Origin: Candidatus Marinacidobacterales bacterium
Lineage (GTDB): Bacteria; Acidobacteriota; Vicinamibacteria; Marinacidobacterales; DATDRI01
Direction of reading: 5' to 3'
Assembly: GCA_965226495.1 (NCBI GenBank)
Contig: OZ245365.1
Span: 832,001-896,000, forward strand
Length of the DNA stretch: 64,000 bases
Of this stretch, positions 1 to 64,000 are shown in pieces. The translations under genes were made by a program, and so were the position numbers. Under the pieces are notes generated by a model, which was given only the letters and a program-made list of their open reading frames with translations, ran no database searches and had not been told where the DNA came from. Positions within the stretch are counted from its first letter, which is position 1. Every line of letters begins with the position of its first letter.

Positions 1-2233
1 GCCAGAAGCGCCGTGAGCTGCGCCTGAAGACCCAGGTGGAAATCGTGACGCCAAAGTCCTAGCGCATGGAAGACGTGAGCTGCGCCTGAAGACCCATGGA
101 AACCCCCGCCGCCAAGCCCACCGACCACCAGGCCCGAGGCAAAATCAACCAACTCGTACCGATGACGATGGCCCAAGCCGCATAGCTATAAAAGGTGAAC
201 AGAACAGGAGGAGTCATTCGGATCTCGCCCACTTCCACTGTGGGCTGCGCTCCGCGCCGATTCTCGCAAAAGACGTACAGCATGACGGATGCGGCGATCA
301 GGACCCCGGCCGAGGTGTTCCAGGTTGGTTCTCGGTACAGCTCGTCCCAAAGTTGTGGATAACTAATGATGGCGATTCGAGCCACTGCCGAGATCAAAGT
401 AAAGTGCGAGATGCGGCTCAAGTGGGTTTGGCCCCATTTTCGGTAGCCCGAATAGAGGAGAAAACCGAGGGAGAGCCAAATGATTACCAGCCATTCGGAA
501 GGAGTGAGCAACCAAGTGCCCGCCAGGGCCATCAACCATCCAAGGTACACGTAAATCGTTGTCGAGGCCCTTTCGGGTTCGGTTCGAATCTGGGAGGCGT
601 ACTTTCGACCGAGATACAACGTATTGAAAAAGAAGGCCGCCGCCGTGACCACGAGGAGGATTCCGTCCTCGAGCTCGAGAAACCCTTTCTGGCCGAGCCT
701 CGGTATCACCCGATCCAAGATAAGGTAAGCAGTGAGTGGAACCGTTGTGAGCCAGGCCAGCCTCCGAAAGTGAATCTCCTCGAGGCGATAGCCCACGATC
801 AGAAAGATCTGGCACTCGAGTAGCCACATCACTACCCAATGGTCCGCCGCTGCGGCGTAGTACGTGGACAAGTAGGGTGCGGCGGCGACTACCAGAAACC
901 CTCCAGTGGTGCTGAGGAGAAGGTAGCTGGACCTCCGGGCCAATCGCTGACCGAGAAAGGCCAGAGCGAAGTAAAGACTCCCGAGGATGAAAAGGAACCA
1001 GAACCGCCATTCTGGATGGTAGGATTGGTATCCCGAGAGCGCCAAGTAGCCGAGTACATTGAGAATGACCGCCAGTCCAAGAAACGCGTCTTGCTGTTCG
1101 TTCTTACCTCGTCGTAGAAAATGGGAAACCGTGAAGAGTACCCAGTAGCAAGTTAGCAGCGCCGTGCTCATCGAGTACTCGGCGAAAGCTCCTTTTTCCG
1201 CACCCATGGGCTCGATGATGGGCCGTAGCCAAGCATAGTGATTGGCGTATGTGCCGACGACGGCGATGCTCTCCAACCCGTACCAATCCATTTTCCAGAG
1301 CACGATGACCACCGCCAGCGAAAGCACCAGGGTCGCAAGGAGTGTGTACGATTCCACACCGTAAAAGATGATGGTGAAGTACCCGAGGGCAACGGCAAAG
1401 CCGGTAACGAACTGCGACCGGTATCGGAGCGAGTGAATGACGATACCCGCCGCCACACCAAGCAACAAAGCAAAGCCCAAACTCTCGTCCTGGACGACCT
1501 TGGTGGCCTCGACGCTGTACATTGCGTACGCGAGGAAGTAAGCGAGCCCCCAGCCTCCACTCAGCAGCACCCGGCCAAACGCCTGGTACCGGGATCGGCG
1601 CTCCAAGTTCGAGCCACCGGCAACGGCCGCCACGCTGATGACCAAGCCTAGGAGCACCTTGCCCCACGGTCCCATTTTCTGGACGGTGTAACCAAGGAAG
1701 AGCGCAACACCAATGATGAGGATGGCCATGCCGATCTTGAGCAGCCAGTTCGCCCCAAGGGTCTCTTCCAAGTCGAGCAGCTGCTGTCTCCGCGCCACCC
1801 TGGACCGCTGGCGCTCGGCGGCCGTGGGCTGCGCAAGAACGGGCGTCCCTCTAACGGGCGCCGGCACCTGTACGACGGGCTTTGTAGTTGCGGCGGGAGT
1901 CTCGGTGGGCCTCGGGAGCGGTGGGGCTTCGGCCGGCGGCGAGGGCTCGGGCGGCGATGGCGTGGATGGTGCGTCGGGAGCGGCAGGCGGCTCGATTGTG
2001 GGTGGTGAGGGTGTCTTGGTGGCATCCTCCGTGACAACCCTCGTCTCAGGGGTGTCGCCTAATGTCCGCCTGGCCCTTAGCTCCACCACCACCCTTCGCC
2101 CTAGGGCCTCGACCCTGTTGCCGAGTGAGTCGAGCTCCTTGGTGTGCTTCGTTTCGATCTCGCGCACGCGGCGGGAAAGAGTTCGATACCAAATGAGAAG
2201 GCCGACGGCGAGGAGGAAGGTCAAAAACGACAT
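1..2233 (-). CDS. DUF2339-type multi-pass membrane protein with Pro-rich linker; probably continues past the window start
   Basis: 724-aa ORF with LEETLGANWLLKIG and many TM segments. The stop at 59 follows a local 23-bp duplication (12-34 vs 74-96); a shifted frame continues as FHALGLWRHDFHLGLQAQLTALL to position 1. Confidence 0.75.
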
Positions 2234-2574
2234 CTATGGTGCTTTCCAGGCAAGAAGGCCGTGCAAAGAGGAAGATTGCCGAACGAAGTCTATGATCTCT
2301 TCAGATTGGCTGCAACTCGAATGGAGAAGTCCTCGGGGGTGATGACCCAGGTGCACGTCGTGCACACGTCGACCGATTGGTCGGTCTCGTCGCTACTGCA
2401 GCTGAGGTCACCCGTCGCCAACTGCCAGTTAGCCGGTCTCACGGACCAACGAAACGAGGAGAACTCGTCACGAGTCCTTGAGCGCGCCAGGAACTTTCCC
2501 TCTCAGACTCCAAGTTACTATTCTTCCGCTTCTAGAGGAGGGGAAAACGCCGCCGCCGGGCGTCGAGCAGTACC

Positions 2575-2649
2575 GTCCAACAGTCGCGCTGAGCGGCGGC
2601 GCCACGGCGAATTTCATCAGGCGGCGTCCGCTCCAGCGAGTCGTTATAC
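2575..2649 (-). mobile_element. integron attC recombination site (complete)
   Basis: Minus strand reads R'' GTATAAC, 5 nt, L'' GCTGGAGC ... L' GCTCAGC, 6 nt, R' GTTGGAC. It is a 75-bp imperfect palindrome with one extra base in L'', located just downstream of the cassette ORF stop at 2685. Confidence 0.85.
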
Positions 2650-2684
2650 GGAGACTTCATTATTGCGAGCTTCGCACCTCTGAG

Positions 2685-3364
2685 CTAGTGATGATGAACC
2701 CATCGGGCGTCCAAGACAGGCTGAATCTCATCCGTGCTGATGGACAACAGTTCGGGTCCGATTCCAGTTAGACCGACTTCACCAGCCATTGCGCCTAAAT
2801 CAATACGGGCTCCCTTGCTTATTTGGTAACCGTACGGAACGTGACTGCGGATTTGCTTTGTGATTGACTGAGTAACGTTCCTCAATTCTCCCGGTGACCA
2901 CTTATGGAATTCTTGCCCGCAGCCGCCGGTGCCATTGAGACACTGAGCTACTTCCAAAAAATGCTCACTCTCGACTGTCCGGAGGTGCACTTCCTCCAAG
3001 AACACGTAGGTCTCGTCTTCGCTGAGAAACAACAGGGGCGTGACAACGTCACTTTGGTTCGTTCGTAAACGATCACGTTAACAACTTTATAGCGGGAAAA
3101 CTCGGGACTGGGCCAGAGGTGGCGAGCTTCATACAATGTACGGGACCCCGATTGGCCGAGCTCGGCCCAACTGACCTGACAGTCCGGATGGGGGGTGCCA
3201 TTCCAGCTTGGAACGGGTCCTCTGTTAGTTATGCAAGTACTTGTCGCCCTGGATATGGGCACAGGCACAAACTTGACTTTCTCGCTGGCGCCTTGCGCTG
3301 TGTACACCAGACCCCACACGAGAGCTAGGGCTGCTGAGTTTGCACCAATCACGAAAAGCCGCAC
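2685..3364 (-). CDS. gene-cassette ORF, hypothetical exported protein (~226 aa), split by a 1-bp frameshift near 3035
   Basis: ORFs 2948..3418 and 2685..3032 join if one base is added to the G4 run at 3035-3038. GTG start at 3364, signal-like N-terminus, lower GC than the flanks. Confidence 0.6.
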
Positions 3365-3372
3365 CTCATTCC

Positions 3373-3484
3373 GTATAATTGAGCGGCGGCATGGCGATGT
3401 TGTCGCCGAAGCGGGCACTCTCTTTCCCAGTGTCTCATAGCTTCACGAAGCCTCGGTGCCGTCCGCTCGAATTCCGAGTTAGAC
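3373..3484 (-). mobile_element. integron attC site with a damaged R' end
   Basis: Minus strand: R'' GTCTAAC-TCGGA-L'' ATTCGAGC-GGACGGCA ... TGCCGCC-L' GCTCAAT runs directly into TTATACGGA, so the spacer and G of the core are missing. Confidence 0.7.
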
Positions 3485-3486
3485 GG

Positions 3487-4613
3487 CGCGAATTCATAAA
3501 GTAAGTGCAACACAGCTCCCGGATGAGGTGACCTGGAATGTGCCACGATTCCTCAAACGACCAAGAATGGGGACTCGCTAATGACTTATTACCAGATCAC
3601 CTCGGAAGAACGCTACACCATCGCGGCGCTGCGACGGGAGGGATTTTGCTCGGCCGAGATCGCGCGGCGAGGTCAGGAGCGCCACCAAGAATGGGGACTC
3701 GAGACTTATTACCAGATCACCTCATCGCGGCGCTGCGACATCTCGAGAGAGGTCAGGAGGAACAGCTCACCTAGTGATGGATGCTACCGGCCGAGCAAGG
3801 CCATCGAGAGAACGAACGGACGACGCTCGCGGTCTCGCCGGAACCAGTACTTCACAAAGGCCGACTTTGCCCTGGTGGAGAAGAAGCTTAAGGCCGACTG
3901 GAGCCCAGAGCAGATCTCCGGCCACCTGCGCCTTCACGGCGAGCTCTCGATCAGCCACGAGACGATCTACACCCACGTTTGGCGGGACAAGGAGGCCGGA
4001 GGACATCTATACCGCCACCTTCGATGCTCGCCCAAACTTAGACGCAAGCGCCACAACAGCTACGACAGCCGAGGCCGCCTGGCCGGGAAGCGTCACATCT
4101 CCGAGCGGCCGTCTTGTATCGACAAGCGCCGTGCCGTTGGCCACTGGGAGATTGACACCGTGGTAGGAAAAGACGCGCCGGACTGCGTCACCACGCTCGT
4201 GGAACGAAAGACGGGCTATGCGCTGATCGGCAAACTGTCCGACCGCAGCATGTTCGGCACTAGCCAGCGAACGAAGATGTTGCTCCGGCGGGTGCCGGAT
4301 CAGGTCAAAGACCATCACCGCGGACAATGGCACGGAGTTCCACGACTACGAATCCGTCGAGGAAGCGACCGGCGTCAAGTTCTACTTTGCAACTCCCTAT
4401 CACTCATGGGAGAGAGGCAGCAACGAGAACTTCAATGGCCTGCTACGACAATACCTGCCGAAGCGCACCAGCCAAGCAGCGCTCACGCAACGCCACTGCG
4501 ATGGTATCGCAAAGAAGCTCAACACACGGCCCCGCAAGAGGCTCGGTTACCGCACACCGGAGGAACGTTTCCATGGGAACTAACGAATGGTGCGCTTCAA
4601 ACTTGAAGTCACA
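3487..4613 (+). mobile_element. IS30-family insertion sequence
   Basis: Imperfect terminal inverted repeats (GCGAATTCATAAAGTAAGTGCAACA at 3488-3512 vs revcomp of 4588-4612) flank an IS30 transposase. Confidence 0.8.
3581..4583 (+). pseudogene. IS30 transposase, frameshifted near 4307, with a scrambled duplication near the N-terminus
   Basis: Motifs WSPEQI, ISHETIY and GHWEIDTV are present; TITADNGTEF and SWERGSNEN lie in the shifted frame that ends at TAA 4581-4583. Confidence 0.85.
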
Positions 4614-4809
4614 GCAGCGTTGACTTCGAGGGTCATCAGGCGCCGGAACTTCTCATATTCCGACCACTGGGAGACGTCTGCATTCTCGTGCTAACGCCAG
4701 CGATGCCTTCGAGGTCTGCCGATATGTAGACCTTGAGCGACTGCTGAGCGCCAGCGGGAGATGTGAGGCATACGGATAGAACGACGGCAGCTAGTGCGAT
4801 GTTATTCAT
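4614..4809 (-). pseudogene. M55 (DppA-like) aminopeptidase N-terminal fragment truncated at the IS30 end
   Basis: Reads MNNIALAAVVLSVCLTSPAGAQQSLKVYISADLEGIAGV..., then after a frameshift YEKFRRLMTLEVNAAV, ending at the IS right end. GGGGA RBS upstream. Confidence 0.75.
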
Positions 4810-4954
4810 AAGTCCCCAAAGGTCTCATAGACGCTCGTATCGGTCCACTGCAATCAGCTCTCGTCATCAGCGTTACGCGGGAGCTTTCTCGAGAACGTTT
4901 GGCTCAGCGGTGAGGCGAACCGTGTGGCCCGGAACCACGGCCCGCCCAAAGGGT

Positions 4955-5016
4955 AGACAACACTTCGTTCATCACCGGGACGGATGTGGCCGTGGACGGA
5001 GGCTACACCGCGATGC
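4955..5016 (+). pseudogene. C-terminal remnant of a short-chain dehydrogenase (SDR)
   Basis: Translates as SFITGTDVAVDGGYTAM, the typical SDR C-terminal motif, with no upstream gene body. Confidence 0.55.
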
Positions 5017-5252
5017 CCAGATCGAGCGGATCGGTCGATTCGACCGCCTTGGATCGCTCATCAACCCTTGGCGCAAGAACGGGGACAACGACACCTTGCT
5101 ACCCATCATCCGGGGAACGATCGCCGAGCGCCTGTTTAGGACCGTAAAGAGACGCGAGTAGCTAGAGTTCCTACTCGCGGCGGCGCCCGACTTCTCGGAG
5201 TACAGCTTCGCGGACGAGGAGCCCCTACCCTGCCGGAGCGGCTAGGCGTTGT

Positions 5253-5281
5253 TTGACGTCGTACATACAATGCAATACACT
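5253..5281 (+). promoter_or_regulatory. sigma70-type promoter of the TA operon (probably leaderless mRNA)
   Basis: TTGACG (5253-5258), 17-nt spacer, TACACT (5276-5281). The ATG is at 5289 with no SD sequence. Confidence 0.6.
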
Positions 5282-5288
5282 ACCGTTA

Positions 5289-5570
5289 ATGAAGTTTGAG
5301 TGGAATGAAGAAAAGAACCTCTCGAACTTTCGCAAACATGGAATCTGGTTCGAAGAGGCCCAAACTTTATGGTCCGACGAATCGAGCTCCGAGTTCTTCG
5401 ATCCCGAACACAGCGAGAACGAGGATCGGTACATTCGGATTGGCTATTCGAGCGTTCCCCGCTTACTGCTGGTGGTTTTCTGCGAACGTGCCGGCGGCGA
5501 TGTTATCCGGGTGATTTCTGCGCGACAGGCTTCTGCAAAGGAGAGGTGGCAATATGAAGAAGGAATATGA
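5289..5570 (+). CDS. brnT: BrnT-family type II toxin (ribonuclease)
   Basis: MKFEWNEEKNLSNFRKHGIWFEEA ... EDRYIRIG ... IRVISARQA signature. Confidence 0.92.
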   Translation: MKFEWNEEKNLSNFRKHGIWFEEAQTLWSDESSSEFFDPEHSENEDRYIRIGYSSVPRLLLVVFCERAGGDVIRVISARQASAKERWQYEEGI

Positions 5571-5802
5571 TCTGAAGAAGCTGAAGAAGAGACCGGGACC
5601 GGTAAAAACCGACAAGGATGCGGTAAAGCTTCCGGTCTCACTTCGGTTGGACGGATCTGTTTTGGCGGCAATAAAGACCGAGGCCGATCGGCTAGGAATT
5701 CCTTATCAGACGCTAATTGGGAGCATCCTTCATCGATACGCCACGAACGAATTGCTCGATCGCCGCAACCTCGACCTTGCCAAGTCGATTAGCGCATCTT
5801 GA
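5554..5802 (+). CDS. BrnA/CopG-type RHH antitoxin
   Basis: MKKEYDL start and VSLRLD...GIPYQTLI motif; overlaps the toxin stop. Confidence 0.88.
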   Translation: MKKEYDLKKLKKRPGPVKTDKDAVKLPVSLRLDGSVLAAIKTEADRLGIPYQTLIGSILHRYATNELLDRRNLDLAKSISAS

Positions 5803-6339
5803 GGCGGATCCTTCGCAATGTTGTCACTCTGGCAAGGCAACCCATTCATGCAGCCGTGACCATGCCTCCATGAGTTCGTCACCACGATCGCCTGGAAGCG
5901 CGCCGTCGGGTACGCGCCGAGCTATTCCCTATCGACCCTCTACCGTCCTATCATCCCCGCGGTGAAATGCGCGCCTTGAAAGAGCCCGTCGCGGTGTCAT
6001 GTCGGCGATCATCATTCCCATGGTGAGTAGAGACAGCACGTCCGAGCGCACGCCATTCTCGACGACCGTGTTCCCGTGACAGCGAGTCGCGTGCACCTCA
6101 AAGTTTGTCGAGCCCATCAGATACCAGCGGACTTTCTCACGCCTACTGAGCTATGCCTACGAGGCGATGTTGGTGCCGGTCGCAAATAGAACGCGGGAGG
6201 CTCCGTGAGCCGGCGCGGCGCGGCTTCGTCCGATGCCACAGGTTGTTCGATTTAAGGACGATACGGGGAGTGCGCGCGCATCGCTCTCCGACTGGATTCC
6301 AACGTGATGACGAACGTAGGTAAACCAATCGGCCCGGCG

Positions 6340-6447
6340 TACCAGGCCGGAGATGATGCGCGGGCGGTGATGCTTGTCGCGACGCTAACCGTCGTCTCCG
6401 TCGCGGTGGTACTGGCGTTCTCGCGGTTGGAAAGAGGGCGATGGTGA
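6340..6447 (+). pseudogene. modB: 3' remnant of molybdate ABC permease ModB
   Basis: YQAGDDARAVMLVATLTVVSVAVVLAFSRLERGRW*; its stop overlaps the start of the ModC-like ATPase, and the 5' part of the gene is absent. Confidence 0.6.
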
Positions 6448-7151
6448 CGGAAACGCCGAAGGTTCTCGACGTGAATGTGACGATCTCTCTGGGCTCAGGG
6501 CGTGAGCGCACCACCGTCGCGGCCCGGTTTGCGCTGACGAAGGGAATCCTGGTCATCTTCGGCCCTTCCGCGACCGGCAAGACCCTGACGGTTCGCGCCG
6601 TGGCCGGCCTACGACCCGCTATTGGCGCGATTCGCGTGGGCGGCGAGACTCTTCTCGACAGCGAAGCGCAACGAAACGTTGCCCCGGAACATCGCCGTGT
6701 TGGTTATGTGCCCCAACACGTGGCGCTCTTCCCACATCTCAATGTTCGTGACAACGTGGCGTTTGGCTTGCGGGCGCGTGGAAACGGAACCGGCTCGCGG
6801 CCACTCGCCGAGGAATGGCTGGCGCGACTCGGGGTGGAGAACTTGGCGGATCGTATGCCGCATCGCCTGTCGGGAGGGGAATCGCAACGCGTCTCGCTCG
6901 CCCGCGCCTTGGCACCAGAGCCACGCCTGCTACTACTCGACGAGCCCTTCGCCAGTCTCGATCTCACGACTCGGCGCGAGATGCGCCGCGTGGTGCGGGA
7001 AGTTCAAGAGAGCAGCGGGATCCCAATGGTTTTCGTTACCCATAGTCCGCGCGAAGCGATCGAGATGGGGGATCACTTGGTTCGCTACGGGCTGGGTGGA
7101 AGCCAAGAAGAAGGCTTGCCGGGGGACCTCATCGAAAGCGAATCGGAATAG
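6441..7151 (+). CDS. modC: molybdate-type ABC transporter ATP-binding protein
   Basis: Walker A GPSATGKT, RRVGYVPQ..LFPHL, LSGGESQR, LLLLDEPF. Confidence 0.8.
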   Translation: MVTETPKVLDVNVTISLGSGRERTTVAARFALTKGILVIFGPSATGKTLTVRAVAGLRPAIGAIRVGGETLLDSEAQRNVAPEHRRVGYVPQHVALFPHLNVRDNVAFGLRARGNGTGSRPLAEEWLARLGVENLADRMPHRLSGGESQRVSLARALAPEPRLLLLDEPFASLDLTTRREMRRVVREVQESSGIPMVFVTHSPREAIEMGDHLVRYGLGGSQEEGLPGDLIESESE

Positions 7152-7154
7152 GCG

Positions 7155-7571
7155 TTAAGCGGCGTCGAAGAATTCCCCGATCTTGCCCCGGATCTGATCG
7201 CGGATGCGCCGGAACTCCTGGCGAATCTCTTCGTCGGAGCCGGTGGCCGCCGCCGGATCTTCGAAGGGCCAGTGAAACCGTTGCACGTTCCCCGGGTATA
7301 CCGGGCACACTTCCTCGGCACAGAGCGTGATCACCGTCCCGATTCGATCCGAAGGGATCTCGTCGATCGCCTTCGATCGGTGCGAGGAAATCTCGATGCC
7401 CAGTTCCTGCATCACTTCTCGGGCAAATGGATTGAGGTGGGTGGGTGCCGAGCCGGCGCTGTAGATTTCTCGATCCTTGGGCGCAACCGCTCGAGCGAGT
7501 CCCTCCGCCATTTGGCTGCGCGCGGAATTGGCCACACAAAGAAAGAGGACGCCCGCCCGCGATTCCCCCAT
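7155..7571 (-). CDS. arsC: arsenate reductase / LMW-PTP family (thioredoxin-type ArsC)
   Basis: [40 protein letters not shown]. Confidence 0.85.
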   Translation of the reverse strand: MGESRAGVLFLCVANSARSQMAEGLARAVAPKDREIYSAGSAPTHLNPFAREVMQELGIEISSHRSKAIDEIPSDRIGTVITLCAEEVCPVYPGNVQRFHWPFEDPAAATGSDEEIRQEFRRIRDQIRGKIGEFFDAA

Positions 7572-7988
7572 GGCCGTATTCTAAACGAAAGCACTCAGGG
7601 CTTGATGAAGGCGTCGGCGGCTGCAATCCACGACGAGCCCCGCCAAAGACTGCATACCTGTCAGGGGCTCGATCTTTGCCCACATATCGCTCGCAAGGGA
7701 GGTTTTCAATGAGGGATTTCGTCCCTATCCCCTATGGACACCGTGGCGGCGTCTACTGGCCGCGTCCCACCAAAGGACGGCTGTCCACCCATTCTATGGC
7801 GCCTATGCCAACCGCGTTTGTTCGTCAGCACCGCGTGTCAGCGACTGCTTTTTTGCCTCACAATGTGTTTGACCAAATTCGAAACGTTCCGCGTGCAAAG
7901 AATTTGCTTCAATCTAGCCGTCCCACGGACGCTCCTCGGGATAGAAATGCCTATCTGTCCATTTCTCAGGCTCCGTTCCGCGGACGCG

Positions 7989-9717
7989 TCACAGCTTGAT
8001 CTCTCTCGCGATTTCATCGAGCGTCGTTACGCCATCGCGCAGTTTTTGCAGGGCGCTCTCGCGGAGACTCCAACCCACCTTGGCTCCTGCTTTCTGCCGC
8101 AACGTCTCGTCGCTGGCCCCGGCAACGAGCAGTTCCTTGATCTCGGTGTCGATCTCCATCACTTCGAAGAGGCCGATGCGCCCGCGGTATCCGGTGCTAT
8201 TGCAAGCCGCGCAGCCTTCAGCGGAGAACGCGGTCACTTGCCGCGTTTCCTCCTCCGTTAACCCCGCGCGGAGCAGATATTTTGTCCCGAATTCGACTTC
8301 CTGCCGGCACTCCTCGCAGATCCGCCGCACGAGGCGTTGATTCACGACCAAACGTAGACTTCGGCTGAGCGAGTGGTGTGCGTTTCCATAGGCGCCTAGC
8401 TGAGCCTCTGGACCCTGCTCTGGGTGCATCAAGTAGCTGATCCCGGCGGCGGTGTCCCGTGCCGTCAAGTCGCCTACGGATGACGTGTCGCCTGGCGGCT
8501 TCGAGAACGACAGCGACCGCGTCCGGGTATCCCAAGCTCCCAGCCACAACCACATCGGGGTCCTGAGCCAGAACGGTCCGAAGGACGCTGGCCTTGTCGC
8601 CGACGCTTCGATCGGCTTGGACTTGGGTGACCCCTGGCAAGTCGAGCTCCATTTGCTCTTCGACGACAGCGACATACAGGTTTTCTACAGGCAGCGAACG
8701 AGCGGCGGAGTAAAGGGTCTGTGTTTTACCGCTCCGTCTCGGACCGCATACCAGAATCAAGCCGTGGGAGTCGCTCATGGCGTTCTCCAGCATTTCCCGA
8801 GGCCCTTCCTCCAATCCCAGTTCGGCTAGCTTCTTGGGGGTCAGATCGTGAACGCGAAGGAAGAGCTTCTCTCCCCAAGGAGTCGGCAGGGTATGCAGCT
8901 CGAAGTCGTGAGCGCTCATTGCGCCGCTTGTGTTGATCCGAATACGAATGCGCCCCCCTTGGGGAATCCGCTTCTCGGCAATATCCATCTTGGCCATGAC
9001 CTTGAACCGATTGGCGATCGCGTCTCTTAGCCTCATCGGCGGATTCAACACGATGTAGAGCACACCGTCGATACGGAAACGGACTTGGTATTCCCGCTCA
9101 TATGGCTCGACGTGTATTTCGCTCGCTCCGCGTCGCAGTGAGTCTGCCAGAAGGAGATTGCAAAGTTTCACGACGGGTTTTTGGTTGGTAGACCGTTCCA
9201 ACTCTTCAAGATCCATGTCGATGTCACCAGACACCTCATTAGTCTCCACGTTCTCCTCCCTTCCCCCTTGGCGATCTCGCGTAGTGTTTGCCACGCCGTA
9301 ACACCTCTCGATCGCCTGCCCTATGGCCGCTCGAGGCGCAAACACGGGCTCGATGTGGCCTCCGATCATGAACTTGATGTCGTCCAGGACGAAAAGGTTG
9401 GTCGGATCCTCCATCGCAATGCTCACCGACCCGTGGCGGAAAATTGGGATGATGCAGTAACGCTCGGCCGTTTCTCGAGGAACGAGGCCGATCACCCACT
9501 GCGGAATACTAAGTTCCGAAAGGTCCACTCCCTCGACTCCATACTTGTGGGCAAGGACCTCGGTAAGCTGATTCTCCGCGAGAAACCTCAGCTTCACGAG
9601 GATCTGGCCGAGGGCTCCACGGTTGGCCCTCTGATGCTCCAGCGCTTCATCGAGCTGTTGTCGAGAGAGGTATTCCTGTTCGATGAGTAACTCCCCCAGA
9701 CTTACAGGCATCGGCAT
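7989..9717 (-). CDS. PilB/GspE-like ATPase paralog with MshEN-like N-terminus and degenerate catalytic motifs; frameshift near 8475
   Basis: LGELL..LDEALEHQ, ASEIHVEP, MDIAEKRIPQGG, and C-terminal QRLVRRIC..C / GC..C..TGYRGRIG in the second frame. Confidence 0.8.
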
Positions 9718-10046
9718 AGCTGTACGTCTCCCCGTCAGGGACATTTCAGGTTGGATAAGAGAGACTGTACACCGGGGAAGAGGGAATCGTCAACGATGGA
9801 AGCTTTCGGTGACCAAAACCACCCGACTCGGTCCGGACCGGCGCCTGGCCACGTTGATGAGCAGCAACCAACTTGCTTGGCGCCAAAGAGCCTTATGCGA
9901 TTAACCAAAAGCAATGCTACAAGCCGGGAGAGCAGCAGGCGCACTTACACAATAGTTCGCCGCTCGTCATTTTCCAAGTTTTTGCCGCTTTTAAAAGGGT
10001 TCCTGAATGCAGGATATCAAACACACTTAAGGGGGAACCTGACAAC

Positions 10047-10436
10047 ATGAACACGATCTCTCAACCAAACGACGAGGTTTCCATTATAGAGGGGTTCGAC
10101 GCTCCGGATCCGGATGGCACAAAAAGATACAACCACGGTTTGGCCTGGAGCCCCGACGAACAGGAGGCCTGGGTGGCTGAAGGCAATAAAGCCTATGTAT
10201 TCGATATGAGTAATCCTCTCAAACCACGACAAACCCATGAAATGACCTACACCTCCAGTTCATCGGAACCGGGAGAGTCGAGCCCTTCTATAGACGCTCA
10301 AGTTGCTGCTGGTATAGTTGCTCCTGGAAATGTGCATTGGATTACATTTTCCATAGATGGAGTCTATGCCTACCTGGCAAGCATCTTTGGAACAACGGAA
10401 GTATGGGATGCCAAAACTAAGAAATTTGTTCAATAG
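10047..10436 (+). pseudogene. fragment of a YncE-like beta-propeller protein
   Basis: HGLAWSPDEQEAWV and HWITFSIDGVYAY blade motifs; short and lower GC. Confidence 0.5.
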
Positions 10437-10450
10437 CGGAAAGGACTGAT

Positions 10451-11515
10451 ATGGCTGAATTACCCGCAATAAGCAACGAGCAACTGAACGCATTTTCACG
10501 TGCGATACTTTCTGCCGTGGGGGTGGACGATGAAGAATCGCGCGTCGTTGCCGAATGGCTCGTCGATTCGAACCTTTGCGGGCACGATTCGCATGGCGTG
10601 ATTCATATTCCCGCTTATGTGAAACTGCTGCGGAAGGGTGAGTTGGCGGCCGGTGCGTCGTTGGAGATTGTTAGCGAGACGGCGGCGATCTTTGCAGCCG
10701 ACGCCCATTTCGGCTTCGGGCCGACACAGTGCAACCGCATCATCGACAAGCTTCTTCCCATGGCGCGTGAGCAAGGCATCGCCTGTGCCACTATGAAAAA
10801 CTGCAGCCACGTTGGGCGGTTGGGTGCGTGGGTCGAACAGATAGCGACCAGCGGGTTGGCTGCGATGATGATGGTCACCGACGGCGGCGTGCAGCGCAGC
10901 GTCGCTCCTCCCGATGGAATCACACCCTGCATCGGCACGAACCCGATTGCTATCAGCGTCCCCACCGGCGGCGAACCCTTGACGCTCGACATCTCCACAT
11001 CCGCGGTAGCCAATGGAAAGATTCGCGTCGCACACTTCGCGGGGCAACAATGTCCGCCGGGCTGGCTGCAGGATGCCGATGGCAACCCCACGCGCGATCC
11101 CGCTGTTCGCTTCACCGAGCCGAAGGGAACGATTCTCCCGATGGGGGGCGAACAGGGCTACAAAGGTTTCGGACTGGCGATTTTGATGAATGTACTGACC
11201 GCCGGATTGTCGGGGGGACTGTGTCCGCCGACGGACCCCGGCACCAAAATGACCAACAGCGTACTGCTGGTCGCCTGGAATCCCGAGCGGTTTGTCGGGC
11301 CATTGCACTTCTCCGGTGAGGCCGACAAGCTGATCGAATTGGTACGCGCCGCGAAGCCCAAACCCAGCGTGGACCGCATCCGGCTGCCCGGCGACCGATT
11401 GAGCGAAACGCGTCGGCAGCGCCAGCGCGACGGGATACCGCTTGACCAGGGGACTCGCAAATCGCTGCGCGAATTGGCCAATGAATTGCAGGTCGAGGCG
11501 CCGGTGTGGCTTTAA
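10451..11515 (+). CDS. Ldh_2 family (malate/L-lactate dehydrogenase 2, YbiC/AllD-like) oxidoreductase
   Basis: GHDSHG, HVGRLG, GTNPIAI, LDISTS, GYKGFGL, RLPG motifs. Confidence 0.92.
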   Translation: MAELPAISNEQLNAFSRAILSAVGVDDEESRVVAEWLVDSNLCGHDSHGVIHIPAYVKLLRKGELAAGASLEIVSETAAIFAADAHFGFGPTQCNRIIDKLLPMAREQGIACATMKNCSHVGRLGAWVEQIATSGLAAMMMVTDGGVQRSVAPPDGITPCIGTNPIAISVPTGGEPLTLDISTSAVANGKIRVAHFAGQQCPPGWLQDADGNPTRDPAVRFTEPKGTILPMGGEQGYKGFGLAILMNVLTAGLSGGLCPPTDPGTKMTNSVLLVAWNPERFVGPLHFSGEADKLIELVRAAKPKPSVDRIRLPGDRLSETRRQRQRDGIPLDQGTRKSLRELANELQVEAPVWL

Positions 11516-11573
11516 GGAACCTCTGATTAATTATGCACGGGCGCGACGGAGTCTTTGCGGGATGCTCGGGCTT

Positions 11574-11770
11574 TCGTCGATCGCCTTCGATCGGTGCGAG
11601 GAAATATCGATGCCCAGTTCCTGCATCACTTCTCGGGCAAATGGATGGAGATGGGTGGGCGCCGAGCCGGCGCTGTAGATCTCACGACCCTTTGGCGGAA
11701 CCGCCCGAGCCAATCCCTCGGCCATTTGGCTGCGCGCGGAATTGGCCACGCAGAGAAAGAGAATACCGAT
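11574..11770 (-). pseudogene. partial second copy of arsC
   Basis: [22 protein letters not shown]...SHRSKAIDE is nearly identical to 7360-7550; no proper start and C-terminally truncated. Confidence 0.8.
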
Positions 11771-11795
11771 CGGTGAAGTAAAAACAGGACGAACC

Positions 11796-13127
11796 ATGGC
11801 CCGACAGAGTGTCTTCCTTTCGGCAATCCTTTTGATCGGTGCGACTGTCGCGGGTGCAGAGGAATACGAGCCGCGGATCGGCGAGCCCTTCCCGCGTCTG
11901 CGGTTGCCGTCACTCGAGGATGGAAGCCCCCTCTCCGTGGCGAGCTTTCGAGGCAAGAAGGTCGTTCTTCATATCTGGGCCTCCTGGTGAGCGGGTTGCC
12001 GTAAGCACGTGCCCGGGTGGCACTCGAGAACGAAACAGCTCGCCGAGCGTGGTGAGGTGCAGGTAGCGGGGATCATCCAGGAGCAGCATCCGGATCGAGC
12101 CCGTCTCTTCATGCAGTGGAAGGGAATGGACTGGCCGATCATGATCGACTCCTTGAACCTATTGGGGGTCGCGGCAGTTCCGATCACGCTGCTTATCGAC
12201 GAGCACGGTGTCATCCAGGCCGTCCAACCGAGTGACGAGGATTTTCAAGACTTCCTAGGACGTTCGTACCCAACGAGCGAAGCGAGGCAGCAAGCCATCG
12301 CCGAACTACCGGGAGACGCGACATTTTTGTGGGAAGACGTCGCCCAAGTTGGCGAAGCGATCGACGCGTACCGTCAGGCTCTGGCAAGGGAAAGAGACGG
12401 CTCCATCCACTTTCGTTTGGGAGTTGCCTATCGGCGGCGCCACGACTCGGCCTATCGGCGCGACGGGGATTTCGCGAGGGCGGTCGAGCATTGGGGCAAG
12501 GCGCTCGCTATCGATCCGAATCAGTACATCTGGCGGCGCCGCATTCAGCAGTATGGACCGCGGCTCACTAAACCTTATTCCTTCTACGATTGGGTCTCGG
12601 ACGCGCGGCAGGAGATCGAGGCGAGAGGGGAGGCATCTGTGCCGCTCGACGCCGAGCCGGGCGGGGCGGAGTTTGCCTACCCGGCGGAGAGCTTTACGAC
12701 CACCGACTCGTTGGGGAAGGAGCCAGATCCTCGAGGCCGCATACGCCGAGACGAGGAAGGCTTGATCCGGGCGGAGACAATCGTCGTGCCCGCAGTTATG
12801 GCTGCCGGAGAGTCGGTTCGGGTTCACGTCGTCTTCCGTCCCAACCCTGATATCAAGGCGCATTGGAACAACGAAGCCGACGATCTGGTCTTTTGGGTGG
12901 ATGTGCCGGAGGGGTGGGAGGTCGACCAACGCTATTTGACCGTCTCCATCCCACCCGAGCCGGTTAGCCAGGAAGTACGAAGGGTCGAGTTCGAGCTCAA
13001 GAGCCCGGCTAATGCTTCGAGTATCACCATGATGACGCCCTATGTTCTCTACTATGTCTGCGAAGATGTGAACGGCGCATGCCTTTTCCGTAGGCAAGAT
13101 CTCCCAGTGAAAATCCAGGTCGACTGA
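11796..13127 (+). CDS. putative selenoprotein (443 aa): signal peptide + TlpA/redoxin domain (UxxC) + TPR-like segment + DsbD-N-like domain
   Basis: ORFs 11742..11990 and 12009..13127 share a frame and are separated only by TGA 11988-11990 in WASW-U-AGC. C-terminal [11 protein letters not shown] Cys pair. Confidence 0.8.
12009..12023 (+). promoter_or_regulatory. candidate bacterial SECIS apical hairpin
   Basis: GTGCC-CGGGT-GGCAC stem-loop beginning 18 nt after the UGA, with G in the second loop position. Confidence 0.5.
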
Positions 13128-13178
13128 CCTGTAAGCAACTGATTTAGCATGGGTAAGGATGTTTTGTTGTTTTTATTA

Positions 13179-13210
13179 ACAAATATATTTGTACGTACAA
13201 TAATAATTGT
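13179..13210. promoter_or_regulatory. tandem palindromic operators (ACAA-N6-TTGT x2)
   Basis: ACAAATATATTTGT (13179-13192, perfect palindrome) and ACAATAATAATTGT (13197-13210) directly precede the ATG of an ArsR-like regulator. Confidence 0.6.
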
Positions 13211-13213
13211 CAT

Positions 13214-13846
13214 ATGAAGCAGGAACGCACTCCACCCGTCGAGCTCGAGAGCATTCGCGATCCTCAACGGGTCACGGTGTTGATGCATCCACTGCGGCTC
13301 AGAATCTTGAGCCTCGCGAAGAGCCCCGCGTCGGCCACGGAGCTGGCGGGCCGGCTTCAGCTTCCTCGGCAGAGAGTGAACTATCACGTGCGAGAGCTTG
13401 CGGGAGCCCGGTTTCTGCGTCGGGCCGGGCAGCGTCGCAAACGCAATCTGATCGAACGGTGTTACCAGGCCAGCGCGCGGTCCTACGTCCTAGCTCCCGA
13501 AGTTCTCGGTCCGCTGGCCGCTGATTGGCGACGAATTGAAGACACCATGAGCGCCCAGTACTTGATCGCCCTGGGTTCCTTGGTGCAACGGGAGCTCTCG
13601 CACGTAAGCCGCGACGCTCAGAAGCAGGGGAAGAGGCTTGCGACTCTGTCGATGACTTCTGAGCTCCGCTTCGAGAGTGCAGAGCAGCGGGAGTCATTCG
13701 TCGATGTCATGCGTGAGGCTCTGGTAAAGGTCATTGCCGAGCACAGTTCACCTGCACTTCTTTCCGATGGAGGCTCCGGTCCCGGCCGGCCATACCGATT
13801 GGTGATGGGATGTTATCCGATGCCGAAGGAGGAGGACGATGGTTGA
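13214..13846 (+). CDS. ArsR-type winged-HTH transcriptional regulator
   Basis: HPLRLRIL...SATELA..L.LPRQRVNYHVRELA. Confidence 0.85.
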   Translation: MKQERTPPVELESIRDPQRVTVLMHPLRLRILSLAKSPASATELAGRLQLPRQRVNYHVRELAGARFLRRAGQRRKRNLIERCYQASARSYVLAPEVLGPLAADWRRIEDTMSAQYLIALGSLVQRELSHVSRDAQKQGKRLATLSMTSELRFESAEQRESFVDVMREALVKVIAEHSSPALLSDGGSGPGRPYRLVMGCYPMPKEEDDG

Positions 13847-14659
13847 CAAGAAACAAACGCAAGAGCGCAAGGGGCGCGTGATGCGGAAAGAAATGACGAC
13901 TCGCGCCGCGCCTCGGGAAGTGTGGGAGGCCTGGGCGGATCCAGCGAAGCTGGCCCAGTGGTTCACCGATGGCGCCGAAGGCGAGGCCAAGGCGGGTGGC
14001 AGCATGACGTGGATTTTCGACAAGTTCGGCTACCGGTTTACCTACGACGTCTTGGAAGCACGACCTGAGGAAAGATTAGTCTTGACCGTAACACCGCCCG
14101 GTAGGTCGTCGCCGTGGCTCCTAGAGATCGACATCGAACAGGCGGGCGGCCGCACCGTCTTGAAGCTAGTCCAATCCGGATTCGGCGAGGGCGCGGAGTG
14201 GGACGACGAGTATCAAGGGATCAACTCCGGATGGGACATGGCGCTCGCGATCTTGAAGCACTATCTAGAAAACTACTTCGGACGGCCGCGCCATCACGCG
14301 CTGGTCATGGTTCCCTTCGAGTACTCGTCTTCGCAGCTACGGCCCTTTTACCGTGAAGAGCGCAGCCTGGCGAAGTGGCTCACTAGGGACGGTGCGGTTG
14401 GCGAGCCGGGGGCCACTACGAGCTCACTCTTATGACCGGAGACAAGATGGTCGGAGAGGTCTTGGCGGATACCGGAACCGAGGTGCAGTTGAGTTGGACC
14501 GAGATCGAGGGCGCGGTGGCCTTGAAGGCGTTCTCCCTGGGGCCGCAAAAGGTGCTGTGTATCGACGTCGTGACGTGGGCAGAAAAAAATCGGCTCGACG
14601 AGATCGAGCCGACCATGGCGAGCTCTCTCGAACGCCTCAAATTGGCTCTGACCGCCTGA
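13839..14659 (+). CDS. tandem SRPBCC/AHSA1-domain protein; 1-bp frameshift near 14410
   Basis: EVWEAWADPAKLAQWF and SGWDMALAILKHYLE. One extra G in the run near 14407-14412 joins it to ORF 14432..14659. Confidence 0.8.
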
Positions 14660-14664
14660 GCGAG

Positions 14665-15072
14665 CTACTTCCCCGGTGCCACCTGGATCTCGAACCCCTT
14701 ACCCTTGCGGTGGGAGTTCTCTTCATGTCCGACCACCCGAGCCATCGGGACAATCGCCAACTCGGTGGCATTCTCGTTCGGATTGGGAAACAAGTGAAGG
14801 AGTCTTGTTTTGTCACTAGACGCGAGCTGACTCGCCTCTTCTTTATTCAAGTATCCGACCAAAAACGCGCTCCCGTCGGGCAGCTTGTGTGCCTCGTAGC
14901 AATTCAAATTGTTTTTGTAGAACAGCGGAAAGTTGTCGGCGGCAGGGGAGTAGGTGAATCCGTAGACACCCTTGGGGAGTCGGTCGATACCGGTCCCGTC
15001 TTCTTCCTCCGTCACGATCCTCACTTGGTGCTGGGCCCGCAGGTCTTCGATCTCTCTTAGTTCAGTCGGCAC
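14665..15072 (-). CDS. hypothetical protein (~135 aa)
   Basis: GTG at 15072 with AAAGGA upstream; globular composition (LPKGVYGFTYSP); converges on the SRPBCC gene. Confidence 0.6.
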   Translation of the reverse strand: MPTELREIEDLRAQHQVRIVTEEEDGTGIDRLPKGVYGFTYSPAADNFPLFYKNNLNCYEAHKLPDGSAFLVGYLNKEEASQLASSDKTRLLHLFPNPNENATELAIVPMARVVGHEENSHRKGKGFEIQVAPGK

Positions 15073-15217
15073 GGCATATCCTTTCTCTTTTTGGTTGGCC
15101 TTGGCGAAGGCCGTCGGATCATAGCGCTCTGCCGGAACCTTTTCAATCCCGTGCGGCCACCGTGCTAGTATTTGTTGAGCGGCTTCGGCCGCAAACTCCA
15201 ACAATCTAGATAGGAAG

Positions 15218-16433
15218 ATGACGGTGCAGAACCGAGAGCAGCCGTGGTCCCGGCGTCCCGACTGGACGGCGGGAAGAATCGAATACTCCAGCAAAGGGAG
15301 TATGGTCGGTGTTTGGTTGATGGCGCTGCTCGTCCTCCTGATGTCCTCACCCCTGCTCTACCGTTTACGCGAAGAGATCCTCGAGAAGAAGAACTACCCT
15401 GCGCTGGCGGGTCTCGTTTTTCCGGTCCTGGGAATCGGTCTGCTGATTCACGCGATTCGACTCACCATCCGGTGGTTGCGGTTCGGTAAGTCGGTTCTGG
15501 AGCTTTCGCGCGTGCCAGGGGTGATCGGAGGAACGGTGGCTGGCATCATCCATACCAGCTTGAATAGGGAGACAGTCGAAGGCATACGAATGAGCCTCCG
15601 ATCGATCAACCGTAGCGTCAGGAGAAAGCATCGCAAGCGGGACGTGAGAGAAAGGATCGTATGGGAGGAGCACCTTCCAATCTCGAGAGAGCGGCTTTCC
15701 GTCGGGATGATGGGGGCCGCGGTACCCTTCTCGTTTCATGTGCATTCGATTGTCAAGAAACGACCGATGAAGAGTCCGACAATCGCGTCCTCTGGATTCT
15801 CACGCTCAGGCGAGCGTTCCCGGTGTGGACTACCAAGCGGAGTTCGAGCTTCCGGTCTTCCGTACCGAAGAAAGCTCACCCGAGCCAGTTCCGTCGCCGC
15901 CAGGACGGAGTCTGGAGCCCAGCGAGCTCGGGAATCCTGCCGCCCGATCCAAGATTCGAGTCCGAACGACGCCATTAGGAGGCACGGAGTTCTATTTTCC
16001 TGCCGGCCGGAATCCATCTGCTGCGGGATCGCTCAGCGTCTTTCTGCTGATCTGGGTCGGCGCTATCTGGTTCCAAGTTCACCTTGGGGCACCGATGTTT
16101 TTTCCCATCGTGTTCAGCATCTTTGGTGCGTTGATATTGTGGTTCGTCCTGGATCTATGGTTCGGGTCGACTCGGGTAGTCATGGACGCAGACCAGGTGC
16201 GCGTCAAAAACGCCGTTCTCGGCCTGGGTAGCACCCGCCGGTACCTCCCTTCGGAGTTCGCCGACGTCAGAAAGAAGATTAGCATGCAGTCGGGTGGACG
16301 AAATGGGACCGCGTACTATTTGATTCGTCTGGTGCGGAGCTCGGGTCGCGACGTAGTGGCCGGCGAACAAATCAAAGATAAGCGAGAAGCGGAACGGTTG
16401 GCTGCTCAGTACAAGAACATCCTCGGTCTTTGA
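15218..16433 (+). CDS. hypothetical membrane protein, two single-base frameshifts (~15743 and ~15805)
   Basis: Three frames join as ...PFSFHV-(P)FDCQET...VLWILT-(A)QASVPGVDYQAEFELPVF...; two TM pairs. Confidence 0.7.
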
Positions 16434-16468
16434 CACCATCATACGGCGCATCCTAGAATCCCCTTCGA

Positions 16469-18292
16469 ATGCGTCTCCGCCTCGCTTTGGGGATGGTTCT
16501 TTTTCTGGCCGCCGCCCTCCGATTCACCGGCTTATCCTGGGGTCTTCAACACACTCCCCATGTAGACGAACGCTATTTCGTCGAAAACGTCGCGGTGATG
16601 CTGGCGGAAGGGGACCTCGACTACCGTTTCTACGAATACCCCGGACTGTTCTTCTACCTTCTATATCCGGTTCTTGCCGCCGTGGACACGGACGTGCCGG
16701 CTGGTCCGGAGGCCTACTTGGCGGCTCGCGGTGTGGTGGCCGCGTTCGGTGTGGCGAGCGTCGCCCTCGTCTACCTTCTCGGCCTGCGGCTCGGCGGTCC
16801 AATAACGGGGCTCGTGGCAGCGTTATTCCTAGCCGTGTCGCCGGTTGAAGTCCACACCGCCCACAGCGTACGACCCGACGTGGTGCTCGAAACCTTCGTC
16901 CTTCTCGCCTTTCTCGTATTCCGCGCTGTGGGTGAAACTAGGCGGCAGGACGCTTTGTCGGGAATGGCCTTGGGCGCCGCGACCGCGGTGAAGTTTTCGG
17001 GAATCCTCTTGGTCCCTTCCTATATCGTCTATCGCCTTCTCGCTCCCGGGCCTCGTCTTGGTCGGATGTTTTTGGCGGGAGGGCTCTCCCTCCTTACGTT
17101 TTTGGTCTTGTCTCCATATACGCTGCTCAACGTCCGGGGGTTCTTGGACGGTGTCTTCACTCAATTCGACTACCACTATGTCGACCGCTCCGAAGGCGCC
17201 ACGGACTATCTTGGGATGCTTTGGATTTACTTGGGGCATCCCGAAGGTACTCTTCGCAAGGCATTGGGGAATCTTGGCGTGCTGCTCATGCTGGTGGGAG
17301 TGTTCCCCGCGTTGAGAGAATGGCGGAAGTGGATCCCGCTGTTGCTTTTCCCGGTTGTAGTGGTGGCTGCGTTCTCGACCGCCGAGGTTCGCCACGATCG
17401 TTTTCTAGTGCCGACGCTCGGTGTCCTGACCCTGCTCGTCGGTCGGGCCGCGGCGCACCTTTACCGGAGGCAGGCCCCGGCGACGATTGCGCTGATTCTG
17501 ATTGCGTTGGCGTTTCCTTTTTATTCATCGCTCTCCTACGTGCGCGACGTATCGCGGCCCAGCACGCGGGATCAGGCGCTCGGCTGGATGGAGGCTAATC
17601 TCGCACCGGGGTCTCGTGTGTTGAGCCCGCTTACTGACGTGGGAGGCCACGAAAACCAATTCGAGATTCTGAAGGCGAGCAACCTGCCAGAGCAGTTCCA
17701 CCTGCAGTCGGCGAACACCGGGCTGGTGATGCTCCGGCCCGCCGACGAGGAAAGGTATAGCGTCGAGCTTCCGCTCACCGTCGCGATCGAGCCAGAGAGC
17801 ATCTATTCCGGCCCGCCGCTGCGACTCTACGCGGTCCCCGACCGATTCCGCCCTGAGTACCAGAAGATCCCGCTCGAGCTTTCCTGGCTTTCGGCTTCGG
17901 AGGCTCTGGAACGAATACCTAACCTCATCGATGGTCGCCTCGCTTCTTATTGGGAGACCGAAGGAGGCCAACGGCCTGGCAACTGGATCCAAGTCCGGTT
18001 CCCGACACCGATGGTCCTCGGACGCATTGAGCTCAGTTCCGGAAACCGCCCGCTTCGCAGCGCACGGCGGCTCCGCCTCGAAGGTCTAACCGAGGACGAA
18101 GTCTGGAGAGAGATCCCCTACGTTATGGGGAGGCCGGGGCTCCAAAGGCAAGTGGTCGACGACGAGGGGCCGAGCCAGCTTCTGCTCACGGAGCCGACGA
18201 CAGTTCGTGGCCTTCGTGTCTTTCAAACCGGCCAGCGAACCAAACCTTGGTCGATTGCAGAGCTTCGAGTCGATGCGGTGCTATCCCCCTGA
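16469..18292 (+). CDS. GT-C (family 39/ArnT-like) glycosyltransferase with C-terminal discoidin-like domain
   Basis: HVDE motif, YPGLF, multiple TMs, VKF; C-terminal IDGRLASYW...WSIAEL. Confidence 0.8.
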   Translation: MRLRLALGMVLFLAAALRFTGLSWGLQHTPHVDERYFVENVAVMLAEGDLDYRFYEYPGLFFYLLYPVLAAVDTDVPAGPEAYLAARGVVAAFGVASVALVYLLGLRLGGPITGLVAALFLAVSPVEVHTAHSVRPDVVLETFVLLAFLVFRAVGETRRQDALSGMALGAATAVKFSGILLVPSYIVYRLLAPGPRLGRMFLAGGLSLLTFLVLSPYTLLNVRGFLDGVFTQFDYHYVDRSEGATDYLGMLWIYLGHPEGTLRKALGNLGVLLMLVGVFPALREWRKWIPLLLFPVVVVAAFSTAEVRHDRFLVPTLGVLTLLVGRAAAHLYRRQAPATIALILIALAFPFYSSLSYVRDVSRPSTRDQALGWMEANLAPGSRVLSPLTDVGGHENQFEILKASNLPEQFHLQSANTGLVMLRPADEERYSVELPLTVAIEPESIYSGPPLRLYAVPDRFRPEYQKIPLELSWLSASEALERIPNLIDGRLASYWETEGGQRPGNWIQVRFPTPMVLGRIELSSGNRPLRSARRLRLEGLTEDEVWREIPYVMGRPGLQRQVVDDEGPSQLLLTEPTTVRGLRVFQTGQRTKPWSIAELRVDAVLSP

Positions 18293-18295
18293 GGG

Positions 18296-18817
18296 TTAGT
18301 CCGAACGGCGCCAATCCATCAGCTTGAGCGCGGCGGCAAGAAGCACGATTCCGATCGGAACGACCAGGACGTTCCACGTCGCGTTCTCTTCTAGTAGGAG
18401 CACTTCCCACAAGAACAACACCGCCAATACTACAATAATGACTTCCACCAGCACCTGTTTGAGACGCTCGATACTAGTGATTTGGGCCCACGGCGCTCCT
18501 GCCAGGGTCTTGGGCGCCTTGATCTCAGCGATGAACAGATTGTAGACGCCGAACGAGAAGATGAGGAGGACGAGTCCGATGAGGAACGCATCCATCGACT
18601 GCAGCACGGAGATCATGGCTTGGTCGGCGAGGTCGAGGTGAACCGGCGCATCCATGACCAAAGGTTTTGCGAGAAAAAAAGCCTGGAACGCCTTAATCGA
18701 TTTCCAAGCACCGTTCAAAAACATCAACAGTGCCTCGAGAAGAGAAAAGACTACTACGATCATCGCGAGGTAACGCGCTTTTTCGAAAGGATGGGTTCTC
18801 GGTTCCTCTTTGGCCAT
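18296..18817 (-). CDS. YqhA/UPF0114 membrane protein
   Basis: DAFLIGLVLLIFSFGVYNLFI and ITSIERLK motifs. Confidence 0.85.
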   Translation of the reverse strand: MAKEEPRTHPFEKARYLAMIVVVFSLLEALLMFLNGAWKSIKAFQAFFLAKPLVMDAPVHLDLADQAMISVLQSMDAFLIGLVLLIFSFGVYNLFIAEIKAPKTLAGAPWAQITSIERLKQVLVEVIIVVLAVLFLWEVLLLEENATWNVLVVPIGIVLLAAALKLMDWRRSD

Positions 18818-18828
18818 CAGACTCTTCC

Positions 18829-19839
18829 TCAGTCACTCGAGAGGGCAGCCACCAGCGCGAGATCTTGTTCTCGTACCGTGTGGGTGTCGAACTTGCGGGC
18901 CGACGCTGCCATGCGAGTGAGTGCCGCCCCGATTGGCATTGGCGGCTCGGTCTTGCCTTTCTTCGCGCGATGAAAGCGCACGGGATTGATACGAGCCACG
19001 ACGTAGTTGCGCAAGTACGGCGATTTGAACCCGCGTTCCTTCAGCTCGTTCACGATCTCCTTGACCCGCTCATCGATCTGCGCCAGGCGGGCGGCCAAGC
19101 CCTCTCGTTGCTGGAGACTCTTGGGAAGTGTGCCGGTGGCGAAACGATCGACTTTGCGCAGAAACGAGAAGTAGGGACTCCCCGCGAAGCGTCGCTGGTC
19201 CTCATAGATGATACCCAGGGTCAAAAGTGCGGGTTCTTCGAACTCCGCGCCGTAGTCTTTCTCCTTAGAGCGCGGCTTCCTCGCCGCTAGCTCGCGCGCC
19301 ATCCGTATGACCTCGAGGCTCCGGTCTTTCAGATTGTGAGCCTTCTCCGTATTGAGGGCGAGGATCTTGAACGCGAGCTCCTCGTCCGGGGAGACGAGCG
19401 CGGTCACCGCTTGAAGACCCAGCACCTTGGCCGCCGCATGCCGATGGCGGCCGTTCGGGGTCCACAGGCGTCCATCCGGCGCCTGAACGACGATGAGAGG
19501 ATCCAGAAAGACGCCGGCCTCTTCAATTTTCTGCGCGAGGCGTTTCGTATGTGTCGGCGAGAGATCCCGCTGAAACGGTGTTGGCTCGACGGCTTTCAAT
19601 GGCACGACTGCGATCAGAAGAGGTTTGCCGGAAAAAGGCTCCCGGTAGGCGCCGACCGGCGTTCCCCCTACCTCGCGGATGCGCTCGGAGAGAGCAGTCA
19701 GAGACGGATCGTCGACACCCAGCAAGACCTCGTCGCCAGCCAGGCCACGCTTTTCCTTGCGAGGTGTGAGGCGTTTTCGGGACGCCCCTGCCTTTTTCTT
19801 CTTCGACCTAGTCTTTTTCTTCTTCGCCGCTTTGGCCAC
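18829..19839 (-). CDS. ParB/Srx N-terminal domain protein
   Basis: PTPFQRDLS, DPLIVV..WTPNGRHR, ILALNTEKAHNL; Lys-rich N-terminal tail. Confidence 0.8.
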   Translation of the reverse strand: MAKAAKKKKTRSKKKKAGASRKRLTPRKEKRGLAGDEVLLGVDDPSLTALSERIREVGGTPVGAYREPFSGKPLLIAVVPLKAVEPTPFQRDLSPTHTKRLAQKIEEAGVFLDPLIVVQAPDGRLWTPNGRHRHAAAKVLGLQAVTALVSPDEELAFKILALNTEKAHNLKDRSLEVIRMARELAARKPRSKEKDYGAEFEEPALLTLGIIYEDQRRFAGSPYFSFLRKVDRFATGTLPKSLQQREGLAARLAQIDERVKEIVNELKERGFKSPYLRNYVVARINPVRFHRAKKGKTEPPMPIGAALTRMAASARKFDTHTVREQDLALVAALSSD

Positions 19840-19930
19840 CAGTTACCTCGATCTCAGGAAACTAGATTTAGCACATTCGGGTCAGCCGAGGAAAGCAAGC
19901 GTCAGACGTAGTATCGTCCGGCGAGACGCC

Positions 19931-20270
19931 ATGATCTCACTGCGTTGGTTGATTGTCCTCGCCGCGGGTCTCGGCTCGGTACCGCCCGCCGTCGGCGAGG
20001 CCCGCCAACAATGGCTCGAAGTAAAGTCGCGGCACTTCACAGTTCTCACCGACGCGGGTGAGGGAAGCGGTCGTCGTCTTGCCCGAGAGTTTGAGCTGAT
20101 TCGCGTCGTCTTCCAGCAGGCTTTCGGCCATTCTCCGGTCGACCCAGCGGAACCGATCTTCATCTACGCGCTCCAGGAGGAAAGCGGCATGGCCGAGTTG
20201 CTTCCTCGTTTTTGGGAAGACCAGACGCGCGAGAGCACTTCGAGAAAGCGGCCAAGCTCGAGGCTGAGCA
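19931..20270 (+). pseudogene. N-terminal fragment of a secreted (DUF1570/TPR-type) protein
   Basis: Signal peptide then WLEVKSRHFTVLTDAG..; family-like sequence ends near 20230 before running into the convergent M48 gene. Confidence 0.55.
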
Positions 20271-21095
20271 CTAGTTCAGTGGTTGCACTTCGCCCTCTGT
20301 GGACCAACCGCGCTCGGAGGCAAGCTGGTCCATCGCCTCGATCCGATCGTTGTTGAGAGGGTGGGTCGAGAGGTAGCTCGCGACATGGCGCCCGACGCTC
20401 GACTTCGGCAGAGGGAGCCTCTCGAAAAAGTCCCACGCGCCGGCGACGGTGCCGTACTCTTCATGGACGAGCTCCAGTCCAAATGCATCGGCCGCTTCTT
20501 CCTGAGCCCTTCCGAAACTCCGAGTGGTAAAGCTCCCGGCGAGAACGACAAGAGCGGTAGCCGACTCACCTCCACCTGTTCCCCGTATCACCGCGACCAA
20601 GAAACCAAGGGCCACGCCCCGACCCAGGTGGCGCAGGTGGTCGCGGTTGCGGAAGTGTCCAAGCTCATGGCCCACGATAAAGGCTAGCTCGTTCTCACTT
20701 TGTACATGGTCCAGCATTCCGGACGTAACGAACACTAGTCCGCCGGGAAAGGCGAAGGCATTGTCCTGTGCCTCGTCCATCACGTGGGTACGGACATCGT
20801 AGGGGTTGTCCGACCAGTGGGATGCGATCCGGTCCACCAGCTCTTGCAGTCTCTCACGACGCTCACGATTTTCGTCCGTTACCTCGGGTGCGAAAAGCGT
20901 CGAGAAACCGGTGAAGACTCTCGCTTCCCAAGAAATCGGGAGGAGCGGAACGATGAGATCCACAACGAGAGCGATAAGGATGACGAATACACCAGCCGCC
21001 CCGATCAAGCCGCCGACGAGAAGAACCGTCTCGCGGCCCAAGCTCGTGCGCGAGGTGTTGACGTCTTCTCGGGGCAGGCGAGGCGCGTGGTCCAA
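20271..21095 (-). CDS. M48-family zinc metallopeptidase
   Basis: NAFAFPGG, HELGH, EEAAD, YLSTHP..RI. Confidence 0.92.
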   Translation of the reverse strand: MDHAPRLPREDVNTSRTSLGRETVLLVGGLIGAAGVFVILIALVVDLIVPLLPISWEARVFTGFSTLFAPEVTDENRERRERLQELVDRIASHWSDNPYDVRTHVMDEAQDNAFAFPGGLVFVTSGMLDHVQSENELAFIVGHELGHFRNRDHLRHLGRGVALGFLVAVIRGTGGGESATALVVLAGSFTTRSFGRAQEEAADAFGLELVHEEYGTVAGAWDFFERLPLPKSSVGRHVASYLSTHPLNNDRIEAMDQLASERGWSTEGEVQPLN

Positions 21096-21099
21096 AACA

Positions 21100-21573
21100 T
21101 TACCTAGCGAATCTCAATGCGGTTCCGAACGCGAGGACTTCGACTCCGGCGACTCCTCGATCGCCTCGGGAGCTTGCGAGCCGCGAAGTCTCCAGCCTCA
21201 CGTTGATTACCGCCTGAAAGCCGCGCTCTCTGCTACTTTCTTTGAGGCGCATCATGGCCTCGCGCCGCCCTCGATCGAGTAGCGTTTCATAGGCCGTGAT
21301 GCGCCCGCCGAATAACATACGCAGGCCGGCGAGAAAACGCTTGAAGTGGTCGATAGAGACAACGACGCTTCCCGTGACGAGCTCCGACGCCACGACCTTG
21401 CGGTCCTCGGGAACGTAGGGAAACGTGACGGCGAGGAAGTGTCGGGACGCGTTCTCACGAACTCTGAGACTCCGGAAATGGCGCCGCTCGATGGCCGTTC
21501 CAATGAAATACGCTCCGATTAGCACGAGGAGCGGGAGCCCCAGATTGAAGACTAGCTGGATCCACGCTTCCAT
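21100..21573 (-). CDS. YbjQ-like (UPF0145) protein with N-terminal TM
   Basis: VTGSVV...GGRITAYETLLDRGRREA...NVRLETS...AFGTA. Confidence 0.85.
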   Translation of the reverse strand: MEAWIQLVFNLGLPLLVLIGAYFIGTAIERRHFRSLRVRENASRHFLAVTFPYVPEDRKVVASELVTGSVVVSIDHFKRFLAGLRMLFGGRITAYETLLDRGRREAMMRLKESSRERGFQAVINVRLETSRLASSRGDRGVAGVEVLAFGTALRFAR

Positions 21574-21575
21574 TG

Positions 21576-21890
21576 CTATTCCACCGTGACGGCCGTGCCA
21601 TAGGCGAAAAGCTCTGCGGCGCCTTGGGCAACGGAGCTAGTGGAAAAACGTATGTTCACGACGGCGTTGGCACCGACCGACTGCGCCTGCTGTTTCATTC
21701 GGTCCAACGCTTCCGTGCGAGCCTCGTTGAGGAGCTCGGTGTAGCCGGTGAGCTCTCCACCCACGATGTTCTTGAGGCCGGCCATGATGTCGCGGCCGAC
21801 GTGTTTCGCTCGAACCGTGCTTCCGGTGACGACTCCATAAAACTCCCGGATCGTCTTGCCGGGGATGGTTTCCGTGTTACTCAGGATCAC
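21576..21890 (-). CDS. ybjQ: YbjQ family (UPF0145) protein
   Basis: GSTVRAKHVGRDIMAGLKNIVGGEL..Y...AYGTAV. Confidence 0.93.
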   Translation of the reverse strand: MILSNTETIPGKTIREFYGVVTGSTVRAKHVGRDIMAGLKNIVGGELTGYTELLNEARTEALDRMKQQAQSVGANAVVNIRFSTSSVAQGAAELFAYGTAVTVE

Positions 21891-22002
21891 GATGTACCTC
21901 CTTGGTCAGGTTTTGTCGGAATGGCTTCAAGTCTTTGCGAGTCAGTCTTTACGGAGACGTCGATTGATCCTAGTGTAACATACCGCTGTGCTAAGCTGGC
22001 GC

Positions 22003-22716
22003 ATGCGGCCGGCGTTACCGTGGCTCAACCTCGTTCTCATCTTTATTGGTCTCGCGTCCAGTGCCTGTATTGGATGTCAGGCGAGCGAGTCCGGCCAGAG
22101 TCCAGATCAAAGAGACGACCCCGGACGAGATGTCTCGGTTGCCGCGGCACCCGGGCAGCCGAAAATCGTGACATTGGGTGACAGCCTCACCGCCGGCCAC
22201 GGCCTTGCGGTAGATGAGGCCTATCCCGCCGTTCTACAAGAGCGATTGGACGAACGAGGTTATCAGTTCGAAGTTGTCAACGCAGGTGTTTCCGGGGATA
22301 CGACGGCAGGTGGTCTCCGACGACTCGATTGGGTCCTCGAAGGCGACGTGCGGATTTTGATACTCGCCCTGGGTGGCAACGATGGACTTCGGGGTTTGCC
22401 GGCAGCGGAGATGAAGCGCAACTTGGCCACGATGATCGAACGCGCTCAGTCGCGAGGGATTGCGGTGCTCCTGGCCGGCATGGAAGCGCCTCCTAACTTG
22501 GGAGCGTCCTACACCGCCGAATTTAGACAAGTGTTCCGCGAGCTGGAGGCGGAGTATGACGTTGCTGCTCTTCCGTTCCTATTGGAGGACGTCGCCGGCG
22601 AGCGCACCTTGAACCAGCCGGACGGCATCCATCCCAATCCGAAAGGCGCACGTGTGCTTGCCGATAACGTCTGGACGATCCTCGAGCCGATGCTGGCGAC
22701 CGTCTCCAACCCATGA
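22003..22716 (+). CDS. tesA: arylesterase / acyl-CoA thioesterase (GDSL/SGNH)
   Basis: GDSLTAG, NAGVSGDTT, GGNDGLRG, DGIHPN. Confidence 0.92.
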   Translation: MRPALPWLNLVLIFIGLASSACIGCQASESGQSPDQRDDPGRDVSVAAAPGQPKIVTLGDSLTAGHGLAVDEAYPAVLQERLDERGYQFEVVNAGVSGDTTAGGLRRLDWVLEGDVRILILALGGNDGLRGLPAAEMKRNLATMIERAQSRGIAVLLAGMEAPPNLGASYTAEFRQVFRELEAEYDVAALPFLLEDVAGERTLNQPDGIHPNPKGARVLADNVWTILEPMLATVSNP

Positions 22717-23414
22717 TCGAGCTCAAGAACGTTTCCAAAACCGTCACCAGCGGCTCCGAGCAGCTCACCATACTTCATGCTCTCGATCTCCATGTTCCTT
22801 CCGGTCAATTTCTATCGGTGGTCGGCCCCTCGGGAAGCGGAAAATCGACACTGCTGGGATTGATCGCGGGCTTGGATTCACCGTCCGTGGGCAACGTTCT
22901 CATCGATGGAGACGACATCACCGCCCTCGACGAGGATCGCTTGGCCCGTCTGCGCGGGGACAAGATTGGGTTCGTTTTTCAATTCTTTCACCTCATCCCC
23001 TCGCTGACCGCTTACGAGAACGTTCTGGTGCCTATGGAGTTGGCCGAGGCTTCGAGCCCGGCGGATAAGGCGAACCGGCTCTTGGAGGAGATGGGCTTGT
23101 CCGACCGCGGCCATCATTACCCTGCCCAGTTGTCCGGCGGTGAGCAGCAGCGGGTTGCGATCGCACGCGCGTTGGCCAACGATCCGCCGATACTCCTGGC
23201 CGATGAGCCCACCGGCAACCTGGATAGCGCCAATGGACGCCATATCATCGATCTTCTGGTGGGAGTGCACCGGACGCGAAAATCCACCATCGTCCTCGCC
23301 ACTCACGACGCCGAGCTCGCCGATCAAGGGGACGTCATCCTGACGCTGCGCGGCGGGCGAGTAGAAAACCGCCGGGAGCTTTCGAAAAGCGTGACCACGA
23401 GCAGCTCGTCGTGA
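22713..23414 (+). CDS. ybbA: ABC transporter ATP-binding protein (YbbA-like)
   Basis: [27 protein letters not shown]; lies between tesA and a YbbP-like permease. Confidence 0.88.
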
Positions 23415-25960
23415 AGTTCGTTTTCCGCATGGCGGCCCGGGAGATGCGCGCCTCCTGGAGGCGCCTGCTTTTCTTCTTTATCTGCGTGGCCATTGGTGTT
23501 GCCGCCATCGTCGCACTCCGCTCGGTAATCCAAAACATCCGCACGACACTGGTGAAAGAGGCGAAAACACTCACCGCCGCCGATATTATTGTTCAAAGCA
23601 ACCAACCCTGGCCGGACGACACCAGAGCACTCATTGATGAACGGCTCTCGACCACCACCATCCTGGCGCGGACCGAATCCATCGAGACGGCGACCATGGC
23701 TCGCCCTGCGGACGATGGGAAAGCGGTTGCGACCATGATCGAGCTGCGGGCTCTGCAGTCGGAGTTCCCGCTTTACGGGGACCTCCTGCTCGAAAGCGGT
23801 CGGCCCTACTCTCACGAGCTACTGAGAGACCGGGGCGCGGTGGTGCGGCCCGAGCTATTGACGCGACTCGGTATCGAAGTCGGCGACGAGATGACGATCG
23901 GCGGCCAGGCTTACACCGTCCGCGACGTGATCACGAAGGAACCTGGGCAACGACTGGGCATTTTTAGATTCGGGCCGCGAGTTCTTGTCGACTACGATGA
24001 CTTTACGAACTCCGAGCTCTTCGGTGTCGGTGGCCGCGTCCGGTATCAGATTCTCCTTCGCACCTACGAGGCGAGCATCGAGCCCTTGGTCGAAACCCTG
24101 GAGCAGACACTAGAAAGCGAGTACGCGTGGGTGCGCTCTTACCGGGAGACCGGCGATCGGATTGGACGGCGCCTGAAGCGTGCCGAGAACTATCTGAGCT
24201 TGGTGGGTTTTGTGATCGTGATTCTCGGTGGGATCGGCATCTGGAGTGTCGTCGGCGTCTTCATGCGTCGCAAGCTCAAAAGCATCGCTATCCTGAAGTG
24301 CCTCGGGGCGAGCACCAAGCAGATCTTCGGCATCTATATGCTTCAGGTCTTGTTCCTCGGGTTGGGCGGCAGTGTTCTCGGGCTGGTCATCGCGCACTTC
24401 GCGGTAGAGGCGGTTCCGCCCGGCGTAGTGGCGGGACTAAGGATGGACGACTACGGTCTCACCGGCTCGGCCACGCTCCAGGGGATCGGTATCGGCATTC
24501 TCGTGTCGGTTCTCTTCTCGCTCATCCCGTTGATGGAATCGAGACACATCAAACCGTTGCTTCTTCTTCGACAGGAAGTGGATCGTTCGGTTATCCAGGG
24601 GAGAAGCCGGTGGGAAGCGGTCGATCGATGGGAAGTGGCGGCTGCGGCAACCGTGCTGATCGCACTGCTCACGCTCGCCAGCTGGCAGGCGGGATCCATT
24701 CGGGTGGGGGCTTTCGTGACCGTCGGTTTCGCGGCGGTGGCCCTCGTTCTCCATCTTGCCGGCACATTGCTGGTGGGGTTGGTGAAACCTCTTGGCCGGA
24801 AGGGTTGGTTTCCCTTACGCCATGCGGTCCTTAGTCTGAGTCGGCCGGGCAACCAAACTCGCATGGTGTTGCTCGCGGTCGGGCTCGGTACGTTCTTCAT
24901 CCTCGGCACGCGGGGCACAGAAACAAACCTCCTCGAGCAATTCACGTTGGAGCTCCGAGACGATGCGCCGGACATGTTTCTGATAGATGTTCAACCCGAT
25001 CAAGCTGAGCCGGCGGAGCAACTGCTGATGTCTCTCGGTGCACGTGAGGTCCGCATGGTTCCAGTTCTGCGGGCCCGAGTGACTGCGGTCCAGGGTGCCG
25101 AGCTCAACCTGGAGGGGTACCAGGAGGTTCGCGAGCACCGTTGGTTGGGACGCGAATTTACCGTCACCTATCGAGATCACCTGGACCCCAACGAGCACGT
25201 CGTGGAAGGCCGGTTTTGGGACGCCAGTCCATCCACCGAAGCCGAAGTGTCGATCGAGCCGGGTTTGCAAGAGGACTTCGGCATTCAGGTCGGCGACACG
25301 ATGCGTTTCGACATCCTGGGGCGGGCGCTCAGTGCCCGGGTGACCAGCATTCGCGAAGTGGATTGGAACGATGCGCGCAACGGCGGCTTTATGTTTGTGT
25401 TCAGGCCGGGGGCACTTGCGAATGCGCCGCATACGTTCCTCGGGTTCGTGAAGGCGCCTTTCGATACCTTGGCCCGGGCGCGTATGCAGCGTGATGTGAT
25501 CTCCGAGTTCAAAAACGTATCGATCGTCGATCTCCGGGACATCTTGCTGACTCTTCACGGGGTAGTCGAGAAATTGGCGCTCGCCATCACGCTAGTTGGC
25601 GCCATCGCCCTGATCAGCGGGGCCATGATCCTCGTTGGATCGGTGGCCATGACCAAGTTCCAACGCGAGTACGAGTCTTCGATCCTGAGGACGCTGGGGG
25701 CGAGTGGAAAAACCATAAGGACCATGGTCCTTCTCGAGTACGGAACGCTCGGTGCTCTGGCTGGTGCGGTCGGCGGCCTAGGTGCTCCTTTGCTGACCTG
25801 GGTCTTGTGCCGTCACTTGTTCGAGATCCCCTGGCAGCCCAACTTCTGGCTAAGCCTTGCCGGAATTCCAATCACCGCGCTCGGAGTCAGCATCGTTGGC
25901 ATGGTGACAACGATGGATATCCTTCGAAAGAAGCCGCTCGCGGTTCTCCGCGCCGAGTAG
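23411..25960 (+). CDS. ybbP: FtsX-like ABC permease (YbbP-like)
   Basis: 849 aa with two FtsX-like halves; PLYG, APDMFLIDVQPDQ. Confidence 0.88.
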   Translation: MKFVFRMAAREMRASWRRLLFFFICVAIGVAAIVALRSVIQNIRTTLVKEAKTLTAADIIVQSNQPWPDDTRALIDERLSTTTILARTESIETATMARPADDGKAVATMIELRALQSEFPLYGDLLLESGRPYSHELLRDRGAVVRPELLTRLGIEVGDEMTIGGQAYTVRDVITKEPGQRLGIFRFGPRVLVDYDDFTNSELFGVGGRVRYQILLRTYEASIEPLVETLEQTLESEYAWVRSYRETGDRIGRRLKRAENYLSLVGFVIVILGGIGIWSVVGVFMRRKLKSIAILKCLGASTKQIFGIYMLQVLFLGLGGSVLGLVIAHFAVEAVPPGVVAGLRMDDYGLTGSATLQGIGIGILVSVLFSLIPLMESRHIKPLLLLRQEVDRSVIQGRSRWEAVDRWEVAAAATVLIALLTLASWQAGSIRVGAFVTVGFAAVALVLHLAGTLLVGLVKPLGRKGWFPLRHAVLSLSRPGNQTRMVLLAVGLGTFFILGTRGTETNLLEQFTLELRDDAPDMFLIDVQPDQAEPAEQLLMSLGAREVRMVPVLRARVTAVQGAELNLEGYQEVREHRWLGREFTVTYRDHLDPNEHVVEGRFWDASPSTEAEVSIEPGLQEDFGIQVGDTMRFDILGRALSARVTSIREVDWNDARNGGFMFVFRPGALANAPHTFLGFVKAPFDTLARARMQRDVISEFKNVSIVDLRDILLTLHGVVEKLALAITLVGAIALISGAMILVGSVAMTKFQREYESSILRTLGASGKTIRTMVLLEYGTLGALAGAVGGLGAPLLTWVLCRHLFEIPWQPNFWLSLAGIPITALGVSIVGMVTTMDILRKKPLAVLRAE

Positions 25961-25968
25961 AGTTGCTA

Positions 25969-26547
25969 GTGTTCCAGCCGAGGCATAGACCCTGGCCGGT
26001 CGTCGCGGCCATCGTGTTGATGGTTTTGGCGTGTGGCAGATCGCAGCAGGATGTCGTCAATGAGTTTGTGAGCGCCTCTAAGAATCAGGACTTGGCGACT
26101 CTTGCCAAAGTATCGATCGTTCCTCTCCCTTTCGAGATTGCGTCGTGGCGGATCACGCGAACTGCGACACCGCGCGAAGAGCCCTTCAACCTCGAAGAAA
26201 TCCAACGAAAATTGAGCCAGGCCAGAGCTGCGCGAGATGCCGCCTTGGCCGCGAATGACGAGACCGAACGGCTTCGCATCCAGACTCGCGTCGACCGGCT
26301 CCGGGCCGAGCTAGGCGAGCAAAGAGAAGCGGCGCGCAAGTCGCTCCGCACCTGGTCGCCAATCGATGAGTTCGAAGGGACGGTCGAGGTGTCCGAGGTC
26401 GAAGTGGAGATTCGATCCCCGCGGGGTGATGACGGAGCGTTTTTCCTGACGATGAAGCGGTTTTCTCTCGAGAACTCGCAAACGGGTGCCCGGCCTCCCG
26501 CCGAGTGGATCTTGACCAGAATCGGGCCGACGAGCCCCGCCTATTGA
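25969..26547 (+). CDS. hypothetical lipoprotein with central coiled coil
   Basis: Lipobox VLAC after a hydrophobic stretch; GTG directly downstream of the permease. Confidence 0.65.
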   Translation: MFQPRHRPWPVVAAIVLMVLACGRSQQDVVNEFVSASKNQDLATLAKVSIVPLPFEIASWRITRTATPREEPFNLEEIQRKLSQARAARDAALAANDETERLRIQTRVDRLRAELGEQREAARKSLRTWSPIDEFEGTVEVSEVEVEIRSPRGDDGAFFLTMKRFSLENSQTGARPPAEWILTRIGPTSPAY

Positions 26548-27896
26548 ATGTAGCCGAGTGCCTTGAGCTCCCTTACTTGATCTTCCGTGAGCTCGAGCTC
26601 CCTGACGTTCAGCGCTTTCCTCATGCGCATCCGTAGCGCTCGGTTGTCTTCAGCAATGACTCCTAGGGTGCGAGCCATCGATTCGACGCGATCGGGAAGT
26701 GCGGCCGCCAAGTTGTTCTGCTCCTTTGGGTCCTCTTTCAGATCGTAGAGCTCGTACTCCATCCGTATTGCTCTGGGAATTTTTTCGAAACGACTGGGCG
26801 GGTTCTCGATGAGCTTCCAAGAGCTCGTGCGCAGGCAGGCGGCAAACGCTTCCGAGGCGTAGGCGAAACGCCGAGAGCCTGTCGCGGGAAGCGGATCCAG
26901 TAACAACGAACCCTGCATGGCGGGCAGCGGTTCCACTCCAACCTCCCGGAGGATCGTCGGGGTCACGTCGATCAGCTGCACCGGTTCCTCGACTCTTCGG
27001 CCCGCATGGCGCGCTCTTGGGAATCGGATCAGAAGGGGAATGCGAATGAGCTCGTCGTAGACCGAATTGCCGTGGTTCATCAACCCGTGCTCCAAGAATC
27101 CTTCTCCGTGGTCGCCGAACACGACAATGAGCGACGAGTCGTAGAGGCCCAGTGCCGCGAGCTCATCGAGGAAACGTCCGATCGCAAAATCGGCATACGC
27201 AATCTCGCCATCGTAAAGCGCAACGACTTCGGAAAGCTCTTCCGTGGAGAGCTCTTTGTCCTGCTCGTAGGGATGGGAGCGACTGATATCTCGGATGTTG
27301 GGTCGATAAGCGGGAACGTAGGCGGTGTCGAACGGCCAGGGCGGTTCGTAAGGATGATGGGCGTCGAACAAGTGCAAGAACAAGAAGAACGGTCGGGGGA
27401 GAACCGCCGGCCGACCCGGATCCTGGGCCAGCCATTCGAGGGCACGATCCACCATGATGTCGGCCGGCCGCACGCGTTCGGCCCGGTAGTACTGATCGTA
27501 GCCTTTGGAGAACCCGTAGTCCTCGCTGAGGACCGGCGCCACGAACGCCGCCGTTTGATAGCCGGCGTCCTCGAGCATTTCGGGAAGCATCCTGCTCATG
27601 TCGCTTTGCGGTGTGAGGTGGGAGATCGAATGCACCGACGGATAAAGAGAAGTGAAGAGGCTCATGTGGGCGGGCACCGTCCACGGAGTCGGCGTGAAGG
27701 CCTGCTCGAAGACCACACCCTCTTCGGCGAGTCGGGCCAAATTGGGCGTGGTGGGACGGTGGTAACCGTAGACACTAAGGTGGTCCGCTCGCACCGTGTC
27801 CAGAGAAATGAGGATGACATTGGGGAGCCGCTGTCGCTCCGCACAGCCGGCGGTCAGAAGAAGCGCGAGAGTTAGGAATATGCTTCGCCGATCCAT
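26541..27896 (-). CDS. sulfatase-like hydrolase, lipoprotein
   Basis: PNVILISLDTVRADHL, WTVPAH, GDHGE, ELYDL..DP.E, LKALGY. Confidence 0.9.
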   Translation of the reverse strand: MDRRSIFLTLALLLTAGCAERQRLPNVILISLDTVRADHLSVYGYHRPTTPNLARLAEEGVVFEQAFTPTPWTVPAHMSLFTSLYPSVHSISHLTPQSDMSRMLPEMLEDAGYQTAAFVAPVLSEDYGFSKGYDQYYRAERVRPADIMVDRALEWLAQDPGRPAVLPRPFFLFLHLFDAHHPYEPPWPFDTAYVPAYRPNIRDISRSHPYEQDKELSTEELSEVVALYDGEIAYADFAIGRFLDELAALGLYDSSLIVVFGDHGEGFLEHGLMNHGNSVYDELIRIPLLIRFPRARHAGRRVEEPVQLIDVTPTILREVGVEPLPAMQGSLLLDPLPATGSRRFAYASEAFAACLRTSSWKLIENPPSRFEKIPRAIRMEYELYDLKEDPKEQNNLAAALPDRVESMARTLGVIAEDNRALRMRMRKALNVRELELTEDQVRELKALGYIQ

Positions 27897-27919
27897 CGAA
27901 TCGGCATTTTACCCTACCG

Positions 27920-28120
27920 CTAAGCTCGGACGGGTCGGCCTCCGAGTAGTCGAGCCGGTAAATGAAGAAGCGCCTTCAGCAGGTCGAACACCGCGTCCAC
28001 CGTGATACCAATCAGTCGGAACGGTAGAAGTAGAAGCCAAACGAAAGGATAGGCAATTAGGGCCAACAAAGCCACGGGCCAGCAAAGCACGAAAAGAATA
28101 AGCCAAAGCATGAATTTCAA
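27920..28120 (-). CDS. small hydrophobic membrane protein
   Basis: GAGGAGG RBS; LCWPVALLALIAYPFVWLLLLPFRLIG. Confidence 0.75.
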   Translation of the reverse strand: MKFMLWLILFVLCWPVALLALIAYPFVWLLLLPFRLIGITVDAVFDLLKALLHLPARLLGGRPVRA

Positions 28121-28215
28121 CAGTTTAACCTCCTCATTTAGTAGTACGTAAATCCTCGGGCATTTGTTCCCTTGAGCTGGCTCGCCTGATATAGTCCGCC
28201 GCGGAGGAGACGAGT

Positions 28216-28941
28216 ATGCGCAGTATTGTTCTGACTTTAGTCTTGGCTTTCATGGCGCCTTTGGCGGAGGCGGCCGACCTCTATCGGATCATGATGGTTC
28301 GCGCGGCGCCGGGCGGGCTAGTCTAGCTCATCGATCTCTTTAAGGAAACGATGCCGGCCATCCCTCCCGATGAGCGTCCGTTTTGGATGCGGCACAGCCA
28401 AGGCGATCAATGGGATCTGCTCCTCTTGTATCCGGTGGGGAGTTTCACCGACTTTTATTCTGCTGAGCGGGTCGTCCGCCGTGCTAAAGCGGTCAAGGAT
28501 GCCGGCATGTCGCAAGACGTCGATCGCCGCTTTCACGCCCTGTTCGCTTGGCACGAGGACATTTTCGTGGACGGGCCGCCACTGAGCGCGGTCAAACAGG
28601 CGTTCGATGGTGCCGGTTTTTTCCATGTCGAGATATTCCGGGCCCTTCCTGGAAAGCAGAAAGAGCTTCTCCGGGAGCGGGAGATGGAAAATATGTATCT
28701 CGAGAAGTTGGGCCGCCCGCAGAACCTCACCCTATTGCATCGGGAGGGCGCGGCGTGGGATGTGTTCTCCATCGGTTTCTATCGAGATCTCAAGCACTAC
28801 GCCGAGAGTGCGGATCTGTCGGCCGAAGACCAAGAGGCGGCGGCCAAGGCTGCCGGTTTCGAGGGTGCGGATCGAATCGGCACGTATCTCCGTCGCTTGA
28901 TGGCCGAGCACCATGACACATTGGCCGGTCCTATCAATTGA
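28216..28941 (+). CDS. secreted hypothetical protein (NIPSNAP-like fold suspected) with an in-frame TAG at 28324-28326
   Basis: GGAGGAG RBS and a signal peptide MRSIVLTLVLAFMAPLAEA in frame with ORF 28351..28941. Confidence 0.65.
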
Positions 28942-29062
28942 GAAAACTTGCTTCCCGTCTTTCTGCGCACTAGAATCGCTACGCCGGCGTCCTTAGGAGG
29001 GTGTACGTGGTCTTGGGAGATGGATCGATCGTCTGAGTTCCCCCCCTTTCTAAAACCGCAGG

Positions 29063-31357
29063 ATGAAACGTAGCCCTGTCTACATAGCTGCACTCTGCGC
29101 CGTCGCCGCCATTGTGGCGCCTTCTGTACTTGCCGCGCAGGAAGAATTCGTTCCCTTTCGCCCTACGATCACCATCAAGCGAGTATCCCAGGCGCCTACG
29201 CTCGAGGATTTTCTCGGCATGAAGCCCAGCCCGCAGATCGAAGCGGAGATGACGAAGATCTCGGGCTTCACGCAACGAGACCCGATTGATGGGGCGCCGT
29301 CGACTCTGGCCACCGACGTTTACATGGGGTATGACGACAAGAACCTCTACGTCGTCTATGTTGCCTTCGACGACCAGCCGGAAAAGGTGAGGGCGCGCAT
29401 GGCCCGTCGCGAAAGCGTGGATCGAGACGACGACCTCGTCTATATCAATATCGACACCTACAATGACGAACGGCGGGGCTACGAGTTCGGAACCAATGCT
29501 TACGGCATCCAGTTCGACTCCCTGTTCGCTGAGGGCTCGTCCCCCGATCGATCGTTCGATACGCTTTGGTATTCCCGCGGTGAGCGAACCGACCAAGGGT
29601 TCGTGGTGTGGTTCGCCTTGCCTTTCAAGAGCCTTCGCTTCCCGGCGACCGCGGAGCAGACCTGGGGAATTCTTTTCGAGCGTTGGAGTCCTCATACGAG
29701 TGATTGGTCCTTTTGGCCTCAGGCATCCACTCGCGTTCAAGGGTTCCTGAATCAAACAGCGAGGATCAAGATGGAGAACATCTCGCCCGGACGCAACGTG
29801 CAGCTCATTCCGTATGCCGCGGCGCGCGGGTTCCGCGCTCTCGATACGGAACTTCCTGAAGGTCCCGCTTTCGTCGAAGATTTCACGGACGTGAACATTG
29901 GGCTAGACGCCAAAATGGTGATCAAGGACAGCGTGACGGTCGATGCGACCGTCAATCCGGATTTCAATCAAGTCGAGTCCGACGAGCCGCAGGTTACGGC
30001 GAACCAACGGTTCGAGGTCTTTTTCCCTGAGAAGCGGCCCTTTTTCATCGAGAATGCGCAGTATTTCGAAACGCCAATTAATCTGTTTTTTTCTCGGCGC
30101 ATCGCTGATCCATCACTCGGTGCTCGCCTCACTGGTAAGATCGGGCCGTGGGCGATCGGCGCCCTAGTCACCGACGACGAAGCACCGGGGAAGCGCGCCC
30201 TTCCGGGCTCGCCGCTCCGCGGACAGAACGCGTTCTACGGGATCTTCCGGGCCAGCCGCGATGTCTTCGAGCAGGGCTCGGTGGGGGCGATGTACACCGA
30301 CTGGAGCTTCGACGGGAGCTCGAACCGAGTGGGGGGTGCCGATTTTCGCTTCAAGCTCACACCTAACTTGTCGTTGAAGGGGCAGGCGGTAGCCAGCTCG
30401 ACCACTTTCCAGGGCGAGCTCGGCGAGCTCAGCGTTACCGGACCGGCCTACGACGTTACGCTAGATCGTTCCGGAAGGCACTTGCGTATGTTTTTCGGAT
30501 ACACCGACATCAGCGACGATTTCCGTTCGGTGCCCGGTTTTGTGACCCGGCGGGACATCCGCGAGCTTAGCTACTCGTTTCGTTATCTGTTTCGGCCGGA
30601 AGGCACGCTCATCTCCTGGGGTCCGACGTTTTTCGTCGAAAGCGTTTGGGACCACAACGGGGTTCTCTTGGACGAGATTTACAACCCGGGTCTCGTATGG
30701 AATTTCATGAGACAGACGAGCATCGAGCTGGAATTCTGGAAGAAGGACGAAACGCTTCGCCCCAAGGACTTCCCGGTGCTTATCGAAAACCGTGTCTTTC
30801 CTCAGGAGCATCCGAGCATCAGCTTCAGAAGCAGCCTGCTCCCTGCTCTTTCCGTCGACGTGGAGTATACCGGCGGGACGACGATTAACTTCAACCCTCC
30901 GGCCGGCGAGGAGCCGGAGAAGGCAAATCAGAAGGGCGTGGAGCTCGAGCTTACGATTCGGCCGGCCAACGCGCACCGGATCGACACGACCTATCTTCTC
31001 ACGCAGCTCACCGAGCCCTCCGACGGGGCGAGGATCTTCGACAACCACATCTTCCGGCTCCGGTGGAACTGGCAATTCAATCGCGAGCTATCACTGCGCC
31101 TCATCGGTCAGTACGACGCCCTGCTGAGCAACGAGAGTTTGACGTCGCTTCCCACCGTCAAGAATCTCAATTTCGACGCGCTGGTAACTTATTTGGTGAA
31201 CCCGTGGACGGCGCTCTATGTCGGTTACAACGGGAACGCGCAAAACATCGACCTCATCGATACACCTAACGGACGTCGCCTCATCCGCCCTCGCAGTTCC
31301 TTCGAGAACGACGCGTGGCAGATCTTCGTGAAGTTTTCCTACCTGTTTCGTTTTTGA
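29063..31357 (+). CDS. DUF5916 / CBM9-like domain outer-membrane protein
   Basis: YDDKNLYV, LPFKSLRF, TVNPDFNQVESD, FPEKRPFF; C-terminal KFSYLFRF beta-signal. Confidence 0.88.
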   Translation: MKRSPVYIAALCAVAAIVAPSVLAAQEEFVPFRPTITIKRVSQAPTLEDFLGMKPSPQIEAEMTKISGFTQRDPIDGAPSTLATDVYMGYDDKNLYVVYVAFDDQPEKVRARMARRESVDRDDDLVYINIDTYNDERRGYEFGTNAYGIQFDSLFAEGSSPDRSFDTLWYSRGERTDQGFVVWFALPFKSLRFPATAEQTWGILFERWSPHTSDWSFWPQASTRVQGFLNQTARIKMENISPGRNVQLIPYAAARGFRALDTELPEGPAFVEDFTDVNIGLDAKMVIKDSVTVDATVNPDFNQVESDEPQVTANQRFEVFFPEKRPFFIENAQYFETPINLFFSRRIADPSLGARLTGKIGPWAIGALVTDDEAPGKRALPGSPLRGQNAFYGIFRASRDVFEQGSVGAMYTDWSFDGSSNRVGGADFRFKLTPNLSLKGQAVASSTTFQGELGELSVTGPAYDVTLDRSGRHLRMFFGYTDISDDFRSVPGFVTRRDIRELSYSFRYLFRPEGTLISWGPTFFVESVWDHNGVLLDEIYNPGLVWNFMRQTSIELEFWKKDETLRPKDFPVLIENRVFPQEHPSISFRSSLLPALSVDVEYTGGTTINFNPPAGEEPEKANQKGVELELTIRPANAHRIDTTYLLTQLTEPSDGARIFDNHIFRLRWNWQFNRELSLRLIGQYDALLSNESLTSLPTVKNLNFDALVTYLVNPWTALYVGYNGNAQNIDLIDTPNGRRLIRPRSSFENDAWQIFVKFSYLFRF

Positions 31358-31409
31358 CATAGGCCGCCTTCTCGACGGTCGGAGCAGCACAGCCATCGCC
31401 CTAACTCGC

Positions 31410-31435
31410 CAGAATCTCGCCCGGGCGAGATTCTG
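31410..31435. repeat. 26-bp perfect palindrome (hairpin)
   Basis: CAGAATCTCGCCC-GGGCGAGATTCTG in an intergenic region. Confidence 0.8.
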
Positions 31436-31493
31436 CTTCGTTCACTGAGTCGCCTCACCTGCATCTCGAATCGTCGGTTATACTGTCGCCCAA

Positions 31494-32516
31494 ATGCGCA
31501 CGCTGAAAGACGAGCAATCCTGGTTGATGACCGCTTCGCTCATGGTTCTGGCGGCCGTCGCCATCGCGGTGGCGTTGATCTACACACGCAAGGTGATGGT
31601 GCCTTTCGTTCTCTCGATCTTCATCATGTACCTCGTCGCGCCGATTGTGGACTTTCTTCGGGCTCGTCTCCGGGTTCCCAAGGCGATTTCCATTCTCGCC
31701 GCGCTCCTCGTGGTGGTGGGGCTCTTGACGCTCTTGAGTCTGCTAATCACGACTTCGGTGCGGGGTTTGGCGGCGAGCGCACCCATCTATCGGGAGAGGT
31801 TGACCAGCCTCGCCCAGAGCTTTGTGTCCGTACTCGATCGCTTTGGCGTCGATCTGAGCCAAGATCAGGTGTTGACGACGATCAGGGAGCTGCCGGTGTT
31901 GGACATGGTGCGGCAAACGGCGGGCGGTGTCCTGGGGCTGGTATCGAACGGCATTCTGGTACTCATCTTTGTGATCTATCTGCTGGCGGGAAGACAACCG
32001 CACGAGCAGAGAACCGGGTTCTACGCCGAGGCGGATCAGAAGATCCGCCGTTATCTACTTACTAAGGTGTCGACGTCCGCGGCGACGGGACTTCTAACCG
32101 GGATCATTCTAAGTCTGTTCGGTCTCGACCTTGCCTTAGTCTTCGGTGTGCTGGCGTTCTTTCTGAATTTCATCCCATCTGTCGGTTCCATCATCGCGAC
32201 CTTGCTTCCGATTCCGATGGCGATGGTTCAATTCGAGAGTTCCTGGATGATCGCGGGCATCATCCTAGTTCCCGGTGCGGTCCAGATGACGATCGGAAAC
32301 GGAATTGAGCCCGTGCTGATGGGTGAGGGCCTCGACCTCCATCCGGTGACGATTCTCCTCGCCTTGGTGTTCTGGGGATTGATCTGGGGCGTGGTGGGAA
32401 TGTTTTTGGCCGCGCCGATCACCGCCGTCCTGCGAATCGTTTTCGATCGCTTCGAGACGACCCGGCCGGTCGCGGGCTTGTTGGCGGGCCGCCTGCCCGG
32501 CGAAGCTGAAGCCTAA
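31494..32516 (+). CDS. AI-2E family transporter
   Basis: LNFIPSVGS, IEPVLMG..LDLHP, WGVVGMFLAAP. Confidence 0.92.
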   Translation: MRTLKDEQSWLMTASLMVLAAVAIAVALIYTRKVMVPFVLSIFIMYLVAPIVDFLRARLRVPKAISILAALLVVVGLLTLLSLLITTSVRGLAASAPIYRERLTSLAQSFVSVLDRFGVDLSQDQVLTTIRELPVLDMVRQTAGGVLGLVSNGILVLIFVIYLLAGRQPHEQRTGFYAEADQKIRRYLLTKVSTSAATGLLTGIILSLFGLDLALVFGVLAFFLNFIPSVGSIIATLLPIPMAMVQFESSWMIAGIILVPGAVQMTIGNGIEPVLMGEGLDLHPVTILLALVFWGLIWGVVGMFLAAPITAVLRIVFDRFETTRPVAGLLAGRLPGEAEA

Positions 32517-32750
32517 CCTAAGCTTCGATCTGGACCATCGGCCCTGGCGGTGCGTCGCCAAACCTCAGCGGGTCCATCGGACAGCACGAGAGTGCCGGAG
32601 CGCTAATCCTGTTTCTTTTTGGCGGCGAGAATTGCCTTGATGAGATCTTCGGGAGCGTCCTCCGGCACTCCTTCATCGGGCTCGGCGAGCGCCGCTTTTT
32701 CGGCGGTGAAGACGAATCTTGACGGCGTTTGATAGGCTTGCACCATTACC

Positions 32751-35132
32751 ATGCGTGGAAGAAAGGTAACGCTTCTCCCAATGCTGCTGGCGCTCGCGGC
32801 GGCCTGCAGCGAGTTGCCGAGAAAGCAGCCTGTTTCGCTTCTCGATCCTTCTCTGCCTTCCAGGGAAGTGGTGTTGGAAGGAGAGTCCCGAACTGCGTTT
32901 GACGGCTCGAAGCGGGTGTTCCCGCTCAAGGTGCCGCAGAACGCCGTACTCCAGTTCTCGATGGCCGTGTTGGGCACACCCAGCCCCGGTCTGCCTGAGA
33001 CAGAGTTTCTGATCGAGATCGAAGTCGATGGCAGGCGGAGCCGCGCGTTTCGCGAAACCCTTGCTGCACATGGGGAAAATCATTGGAACGATCGCATGGT
33101 TGACCTCAACCCATGGGAGGGGAGAGTGGTCTCGCTGAGATTCACCGCGAGATCTTTGCCGGACACCTCGGGTGGGGAGCATCGGCAGTCACTAGTTCCG
33201 GTTTGGGGAGAGCCGGTCTTAGCGAGTGTCCATGCGCAACCGGTTGGGCAAGCGGTGGCGCTCTTCAATGAGTGGCATCGCCGAGCCGGCCGAACGCGCG
33301 CGGTAGGCGATACAAAGTTCAGCCACGACCGTGGCTTCTATGAGGACCCCCTGGAAGTTACTATCGCCACCGCCACTCCCGGCGCGACCATCGTCTATAC
33401 GACGGACGGCAGTGAGCCGAGCGCGAGCAATGGCATCGTCGGCGACAAGGTTGTTGTGGAAAAAACGACCGTCCTTCGAGCCATGGCGTACAAGCCCGGT
33501 GCGAGGAGCACCAACGTCGACACGCATACCTATTTATTTCCCACGACGGTAAAGAAGCAGGCGACTTTGCCATTCGATTATCCAGCGCCCTTCCGCTCTT
33601 TCAATATGGCTCCGCGCGCAGATCTCGACCTCGAAATCGATCCCGATGTCGTGAACACGAGCAACGAACTGGAGTTCGTGGAAGGATTAACCTCGATCCC
33701 CACACTCTCCGTCGTCATGGACGCGGAGCATCTTTTTGGTGAGAGCCAAGGACTCTACTTTCAGGAGGGCGCACTAACCCGTCCCGCATCGGTTGAGCTC
33801 CTTTATCCCGGGACGTTTCCCGATTTCGAAGGTTTCCAGGTCGATTGTGGAATTAGAGCCCACAGCGTGACACGAGCGAGTGAAAAACGTTCGTTTCGCC
33901 TTATTTTCAATAAAGATTTCGGTCCGGGCATGCTGAGATACCCTTTTTTCGAGAGCGCCGTGCACCACGCCGAGTCTGCGGTGCAAGAGTTCAACACGAT
34001 CGTGCTACGGGCCGGGGGACAAGCAAATTGGTCGAGAGCCGGCCATATCAGCGAGTTGGCGGTCTATGTCCGCGACCAACACGCTCGCGACGCGCAACTT
34101 TCTTTGAGCGGTAACGCCGCGCACGGAATTTTTGTGCATCTCTATCTGAACGGGGTTTACTGGGGGGTGTACAACGCGGTGGAGCGTCCGGATCCTCGAT
34201 TCCTCGCTTCCTATTATGGTGGCGATCCGGCCGCCGACTGGTTTGCCATCAACCAGTCCGGCGCGGTTGGGAACCCGAACCCCCGGTGGCACGGCATGCA
34301 CCGTTATGCGCGTGACAATGTCCTCTCGGATCCGGCGAAGTACGAGGAGATGAAAACCTTATTGGATACCGCCCAGTTTAGTGACTACATCTTGCTCAAT
34401 TGGTTGGCCGGCATGGGGGACTGGGGTGACAAGAATTGGTATGGAGGAATTCGGATTCACCCTCCCGGTTCAGGATTGTATTTCTGCTGGGATTCGGAGA
34501 TCACCTACGGGCTCCTTGCCAATTACGGCCACGCGGGGGCATGGGTTCCGCCTAAGTTCGTATCGGGCGGGACGACCCCGTTGCACAAACTGTGGATGGC
34601 GTTGGCTGACAGCCCGGAATTCAGATTGGAGTTCGCGGATCGCGTCTACCGCGCCTGCTACGACGGCGGCCCGCTCACAGACAGCGTAAGCAAGGCCAAT
34701 TTCCGAAGGCTCGCGGATTATGTGGAGCCGGCGATGCTTTGTGAGTCGGCCCGATGGGGCGACTCCAGTCCCGGCAGAAAAAACAAACCTCGAACGCGAG
34801 ACGTGCATTGGAAAAGATCGAGGGACTACGTCCTCGAATTGATGGACGGAAACGTCGAAAGGTTTATTCAAGCGCTTCGCCGACACTCTTATTACCCTTC
34901 GATCGACCCTCCTGTGTTCGAGCGAACTCCTGATGGCATTACCATCAGCCGCCCGGAGGGAGCGGAAAGAGTCTATTACACGCTCGATGGCCGCGATCCA
35001 CGAGACCCGACGGCGCTCAGTTTCAGTGAAGCCGTTTCTACGGTTCCTTTCTCTCGCAACCTCAAGGGGCGTTCGCGACGAGGCAAGGAGTGGAGTGCCC
35101 TGAACGAATTCGGGATTTGGGGACAAGAGTAA
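32751..35132 (+). CDS. lipoprotein with Fn3-like (chitobiase C-terminal) domain and CotH kinase domain
   Basis: LAAAC lipobox; YTTDGSEP; KRSFRL, LYLNGVYWGVY..ERPD, DW..KNW, WDSE, ESARWGD. Confidence 0.85.
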   Translation: MRGRKVTLLPMLLALAAACSELPRKQPVSLLDPSLPSREVVLEGESRTAFDGSKRVFPLKVPQNAVLQFSMAVLGTPSPGLPETEFLIEIEVDGRRSRAFRETLAAHGENHWNDRMVDLNPWEGRVVSLRFTARSLPDTSGGEHRQSLVPVWGEPVLASVHAQPVGQAVALFNEWHRRAGRTRAVGDTKFSHDRGFYEDPLEVTIATATPGATIVYTTDGSEPSASNGIVGDKVVVEKTTVLRAMAYKPGARSTNVDTHTYLFPTTVKKQATLPFDYPAPFRSFNMAPRADLDLEIDPDVVNTSNELEFVEGLTSIPTLSVVMDAEHLFGESQGLYFQEGALTRPASVELLYPGTFPDFEGFQVDCGIRAHSVTRASEKRSFRLIFNKDFGPGMLRYPFFESAVHHAESAVQEFNTIVLRAGGQANWSRAGHISELAVYVRDQHARDAQLSLSGNAAHGIFVHLYLNGVYWGVYNAVERPDPRFLASYYGGDPAADWFAINQSGAVGNPNPRWHGMHRYARDNVLSDPAKYEEMKTLLDTAQFSDYILLNWLAGMGDWGDKNWYGGIRIHPPGSGLYFCWDSEITYGLLANYGHAGAWVPPKFVSGGTTPLHKLWMALADSPEFRLEFADRVYRACYDGGPLTDSVSKANFRRLADYVEPAMLCESARWGDSSPGRKNKPRTRDVHWKRSRDYVLELMDGNVERFIQALRRHSYYPSIDPPVFERTPDGITISRPEGAERVYYTLDGRDPRDPTALSFSEAVSTVPFSRNLKGRSRRGKEWSALNEFGIWGQE

Positions 35133-35139
35133 CCTAGAT

Positions 35140-37662
35140 TCACTCTTGGCCCAGATCTTCAATCGCCTCTCTTATGGCGTGCGTGGCGCTCTGGTAGTCC
35201 TCGCTCTCCGCGAAATGTAGTGCAGGGCCCATTCGAATATGCACCGCGCCGGTTCGTGGCCAACTATCGTGCAGCGAGTAGATTTCGAACATCCCTTGGT
35301 GGTGGATGGGGATCACCGGAAGTCGGAGTCGAACCGCCATGAGTCCGATACCGTTCTTGAACGGCTTTAGTGTGCCGTCCGGGGAACGTTCACCCTCGGG
35401 GTAAACCAGGGGGCAAAAGCCTCGGTCGACGAGCTCGCCCGTGAATCGGAGTGCCCTTCGCACACCGGTCATCTCGTGAGGAAGGGGGTAGGCGTTGAAG
35501 AGACAAGTGGCCAGATAATACTCGATCATATTTCGCCATCGAGTTTTCAACGGGTGGCCGCTCGGGTCGAAGTAGGCACGGAACCGTTCCTGCATCATGG
35601 CCGGTGCGACCCGATGGCGCCATGGCATTGGCAGGGAAGCCATGATGACCGGCGTATCGAGATGGCTGTTGTGGTTGGCCGCGAAAAGCACGGGCCGCGG
35701 TTGGCCTCGCAAATTCTCGAGCCCGTCGACAGAAAGCTCGATGTAGTGGCGGAGCAGAGGCCAGAACAAGAGCTCCGAGATCGCGGCGCTCGCCCACCTT
35801 ACGGGCCGCGAACGGTCCCAGCGAGGCAATGCTTCGCGTGAAAGAGTCTCGAAAGGCGATTGGGTGGCTGTGGGCCGCTCTCGTTCGAGCCTGGCCCTCA
35901 AAGCGCCGACAGTTTTCGACTCGGAGAGAACCTCCTCGTCTAGGGCGACCCCGTAGGCCTCCTCCAACTGCGACAACAAATCGAGCTGTTCCAGCGAGGA
36001 TAGACCGAGGTCCTCGGAGAGGCGGAGGTCGTCCCGCAGGGTTGCAGCCTCGCGACTCGAGATCTGAGCCAAGATTCCCATGACTTCGGTAGCCGGTCTC
36101 GGCTCCGACGGTGCGGGCTCGACAGCCTGGAGGCGGTTCAGCACTTCGCGACGTTGGATCTTCAAGGTCGAGGCGGTGCGCGGGAAGTCTACATCGGGCC
36201 AAACGCTCCACGAACGAATGCGCTGGTGAGGTTCCAGAGACTCGTTGGCCCGGCGAACGAGGCTTTCGACGTCTCTTTTGGGATCACTCAAGAGAAAGAC
36301 GGCATGTACTTGTTCGTCCCCCTGGCTGGGTAAAGCCAGTACGACGCTCTCTCTCACTTCCGCGAACTGGTTGAGGATCGACTCGACGTCTTGTGGGAAG
36401 ATATTGAGGCCGTCGGCTGTGACGATCACATCTTTCTTTCTGCCCAGGAAGTAGAGCCGTCGATCCTCGTCGATGCGGCCGAGATCCCCCGTGTGTAACC
36501 ACCCTTCATCGTCGACGAAAGTGTCCTGATCGCCTCGCCGCGTCGGTGTTTGCCCCAAGTATTCCGAGACCACGCTTGCTCCCCGAACCAGGATCTCGCC
36601 GTCCGGCGCAATCGCGACTTCTTGATCGCCTACGACTTTTCCGAGCGAGCCTGCGCTCGTGTGGAACGGGTGATTCACGGTAACCACCGGACTCGTCTCG
36701 GTGAGCCCGTAGCCTTGCACGACAACGAAACCCAATCGCCGCCAAAAAGATTCGTCTTCAGTGGACAGCCGCGCCCCTCCTACGACAAGCGCCCAAAATT
36801 TCCAGCCGAGGTCACGGTGGAGCGGCCGGTTGCTCCACCAGCCCTCTTTCGGAGGCGATGGGAGTCGCGGCTCTATCTGGTGCCGCAGATTCTTTAGGAC
36901 TTGGGGGACGCCGACCAACACAGAGACTCGCTCGCGGCGCAGAGTCTCTATGATCGCGCCCGGTTGAAGCTCCTTTACGAATACCGCCGATCCACCGAGG
37001 AGGACGGGAATGAAGAGCCCGAGCGACTGTCCGAAGAGATGGCTCAGGGGAAGCAGGTCGAGAATGCGAATCGGTTGAAAGGGACGGGCGAGTTTCTTGT
37101 ATTTGTCGATCTCTCTAGCGATCGGCGTCAGGTTGGCGCAAAGGTGTCGCTGTCGGTGAACGACACCTTTTGGCACGCCCGTTGTACCTGAGGTGAAAAC
37201 GATCTGAACGACGTCATCTTTCGAGGGTATCGAGGGTCTGACGTCGATGACGTCGTGATCAGCCAAGGCCGCCACGTCCTCGAAGGAAAGTCTCCGAAGT
37301 TTCTCATTTTTCGCCCCATTCGCCGTGACCTGAGCGCCATGCACGAGCCACCGTGCGTTGACCGTTTCTTGAATCCGGGTCATCAGCTCGGGAGAGGATC
37401 GGAAATCCAGAGGGACCACCTCCACACCCCGGGCGATCGCGGCCCAAAAAACGGCGACCCACTCGGGCCGGTTCTCGCCCCACAGGAGCAGGCGATCGCC
37501 CTTGCGTGCTTCTTGGCTGTCGAGAAAATGTACGAATCCAGAAATGTGACGGTAGAGTGCCCGGTAGGAGAGCGTCCAGGTTCGGAAACCGTTGTAATAC
37601 CGGATGGCCTCGCGGCTGCCGAGGCGCTTAATCTCAGGGAAGAGTTCGACGAGCGTTTGCAT
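35140..37662 (-). CDS. long-chain acyl-CoA/ACP synthetase - carrier domain - PlsC acyltransferase fusion
   Basis: FTSGTTGVPKG, GYGLTE, HTGD; LGLSSL carrier motif; NHNSHLD, YPEG. Confidence 0.9.
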   Translation of the reverse strand: MQTLVELFPEIKRLGSREAIRYYNGFRTWTLSYRALYRHISGFVHFLDSQEARKGDRLLLWGENRPEWVAVFWAAIARGVEVVPLDFRSSPELMTRIQETVNARWLVHGAQVTANGAKNEKLRRLSFEDVAALADHDVIDVRPSIPSKDDVVQIVFTSGTTGVPKGVVHRQRHLCANLTPIAREIDKYKKLARPFQPIRILDLLPLSHLFGQSLGLFIPVLLGGSAVFVKELQPGAIIETLRRERVSVLVGVPQVLKNLRHQIEPRLPSPPKEGWWSNRPLHRDLGWKFWALVVGGARLSTEDESFWRRLGFVVVQGYGLTETSPVVTVNHPFHTSAGSLGKVVGDQEVAIAPDGEILVRGASVVSEYLGQTPTRRGDQDTFVDDEGWLHTGDLGRIDEDRRLYFLGRKKDVIVTADGLNIFPQDVESILNQFAEVRESVVLALPSQGDEQVHAVFLLSDPKRDVESLVRRANESLEPHQRIRSWSVWPDVDFPRTASTLKIQRREVLNRLQAVEPAPSEPRPATEVMGILAQISSREAATLRDDLRLSEDLGLSSLEQLDLLSQLEEAYGVALDEEVLSESKTVGALRARLERERPTATQSPFETLSREALPRWDRSRPVRWASAAISELLFWPLLRHYIELSVDGLENLRGQPRPVLFAANHNSHLDTPVIMASLPMPWRHRVAPAMMQERFRAYFDPSGHPLKTRWRNMIEYYLATCLFNAYPLPHEMTGVRRALRFTGELVDRGFCPLVYPEGERSPDGTLKPFKNGIGLMAVRLRLPVIPIHHQGMFEIYSLHDSWPRTGAVHIRMGPALHFAESEDYQSATHAIREAIEDLGQE

Positions 37663-37864
37663 CGAGCCAAGGCTCCAGCGTGCGCTCGAGCTCCTCGAGT
37701 GGGAGCCACCCTCGGCTTACCGTGGTAAACCGGGCGTCCTCGCGGAGGAGGGTGGAGGGGAATCCACGCGCACCCATCTCTAAAGCGCTGCGGAAGTCCG
37801 CCAGTGAACCCCAACACCATGAGCACATGGGGTGCGCGACGTAGACGAATTCGGTACCGGACAA
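37634..37864 (-). pseudogene. DsbA-family protein with a large in-frame internal deletion (76 aa remnant)
   Basis: N-terminal YVAHPMCSWCWG is joined directly to C-terminal ADFRSALEMGARGFPS. Confidence 0.6.
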
Positions 37865-37875
37865 TGTCTCTTCCG

Positions 37876-38238
37876 TCAGGAGCGAAACGAGCCGACCGCG
37901 AGAAGCAGCCAACCTACCAGGAAACCGAGACCACCGATGGGTGTCACCGCACCCCACCACTTGACGCCGGATATCGCGAGCACGTAGAGACTGCCGGAGA
38001 ATACGAGCACCCCGAAAGTGAACGCAACGCCGGCGCCCGTGACCCATTGGCTCGGGTGTGATTCGGAAAGCCACGCCACAACGAAGAGGCCGAGCGAGTG
38101 ATAGAAATGATACCGGACGCCGGTCTCGAAGACTTGGAGCATATCGGCCGATAGACGCGCGCGCAGAGCGTGCGCTCCGAACGCCCCCAGCCCGACAGCG
38201 AAAAACATGAGGACGCTCCCCAGGCGGATCCAGATCAT
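37876..38238 (-). CDS. DUF423 (YgdD/TMEM256) membrane protein
   Basis: GAFGAHAL, YHFYH, FSGSLY, TPIGG. Confidence 0.92.
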   Translation of the reverse strand: MIWIRLGSVLMFFAVGLGAFGAHALRARLSADMLQVFETGVRYHFYHSLGLFVVAWLSESHPSQWVTGAGVAFTFGVLVFSGSLYVLAISGVKWWGAVTPIGGLGFLVGWLLLAVGSFRS

Positions 38239-38930
38239 TTCGACCGCGCCTCCATGAGCTCGATCCAGTCGAGTGATGCGAGATCCCCTTGAAACGCCCG
38301 ATGGGTCTTGTGGGCTTGGCAGTAGCGGATTATCAGCTCTCTCTGACCATCGGCCAGCTCCCGGTCTTCCGCAAACTCGACCGGCATCGCGTAGCGGTCG
38401 ATGATGCTCTGAATCTGAGCGCGGTTCTTCCCCTGGCCGGAGCGAAAGACGACGCGGAGCTCTTCCAGATCACAGGTGCCGAGATACCGTACCTCCAGTC
38501 TATGCCAGAGCGTGAGGGTGAGGAAAATGGCACCGGCCAGGGCCAGACCACTGGTTGCGTATCCAACTCCTACGACCATTCCCACCGCGGCAATCACCCA
38601 TATGGAGGCTGCGGTGGTCAAACCGGTGATGCTGCCCCTTTCCCGAAGGATGGCGCCCGCGCCCAAGAAGCCGACCCCGGTTACGATCTGCGCCGCGATG
38701 CGTGAGCGGTCGAGGGCTCCGAAGGCCTCGTCGATGGACATCAACGTAAAGACCGCCGAGCCCAAGCAGATGAGGGTCAAGGTACGCAGCCCGGCGGGCT
38801 TGTCGGCCCGTTCTCTCTCCGCGCCGACAATCGTTCCGCAGACGATGGAAACGATCACCAAAATGAACTCCGAGAACGGAGCGGGAACCACCTCACGAAT
38901 GTCACCGAATATCGTTTGGAGGAGGTCCAT
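38235..38930 (-). CDS. MgtC/SapB family protein
   Basis: GAERE..KPAGLRT, RIAAQIVTGVGFLGAG, GLTTAASIW. Confidence 0.92.
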   Translation of the reverse strand: MDLLQTIFGDIREVVPAPFSEFILVIVSIVCGTIVGAERERADKPAGLRTLTLICLGSAVFTLMSIDEAFGALDRSRIAAQIVTGVGFLGAGAILRERGSITGLTTAASIWVIAAVGMVVGVGYATSGLALAGAIFLTLTLWHRLEVRYLGTCDLEELRVVFRSGQGKNRAQIQSIIDRYAMPVEFAEDRELADGQRELIIRYCQAHKTHRAFQGDLASLDWIELMEARSK

Positions 38931-39016
38931 GGCGGGTCATGTTACTCCTCAGTTGGGGATGAAGCCAAGCCCTGATAGGATCGGCCGTTATCTTTAATAA
39001 GGAGATTCGACCGAAG

Positions 39017-40090
39017 ATGCCTTCCCGCAGAAGCTTCATAGGGTTGCTGGCGGCTCCCGCCATCGCCGGCCCACTACGTAGAACTATGGTTCGTGAAAGC
39101 GAGTTCGTTCGAACCGGCAATCCCGTACTCGACACTCTGGAGCCGGTGATCACCGGATCCAATCATGTCAGCTTTCATGAGGACAAAGTGAGTCAGGTCG
39201 CCGACTGGATGGCGTACGAGTCCCTTCCATGGCCTGATTTCCGATCCCCACTCAATCCTGAGGGAAATGATCAGGACACGATGGACTTCATCTTCCTTAC
39301 GTCGACCATCAATTTCGCGTTCACAGATTTCGAGACCCACACTATTTACAAGGTCGACTACGCCGGTGGAGAGCAGTGGGACTCTTTGGGTATGGCGGCC
39401 GGCGTGAAGCGTGCCTACGACGATGGGATTCCGATCTTGGAGGGAAGCTACCTGGCAAAGGTGAAGCGGGTGGATCTCGAAAGGATCTTCAGCGGCAACA
39501 TCCCTATTCCAATGTTGGGTGAGCGCTTGGATATCTTTCGTGAAGTGGGCAAAGTGTTGGATGAGCGCTACGACGGGCGTTTCTACAACTTTGTGGAGGC
39601 CGGTCCGCCCCGTTTGTACGCAGACGGTAACGGGTTGCTGGAGCGCTTGTTGGCCGAGTTCCCGTCATTCCGTGATACCAGCATGTACCGTGGTTCCGAG
39701 GTCGCCTTCCAGAAGCGGGCACAGCTCTTGTGGTGGCAGTTACACGGACGGTTTCGGAAGAGCGGCTTCTTCAAACTGGAGGATCCCGAGGAGCTGACCA
39801 TCTTCGCAGACTACATCGTCCCGGTGGCGTTTCGCGTTTTTGGCATGATGTCGTACTCGCCGGAGCTAGAGGCGGCGATCAACGCGCGAAAGATTATTCC
39901 CGCTGACAGTGAAGAGGAAATCGAGATCCGAGCCTTCACGCTTTGGGGAGCACATCGATTGACCCAGGAGATCAACAAACGCCGTCCGCCAGAGCTGCAA
40001 GTCATCGGGCCGGTCGTCGACGGACGGCTTTGGACTCACTATCACGAGACCCATTGGCCTCATCACCTAACGATCACTACCGACTATTGA
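39017..40090 (+). CDS. queuosine salvage hydrolase family (Qng1/DUF2419) with twin-arginine-like leader
   Basis: INFAF, FPSFRD, F.KRAQL, LTIFADYIVP, EIEIRA, C-terminal PHHLTITTDY; N-terminus SRRSFIG. Confidence 0.85.
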   Translation: MPSRRSFIGLLAAPAIAGPLRRTMVRESEFVRTGNPVLDTLEPVITGSNHVSFHEDKVSQVADWMAYESLPWPDFRSPLNPEGNDQDTMDFIFLTSTINFAFTDFETHTIYKVDYAGGEQWDSLGMAAGVKRAYDDGIPILEGSYLAKVKRVDLERIFSGNIPIPMLGERLDIFREVGKVLDERYDGRFYNFVEAGPPRLYADGNGLLERLLAEFPSFRDTSMYRGSEVAFQKRAQLLWWQLHGRFRKSGFFKLEDPEELTIFADYIVPVAFRVFGMMSYSPELEAAINARKIIPADSEEEIEIRAFTLWGAHRLTQEINKRRPPELQVIGPVVDGRLWTHYHETHWPHHLTITTDY

Positions 40091-40104
40091 AAGGGGATTC
40101 GAGC

Positions 40105-41367
40105 ATGAACAATCCAGCGCCTCTTCGACCATCTTGGTGTCGATTCGTCCTGCTGTTCACCGCGCTTGGTATGGGATTGGGGGCCTGCGACGAGGCGAGC
40201 GAGATGGAGATCTCGACTACCGAGGTGGCCCCGCCGCTCAGTCAGAAAGAGAGAGCGGGACAGCTCGCTCAGGAAATCATCATCGCCGATACGCACATCG
40301 ACGTACCGTACCGATTGGCCGAGAAGATGGAAGACATCTCCACCAGAACCGAGGGAGGTGACTTCGACTACCCCAGGGCCAAAGAGGGTGGTCTCGATCT
40401 CGCCTTCATGTCCATCTACGTGCCCGCCGACCATCAGGGGACCGGTGACGCCAAAGGTGTCGCGGATCGGCTCATCGATATGGTCGAGAAATTCGCCGCC
40501 GACTGGCCCGACAAGTTCGCGATCGCGACCTCGGTGGCCGACGTCAGACAACAGTTTGCTCAGGGTAAGATTTCGCTCGCGTTAGGTATGGAAAACGGCG
40601 CACCCATAGAAACCATCGAAGATCTCCTTCATTTCTACAACCGGGGGATTCGGTACATCACACTCACGCACTCTAGGGTCAACCAGCTCTCCGATTCTTC
40701 TTTTGACGTCAATCGCCAGTGGAATGGATTGAGCCCGTTCGGCAAGGAAGTCGTCGCGGAAATGAACCGCCTCGGTATCATCGTCGACGTCTCGCATATT
40801 TCCGACGAGGCCTTCTATCAGGTGATGGAGCTCTCGACGGCTCCGGTGATCGCTTCTCATTCTTCGAGTCGACACTTCACGCCAGGTTTCGAGCGCAACA
40901 TGAGCGATGCGATGATCCAGAAACTAGGCGAGAATGGTGGGAGCATCGATATCAATTTCGGGTCTTCGTTCCTCGTCGATTCGATTCGGCAGGGTGAGAT
41001 GGGGATTCGGAAATACTTCCAGGAGAACAAAGTGCGCCCGGATTCCGATGAAGGGAAAGAGTACGTCCAAAGGTATCGGGAGAAGACGGGTCTCGGCTAC
41101 GCCGACGTCAGCGATGTGATGGCTCATGTCGATCGCGCCGTCAAGCTCGCAGGAATCGACCATGTGGGGCTGGGCTCGGACTTCGACGGGGTGGGGGACT
41201 CCCTCCCAACGGGTCTCAAGGATGTCTCCTTCTATCCCAACCTTATTTATGAGCTCCTGAAGAAGGGGTACTCCGAAGAGGACATCGCGAAGATCTGCTC
41301 CGGAAACGTGCTGCGCGTGTGGTCCGAAGTGGAGCGGAGGGCGGAGGAACTCCAGGCGAGCGAGTGA
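40105..41367 (+). CDS. membrane dipeptidase (peptidase M19), lipoprotein
   Basis: DTHID, GMENG, ITLTH, DVSH, ASHS, GLGSDFDG. Confidence 0.92.
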   Translation: MNNPAPLRPSWCRFVLLFTALGMGLGACDEASEMEISTTEVAPPLSQKERAGQLAQEIIIADTHIDVPYRLAEKMEDISTRTEGGDFDYPRAKEGGLDLAFMSIYVPADHQGTGDAKGVADRLIDMVEKFAADWPDKFAIATSVADVRQQFAQGKISLALGMENGAPIETIEDLLHFYNRGIRYITLTHSRVNQLSDSSFDVNRQWNGLSPFGKEVVAEMNRLGIIVDVSHISDEAFYQVMELSTAPVIASHSSSRHFTPGFERNMSDAMIQKLGENGGSIDINFGSSFLVDSIRQGEMGIRKYFQENKVRPDSDEGKEYVQRYREKTGLGYADVSDVMAHVDRAVKLAGIDHVGLGSDFDGVGDSLPTGLKDVSFYPNLIYELLKKGYSEEDIAKICSGNVLRVWSEVERRAEELQASE

Positions 41368-41471
41368 TAGGAGCGGCGGAATGGGAAAATCCATTTTTGG
41401 TCCGGCCATGGCGCTTCTCGTTGTCGTTCTCTGGCCGTGGGTGAGCGCTAGCTCGAGGAGACGCCGGAAAC

Positions 41472-41942
41472 ATGTCTGAGCGAGTCATCGAGCTCGATCT
41501 CGGGTGTCGACCGGAGCCGGCTGTTTCCGGTGCCGTGCTGGTGTCCTCCGAGTACTCGACGTTTTTGACGTTCAACGCCGTTAGACTTAACGAAGATGGG
41601 CCGGGCCTCGTGAGCTTAGGGCACGCCGTCGTCGAGTTCCACCATTGTTCCATCACGAAGTTTGGTTATCCAAACGACGAGGCACGCTGGGGCATACCGC
41701 GCTACCAAGTGACGTCGTACGGAATCTACGAGGTTAAGAACTCGGAGTGGATTCCCGAGATCGTTCGACTGAATCGGTATCGCTTTCCGGATACGCCCGA
41801 GGACACGAGCACGCGGCACTTTCTTTTCGCGTTTCACGACAGCACGTTCGAGTGCCTGGCGGGGGACATGAAGCTCGAGCTGACCACCGAGCCCTACGAG
41901 CAAGTCTTCGCGCGGATTTCCGCGCGGTTGTTGTCGGAGTGA
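41472..41942 (+). CDS. hypothetical protein
   Basis: GAGGAG RBS; FGYPNDEA, YEVKNSEW, HFLFAFHDSTFECLA. Confidence 0.75.
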   Translation: MSERVIELDLGCRPEPAVSGAVLVSSEYSTFLTFNAVRLNEDGPGLVSLGHAVVEFHHCSITKFGYPNDEARWGIPRYQVTSYGIYEVKNSEWIPEIVRLNRYRFPDTPEDTSTRHFLFAFHDSTFECLAGDMKLELTTEPYEQVFARISARLLSE

Positions 41943-41946
41943 GCTG

Positions 41947-42771
41947 GTGACTGGTTCCGAAAAGGATCTTTCGTTTCATGCCTTCGAGCGCGAAGCGTGG
42001 GAGAGAGTCGTTTCCGTTTACCACACGGGTTTCGGGGAGCTCACATCTCAGACCATCGAGCCACTCCTCGACGCGGCAGAGGTAAGAGCGGGTGTCCAAG
42101 TGCTCGACGTCGCTTCCGGGCCGGGGTACGTGGCGGCGGCGGCCGCGGCGCGGGGTGCCCACGTCATCGGTGTCGATTTTTCGAATGCGATGGTGAAGGA
42201 GGCGAGAAGGCGATACCCGGATGTGGAGTATCAGGCGGGGGACGCCGAAGAGCTTTCTTTCCCCGCCGCTCGGTTCGACTCAGTGGTCATGAATTTCGGT
42301 TTGCTCCACCTCGAGAGACCGGAACGGGCCCTTTCTGAGGTGCATCGAGTGCTTCGCCCGAAGGGACGAGTCGCGTTCACGGTCTGGGACGATCCAAGCG
42401 TGGCCGTCGGCTTCAAGATCGTTCTCGATGCCGTCGAAAAGTGGGGGGATATGAATGTGCCGCTTCCTCCCGGGCCCCCCTTTTTTCGCTACCGCGATCC
42501 TGCGGAGGCCACGAAGGCGCTACGTGAAGCGGAGTTCGAGAATCCGGACCGGCTCGAGCTCCGACTCGTTTGGCGGGTCCCCACACCGGAAGCTCCCTTT
42601 GAATTCATGCTGGGAGGAACCGCACGAACCGGCGGGCTTCTTCGGGCCCAGACCCCGGAAGCTCTCGAAGCCATTCGCCAGGCTGTGCGCGAAGGAACCT
42701 CGTCCTACCAAGTGCGTGGCACCTGGGAGATCCCGATGCAAGCGGTCGTGTACTCGGCCGTTAAGCCATAG
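41947..42771 (+). CDS. class I SAM-dependent methyltransferase (UbiE-like)
   Basis: VLDVASGPG, GVDFS, GDAEEL.F..FD, RVLRPKG. Confidence 0.9.
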   Translation: MTGSEKDLSFHAFEREAWERVVSVYHTGFGELTSQTIEPLLDAAEVRAGVQVLDVASGPGYVAAAAAARGAHVIGVDFSNAMVKEARRRYPDVEYQAGDAEELSFPAARFDSVVMNFGLLHLERPERALSEVHRVLRPKGRVAFTVWDDPSVAVGFKIVLDAVEKWGDMNVPLPPGPPFFRYRDPAEATKALREAEFENPDRLELRLVWRVPTPEAPFEFMLGGTARTGGLLRAQTPEALEAIRQAVREGTSSYQVRGTWEIPMQAVVYSAVKP

Positions 42772-42939
42772 GTGCCGAACGAGTTCGCCTTCGGCCCGCC
42801 CTTGGGAAATCCATCGACTGGGTGGTTTATCCTACATCTTCCCTGGGGGGAAAACCCATCACATGCGCTCACTTCAATTCCCCGGCGGCTAGGGTATAAC
42901 CATAAGGCAGAGCAGTAACTGCGGAGGTTTGTCGAGCCC

Positions 42940-43011
42940 ATGCAAGAGATTTTCGCGATTGCCTTTTTCGGCCTGGCTGCCGTGATCTACCTGGTGCAGG
43001 TCAGCCGTTAG
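42940..43011 (+). CDS. unannotated 23-aa single-TM small protein (MQEIFAIAFFGLAAVIYLVQVSR)
   Basis: GGAGG upstream; its TAG stop overlaps the AGGAG RBS of the bactofilin gene. Confidence 0.55.
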   Translation: MQEIFAIAFFGLAAVIYLVQVSR

Positions 43012-43021
43012 GAGAAAAGAC

Positions 43022-43558
43022 ATGTGGAAGAAGAACGAAGCGAGGACGTATACTCCTCAGACCCCGACTCCGGCTCCGGCTCCGGTGAACCAGCCGGAAC
43101 GGAGCAAGAAGGAGCTGTCCATCATCGGCCCGTCGATTACGGTCAAGGGTGAGCTCTTCGGCAAAGAGGATCTCGAGGTCCAGGGAAAGGTTGAGGGTAC
43201 TATCTCGCTCAAGAAGCACAGCGTCTCGGTCGGTGAGAACGGTCGTGTCAAAGCCGACATTCATGCGAAGAGCATCCAGATTGGCGGAGACGTAAAGGGG
43301 AACCTTTTCGGCGACGATGAGGTCGTGATTTCGCGGTCCGGCCGTGTGGAAGGGGACATCAAGGCCTCTCGGGTGACACTGGAGAACGGGTCCAAGTTCA
43401 AGGGAAGTATCGACATGGAGCCCAAGTCGGAAGACAAGGAACGCGACAAGGAGCGTACGACGGACGACGACGTATCCAAGTCGGCGAAATCTCCAGACAA
43501 CGGCGGCTTCGCCAGGCAGGGCTCGTCGCTGCGCAGCGGGAGCTCCGCCCCGGCGTAA
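43022..43558 (+). CDS. bactofilin (polymer-forming cytoskeletal protein)
   Basis: SIIGPSITVKGEL..EDL.V.GKVEG.I beta-helix repeats; MWKK N-terminus. Confidence 0.92.
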   Translation: MWKKNEARTYTPQTPTPAPAPVNQPERSKKELSIIGPSITVKGELFGKEDLEVQGKVEGTISLKKHSVSVGENGRVKADIHAKSIQIGGDVKGNLFGDDEVVISRSGRVEGDIKASRVTLENGSKFKGSIDMEPKSEDKERDKERTTDDDVSKSAKSPDNGGFARQGSSLRSGSSAPA

Positions 43559-43567
43559 GGACGTCTA

Positions 43568-44233
43568 ATGTTGCAGCTCACTTCACCCTGGACAAAAGAA
43601 CGTTACTGGAACCAAACACCTGCCGCGGATAACGGCGAGTATCATTCACTCGCCTTTCCCGGCGTGGTGGAAAAGTTCGCCGAGGATCAGAAGTATCAGA
43701 TCCTCGATCTCGGGCGGGCGCACGGTCCCAACGTCGAGTTTTTCTCGCAATTCTCGTGCACGTACTACGTCGCCGACCTTTACCGCGCGCTGCAGTCCTA
43801 TACCCTGGCGCCTGCCGAAGAAGATGACGACGGGTCCCGGCTCTCCCAAATCTTCGAGGAGTTGCTTCCCTACACCGAAGACACGCGTTTCGATCTCATC
43901 TTGGCGTGGGATCTCCTGAACTACCTACGGCCCGAGCAGATCGAGGCGATGAGTCGTCGCCTCGCGAGTTTCTCGAAGGAAGGGACCACCATCTTCGCCA
44001 TGATCGCCATCCACCAATCGATCCCGGCGCGGCCGTGCGGTTTCAAGATCGTGGACGCGGCGTCTTTCGACTACGATTCGACAACGGACCGACCTCGGCC
44101 CTCTCCTCGCCACAAGGAGCCCGACCTTTGTCGGCTGATGCCCGGCTTCGAGGTGGAAAACACGTTCTTACTGCGAAACGGGCTACAGGAGTACGTGTTC
44201 ATTTTCAATCCCGACCTTCCCTCCGAAGGGTAA
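43568..44233 (+). CDS. class I methyltransferase-like protein
   Basis: ILDLGRA and FDLILAWDLLNYL; follows bactofilin after 9 nt. Confidence 0.7.
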   Translation: MLQLTSPWTKERYWNQTPAADNGEYHSLAFPGVVEKFAEDQKYQILDLGRAHGPNVEFFSQFSCTYYVADLYRALQSYTLAPAEEDDDGSRLSQIFEELLPYTEDTRFDLILAWDLLNYLRPEQIEAMSRRLASFSKEGTTIFAMIAIHQSIPARPCGFKIVDAASFDYDSTTDRPRPSPRHKEPDLCRLMPGFEVENTFLLRNGLQEYVFIFNPDLPSEG

Positions 44234-44281
44234 GCCGCCCGATAGATCGTCCCAGGTCTCGCGGTATACTCGGGCCGAACG

Positions 44282-44944
44282 ATGGTGCCGCGAGTCAAAA
44301 TCTGTTGTATCGCGAGCGAAGCCGAAGCCGCTCTAGCGGTTCGTCTCGGGGCGTCCGCGCTGGGACTGGTCTCGGAAATGCCGAGCGGGCCCGGGGTCAT
44401 CGCCGAAGCGACGATCCGCCAGATCGCCAAGGGCGTTCCACCTGGCGTCTCTTCGTTCCTTCTGACCAGCCGTCAAGACGTTGACTCCATCGTCGCCCAG
44501 CAGAAACAGACGGGTGTGAGCACGATCCAGCTCGTCGACGAGCTTCCTCCCGGCTTGCATGAACAGCTTCGTAAAGCGCTGCCCGGGATTCGAGTCGTCC
44601 AAGTGATTCACGTTATGGACGAGGGCTCGGTGGAGGAGGCGACCTCCGTTGCTCCCCATGTCGATGCGCTTCTTCTGGATTCTGGAAATCCCAGGCTCGC
44701 CGTGAAAGAGCTTGGAGGTACCGGTCGAACGCATGACTGGACCCTCAGCCGGAAGATTCGTGACGCCGTGCCGAATCCGGTTTTTCTGGCCGGTGGCCTC
44801 ACCGCAGCCAACGTACGCGACGCGATTGAGGAAGTTGCTCCCTTCGGGGTCGACGTCTGCAGTGGCGTGCGCACCGACGACAAACTGGACGAAACAAAGA
44901 CCGAGGATTTCATTCACGCGGTACGCCAGGGGTTCGTAAAGTGA
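44282..44944 (+). CDS. trpF: phosphoribosylanthranilate isomerase
   Basis: VKICCI, LLLDSG, GGTGRTHDW, LAGGL, VDVCSGV. Confidence 0.9.
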   Translation: MVPRVKICCIASEAEAALAVRLGASALGLVSEMPSGPGVIAEATIRQIAKGVPPGVSSFLLTSRQDVDSIVAQQKQTGVSTIQLVDELPPGLHEQLRKALPGIRVVQVIHVMDEGSVEEATSVAPHVDALLLDSGNPRLAVKELGGTGRTHDWTLSRKIRDAVPNPVFLAGGLTAANVRDAIEEVAPFGVDVCSGVRTDDKLDETKTEDFIHAVRQGFVK

Positions 44945-45342
44945 TCGACGGGATCGTCAAGTTCAATCGGGCCGTCTTCAAGATGCCCCTCGAGTGGCGT
45001 ATGTGGCTGATGTTGTTGATGGCGGTGAACCTGATCGTGCCGTTTTTCTTTATCGACCGGATCGAAGCCCGGGTGGTTCTAGTCACCATGATCCTCAGCG
45101 CCGCGCTCATGATGGCGCTGACCGGCAAGTTCGGGTTCGCGCGGATCCTGGGGTTAGGACACGTCCTATGGATCCCCTTGATCTTCTACCTATGGACGAG
45201 ACTCGGACAGCATGGGCCGGATGAGCCGTTCGGTATTTGGATTCGGTTTTTGATGGTAGTCAACGCGGTTTCGGTGGTCATCGACGTCGTCGATGTCGTC
45301 CGCTACGTGAGGGGCGACCGTGCAGAGACGGTCAAGGTGTAG
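44941..45342 (+). CDS. hypothetical membrane protein
   Basis: Four TM segments; GFARILGLGH; GTGA overlap with trpF. Confidence 0.75.
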   Translation: MIDGIVKFNRAVFKMPLEWRMWLMLLMAVNLIVPFFFIDRIEARVVLVTMILSAALMMALTGKFGFARILGLGHVLWIPLIFYLWTRLGQHGPDEPFGIWIRFLMVVNAVSVVIDVVDVVRYVRGDRAETVKV

Positions 45343-45352
45343 CCTCGACAGG

Positions 45353-45796
45353 CTAGCTCGGGAGCTCCGGGAAGGCGTAATGCTTCAGTAGGTCTCTTTC
45401 CTCCCTCATTTCATCGAAGAACGCGCGAGTGAGGTCGGATTGAGTCACCATACCCAAGTAGTTATTTCCGTCCAGCACCAGGAGGTGTCGGGTCTCGTGA
45501 TCCTTCATCCGCTCCGCCGCCACCAGACATCTCTCTTCCGGACGCGCGGTCACCAGATCGGGGCTCATCACTTCCCTCACGGATGTGGATTTGGGATTGA
45601 CCCCTTTAGCCACGACCCGATTGAGTAGGTCGCGCTCCGAGAAGACTCCACAGCAACTCCCGTCGTCTTCTTGGACGGCAACCGCTCCGACTTTGTGGTC
45701 GGTCATGTATTCGCATACCTTTCCGACCGAATCGCTTGCCAGCGCGAAGTAATAGTCTGACCGCCCTTCGATAATCTCGCCAATCGTTTTTCCCAC
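45353..45796 (-). CDS. CBS-pair domain protein
   Basis: VGAVAV..GVFSERDL, VREVMS, RHLLV..GMVT. Confidence 0.85.
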   Translation of the reverse strand: MGKTIGEIIEGRSDYYFALASDSVGKVCEYMTDHKVGAVAVQEDDGSCCGVFSERDLLNRVVAKGVNPKSTSVREVMSPDLVTARPEERCLVAAERMKDHETRHLLVLDGNNYLGMVTQSDLTRAFFDEMREERDLLKHYAFPELPS

Positions 45797-45806
45797 GATT
45801 GCACCC

Positions 45807-46001
45807 CTATGAAGCTTTGCTTTCCTTGCGCACCGGGCAGGTTTCACAGGACAAGGAATCGCCGTCGGGACCGACGGCCGCTTCTCCTCCACAAGAGCCG
45901 CGGAGGCAGCGGCCGCTGAAAAGCACTCCTACCGCCATGACCAGCATCGCCAGGCTGATGATCAGAACGGTGATAAGGAAGACGCCCATAGCTAAGTCCA
46001 T
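45807..46001 (-). CDS. nqrM: NqrM-like (Na+-NQR maturation) small membrane protein
   Basis: TM segment with MAVGV, then LRGSCGG and a Cys cluster (CETCP). Confidence 0.7.
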   Translation of the reverse strand: MDLAMGVFLITVLIISLAMLVMAVGVLFSGRCLRGSCGGEAAVGPDGDSLSCETCPVRKESKAS

Positions 46002-46107
46002 TTTACCGACTTTCCGCGGAAACTGCCGACCTCCAACTGGGGGAGGAAAGGATTCCTACTTTGACCGGGTAGACCGGTACTGTTACATTCCTGGCGGGAG
46101 ATCGGCG

Positions 46108-48702
46108 ATGGAATTCACGACCATTGGGCCATACCGCGTTCTTCAAAGGTTGGGGAGTGGCGGTATGGGTGAGGTCTATCTTGCCGAGGACACTCGGCTC
46201 CATCGCCGAGTTGCTCTCAAGCGTCTCACCGGTTCACGCCTCACGACCCCGGAGGCACGAAACCAGCTCCTTCGCGAGGCGCGAGCGGCCGCCATTTTGA
46301 ATCATCCCAACATTGCTGTCGTCTACGACGTGATAGACGACGGTAACCAGTCCATTATCGTCATGGAATACGTGGCGGGGGAGACGCTGGCACAACTAGT
46401 GCGTCGCGGTCGACTTTCTCCCCATCAAGTCATCGACATCGGCATCCAACTCGCTAGCGCGCTGGCAGAAGCGCACGAGCACGAGATCATTCATCGGGAT
46501 CTCAAGCCGGCGAACATCCTGCTGACGCCTGACGGTAAGGCTAAGATTCTGGATTTCGGCCTCGCCAAGGCTCCCCCTACGCCGGATGCCTCGGCAACCA
46601 CCGACGGACGGGTCGTCGGAACACCCGCCTATATGGCGCCGGAACAAATGCTGGGCTACCGGGCCGACCACCGCGCCGACCTCTTCAGCTTGGGAGTCGT
46701 CTTGTTCCAGCTCCTAACCGGCCGCTGGCCCTTCGAGGACCGGGATTCGCAGGCTTTGACCCTTGCGGAAATGAAAGAGCACACTCCCCGGGCCGCGGAA
46801 TTCGACGCGAATATCCCGCTGGAGCTCAGCGCGGTCGTTTTCCGATCGATGTCTCCGGAACCTGGGCAGCGTCAACAGTCCGCGAGGGAGCTTGGAGAGG
46901 AGCTCGAGAGACTAGCGGGCGCGCTTCCCGAGCAACCGACTTTGGGCCGTTTCACTTCCAGTATGGAACCGCTTCCGGGAATCAAGAAGTCTCGATCGCG
47001 AACGGCCGTACCCTACCGCAAGGTCGCGGTGGTTGCCGGCCTATTAAGCGCGGCAGTGGCGGTGTGGTTGCTAGTGGCGGGGAAGATACCGACGCACGAT
47101 CCTGGGGGCGATGGACCTCCGGTGATTGCGGTGCTCCCTTTGGCTAACGTTAGCGGAGATCCGACGATCGAGCACGTTGGGGTTGGGATCGCGCACACGC
47201 TCATCACCAAGCTGTCGGCCATACCGTCGGTCACGATGATCTCCAGGTCCGCTACACTCGAGTACAGTGGACAGAGCCAGGACACACGAAAGGTCGCCAA
47301 AGATCTCGGCGCCTCCTTTGTCGTGAACGGCTCGGTGCAGCGTTTGGATGACTTGCTTCACATCACCGTCAACCTCGTTCGCTCTGACGATTCGGTGGTT
47401 TGGGGCGGGGAGTACGACGGAAAACTGAGCGAGCTCTTCGAGCTTCAGCGGAAGCTAGCCAGTGGAATCACTCGGGCACTTCATCTAAACCTGACGCCCG
47501 CCGAGGCGCGACGGTTCGAGGCCCCTCCCACGTCGAACATAGACGCCTTTGCAGAGTTTTCTCAGGGCCGTGATTTCCTGGACCGGCCCCACGATCCCGA
47601 TAACCTCGATCGGGCCGTTGCACTTTTCGAGAGCGCTCTGGCTAAGGATCCCAACTTCGTCCAAGCGCATGCCGCATTGGGGGAGGCCTATTGGGCTCGA
47701 TTCGAACGGACGACCGACTCACGCTGGACGGACAAGGCTCGTATCGCCGCCGAAGAGGCGCGTCGCTTGGACCCCGATCATCCCTCGGTGACTTATACTT
47801 TGGCAGTCATCTACGAGGGCTCGGGGAGAACTGATGAAGCGGTGGAGGAGCTTCGCCGAACCCTCACCCTGCAGCCCAACAGCGACGATTCGTACCGGTT
47901 GCTCGGAGAGATTCTTGCCGAGAGTGGCCGAATCGACGATGCCGCAGAGGAGTTTCGTCGAGCCATCGCGATCCGACCCAGCTTCTGGGGACACTATTAC
48001 TCGCTTGGCCGCGCGTACTTCAATGCTGGAAAACTGGCAGATGCCGCGCTTGCCTTTCAACGCGTGACCGAGCTCCAGCCCGACTTGCCGGTTGGATTTC
48101 AAACACTCGGAGTCACCTATCACATGATGGGGGACCTCGATCGAGCGGTGCCGAATTACTTGAAGGCCATCGAGCAGGGGCCTGCCTGGGCGGCTCACTC
48201 CAACTTGGGGACGATCTACTATCGCCAAGGCAAGTTCTCGAAGGCGGCGCAGTCCTATGAGGAGGCGATAAAGCTGGATCCCAGCTCGTCGAATCACCAT
48301 CGCAATCTGGGAGACGCTTTCCAGAAATTGAATCGCCCGGAGGATGCCCGCAAGTCATACCTCACATCGGCGGAGCTCGATCGTAACCGGCTTGAAGTGA
48401 ATCCAAATGATGCGCGAGCGATGGAAATGCTTGCCGTCGTAGAAGCGAAACTGGGTCGAACCAGCGAGGCGTTACGTCTTGCCGCCGAAGCTGTCAAACT
48501 GGCACCCGAGGATGGCCAGGTGCTTTACAGCAAAGCCGTTGTGCACGCGCTGAACGGTCAGACAGAGGAAGCGATGGTCGCCTTGAGAGACGCGCTCGCT
48601 CATGGATACAGCCTCGCAGAAGTGCGTGAGGATGAGGATCTGGCCGCGCTCTGGGAGCTGCCAGCGTTCAAAGATCTGGTGGATGGCGAAACAACTGGTT
48701 AA
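46108..48702 (+). CDS. Ser/Thr protein kinase with TM, TolB-like and TPR domains
   Basis: LGSGGMGEVY, VALK, HRDLKPANI, DFGLA, GTPAYMAPE; IAVLPL; multiple TPRs. Confidence 0.93.
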   Translation: MEFTTIGPYRVLQRLGSGGMGEVYLAEDTRLHRRVALKRLTGSRLTTPEARNQLLREARAAAILNHPNIAVVYDVIDDGNQSIIVMEYVAGETLAQLVRRGRLSPHQVIDIGIQLASALAEAHEHEIIHRDLKPANILLTPDGKAKILDFGLAKAPPTPDASATTDGRVVGTPAYMAPEQMLGYRADHRADLFSLGVVLFQLLTGRWPFEDRDSQALTLAEMKEHTPRAAEFDANIPLELSAVVFRSMSPEPGQRQQSARELGEELERLAGALPEQPTLGRFTSSMEPLPGIKKSRSRTAVPYRKVAVVAGLLSAAVAVWLLVAGKIPTHDPGGDGPPVIAVLPLANVSGDPTIEHVGVGIAHTLITKLSAIPSVTMISRSATLEYSGQSQDTRKVAKDLGASFVVNGSVQRLDDLLHITVNLVRSDDSVVWGGEYDGKLSELFELQRKLASGITRALHLNLTPAEARRFEAPPTSNIDAFAEFSQGRDFLDRPHDPDNLDRAVALFESALAKDPNFVQAHAALGEAYWARFERTTDSRWTDKARIAAEEARRLDPDHPSVTYTLAVIYEGSGRTDEAVEELRRTLTLQPNSDDSYRLLGEILAESGRIDDAAEEFRRAIAIRPSFWGHYYSLGRAYFNAGKLADAALAFQRVTELQPDLPVGFQTLGVTYHMMGDLDRAVPNYLKAIEQGPAWAAHSNLGTIYYRQGKFSKAAQSYEEAIKLDPSSSNHHRNLGDAFQKLNRPEDARKSYLTSAELDRNRLEVNPNDARAMEMLAVVEAKLGRTSEALRLAAEAVKLAPEDGQVLYSKAVVHALNGQTEEAMVALRDALAHGYSLAEVREDEDLAALWELPAFKDLVDGETTG

Positions 48703-48720
48703 AGGAGGAGGGACCGCTCT

Positions 48721-49185
48721 ATGAAGATACTGAGGATTTTGAGGCTGATGGCAATCGTTTTCTGTGCAGGATTTGTCCTCGCGTGGGCTCCAGGATTACC
48801 GGCTCTGGTGCCGCCTCCACCGCTCGCCAAGATCACGCTGGAGGGTGGCAAGATCGAAATCGATAAGCGTGACGTGAGCACATCGAGAAGGCAGGCGGTG
48901 GTGTGGTGGATCGAAAACCACTACCCAGACGAGAAGGCAGTAGAACTGACCAACTTTCAAATTGGCACAACGTCGGGCGATGACTGCATAGACCTCAAGA
49001 GAATGAACCAACCTCCCCTTCGTGGACGACTGGAGGACCGGAAAGTAGAGGGGGCCGAAAATGGCGAGCCAGGGACGGGGATCATCGCGGTGGTGGTCAA
49101 GAAGAACGCCGATGAGACTTGCTACAAATATGACATCACCGCGACCGGGTTGCCCGATCTCGATCCTCGGCTGCATGTGCGGTGA
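48721..49185 (+). CDS. secreted beta-rich hypothetical protein with C-terminal YKY...LDP motif
   Basis: AGGAGGAGG RBS, signal peptide, two Cys in the mature region. Confidence 0.75.
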   Translation: MKILRILRLMAIVFCAGFVLAWAPGLPALVPPPPLAKITLEGGKIEIDKRDVSTSRRQAVVWWIENHYPDEKAVELTNFQIGTTSGDDCIDLKRMNQPPLRGRLEDRKVEGAENGEPGTGIIAVVVKKNADETCYKYDITATGLPDLDPRLHVR

Positions 49186-49225
49186 GTCAGGAAAGCTGGG
49201 CGGTACGACAGGGAGAGGAGCGGTT

Positions 49226-50293
49226 TCAGTGCAGTCCCGCGTCGAGGAGGCGTTGGAAAGCCGGGGTGGCTAGCTCTTGGAGCTCGCCTCCTTCTTCCTC
49301 GATCAGGAAGAGAGCAGCAATGTTCTGGTCCACGGCGAGGCTGTAACCCTCTGCCGGGCCGAGGACGAGGAGTCCCGTAGCCAAGGCATCGGCGCTGACG
49401 CCGAGCTCATGCACGACGCTCACTGAAGCCAAACGGTGCGTAATGGGCCGACCGGTTCGAGGATCGATGGTGTGGGAGAAGCGAGCGCCATCGACTTCGT
49501 AGGAGTTCCGGTAACCACCGGAGGTGGCCATGGCCAGGCCGCTCAAAGAGACGATGCTTTGAATGGCTCGCTTTCCAGCGACCGGCTGTTCGATAGCGAT
49601 GCGCCAAGCATTTCCAGTGGCGTTGGCGCCGCTCGTTCGAACTTCACCGCCGACTTCGACCATATAGTTAATGAACCCGCCACGGTCTAGACCCACGGCC
49701 ACGCGATCGACGCCATATCCCTTGGCGATGGCGGAAAGGTCACAATAAAGATCGGGCTGAGTCTTACGGAGGGTCGATCTGTTCTCATCGATTTCGAGCT
49801 TGTCATAGCCGGTTCGCTCGAGTGCTCGGGCGATCTCGGCATCCGAAGGCGGCGTCTCCGCATGCCCTTCGGGACCGAAGCCCCAGACGTTGACCAGTAG
49901 GCCAGCCGTGATGTCGAAAGCGCCTCCCGTCAGGGCGCTCACCTCTGCCGCATGACGAAATACTTCGAGCGTTGATTGAGAAACGACGAAGGGTGTCGTT
50001 TCCTGCGAGCGATTGAATTGCGAGAGCTCGGAATCCTCGAGATAGTGCGACATCTTGTCGTTGACGGCCCGGAGCTCGTCTTCGATCAAACCTTGGAGTC
50101 GGATCTGGTTGGCGTCGGTCAGACTCTCCGCCACGACCTTTACCGTAAAGGTCGTTCCCATGGTCGAGCCTTCGAAGGTGTAAGCGTTAGGGCCGTCCCC
50201 GGCGCGATGGCAGGCACCGGCCCCGACTAGCGTGGCGCAAACGCTGATGCCAACCAGTGCCGGTGTCCGTAAGTGAGCGCCCAGTGACCGCAT
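49226..50293 (-). CDS. apbE: FAD:protein FMN transferase
   Basis: TMGT, SELSQFN, FDIT, DLSAIAKGYGVD, ATSGGYRN, HTIDPRTG, ADALAT. Confidence 0.93.
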   Translation of the reverse strand: MRSLGAHLRTPALVGISVCATLVGAGACHRAGDGPNAYTFEGSTMGTTFTVKVVAESLTDANQIRLQGLIEDELRAVNDKMSHYLEDSELSQFNRSQETTPFVVSQSTLEVFRHAAEVSALTGGAFDITAGLLVNVWGFGPEGHAETPPSDAEIARALERTGYDKLEIDENRSTLRKTQPDLYCDLSAIAKGYGVDRVAVGLDRGGFINYMVEVGGEVRTSGANATGNAWRIAIEQPVAGKRAIQSIVSLSGLAMATSGGYRNSYEVDGARFSHTIDPRTGRPITHRLASVSVVHELGVSADALATGLLVLGPAEGYSLAVDQNIAALFLIEEEGGELQELATPAFQRLLDAGLH

Positions 50294-50383
50294 ATAGTGT
50301 TCAGATTACCTCAACTCCTGAGTTCCGACAGCGTTCGCGGCTGTGCTAGACTCCGCGCCGTGCCTCTTTCTGGGAGGAGATGA

Positions 50384-51643
50384 ATGCTCGCAAGGCTCGT
50401 TACGTTACTCCTGCTTCTTTCCGCCCCGGTTCTCGCCGAGACGGTGGCCATTCGCGCTGGCCACTTGGTTGATCCGACTACCGGCCTGGTGACCGACGAC
50501 CAAATTGTTTTGGTTCGAGAGGGAAAGATCGTTGAGGTGGGACCGTCGGTCAAGATCACTGAAGGCGCCGAAGTCGTCGACCTGAGCAACGCATGGGTGT
50601 TTCCGGGCTTGATGGATGCACACACCCATCTCGCCATGGGGCTGCCGCCTGCGCCTCCGGGTGAGTCCCTCTGGGAGATCTACCTGCTCAAAGAAAGCAC
50701 TGCCTTTCGTACGGCGCGCGCTATTCATCACGCCCGGGTTCTGCTCGAGGGTGGTTTTACCACCGTGAGGGACATCGGTAACGAAGGCAACTTCGCCATG
50801 ACCGCAGTGCGACAGGCTCAGGCCAAGGGTTGGGTAAGTGGACCGACCATCTTCAGTGTGGGGAAGATCATCGCCCCGTTCGGAGGACAGTCCTACCGGA
50901 TCGCGCCGGAGCAGGGGCCCTTTTGGCATTACGAGTATTTCGATGCCGACACCCCGGACGAGATCCGCAAGGCGGTGCGGCAGAACATCTACTACGGCGC
51001 CAACGCGATCAAGATGGTTGCGGACAATAGCGCTTTTCACTACTCCGAGGAGGAGATCCGTGCCGGAGTCGAGGAGGCACACGGAGCCGGACTCACGGTC
51101 GGAGTCCACGTCTATGTCGACGATGCCGCCCGGAGCGTCATCCTCGGCGGCGCCGACTCCATAGAACATGGGTTTCGATTGTCTGATGAAGTCCTTGAGC
51201 TCATGAAGGAAAAAGGCACGGTGTTGGTCGGGACCGACTTTCCGTATGAGCATCTGATGCAAGCGGGCCAGACGTTACCCCGCGATGAGAAGGAGACCGC
51301 CAACACCATCCTCGATCGGCTGCGACGAGCCCACCGGGTTGGTGTGAAGATGGCCTTCGGGACAGACGTGGTGGTGGATACTCCGGGTCGGACTCGGCTC
51401 GATAAGATGCTGGATTATCTGGACGTGTGGATCACGGCCGGGATCCCAGCGCCGAAGATTCTGAAATGCATGACCACCAACGTGGCCGAGCTCTTGTGGA
51501 TTGACGACGAACGGGGAGCGGTGAAAGCCGGCTTCGCCGCGGACATTGTCGCTACACCGGTGAATCCCTTGGAAAACATTCACACGTTGCGCGATGTGCA
51601 CTTCGTGATGAAAGACGGGGAAGTCATCAAATACTCGCAGTAG
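50384..51643 (+). CDS. secreted amidohydrolase (Xaa-Pro dipeptidase-like)
   Basis: PGLMDAHTH, GFTTVRD, SIEHG, AFGTD. Confidence 0.9.
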   Translation: MLARLVTLLLLLSAPVLAETVAIRAGHLVDPTTGLVTDDQIVLVREGKIVEVGPSVKITEGAEVVDLSNAWVFPGLMDAHTHLAMGLPPAPPGESLWEIYLLKESTAFRTARAIHHARVLLEGGFTTVRDIGNEGNFAMTAVRQAQAKGWVSGPTIFSVGKIIAPFGGQSYRIAPEQGPFWHYEYFDADTPDEIRKAVRQNIYYGANAIKMVADNSAFHYSEEEIRAGVEEAHGAGLTVGVHVYVDDAARSVILGGADSIEHGFRLSDEVLELMKEKGTVLVGTDFPYEHLMQAGQTLPRDEKETANTILDRLRRAHRVGVKMAFGTDVVVDTPGRTRLDKMLDYLDVWITAGIPAPKILKCMTTNVAELLWIDDERGAVKAGFAADIVATPVNPLENIHTLRDVHFVMKDGEVIKYSQ

Positions 51644-51666
51644 AGGGTCGAGAAAGGAGTTCTCTC

Positions 51667-52647
51667 ATGCGCTTCAAATGGTCGTTTTTCGGGTCCATCA
51701 TGAGTCTTGTCGTGTTGGTTGCGCCGGCGTCGGCGCAGGAAAACACCGTTCACTTCACTCCCACGGTTGGGTACCCGACCTACGCGGTGCGTGAGCCGGT
51801 CCTGCATTTGAAGCCGGGAACGAGACTCGTCTCGAGCACCAACTTCGGTGCTTATTACACCGAAGAGGGCGGAGATTTCCCGGGAGAAGTGGGCCCGTTC
51901 TATATCGACGGCGCGACCACTGAGGACACCTTGGTGGTTCGCGTGATCAAGGTCGAGCCCAATCACGACCTCGCCGTATCCGGACTTTACTCCGACTTCG
52001 GAGGCTTGGCGATGGATAAAACGGTGGTGCTCTTGAACCCGCGCATCGAGCCGCGTCGCTATCTTTGGCGTTTGGATCGGGAGAAGATGACCGGGACGAC
52101 CCAGCTTCCGGACAGCAAGATGAAGGAGATCGAGATCGAGCTGCAGCCGATGTTGGGTCGAGTGGCTGTCGCACCGAGAGGCGAGGAGGCCTTCGCGGGC
52201 CTCTGGCCGGGCGACTTCGGAGGCAACCTGGATGCTCCCGAGGTGCGGCCTGGCACGACGGTCTACTTACCTATTTTTCATGACGGAGCCTACTTCTATT
52301 TCGGAGACGGGCACGCTCGGCAAGGCCAAGGCGAGGTGAGTGGCACCGGACTCGAGACTTCGATGGACGTCATTCTCGAGATCGATCTGATCAAGGGTCA
52401 GAAGATCGATTGGCCGAGGCTCGAGGACGACCATTACATCATGGTGGCGGGCAGCGCCCGACCGCTCATCGACGCGTTTCGCCTCGCGCACGTGGAGCTC
52501 ATCGAGTGGTTGGAAGAGGACTACGGGTTCGGCCGTTTGGACGCCTATCTTCTACTGGGAGAGCTGGCGGAGAGTAGCGTGGCGAACATCGTGGATCCTG
52601 CCTACACCGTGCTGGCAAAGTTTCCGAAAAAATACTTGCCAAAATAG
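51667..52647 (+). CDS. acetamidase/formamidase family protein
   Basis: GPFYIDGA, GGNLD, GDGHARQGQGE..GTGLE. Confidence 0.9.
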   Translation: MRFKWSFFGSIMSLVVLVAPASAQENTVHFTPTVGYPTYAVREPVLHLKPGTRLVSSTNFGAYYTEEGGDFPGEVGPFYIDGATTEDTLVVRVIKVEPNHDLAVSGLYSDFGGLAMDKTVVLLNPRIEPRRYLWRLDREKMTGTTQLPDSKMKEIEIELQPMLGRVAVAPRGEEAFAGLWPGDFGGNLDAPEVRPGTTVYLPIFHDGAYFYFGDGHARQGQGEVSGTGLETSMDVILEIDLIKGQKIDWPRLEDDHYIMVAGSARPLIDAFRLAHVELIEWLEEDYGFGRLDAYLLLGELAESSVANIVDPAYTVLAKFPKKYLPK

Positions 52648-52677
52648 TCAGCCCAAAAGACAAAGGGGAGGAAACGG

Positions 52678-53868
52678 ATGGACGGGAAGACGAACAGAGA
52701 GACCCCCAATGTGAGGTCCACGCTCTTCATTCTCGTGGTCACAGCGTCGATCTTATTGCTGCGCCCCCCGGAGTCGGGCTCTCAGGGGCGGGATGCCGCA
52801 GTAGACCTACTCGCCGAGTTGACCAATGCGCACGGCGTCGTGGGATTCGAAGGGGAGGTCCGGGACATTCTGCGGCGAGAGTGGGGAGGGTTACTGACTG
52901 ATCTACACACCGACGGAATCGGGAATCTGTTTGGCACACTAGAGGGACAGTCGGAGTCGCCCCGGGTCTTGCTGATGGCTCACATGGACGAAGTCGGTTT
53001 CTTGGTTAGATACATCGATGAGGACGGCTTCATCTACTTCAATAACGTCGGCGGCTATTTTTCTCAAAGTGTGCTGACCCAGCGCCTCTCTATACTGACT
53101 CCGAACGGGCCGGTCCTTGGATACACCGGCATGAAATCGGGACACATCCTCCCCCGCGAGAATCGCATGACGATGGTTCCCCTGGAGGACATGTTCATCG
53201 ACGTGGGAGCCCGCAGCCGGGAGGAAGTTGAAGGGATGGGCATCCGGCCGGGGCTTCCAATTACCTATGCGACCGAGTTCCAAGTCCTGAATGGGACGAG
53301 CCGCTATCTGGCGCGGGCTTGGGACGACCGCGTAGGCCTCGCCGTGATTATCGAGGCGCTACGGCAGCTGAGGAGCCGAGAGCATCCGAACAACGTTCAA
53401 GTCGCCGCGACCGTGCAAGAAGAAGTCGGCCTGAGAGGTGCCTCGGTGGTGCAAGCAAGTACGCGACCCGACATCGTGATCAATCTCGAAATCGGGATCG
53501 CGAGCGATTTTCCATTGCTCACGTCGCCAACAATGTCTCAGGAAGCCTTGGGTAAAGGTCCGGGCATTTTCGTGTTCGACGGGAGCATGATCCCCAACAA
53601 TAAGTACGTGGACTGGATCATCCAGGTAGCCAAGGAGAACAACATTCCCTACCAGTTCGAGTCGGTCACCGGCTACGGCGAGGATGCCGCGATGCTACAG
53701 AAATCGGCGCAGGGTATTCCCGCCGTCACCATCGGTATTCCGACACGATACGGGCATAGCCAATCAGGCGTAATCGACCGAGCGGATTACGACAACACCG
53801 TCAGACTCGTGGTGGCGATGATCGAGAAACTCTCGGCCTCAGAGGTGGAGTCGATTCGCGCATTCTGA
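52678..53868 (+). CDS. M42 family aminopeptidase
   Basis: AHMDEVG, AWDDRVG, QEEVGLRGA, RYGHS. Confidence 0.92.
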   Translation: MDGKTNRETPNVRSTLFILVVTASILLLRPPESGSQGRDAAVDLLAELTNAHGVVGFEGEVRDILRREWGGLLTDLHTDGIGNLFGTLEGQSESPRVLLMAHMDEVGFLVRYIDEDGFIYFNNVGGYFSQSVLTQRLSILTPNGPVLGYTGMKSGHILPRENRMTMVPLEDMFIDVGARSREEVEGMGIRPGLPITYATEFQVLNGTSRYLARAWDDRVGLAVIIEALRQLRSREHPNNVQVAATVQEEVGLRGASVVQASTRPDIVINLEIGIASDFPLLTSPTMSQEALGKGPGIFVFDGSMIPNNKYVDWIIQVAKENNIPYQFESVTGYGEDAAMLQKSAQGIPAVTIGIPTRYGHSQSGVIDRADYDNTVRLVVAMIEKLSASEVESIRAF

Positions 53869-53909
53869 CCGAGTTCTGTTTTTTCTGGCGACGTGCGTGA
53901 GGACGAAGT

Positions 53910-54383
53910 CTACGTATCCCCGTGGCGGAAGTAGACCTTATCGGTAATCTTCCAGCCGTCGTTAAATTTCAGCAGCGAAAGGTAGTCGGTATAGACGTGC
54001 TTCGAGTCCTTGAAGAGCTCGATCTTCGCGACCGCAGCGTTTTCGGTGACGTCGACGAAAACGAACTTGTGATCCCACTTTTGATCGGCGGGGTCGAAGT
54101 TCGGCGCCGATTTCCGTTCCTCGATGCCTACGATCCAGTCATCGATGGGGTATTCACTGAGGGCGCCGTCGTTGACTCCATGGATCTTGAAGACCGGGTG
54201 GAACCCGGCACGCATGGTCTCGGTATCTAGGTCGTTGAAGGCGCCGTTGATGTATGCGCCTTCGATCAAAGCCTCGACCGCGGCCTTATCGACGTCGGCC
54301 TCGGAGTACAGCGCGGCGTTTGAAGCGAGCGCGACGACGAGCAGGGCGAGGGCAAGAAAGCTGAGCAGGCTGATTCTCTTCAT
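53910..54383 (-). CDS. NTF2-like (lumazine-binding type) secreted protein
   Basis: FHP, DVT..AAVAK, YTDYLSLLK..GWKI..K. Confidence 0.85.
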   Translation of the reverse strand: MKRISLLSFLALALLVVALASNAALYSEADVDKAAVEALIEGAYINGAFNDLDTETMRAGFHPVFKIHGVNDGALSEYPIDDWIVGIEERKSAPNFDPADQKWDHKFVFVDVTENAAVAKIELFKDSKHVYTDYLSLLKFNDGWKITDKVYFRHGDT

Positions 54384-54641
54384 TAGTATTCCTCCCATAT
54401 CACTCTTGGTATCGAGAATGGAGAATGAGGTGGCTGAGGTGTGGGTGCCTCTCGATGCCCGTCAGTCTAGTCCAATCCTTGGGCGGTGCAAAGCAACCTG
54501 GCGAAGGCTGCGAGTTAACGCTAATGCCGTCAATTGGTTATGACGGTGGGTGGGCCAGTCTGAAAACCCGCTTGCCACAGAACCCCTCCTCGAATTACCA
54601 TCGATGTCTCCCTAACCACTACCCGAAAAAGGGGGGCGATT

Positions 54642-55136
54642 ATGCCGGGACCCACTGCCGCAGACATCATGAGTCCTCTGGTCGTGACGCTCACGCCGGA
54701 AGAGGACATCTATTCCGCCATGCGCACCTTGTTGAAGAAAAGGCTCTCTGGTGCGCCGGTGATCGATCGCGAAGGCACTCTCGTCGGAATGCTGTCCGAA
54801 AAAGACTGTCTTAGAATTCTGACCGCCGAGGCCTTCGATGGCCTGCCTTTGGGCACGGTGGCCGGTTATATGACGAGCCCGGTCGAGACCGTGAAGATGG
54901 AGACCAGCATCTACGACATCGTGACTCGTTTCCTGGAGAGAGCCTTTCGGAGAATGCCAGTCTTGGATGGTGGGGGGCATGTCGTTGGACTGGTCACTCG
55001 TCGCGATCTGCTCGTCGCGATCGAGTCGTTGAGAGACAACTCCTATCTCTACGGCACCGAGGACCAGCATCTCTCTCTTGACGAGAGCGCCGGTGTCGAC
55101 TCCGCCATGCGACGTGCGCGAAGCCAAAAAGACTGA
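54642..55136 (+). CDS. CBS-pair domain protein
   Basis: SGAPVID..LVGMLSEKDC, RRMPVL..VGLVTRRD. Confidence 0.88.
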   Translation: MPGPTAADIMSPLVVTLTPEEDIYSAMRTLLKKRLSGAPVIDREGTLVGMLSEKDCLRILTAEAFDGLPLGTVAGYMTSPVETVKMETSIYDIVTRFLERAFRRMPVLDGGGHVVGLVTRRDLLVAIESLRDNSYLYGTEDQHLSLDESAGVDSAMRRARSQKD

Positions 55137-55194
55137 TCGGTTGCAGCGACATCTGGAAAGGGGCCGAGCGCGCTAGCGCGCGCGGGATCCCGCC

Positions 55195-55923
55195 TTGCAG
55201 TTTCGTATCGCTCCCACGATTTTCGAAGTTTTCCAGGAAGTGCGGATCGGTGTAGTGACTGCGCATGGGTTGGACAATCACGGCAGCGATCCCGCCATCA
55301 CATCACAAGTGCGCGAGGCGGAGACCGCCTTGGTCGAGTCCTTTCGAGATGGCAATGTCACCGAGCACCCGCGAATCGCCCCTTGGCGCGAGGCTTACCG
55401 AAAGTTCGGGGCCAAGCCGAAGAAGCACCTTTCCTCGATCGAAAGCCTTGCCCGGCGCGCCATCAAGGGTGATACGTTGAGGTCGATCAATAAGCTCGTC
55501 GACATTTACAATGTCGTATCGCTCCGGCATATCGTTCCCGTAGGCGGCGAGGATCTCGACCGGATCGAGGGAGACATCGTCCTTGTCCGTGCCAGCGATA
55601 ACGAGGCTCCCGTGAGGCTCCTCGGAGAGGCGGAGGAGCGATCGCCGTCGAACGGCGAGGTCATTTACAAGGATGATCGCGGCGCGATTTGCCGGCGGTG
55701 GAACTGGAAGGAAGCCGACCGAACCAAGCTGACGGAGGATACTCGGAGGGCGGTTCTGGTTATCGAGTCGCTGCCACCGGTCGACCCGGTCGCCGCGGTA
55801 GGAAGCATCGAGCTCCAACGAGCCGTCGATGATCTCGCCGAGCTGATCCAGCGTCATTGCGGCGGCGACACGGTGACGACCATCCTCGACCAGGAGCGGC
55901 CCGAGACCGGGCTCGATCACTGA
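55195..55923 (+). CDS. free-standing B3/B4 (PheT-like) domain protein
   Basis: WREAYRKFG..SSIESL, INKLVDIYN..S, GGEDLD, CRRWNW. Confidence 0.88.
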   Translation: MQFRIAPTIFEVFQEVRIGVVTAHGLDNHGSDPAITSQVREAETALVESFRDGNVTEHPRIAPWREAYRKFGAKPKKHLSSIESLARRAIKGDTLRSINKLVDIYNVVSLRHIVPVGGEDLDRIEGDIVLVRASDNEAPVRLLGEAEERSPSNGEVIYKDDRGAICRRWNWKEADRTKLTEDTRRAVLVIESLPPVDPVAAVGSIELQRAVDDLAELIQRHCGGDTVTTILDQERPETGLDH

Positions 55924-55931
55924 CCATTGAC

Positions 55932-57122
55932 ATGACAAAGCATGGCTCGGAGCGCGGCACGTGCAGCCCCACTTGTACCACCGACGAGGAGGCTCGCTTC
56001 CAGGTGACCAAAGAATTCCGCCGCTTCAACCAGAAGGGTGACATCTTCAGCCGCTCCTTCTGGGACTCCACCATTCGCTCGAAGGACTCCGACAAGTTCT
56101 ACGAGTCTTACCGCCTGCCCCTTGACGAATGGCGTCATGTGGACGGCTATCACCAAAAAGACTTCGCGCTCCGTAACGCGGGCTGGCACGTCGCCGACTT
56201 CTTTGCCGAGAGGTTGCAAAATGAGGATCGCCGGGAGGGTTTCCTAGATTATCTGACGGCACACCGTCAAGGTGCGAGCGAGAAGCGAGAGATCGATTCG
56301 TCGGCTCAGATGAGCAAGGAGATCAAGAAAGTCGCCAAACTTTTGGGGGCCGACTTGAGCGGCATTACCCACTATGACGAACGGTGGGTCTACACCCACA
56401 AATATAGCCGGGCCACCGAGGACGAGGTGGAGATGGATCTACCGGAGGGAATGACATCGGTCATCGTTGTCGTGCATGAGATGGATCACGACGTTCTTAA
56501 GACGGTCCCCTCGGCTCTCAGTGGAACCGCCACCGGAGTCGGTTATTCGAAGGACGCGGTGACCTTGCTCGCGCTCGCTCAATACATTCGCAATCTGGGA
56601 TGCCAAGCCTACGCGAGCATGAACGACACCGCAGCCAGTATTCCCTATGCGATCAAGGCGGGGCTCGGAGAGTACGGCCGCCACGGTCTGCTGATCACTC
56701 AGGAGCTCGGACCGCGTCTCCGAATTGGCAAGGTGTTTACGGATTTGCCACTCGCTCATGACAAGCCGACCAGGTTCGGAGTGGAGGAATTTTGCAGCGT
56801 TTGCCGTCGATGCAGCAATGACTGTCCCCCTCAGGCGATTGCAAAGGACGAACCTTCGGATCGGATTTTCAACCGATCCAATATCCGGGGCGTTAGAAAG
56901 TGGACGACCGACGCGGAGAAGTGTTTCAGTTTTTGGGTGAAGCAGGTCACCGATTGCTCCATCTGCCTGAGGGTCTGCCCCTACAATCTAGACTACCCGC
57001 GTTGGGTTAACCGATTGCGCTTCCGGCTCATGGGTTCATCTCTGAGAAGACCCATGCTTTTGCTCGATTCGATCTTGGTCGGCGGCACACGCCGTCCTCC
57101 GAAATGGTGGTGGAGCCGCTAG
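55932..57122 (+). CDS. rdhA: reductive dehalogenase family protein (cobalamin, 2x[4Fe-4S]), no Tat leader
   Basis: LGADLSGI...RWVY, AQYIRNLG, AGLGEYGRHGLLIT..GPRLR..VFTDLPL..DKP..FG, CxxCxxCxxxCP and C-x10-CxxCxxxCP. Confidence 0.85.
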   Translation: MTKHGSERGTCSPTCTTDEEARFQVTKEFRRFNQKGDIFSRSFWDSTIRSKDSDKFYESYRLPLDEWRHVDGYHQKDFALRNAGWHVADFFAERLQNEDRREGFLDYLTAHRQGASEKREIDSSAQMSKEIKKVAKLLGADLSGITHYDERWVYTHKYSRATEDEVEMDLPEGMTSVIVVVHEMDHDVLKTVPSALSGTATGVGYSKDAVTLLALAQYIRNLGCQAYASMNDTAASIPYAIKAGLGEYGRHGLLITQELGPRLRIGKVFTDLPLAHDKPTRFGVEEFCSVCRRCSNDCPPQAIAKDEPSDRIFNRSNIRGVRKWTTDAEKCFSFWVKQVTDCSICLRVCPYNLDYPRWVNRLRFRLMGSSLRRPMLLLDSILVGGTRRPPKWWWSR

Positions 57123-57139
57123 CAGAGCAACCTAGGGCA

Positions 57140-58650
57140 CTAGCTATCTAGTGTCGTAAAGAGGTTGTTCAGGGACTCGGCTAGCGTCGGATGAGCGAAG
57201 GTGCCGTCCTTGATAGCCGTGTACGGCAACTTTCCCATCATGGCCACTTGCAAGACGGCCATGACCTCGCCACCGTGAACGCCTAGGATCGCGCACCCCA
57301 GAATCTGTTGGCTTTTCGGATCCACGAGAGCCTTCATGAATCCACGGGTCTCGTCGGATTCGAGCGCCCGCGCAACTCGCGTCATGGGTAGTTTCGCCAC
57401 CCGTATGTTGAGCTTCTGAGATTTCGCCTGTTCCTCCGTCAGGCCGACGCGACCCAACTCCGGATCGATAAAAACGGTATAGGGTACGAAACGTCCTTTG
57501 GTGGTCACGTCCGCTCCTTCGAGAAGGTTGTCCCGAATGATGCGATAGTCATCGTAAGAGATATGGGTGAACGCGGGACCTCCGTTGGCGTCACCCAAGC
57601 AGTACACTCCCGGCACGTTGGTCTCCAAGCGCTCGTTAACGAGGATATAGCCTCGCTCGTCGGTGCGGATCCCGGCCGCCTCGAGATTCAAGTGATCATT
57701 TACGGGGACCCGCCCCACCGCGACGAGTAATTGGGTTCCAAGCGCTCGTTAACGAGGATATAGCCTCGCTCGTCGGTGCGGATCCCGGCCGCCTCGAGAT
57801 TCAAGTGATCATTTACGGGGACCCGCCCCACCGCGACGAGTAATTGGGTTGCCCGAATCGTATCCGTTCCTTGCGCGCTGTCTACCGCCGCGAGGATTTG
57901 ACCGTCGCCGTCTTGCTCGAACCGTGTCGCCGTAGTTTTCAGCCTGACGTCAACGCCTTCCTCGCCGAGGATTTTCGCGATCTCCTCCGCGACGTCAGGG
58001 TCTTCACGCGAAAGCAGCTGCCCCGATCGCTGGAGGACCGTCACCTTGCTTCCGAAGCGTCGGAACATCTGTCCGAACTCGAGCGCGATGTAGCCGCCTC
58101 CGAGGACGAGTAGATGCTCGGGAACGGAATCCAATTCCATGATCGACGTCGAGTCGAGATAGGGGAGGTCCTTCAAGCCAGGAATATCGGGGATTAGCGG
58201 CCGGAGGCCAGTATTAATGAATATCTTCTCCGCCGAGAGTCGCCGGGGGCTTCCACCTGGGGGGGCGACTTCGATCTCATTTGGACCGGTGAAGCTGGCT
58301 TGGCCGAAAATGAGTTCGACGTTCTCCAGTTTCTCGAGCCCTCGACGACCTCCGCCACTGAACAGATCGACGATATTGCGTTTGCGCTCGCGGACGCGAA
58401 CCATGTCTACCGTCACGGGCGACGTACCCACACCATAATCCGCGGCCCGCCGGGCCACGTGGGCAACCCGGGCACTGGCGACCATGGTTTTGGTGGGGGT
58501 GCAGCCTTTAATGACGCAGGTGCCACCCACTTTGTCCTCCCGCTCGATGATGGCGGTCTTCCAACCTGCCCGTGCCAGGCTCCCGGCCAGTGGTTTTCCA
58601 CCCTGTCCGGTACCGATCACGATCGCTTTATAGTTCTCAGGGTTCTCCAT
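57140..58650 (-). CDS. flavoprotein disulfide reductase (MerA/RclA-like), split by a 113-bp tandem duplication
   Basis: [33 protein letters not shown]; no C-terminal CC pair. Confidence 0.85.
57624..57850. repeat. exact 113-bp tandem duplication
   Basis: The unit starting TCCAAGCGCTCG at 57624 recurs at 57737. Confidence 0.9.
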
Positions 58651-58712
58651 ATTTAGATTCCTTTCGAGGAGGGACGCTCCTGTGCTAGCCTCTTTTGTGT
58701 GCGGTGACCAGA

Positions 58713-59468
58713 ATGTATCAAGCGGTTATTTTCGATCTGGATGGAACGCTGGTGCAAACGGAGAAGCTCAAGGCGACTTCTTATGCACGAGCGGCCGTCG
58801 AGCTTTGCCCTCGGAGCTCCCGTAATATTGACGAGGATGAGGTTATCGAAGCCTTCAAGGAGGTCGTCGGGAGCTCTCGACAAGAGGTGTCCCAGTTCTT
58901 GCTCGACCGGTTCGAATTGGAGAAAGCCGCCGGGTCTCTGATGAATGAGTTCGGCGTGACCACACCCTGGCAAGCATTCGCTCAAGTGCGTCTCCGAATC
59001 TACGACAAGATGTTGGCCGATCCGCAGGTATTGGTGGACCACCAATGGCCACATAACTTGGATCTCCTCCATGACGCGCGGAAAAGCAAATGCCGCACCG
59101 GCCTGGCCACGATGTCCCATTGCGCGCAGGCGCGACGTGTTCTTAGAGTCTTGAACCTTACCAACGAATTCGACTTCGTGGCTACTCGAGACGACGTCGA
59201 GCATCCCAAACCGCATCCTGAGATCTATTTCTTGGTAGCCCGCGCGCTCCAGGTTCTTCCAGGCGAATGCCTGGTCATCGAGGACTCTCCGGCCGGCGTG
59301 CAGGCGGCGAAATCTGCTGGCATGGGGGTCATCGCCGTGACCACGCCGTTTACGCGACAGGCCTTCAAAGAGCGCGACATACTGGCCAGCCGCTTCGTCG
59401 TTGACGAGCCTAGCAAACTACCTGAGACCCTAAGAGAATGTATCAAAGCCCACCAGTCGCCGAGCTAG
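58713..59468 (+). CDS. HAD-superfamily phosphatase (beta-PGM/CbbY-like)
   Basis: IFDLDGTL, KPHPEIY, IEDSPAG. Confidence 0.9.
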   Translation: MYQAVIFDLDGTLVQTEKLKATSYARAAVELCPRSSRNIDEDEVIEAFKEVVGSSRQEVSQFLLDRFELEKAAGSLMNEFGVTTPWQAFAQVRLRIYDKMLADPQVLVDHQWPHNLDLLHDARKSKCRTGLATMSHCAQARRVLRVLNLTNEFDFVATRDDVEHPKPHPEIYFLVARALQVLPGECLVIEDSPAGVQAAKSAGMGVIAVTTPFTRQAFKERDILASRFVVDEPSKLPETLRECIKAHQSPS

Positions 59469-59482
59469 GGGAGGAGCCCTAA

Positions 59483-60925
59483 ATGGCGGAATCGACGAGT
59501 ATTATCATCTTTGGAGCTTCCGGTGACTTGACGCGGCGCAAGCTCGTGCCGGCGCTCTACAACCAGTTTCGCAAGGGTCGTCTTCCGAAGAACCTCCGAA
59601 TCGTGGGTTTCGCGCGACGCGATTATAGTCATGAGAAGTTCAGGGAGCTCATGGAGGCGGCGATCAAGGAATTTACGCCCGATGGGTACGATGAATCCGC
59701 CTGGAACGAGTTCGCTCCGAGCCTTTTTTACGTGCGCGGCAACGTCAATGAGCCGCTGTCGGGATTGGACGAATTTCTTCGCGAGAGGGAGAGCCAACAC
59801 TGCAATCGACTCTACTATCTGTCGATCGCCCCGCAGTTCTACCAGCCACTGGTGGAGCAATTGGGCTCGTCGGGAATGGGCCGCGAAGAACAAGGATGGC
59901 GCCGCATCATCGTGGAGAAGCCCTTCGGCCACGACCTCGCTTCCGCCCAGTCACTCAACCGCGCCCTCCACGCGGTTTTCGAAGAACATCAAATTTTCCG
60001 TATCGACCACTATCTCGGTAAAGAGACTTCTCAGAACATTCTCTTCTTCCGTTTCGCGAACACGGTCTTCGAGCCGATCTGGAACCGCAACTACGTCGAT
60101 CATGTTCAGTTGACGGTCGCCGAGAGCGTGGATGTGGGGCACCGCGCGGCCTTCTACGATGCAACCGGGGTGGTTCGGGACATGTTTCAGAACCATCTAC
60201 TCCAGTTGCTGACGCTCGTCACGATGGAGCCGCCGGCGTCGTTCCGTGCCGATGAAGTGCGGAACGAGAAGGCCAAGGTTCTTTCGGCGATCCGTGCGAT
60301 TCCAGGCCCCGAAATCATCGAGGAAACGGTCCGCGGGCAGTATCGAGGCTACTGCGATGCCGAAGGAGCCGCGCCCGGCTCTCAAACCGAGACCTACGCG
60401 GCGATGAGACTCTTCATCGACAATTGGCGTTGGCAAGGTGTTCCGTTTTATCTACGTTCTGGCAAAGCGCTTACCACGAAGACCTCCGAGATCATCATCC
60501 AGTTCCGCCGCCCGCCGCATAACATGTTTTCCATGGAGCCTGGGTCGTCGATCCGTCCCAACTATCTGGCGCTCTTCATTCAACCGGACGAGGGCATGCA
60601 CCTTCGCTTCGAAGCCAAAGTGCCGGACACGGTCGCAGAGATGCGGGCCGTCGACATGGAGTTCCATTATGCCGATGACTTCGGTAAAGACTCCATCCCC
60701 GAAGCCTACGAACGTCTGTTGCTCGACGCGTTACAAGGCGACGCATCCTTGTTCACGAGGAGTGACGCCATCGAAATCTCTTGGAAGCTCATCGATCCCA
60801 TTCTTCAGGAATGGGTGGAGTCGGGAAAACCTCCCCTCTCCATCTACGAGCGCGGGAGTTGGGGCCCCACCGAGGCGGATGAGCTTCTCGACAGAGACGG
60901 CCGCTGCTGGTTGCGCGGCTGTTGA
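59483..60925 (+). CDS. zwf: glucose-6-phosphate 1-dehydrogenase
   Basis: GASGDL, EKPFG, RIDHYLGKE, RDMFQNH, WQGVPFYLRSGK. Confidence 0.97.
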   Translation: MAESTSIIIFGASGDLTRRKLVPALYNQFRKGRLPKNLRIVGFARRDYSHEKFRELMEAAIKEFTPDGYDESAWNEFAPSLFYVRGNVNEPLSGLDEFLRERESQHCNRLYYLSIAPQFYQPLVEQLGSSGMGREEQGWRRIIVEKPFGHDLASAQSLNRALHAVFEEHQIFRIDHYLGKETSQNILFFRFANTVFEPIWNRNYVDHVQLTVAESVDVGHRAAFYDATGVVRDMFQNHLLQLLTLVTMEPPASFRADEVRNEKAKVLSAIRAIPGPEIIEETVRGQYRGYCDAEGAAPGSQTETYAAMRLFIDNWRWQGVPFYLRSGKALTTKTSEIIIQFRRPPHNMFSMEPGSSIRPNYLALFIQPDEGMHLRFEAKVPDTVAEMRAVDMEFHYADDFGKDSIPEAYERLLLDALQGDASLFTRSDAIEISWKLIDPILQEWVESGKPPLSIYERGSWGPTEADELLDRDGRCWLRGC

Positions 60926-60989
60926 ACGGGGTTAGCAGGGCGTCTGGAGGGAAAAAGGGGAGCTCTGGCCCCTACCGAGGCGGATGAGA

Positions 60990-61225
60990 CCACTCGGTCA
61001 TTGCCAATTTTTCTGCCGCGCCCAGTCGATGATGTAATCCGAAGCGACCTCGCCCTGTTCGTCCTGCCAGAAGTGGCTCGCCTCGAAAAGACCAAGTGGG
61101 ATTGCCATGAAGCACTAGTACGACCGGGCCCTTCCCTTCGTCGACGTAGTGCACTACCGCTCCACTGTCGGTCTCAAGAAGTGGTTCTCAAATGGAAACA
61201 GTTCTTTGTCTACCTCAAACTTCAT
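60990..61225 (-). pseudogene. haloalkane-dehalogenase-like alpha/beta hydrolase with a large internal deletion
   Basis: [38 protein letters not shown] is joined to C-terminal [11 protein letters not shown]...; frameshifted. Confidence 0.7.
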
Positions 61226-61248
61226 TAGCCTTCCCGCCTTGCTCAAGT

Positions 61249-61794
61249 TCAGGTGGTGACGCGGAGTGGGGCCGGAGGCGCGACCTGGTCTATCCTGCCG
61301 GTTTCTACGTCGTAGACGAGGCCGGTGACGATGAGTGCGTCTGGTGTTCCAGGTGTGTGGCGGAGTCGCTCGAGATCGGCTTGCACCGTCCGGGCGGGGT
61401 CGGTGACCGCCATCGCCGCGACCTCGTCGTCACTCAGGCTGAGCCGTTTCGCCACCTGTTGCCGGAAGGGCGGCTTGGCGAGGCGCCCCATTCCGCAGTC
61501 GGTGTGGTGGATAACGACGAGCTGCAGCTGCCCGGCGCCAGGTCCCGGCAAGTTGGCGGCGAGAACGCTGAGGACAGCGAGGTCTCCCATCACGGCAGGG
61601 GTGATTCTGCCGCCAGCGTTGCGGATAACGACTGCGTCGCCGAGCCCGAGGCCCAAGACATGTGCAGGGTCGACGCGGGCGTCGAGGCAGGTCACGATAA
61701 TCGCCGACAGGCGGGGTCGAATGTTGAGCTCTCTACCCTCGAACTGCTCGGCAAAGCTCCGGTTGCGATCCAGTAGTGTTTCGAGGTCCGTCAT
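61249..61794 (-). CDS. beta-class carbonic anhydrase
   Basis: TCLDARVDP, RNAGG, HHTDCG, GLVYDVETG. Confidence 0.9.
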   Translation of the reverse strand: MTDLETLLDRNRSFAEQFEGRELNIRPRLSAIIVTCLDARVDPAHVLGLGLGDAVVIRNAGGRITPAVMGDLAVLSVLAANLPGPGAGQLQLVVIHHTDCGMGRLAKPPFRQQVAKRLSLSDDEVAAMAVTDPARTVQADLERLRHTPGTPDALIVTGLVYDVETGRIDQVAPPAPLRVTT

Positions 61795-62009
61795 CTCTTT
61801 CCGTCCCTTTCTTGATGCGGTTGAACCGCACGCTAGCTTGATCGTTTGTAGGATGTCAACGGTCCGGGTCCACCCGAGGCGGATGAGCTTCTCGCTAAAG
61901 TCGGCCGCTGCTGGTTGCGGGGATGTTGATCGAGAGTCGCGCCGGTTAGAGACTCCAGAAATCAGCAGGGCTAAGCCACCACAAAACGCCCAATCCAACA
62001 CCGCGTGCG

Positions 62010-63092
62010 TCAGACGGGGACGGGGCCGCTCTGGACCTTCACGACCTTCGCGACAAAGGGTGAGGTCATAGCGCGGAGGAGCGCGCTGTAGTTGAGCTGG
62101 AATGTGACCTCGGCGCCGACGGACAAGGGGGAGTGGCTGGAGTCCGCGACGAGGTGGTCGCTGCTGGCCCCGAGAATCTCGATTCCGGGAGGCGGGTGGA
62201 GGCCGCACGGATCGGTGTCCTGGCGTCCAACGGCGAGGATCGTCTGCGAGACGTTGCCCCGATCGGTGGCGGGCGGCTTCTCCCCAAAGGCGGTTTGTGC
62301 GATCTCGCCCCAGGGCTGTGATGGCTTGACCTTCGACTCGATCACTTCGGCGATGAGCTGGATGGCGTCGGTGTGCAGCCCGTCGATCGGTTGACGATGG
62401 AGGGTCTCCCGACCGAGCAATAGCGATTCACCTAAGCGGAGATTGTTGATCCGCCCGGTGTCCGCGCCGCTAAGTGCCCATTGAAGGTTGCCGGAGTTGC
62501 CCCCGGAGACGATGCCGAGCATTGGGCCGAACGTCGCGTCGATCGAATCGGCCAAGGCGGACAACTCCGCCATGTTCTTGGCGTCGGGTGACACTCCGCT
62601 CTGGCAGGCGAGGTTGGTGCCGATGCCTTTGAGCTCGATGTTCGGGAAGCGAAGCGTTTCGCGCACGGTTTTCTCGAGGTCGCCGGGCATGATGCCTTCG
62701 CGGAGGTCTCCAAGTTCGACCATGAGCACGATCCCGTGCGTCCGACTCGCAGCCTGCGCGGCCGACGAGAGCTTGCTGATGACATCGAGCTCGGTGTTGA
62801 AGCTCACGTCGGCGTGCGTTACCACCCGTTCCGCCTGACTGAGCATCGGCGAGCGGATGAGTGTCATCGCTGCCGGTACGCGCGAACGGCGCATCCCTTC
62901 GATGTTCTCGATGCGTGAGTCGCCGAGCGCACTCACGCCTGCCCGGAGCAACGTGCCGGCGATCTCGGGGGAGCCGAGGAACGCCTTCGTCACGCCCGTG
63001 ACGGAGATGCCACGATCGGCTAGCCGTTCGACCAGTGTTCGGGCGTTGTGGTGGATCTTGTCGAGGTCGATCTCTAATCGCGGCGCGGTCAC
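62010..63092 (-). CDS. alanine/ornithine racemase-family PLP enzyme
   Basis: GVTKA, GDSRIENI, MVELGDLREG, SGGNS, LRLGES, GASSDH; GTG overlaps the upstream stop. Confidence 0.88.
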   Translation of the reverse strand: MTAPRLEIDLDKIHHNARTLVERLADRGISVTGVTKAFLGSPEIAGTLLRAGVSALGDSRIENIEGMRRSRVPAAMTLIRSPMLSQAERVVTHADVSFNTELDVISKLSSAAQAASRTHGIVLMVELGDLREGIMPGDLEKTVRETLRFPNIELKGIGTNLACQSGVSPDAKNMAELSALADSIDATFGPMLGIVSGGNSGNLQWALSGADTGRINNLRLGESLLLGRETLHRQPIDGLHTDAIQLIAEVIESKVKPSQPWGEIAQTAFGEKPPATDRGNVSQTILAVGRQDTDPCGLHPPPGIEILGASSDHLVADSSHSPLSVGAEVTFQLNYSALLRAMTSPFVAKVVKVQSGPVPV

Positions 63093-64000
63093 CGTGCGCC
63101 GTCGGTCAGTTTCTCCTCGAGTTCCGGGAACGCCGCAAGGATCATCTCCACCAGACGTTCGGGTGAGCGGGTCAGCGCATCGGTGGCGGGGATGCCGAGT
63201 TCGCACTCATACAGCGTGATGGCCGCGTCGACCTCAGCCTCGGTCATGTTCTCGTGGTTGATTGTGAGGCCGATGACTTTCGTGTCGGAGAAGGTCTGGA
63301 TGAGGTTGATCTCGGTGGCCGGTGTCGGCATCGCCATCTGTTCGAAGTCGCAGCGATGGGTCCGTCCCGGTGCGTGCTGCAGCACGACGGCGTCGGGGCG
63401 GCTGCCTCGGAGGACCAAGGCAGAGGTCGAGTAGGCGGGGTGACTCAGTGCGCCCTGGCCTTCAATGATGATCACGTCGGGCTTCTCGCCTTCGAACGCT
63501 TCGATGATGGTGGCTTCCAACTCACCCGAGCAGAACTGCGACGGGACGGCATCGAGCGCAACGCCGTAGCGGGCTCCTTGGATCAGGCCGGTCTGGCCGG
63601 TCCCGACGAGAACCGCTTTCACTCCGCGATCGTTGAGGGCGCGGGTGAGGATGGTGGCGGTGGTGCGTTTGCCAATGGCGCAGTCGGTGCCGAGCACGGT
63701 GATTCGTGGGCATGTGACCTGGGTGATGCGATCGCTGAAGCTCCGTAGGTCCTTCTTGGCGCGGGGTCTTCGGACGTCGAGGATCTCTACGTTGCTCGCT
63801 GCGCTCGCCGCTACGAACTCGGGGTCGTCGTTCAAGAACTCATGGAGACCGTTCACGACGTTCATCCCGCGACGTAAGGCCTCGAGGACGAGGCCCCGCT
63901 CGGACTTCGACAACATGCCACTCGCCGGCGCCATCCCGAAGATGAAGTAATCGGGTACACCTCCAGCGTGCGCCAGTGCGTCGTCGAGGTCGCGGCAGAT
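63089..64000 (-). CDS. DUF1611 domain protein (DgcN-like), 5' end outside the window
   Basis: NGLHEFL, GTDCAIGKRTT, TGQTG, EGQGAL.HPAY. Confidence 0.88.
   Translation of the reverse strand: MCRDLDDALAHAGGVPDYFIFGMAPASGMLSKSERGLVLEALRRGMNVVNGLHEFLNDDPEFVAASAASNVEILDVRRPRAKKDLRSFSDRITQVTCPRITVLGTDCAIGKRTTATILTRALNDRGVKAVLVGTGQTGLIQGARYGVALDAVPSQFCSGELEATIIEAFEGEKPDVIIIEGQGALSHPAYSTSALVLRGSRPDAVVLQHAPGRTHRCDFEQMAMPTPATEINLIQTFSDTKVIGLTINHENMTEAEVDAAITLYECELGIPATDALTRSPERLVEMILAAFPELEEKLTDGAR

Follow-up and report, generated by a model that had tools for sequence, protein, structure and literature searches.

Characterised Qng1 enzymes, to our knowledge, all act intracellularly on Q-5'-monophosphate, and a member of the family with an apparent export leader raises the question of where it acts and on which substrate. 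Such a gene was identified in the window, by which we refer to the whole stretch of DNA analysed (64,000 nucleotides of contig OZ245365.1 from a Candidatus Marinacidobacterales bacterium), where an open reading frame of 357 aa with an ATG start occupies positions 39017..40090 of the + strand. An earlier note had interpreted its product as a queuosine-salvage hydrolase of the Qng1/DUF2419 family behind a twin-arginine leader, serving either as a periplasmic queuine scavenger or as a paralog acting on a new nucleoside.

Protein family and fold

The family assignment was borne out by a match to the Pfam family PF10343 (Q_salvage; E=1.6e-60; 205.5 bits, the cut-off being 25) spanning residues 80-352, and by the presence of all motifs that had been named, comprising QKRAQ (232-236), FADYIVP (263-269) and the C-terminal WPHHLTITTDY; a search of NCBIfam with the same protein returned no family match. 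Searches of the PDB matched 7uk3/7u07 at 1e-49 (phmmer) and 4e-70 (profile), with the alignment to Sphaerobacter thermophilus Qng1 (StQng1) beginning at residue 37. An AF2 model of the protein (mean pLDDT 87.6) identified only Qng1/QNG1 chains among its top ten Foldseek matches (TMt 0.78-0.90), including StQng1 (7UK3, 7U07, 7U91; TM 0.87-0.90, ~35% identity) and human QNG1 (7UGK; TM 0.78). Based on the Pfam, PDB and AF2/Foldseek matches, a Qng1-like HhH-glycosylase-fold domain was delineated at residues 37-357 (39125..40087, + strand). Preceding this domain is an N-terminal extension of ~27 extra residues (whole N-terminus MPSRRSFIGLLAAPAIAGP), and a linker between leader and catalytic domain was assigned to residues 18-36 (39068..39124, + strand) from alignment A1, pLDDT and the StQng1 alignment, being poorly conserved, variable in length within alignment A1, and modelled with pLDDT of 45-55.

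Phylogenetic reconstruction placed the protein in a mostly acidobacterial clade apart from the canonical Qng1 group (SH-like support 100), using a FastTree phylogeny of 120 rows in which every third outgroup row was kept, rows shorter than 250 aa were dropped, and long-branch warnings were raised among outgroups.

A conserved twin-arginine leader

The extension begins with a predicted twin-arginine-type export leader at residues 1-17 (MPSRRSFIGLLAAPAIA; 39017..39067, + strand), with R4 and R5 encoded at 39026-39031. The fit to the S-R-R-x-F Tat consensus claimed in the earlier note held, in that R4-R5-S-F-I near the N-terminus matches the TatP regular expression RR.[FGAVML][LITMVF], as given in PMC1182353. 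Also confirmed was the shortness of the hydrophobic stretch, in which F7-A17, 11 residues of mostly hydrophobic character, lie within an uncharged run of 15 (S6-L20). The TATFIND threshold for the uncharged h-region is 13 residues, and the run observed here lies about midway in the span of 11-29 residues covered by 46 twin-arginine-type leaders from the same genome, a regex-defined set drawn from our analysis rule, several of which possess equally short MNRR or MDRR n-regions. A putative small-x-small cleavage site (A15-I16-A17, before G18) would give a leader of ~17 aa, and a helix was modelled at leader residues 4-15 with low pLDDT. The genome also encodes a TatC (E=1.1e-67), which together with the 46 similar leaders suggests that the host can use a leader of this type.

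Among 80 species-level homologue loci the leader was found in frame at 67, of which 59 were detected by rule and 8 were judged by eye (L014, L020, L024, L025, L030, L048, L064 and L082); it was absent from 12, and the remaining locus, L013, was cut by a contig end. An earlier, stricter leader rule, in which the uncharged run had to begin <=3 residues from RR, recovered 38/80 and missed typical RRxFLK leaders, and was replaced. An independent search, which looked for basic residues ahead of a hydrophobic stretch at the N-terminus, detected a leader at 64 loci, with RR before the stretch in 60 and KR, RK or KK in none, the four detected leaders without RR corresponding to detection artefacts or an edge. 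Conservation of the twin-arginine leader therefore exceeds chance, and the leader proposed in the earlier note is upheld by homologues, whose leaders invariably carry RR. A loose RR pattern was found in 55 of 120 among the database homologues listed (2 of the 55 being doubtful), and several seemingly leaderless database entries were found to take a Met within the leader as their start (e.g. P0065 as compared to P0062, and P0052 to P0061).

Two alternatives bear on the cellular location of the protein. If translation were to start at Met24 (MVRESEF), the product would be cytoplasmic and the upstream RR stretch an untranslated chance sequence, a reading in line with the leaderless annotation of some database homologues and with the 12 loci truly without a leader. 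We regard this as extremely unlikely and rejected Met24 as the start, given that it is missing in close relatives, with another residue in its place in L011 (…SRVRETEF) and no such Met in L012, and that the leader is in frame at the great majority of loci and its codons change mostly synonymously (synonymous to non-synonymous changes over codons 1-20 of 3:2 against L010 and 6:3 against L011). Furthermore, the ribosome-binding site that had been noted, a Shine-Dalgarno-like AGGAG at 39000..39004 (+ strand), sits 12 nt 5' of the upstream ATG, and its spacing is the same in L010 and L011, where the flanking 30 nt carry 5 and 13 differences, respectively; a promoter scan near the gene found no sigma-70-like site. 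The earlier note had staked its claim against a MVRESEF start with homologues lacking RR, a combination that does not hold, the RR leader being kept in homologues; the upstream ATG is the start.

Alternatively, the leader, with its basic n-region, could be an ordinary Sec signal peptide rather than a Tat signal, and the protein would still be exported. Its length falls far below the 37 aa average of Tat peptides (PMC1182353), its h-region is compact and followed by an AxA-like site, and the neighbouring IUNH proteins carry Sec-type signals. Tat-signal HMMs also fail to recognize it: the protein had no match to TIGR01409 or PF10518 at E<=1, and a TIGR01409 scan of the genome returned 41 sites at E<=10, including 27 of the 46 regex-defined leaders, among which the Qng1-like leader did not appear. 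Within the 40 members of alignment A1, at E<=1, TIGR01409 matches 4/40 and PF10518 2/40. A clear AxA site is missing in many homologues, and because Qng1 is described as working without a cofactor (PMC9881137) no need for Tat is apparent. Conversely, RR shows no variation among ~60 leaders (48-93% identity), the F/L-[LIV] that comes next agrees with the Tat motif, and long canonical Tat leaders are found in more distant clade members (e.g. P0108, P0112 and P0113). Relative to Tat-exported periplasmic hydrolases (S/T-R-R-x-F-L-K), the S-R-R-S-F-I-G of the present leader matches 5/7 consensus positions, and an uncharged h-region, an AxA-like site and a TatC in the genome are shared, whereas the short length, the missing Lys after F-L, a family without known cofactor requirement, and the blindness of both HMMs set it apart. 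We infer Tat over Sec because RR is invariant, and consider the Sec alternative rather improbable. The extracytoplasmic location that had been predicted is supported by the conserved in-frame RR leader, and the protein is most likely extracytoplasmic.

Conservation and replacement of active-site residues

To relate sequence divergence to function, residues were compared by alignment to StQng1, with roles as assigned in PMC9881137 and pocket geometry taken from the alignment alone. Residues kept between StQng1 and the Qng1-like protein comprise K199→K233, I203→L237, D231→D265, Y232→Y266, E267→E301, D298→D335, W302→W339, H316→H350, Y323→Y357, N72→N99, F75→F102 and P46→P73, such that the two proteins share the catalytic Asp, the HhH Lys, the ribose-stacking Phe/Tyr, the guanine-face Asp/Trp and the terminal Tyr. 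The catalytic Asp (D265; codon 39809-39811), the HhH Lys (K233; 39713-39715) and Y266 are invariant in 80/80 clade rows. Y357 (40085-40087; all three codons on the + strand) is the last residue of the protein; in StQng1 the free C-terminal carboxylate of Y323 is reported to complete the active site together with E267 and H316 (PMC9881137), both of which are also retained here. Qng1 is further reported to lose its activity when tagged at the C-terminus (PMC9881137).

In contrast, D69→S96, D207→Q241, W48→F75, H53→N80, Y93→S123, W94→L124, W299→G336, R80→I110 and K233→I267 are changed, and Q306 falls in a 3-residue deletion. These replacements affect three functionally defined groups. The D69-N72-D207 triad, described in StQng1 as a proton relay to the queuine side-chain amine (PMC9881137), is not retained, two of its three residues being replaced (S96, N99, Q241), while human QNG1 retains D, N and D; the D/D pair of the relay occurs in 18/230 family rows, 10 of which were included in the tree and group separately. 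The cyclopentenediol pocket (W48, H53, Y93, W94 and W299, with P46) is lost, P73 alone being retained. Finally, all three side-chain contacts to the 5'-phosphate (R80, K233 and Q306) are lost; I267 is Ile in 79/80 clade rows, the position of St R80 is Lys in 61/80 clade members, and other residues, such as the latter Lys, might substitute for the lost contacts. Clade-invariant new residues (D104, D122 and W240) were also found flanking active-site positions. Besides these replacements and its separate clade, the protein differs from Qng1 in carrying a twin-arginine leader, the characterised enzymes being cytoplasmic.

Gene neighbourhoods of homologues

An M19 dipeptidase gene (40105..41367, + strand; Pfam PF01244, E=1.7e-95), encoding a lipoprotein-like signal (…GLGAC), follows the Qng1-like gene after a gap of 14 nt, and co-transcription of the two is plausible because no terminator-like site occurs on the + strand between them. 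An M19 gene adjoins the homologue in 2/80 loci (L011 and L013), and the dipeptidase was accordingly rejected as a functional partner. The use of this neighbour in the earlier note as an argument for nutrient salvage thus falls away, the conserved partners being nucleoside-handling genes.

The commonest neighbours were IU-type nucleoside hydrolases with N-terminal signal peptides, found at 28/80 loci and often 9-21 nt downstream, followed by TonB-type receptors (16/80 loci), PfkB kinase (16) and ureide permease (12), with xanthine-dehydrogenase-type subunits nearby in 6-7 loci. NupC and pyrimidine-nucleoside phosphorylase occur at 6 loci, every one of which has a leaderless copy; from gene content, the neighbourhoods fit the predicted compartment of leadered and leaderless copies. 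In its own genome the Qng1-like gene adjoins no nucleoside gene, and three signal-peptide IUNH genes are found with PfkB and UPS at 2.073-2.082 Mb. The IUNH genes beside the homologues share their family with QueK. QueK, the queuosine nucleoside hydrolase of the IU-nucleoside-hydrolase family, performs the same type of job as that proposed here, in which a nucleoside is split so that its base can be salvaged (PMC11130926, PMC9881137), but is unrelated in fold and mechanism, being described as a Ca2+-dependent Rossmann-type enzyme (PMC9881137).

Queuosine genes of the host and co-occurrence

An inventory of tgt, que genes and yhhQ, named as a check in the earlier note, identified TGT, QueA, QueG and YhhQ in the host genome; searches of the same genome for QueC, QueF and QueH found none of them. 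The host TGT retains Cys158/Val233-type residues, i.e. it is of the preQ1 type, which is reported to bind queuine without using it (PMC3660597), and the presence of QueA and QueG in the host likewise suggests that preQ1 is inserted. Within the window's subclade, 11 of 14 searched carrier genomes lack QueC, as compared to its presence in 17/17 non-carrier genomes sampled from the same class. In a phylum sample, QueC was absent from 3/4 carriers and 12/197 non-carriers (Fisher p=0.0013, kin not being independent), a comparison that is underpowered, the clade being carried by 4/201 sampled genomes. TGT was found in 14 of 15 QueC-lacking carriers. Since 31/50 carrier genomes possess a full-length QueC, possession of the gene does not track Q auxotrophy, and the queuosine link of the clade as a whole appears weak. 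A ureide permease encoded beside an acidobacterial qng1 homologue has been reported to carry preQ0/preQ1, and queuine at very high concentration only, with its transport of preQ0/preQ1 being unexpected to the authors (PMC11130926).

Proposed function and alternative substrates

From these patterns of conservation and replacement, we consider it reasonably probable that the gene encodes an exported N-glycosidase of a distinct, mainly acidobacterial subfamily with the Qng1 fold, possessing a short Tat leader and preferring a guanine-shaped nucleoside over Q-5'-monophosphate. The short twin-arginine leader would direct the Qng1-like precursor across the inner membrane via the Tat pathway, and the mature protein would be a soluble periplasmic enzyme. 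Asp265 may serve as nucleophile or oxocarbenium stabiliser, with the ribose held by Lys233 and by the carboxylate at the C-terminus (Tyr357), while Asp335/Trp339 would read the guanine-like face. Because the pocket around base position 7 appears rebuilt and the 5'-phosphate site missing, the enzyme is predicted to cleave a guanine-shaped nucleoside (probably one with a 7-deazaguanine base) instead of Q-5'-monophosphate, as judged from alignment to one solved bacterial enzyme. It is thus the combination of a conserved export leader with an altered substrate pocket that suggests both a site outside the cytoplasm and a different nucleoside. The released base could be imported by YhhQ/QPTR or a ureide-permease-type carrier, and in a host unable to make preQ0/preQ1 but possessing TGT, QueA and QueG might feed queuosine synthesis. 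Between the two roles entertained in the earlier note, a paralog with a new substrate fits better than a queuine scavenger, the residues that recognize Q and Q-5'-monophosphate being replaced and the host TGT being of the preQ1 type.

The enzyme could nonetheless be an exported but functional Qng1 orthologue, freeing queuine in the periplasm, from Q-5'-monophosphate or from Q, for subsequent import and use. Its best PDB and family matches are to Qng1, catalytic and base-face residues are retained, StQng1 is reported to accept the nucleoside Q as well (PMC9881137), and QueC and QueF are missing from the window's lineage, which does have TGT, QueA, QueG and YhhQ, with TGT likewise kept in nearly all QueC-lacking carriers (14/15). 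Against this stand the replacement of the cyclopentenediol pocket, of two of the three relay residues (St D69 and D207, N72 being kept) and of the phosphate contacts, together with a host TGT of the type that binds queuine without using it (PMC3660597), the preQ1 insertion indicated by QueA and QueG, and the reported preference of the acidobacterial ureide permease for preQ0/preQ1 (PMC11130926), making this role unlikely. Loss of the Q-specific pocket would also be compatible with a periplasmic hydrolase of ordinary purine nucleosides (guanosine, xanthosine, inosine), scavenging carbon and nitrogen in a role unrelated to queuosine, for which the general nucleoside and purine character of the partners (IUNH, PfkB and ureide permease, besides the xanthine-dehydrogenase-type subunits of 6-7 loci) and the self-made preQ0 of 31/50 carriers could also be cited. 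The one to three exported IU-type hydrolases present in the same loci and genome should however handle ordinary nucleosides, GMP, AMP, UMP and CMP are reported as uncleaved by characterised Qng1 enzymes (PMC9881137), and the absence of QueC is enriched in carriers (3/4 against 12/197, with the kinship noted above); we hold this role to be distinctly unlikely.

Returning to the exported N-glycosidase with a preference for a guanine-shaped nucleoside, a more specific form may be put forward tentatively, in which the exported clade would hydrolyse 7-deazaguanine nucleosides in the periplasm, allowing preQ1-dependent Acidobacteriota to harvest queuosine precursors from extracellular nucleic-acid debris. 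A preQ1/preQ0-type base would be released directly, or the base converted to preQ1 by a further step. This would explain why the ureide-type permease beside an acidobacterial 'qng1' carries preQ0/preQ1, and not Q/queuine.

Implications for the Qng1 family

Automatic annotation of this clade as 'queuosine salvage protein' is probably more specific than warranted, and the starts of many of the clade's database entries are called inside the leader. Our literature searches found no report joining Qng1 with 'periplasm' or DUF2419 with 'signal peptide', and the words periplasm and signal peptide are absent from the key Qng1 and permease papers. The existence of an exported subfamily would offer a testable explanation for the puzzle of the preQ0/preQ1 permease (PMC11130926). 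Further, if the proposed reading is true, a rebuilt pocket without a phosphate site would newly imply that the Qng1 family spans more than one substrate, and an exported subfamily would place a 7-deazaguanine or nucleoside salvage step outside the cytoplasm, which would likewise be new.

A Qng1-like protein with a conserved twin-arginine leader

The Qng1-like gene at 39017..40090 (+) encodes 357 residues, with the N-terminus MPSRRSFIGLLAAPAIAGPLRRTMVRESEF, and an AGGAG sequence lies on the same strand 12 nt 5' of its ATG. Pfam matched Q_salvage (PF10343, E=1.6e-60) across residues 80-352, no NCBIfam model was found for the protein, and the KRAQ, FADYIVP and C-terminal PHH...Y motifs named in an earlier note were all recovered. 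This is the only family member in its genome, a single contig of 6.34 Mb. Alignment to the solved Sphaerobacter thermophilus enzyme StQng1 (7UK3, 7U07) pairs query residue 37 onward with chain residue 10-13, leaving about 27 extra N-terminal residues in the window protein. An AlphaFold2 model (40-row input alignment; mean pLDDT 87.6) comprises a low-confidence helix at residues 4-15, disorder to approximately residue 36 and a confident domain thereafter, for which Foldseek confirmed the Qng1 fold.

Of the best 120 database homologues, 55 have RR close to their N-terminus (doubtful in two cases), and several seemingly leaderless entries begin at a Met internal to the leader of their neighbours. 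We read upstream sequence in frame in the DNA of 80 species-level homologue loci, drawn from 406 relatives, and scored a leader where RR and an uncharged hydrophobic run occurred together with a start codon. This rule was passed by 59 loci, with a leader visible by eye in eight more; it was missing in 12, and one locus was cut by a contig end. A search blind to RR identified 64 hydrophobic N-terminal runs. RR comes before 60 of these, and KR, RK or KK before none; the other four are artefacts or an edge. In the closest relatives of the window gene the spacing from AGGAG to ATG is the same. Across leader codons 1-20 we counted three synonymous and two non-synonymous changes relative to homologue locus L010, and six and three relative to L011; Met24 is another residue in L011 and is missing in L012. 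Taken together, the retained AGGAG, the codon changes, the loss of Met24 and the conserved RR argue against a start at Met24 (MVRESEF) with homologues lacking RR, and the twin-arginine leader proposed in the earlier note is upheld.

In favour of Tat, the RRSFI sequence fits the TatP expression as given in PMC1182353, and the genome encodes TatC. By our rule it also encodes 46 similar leaders, several starting MNRR or MDRR, with uncharged runs of 11-29 residues (15 in the window protein), and distant clade members possess long, textbook Tat leaders. Against Tat, a TIGR01409 scan of this genome at E<=10 returned 41 sites, the leader not among them; in a 40-member clade alignment at E<=1, TIGR01409 matched four members and PF10518 two. 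The leader is also short (about 17 aa vs an average of 37). We consider export very likely and the Tat route likely, the latter chiefly on account of the two invariant arginines. Our literature search identified no paper combining Qng1 with the periplasm, or DUF2419 with a signal peptide.

Active-site divergence within a distinct clade

Using HMMER alignments and the residue roles described in PMC9881137, we mapped StQng1 onto the window protein. Kept positions comprise P73, N99, F102, K233, L237, D265, Y266, E301, D335, W339, H350 and the last residue, Y357 (StQng1 P46, N72, F75, K199, I203, D231, Y232, E267, D298, W302, H316 and Y323, respectively). By the roles in that source, changes fall in the proton relay (D69 to S96, D207 to Q241), the cyclopentenediol pocket (W48 to F75, H53 to N80, Y93 to S123, W94 to L124, W299 to G336) and the 5'-phosphate contacts (R80 to I110, K233 to I267, and Q306, which falls within a deletion). 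In human QNG1 the relay residues (D, N, D), the Y-W pair and a basic residue after DY are all retained. D104, D122 and W240, which adjoin active-site positions, are invariant in 80 clade rows, and I267 is present in 79; the StQng1 R80 position is Lys in 61 of the 80 and, within the subclade of the window protein, Ile. Among 230 family rows, 18 have the canonical D/D pair.

In a 120-row FastTree phylogeny (midpoint root, long-branch warnings, eight leader labels assigned by eye), the window protein fell within an 82-row clade (support 100) separate from the D/D group. Within this clade a leader is present in 67 rows and absent from 12, with three others; leaderless rows are nested within it, forcing at least five state changes. 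One clade member, P0121 (500 aa), possesses a fused N-terminal domain of approximately 175 aa that is acetyltransferase-like in appearance. Weak matches to DUF1688 (PF07958) from 7 of the 40 aligned members (best E=3e-5) suggest that the two families are distantly related.

Genomic context of the Qng1-like loci

MgtC and DUF423 genes lie 5' of the Qng1-like gene on the minus strand, and a gene for an M19 dipeptidase, whose product has a lipobox-like LGAC, lies 14 nt 3', with no terminator-like site on the + strand between them. The dipeptidase adjoins in only 2 of 80 loci, which does not support the salvage argument that the earlier note drew from it. Clustering of ORFs around the 80 loci, with representatives scanned against Pfam, revealed recurrent neighbours: an IU-type nucleoside hydrolase (IUNH; 28 loci, often 9-21 nt 3' on the same strand, and bearing N-terminal signal peptides), a TonB-type receptor-like protein just 5' (16, named by eye from sequence), a PfkB kinase (16), a ureide permease (12), xanthine-dehydrogenase-type subunits (6-7), and NupC with pyrimidine-nucleoside phosphorylase (6, all beside leaderless copies). 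In the host genome these partners lie away from the Qng1-like gene: outside the window, at G000:C1:2072995-2082136, three signal-peptide IUNH genes form a cluster with genes for PfkB kinase and a carrier of the ureide-permease family, and NupC and the pyrimidine-nucleoside phosphorylase are paired at 2.009-2.011 Mb. As reported in PMC11130926, an acidobacterial ureide permease encoded beside qng1 transported preQ0/preQ1 and not Q, with queuine transported only at very high concentration, a result unexpected to its authors.

Many acidobacterial loci (among L014-L088) encode two exported IUNH paralogues, one with the usual DTDPGTDD and the other with DQD(S/C)xGPxxT(N/D) in its place; the metal and ribose site of the latter may therefore differ. 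A bactofilin gene lies 3' of the Qng1-like gene in the window (43022-43558, +) and, at 1.6-3.3 kb, in seven of the 80 loci (L011, L013, L027, L036, L042, L046, L049), probably reflecting lineage synteny and not a functional link. Also observed were an 840-aa protein (35140-37662, -) fusing AMP-binding, phosphopantetheine-carrier and acyltransferase domains, and a 793-aa lipoprotein-like protein (32751-35132, +) with CHB_HEX_C/Fn3-associated and CotH kinase-family domains.

Queuosine genes and the predicted role of the protein

The host genome encodes TGT, QueA, QueG, YhhQ/QPTR and two PTPS-family genes; QueC, QueF and QueH were not found (completeness 94.8%), the QueC search returning only 22-bit matches in 600-aa proteins. 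In its TGT, LDEC and GGLAVGE align with the Zymomonas TGT residues Cys158 and Val233, to which PMC3660597 attributes preQ1 specificity; the same text states that queuine is not a substrate for bacterial Tgt. Given this gene complement and the preQ1-type TGT, the host looks like a preQ1 salvager.

Across 50 genomes carrying a clade member, QueC was full-length in 31, absent in 15 and, in the other 4, either fragmentary or divergent; TGT was present in 48, including 14 of the 15 lacking QueC. Among the genomes tallied in this section are three unpublished ones (G023, G048, G146), on which no claim depends. QueC was missing from 11 of 14 genomes of the window's subclade. In a phylum sample it was present in 186 of 201 genomes, including all 17 of the same class, none of which has a clade member; of the 4 carriers sampled 3 lacked QueC, compared with 12 of the 197 non-carriers (p=0.0013 by Fisher's test, kin not being independent). 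In the window lineage the Qng1-like gene is linked to queuosine-precursor dependence, a link that does not hold for Terriglobia members. In two genomes, QueC matches occur as 2-3 adjacent pieces in the same region (G244 contig C80, the genome of L074, and G221 contig C2, that of L035), which could be decaying queC or MAG assembly errors.

From its residues, we suggest that the substrate is probably a nucleoside of guanine shape, and probably a 7-deazaguanine one, instead of queuosine 5'-monophosphate. The alternatives are Q itself, other 7-deazaguanine nucleosides and ordinary purine nucleosides; the altered cyclopentenediol pocket speaks against the first of these, and the nucleoside hydrolase, kinase and permease neighbours speak for the last. 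Most likely, the window protein is a periplasmic N-glycosidase that is exported by Tat and comes from a distinct Qng1-like subfamily, and would belong to an extracytoplasmic nucleoside-scavenging repertoire.
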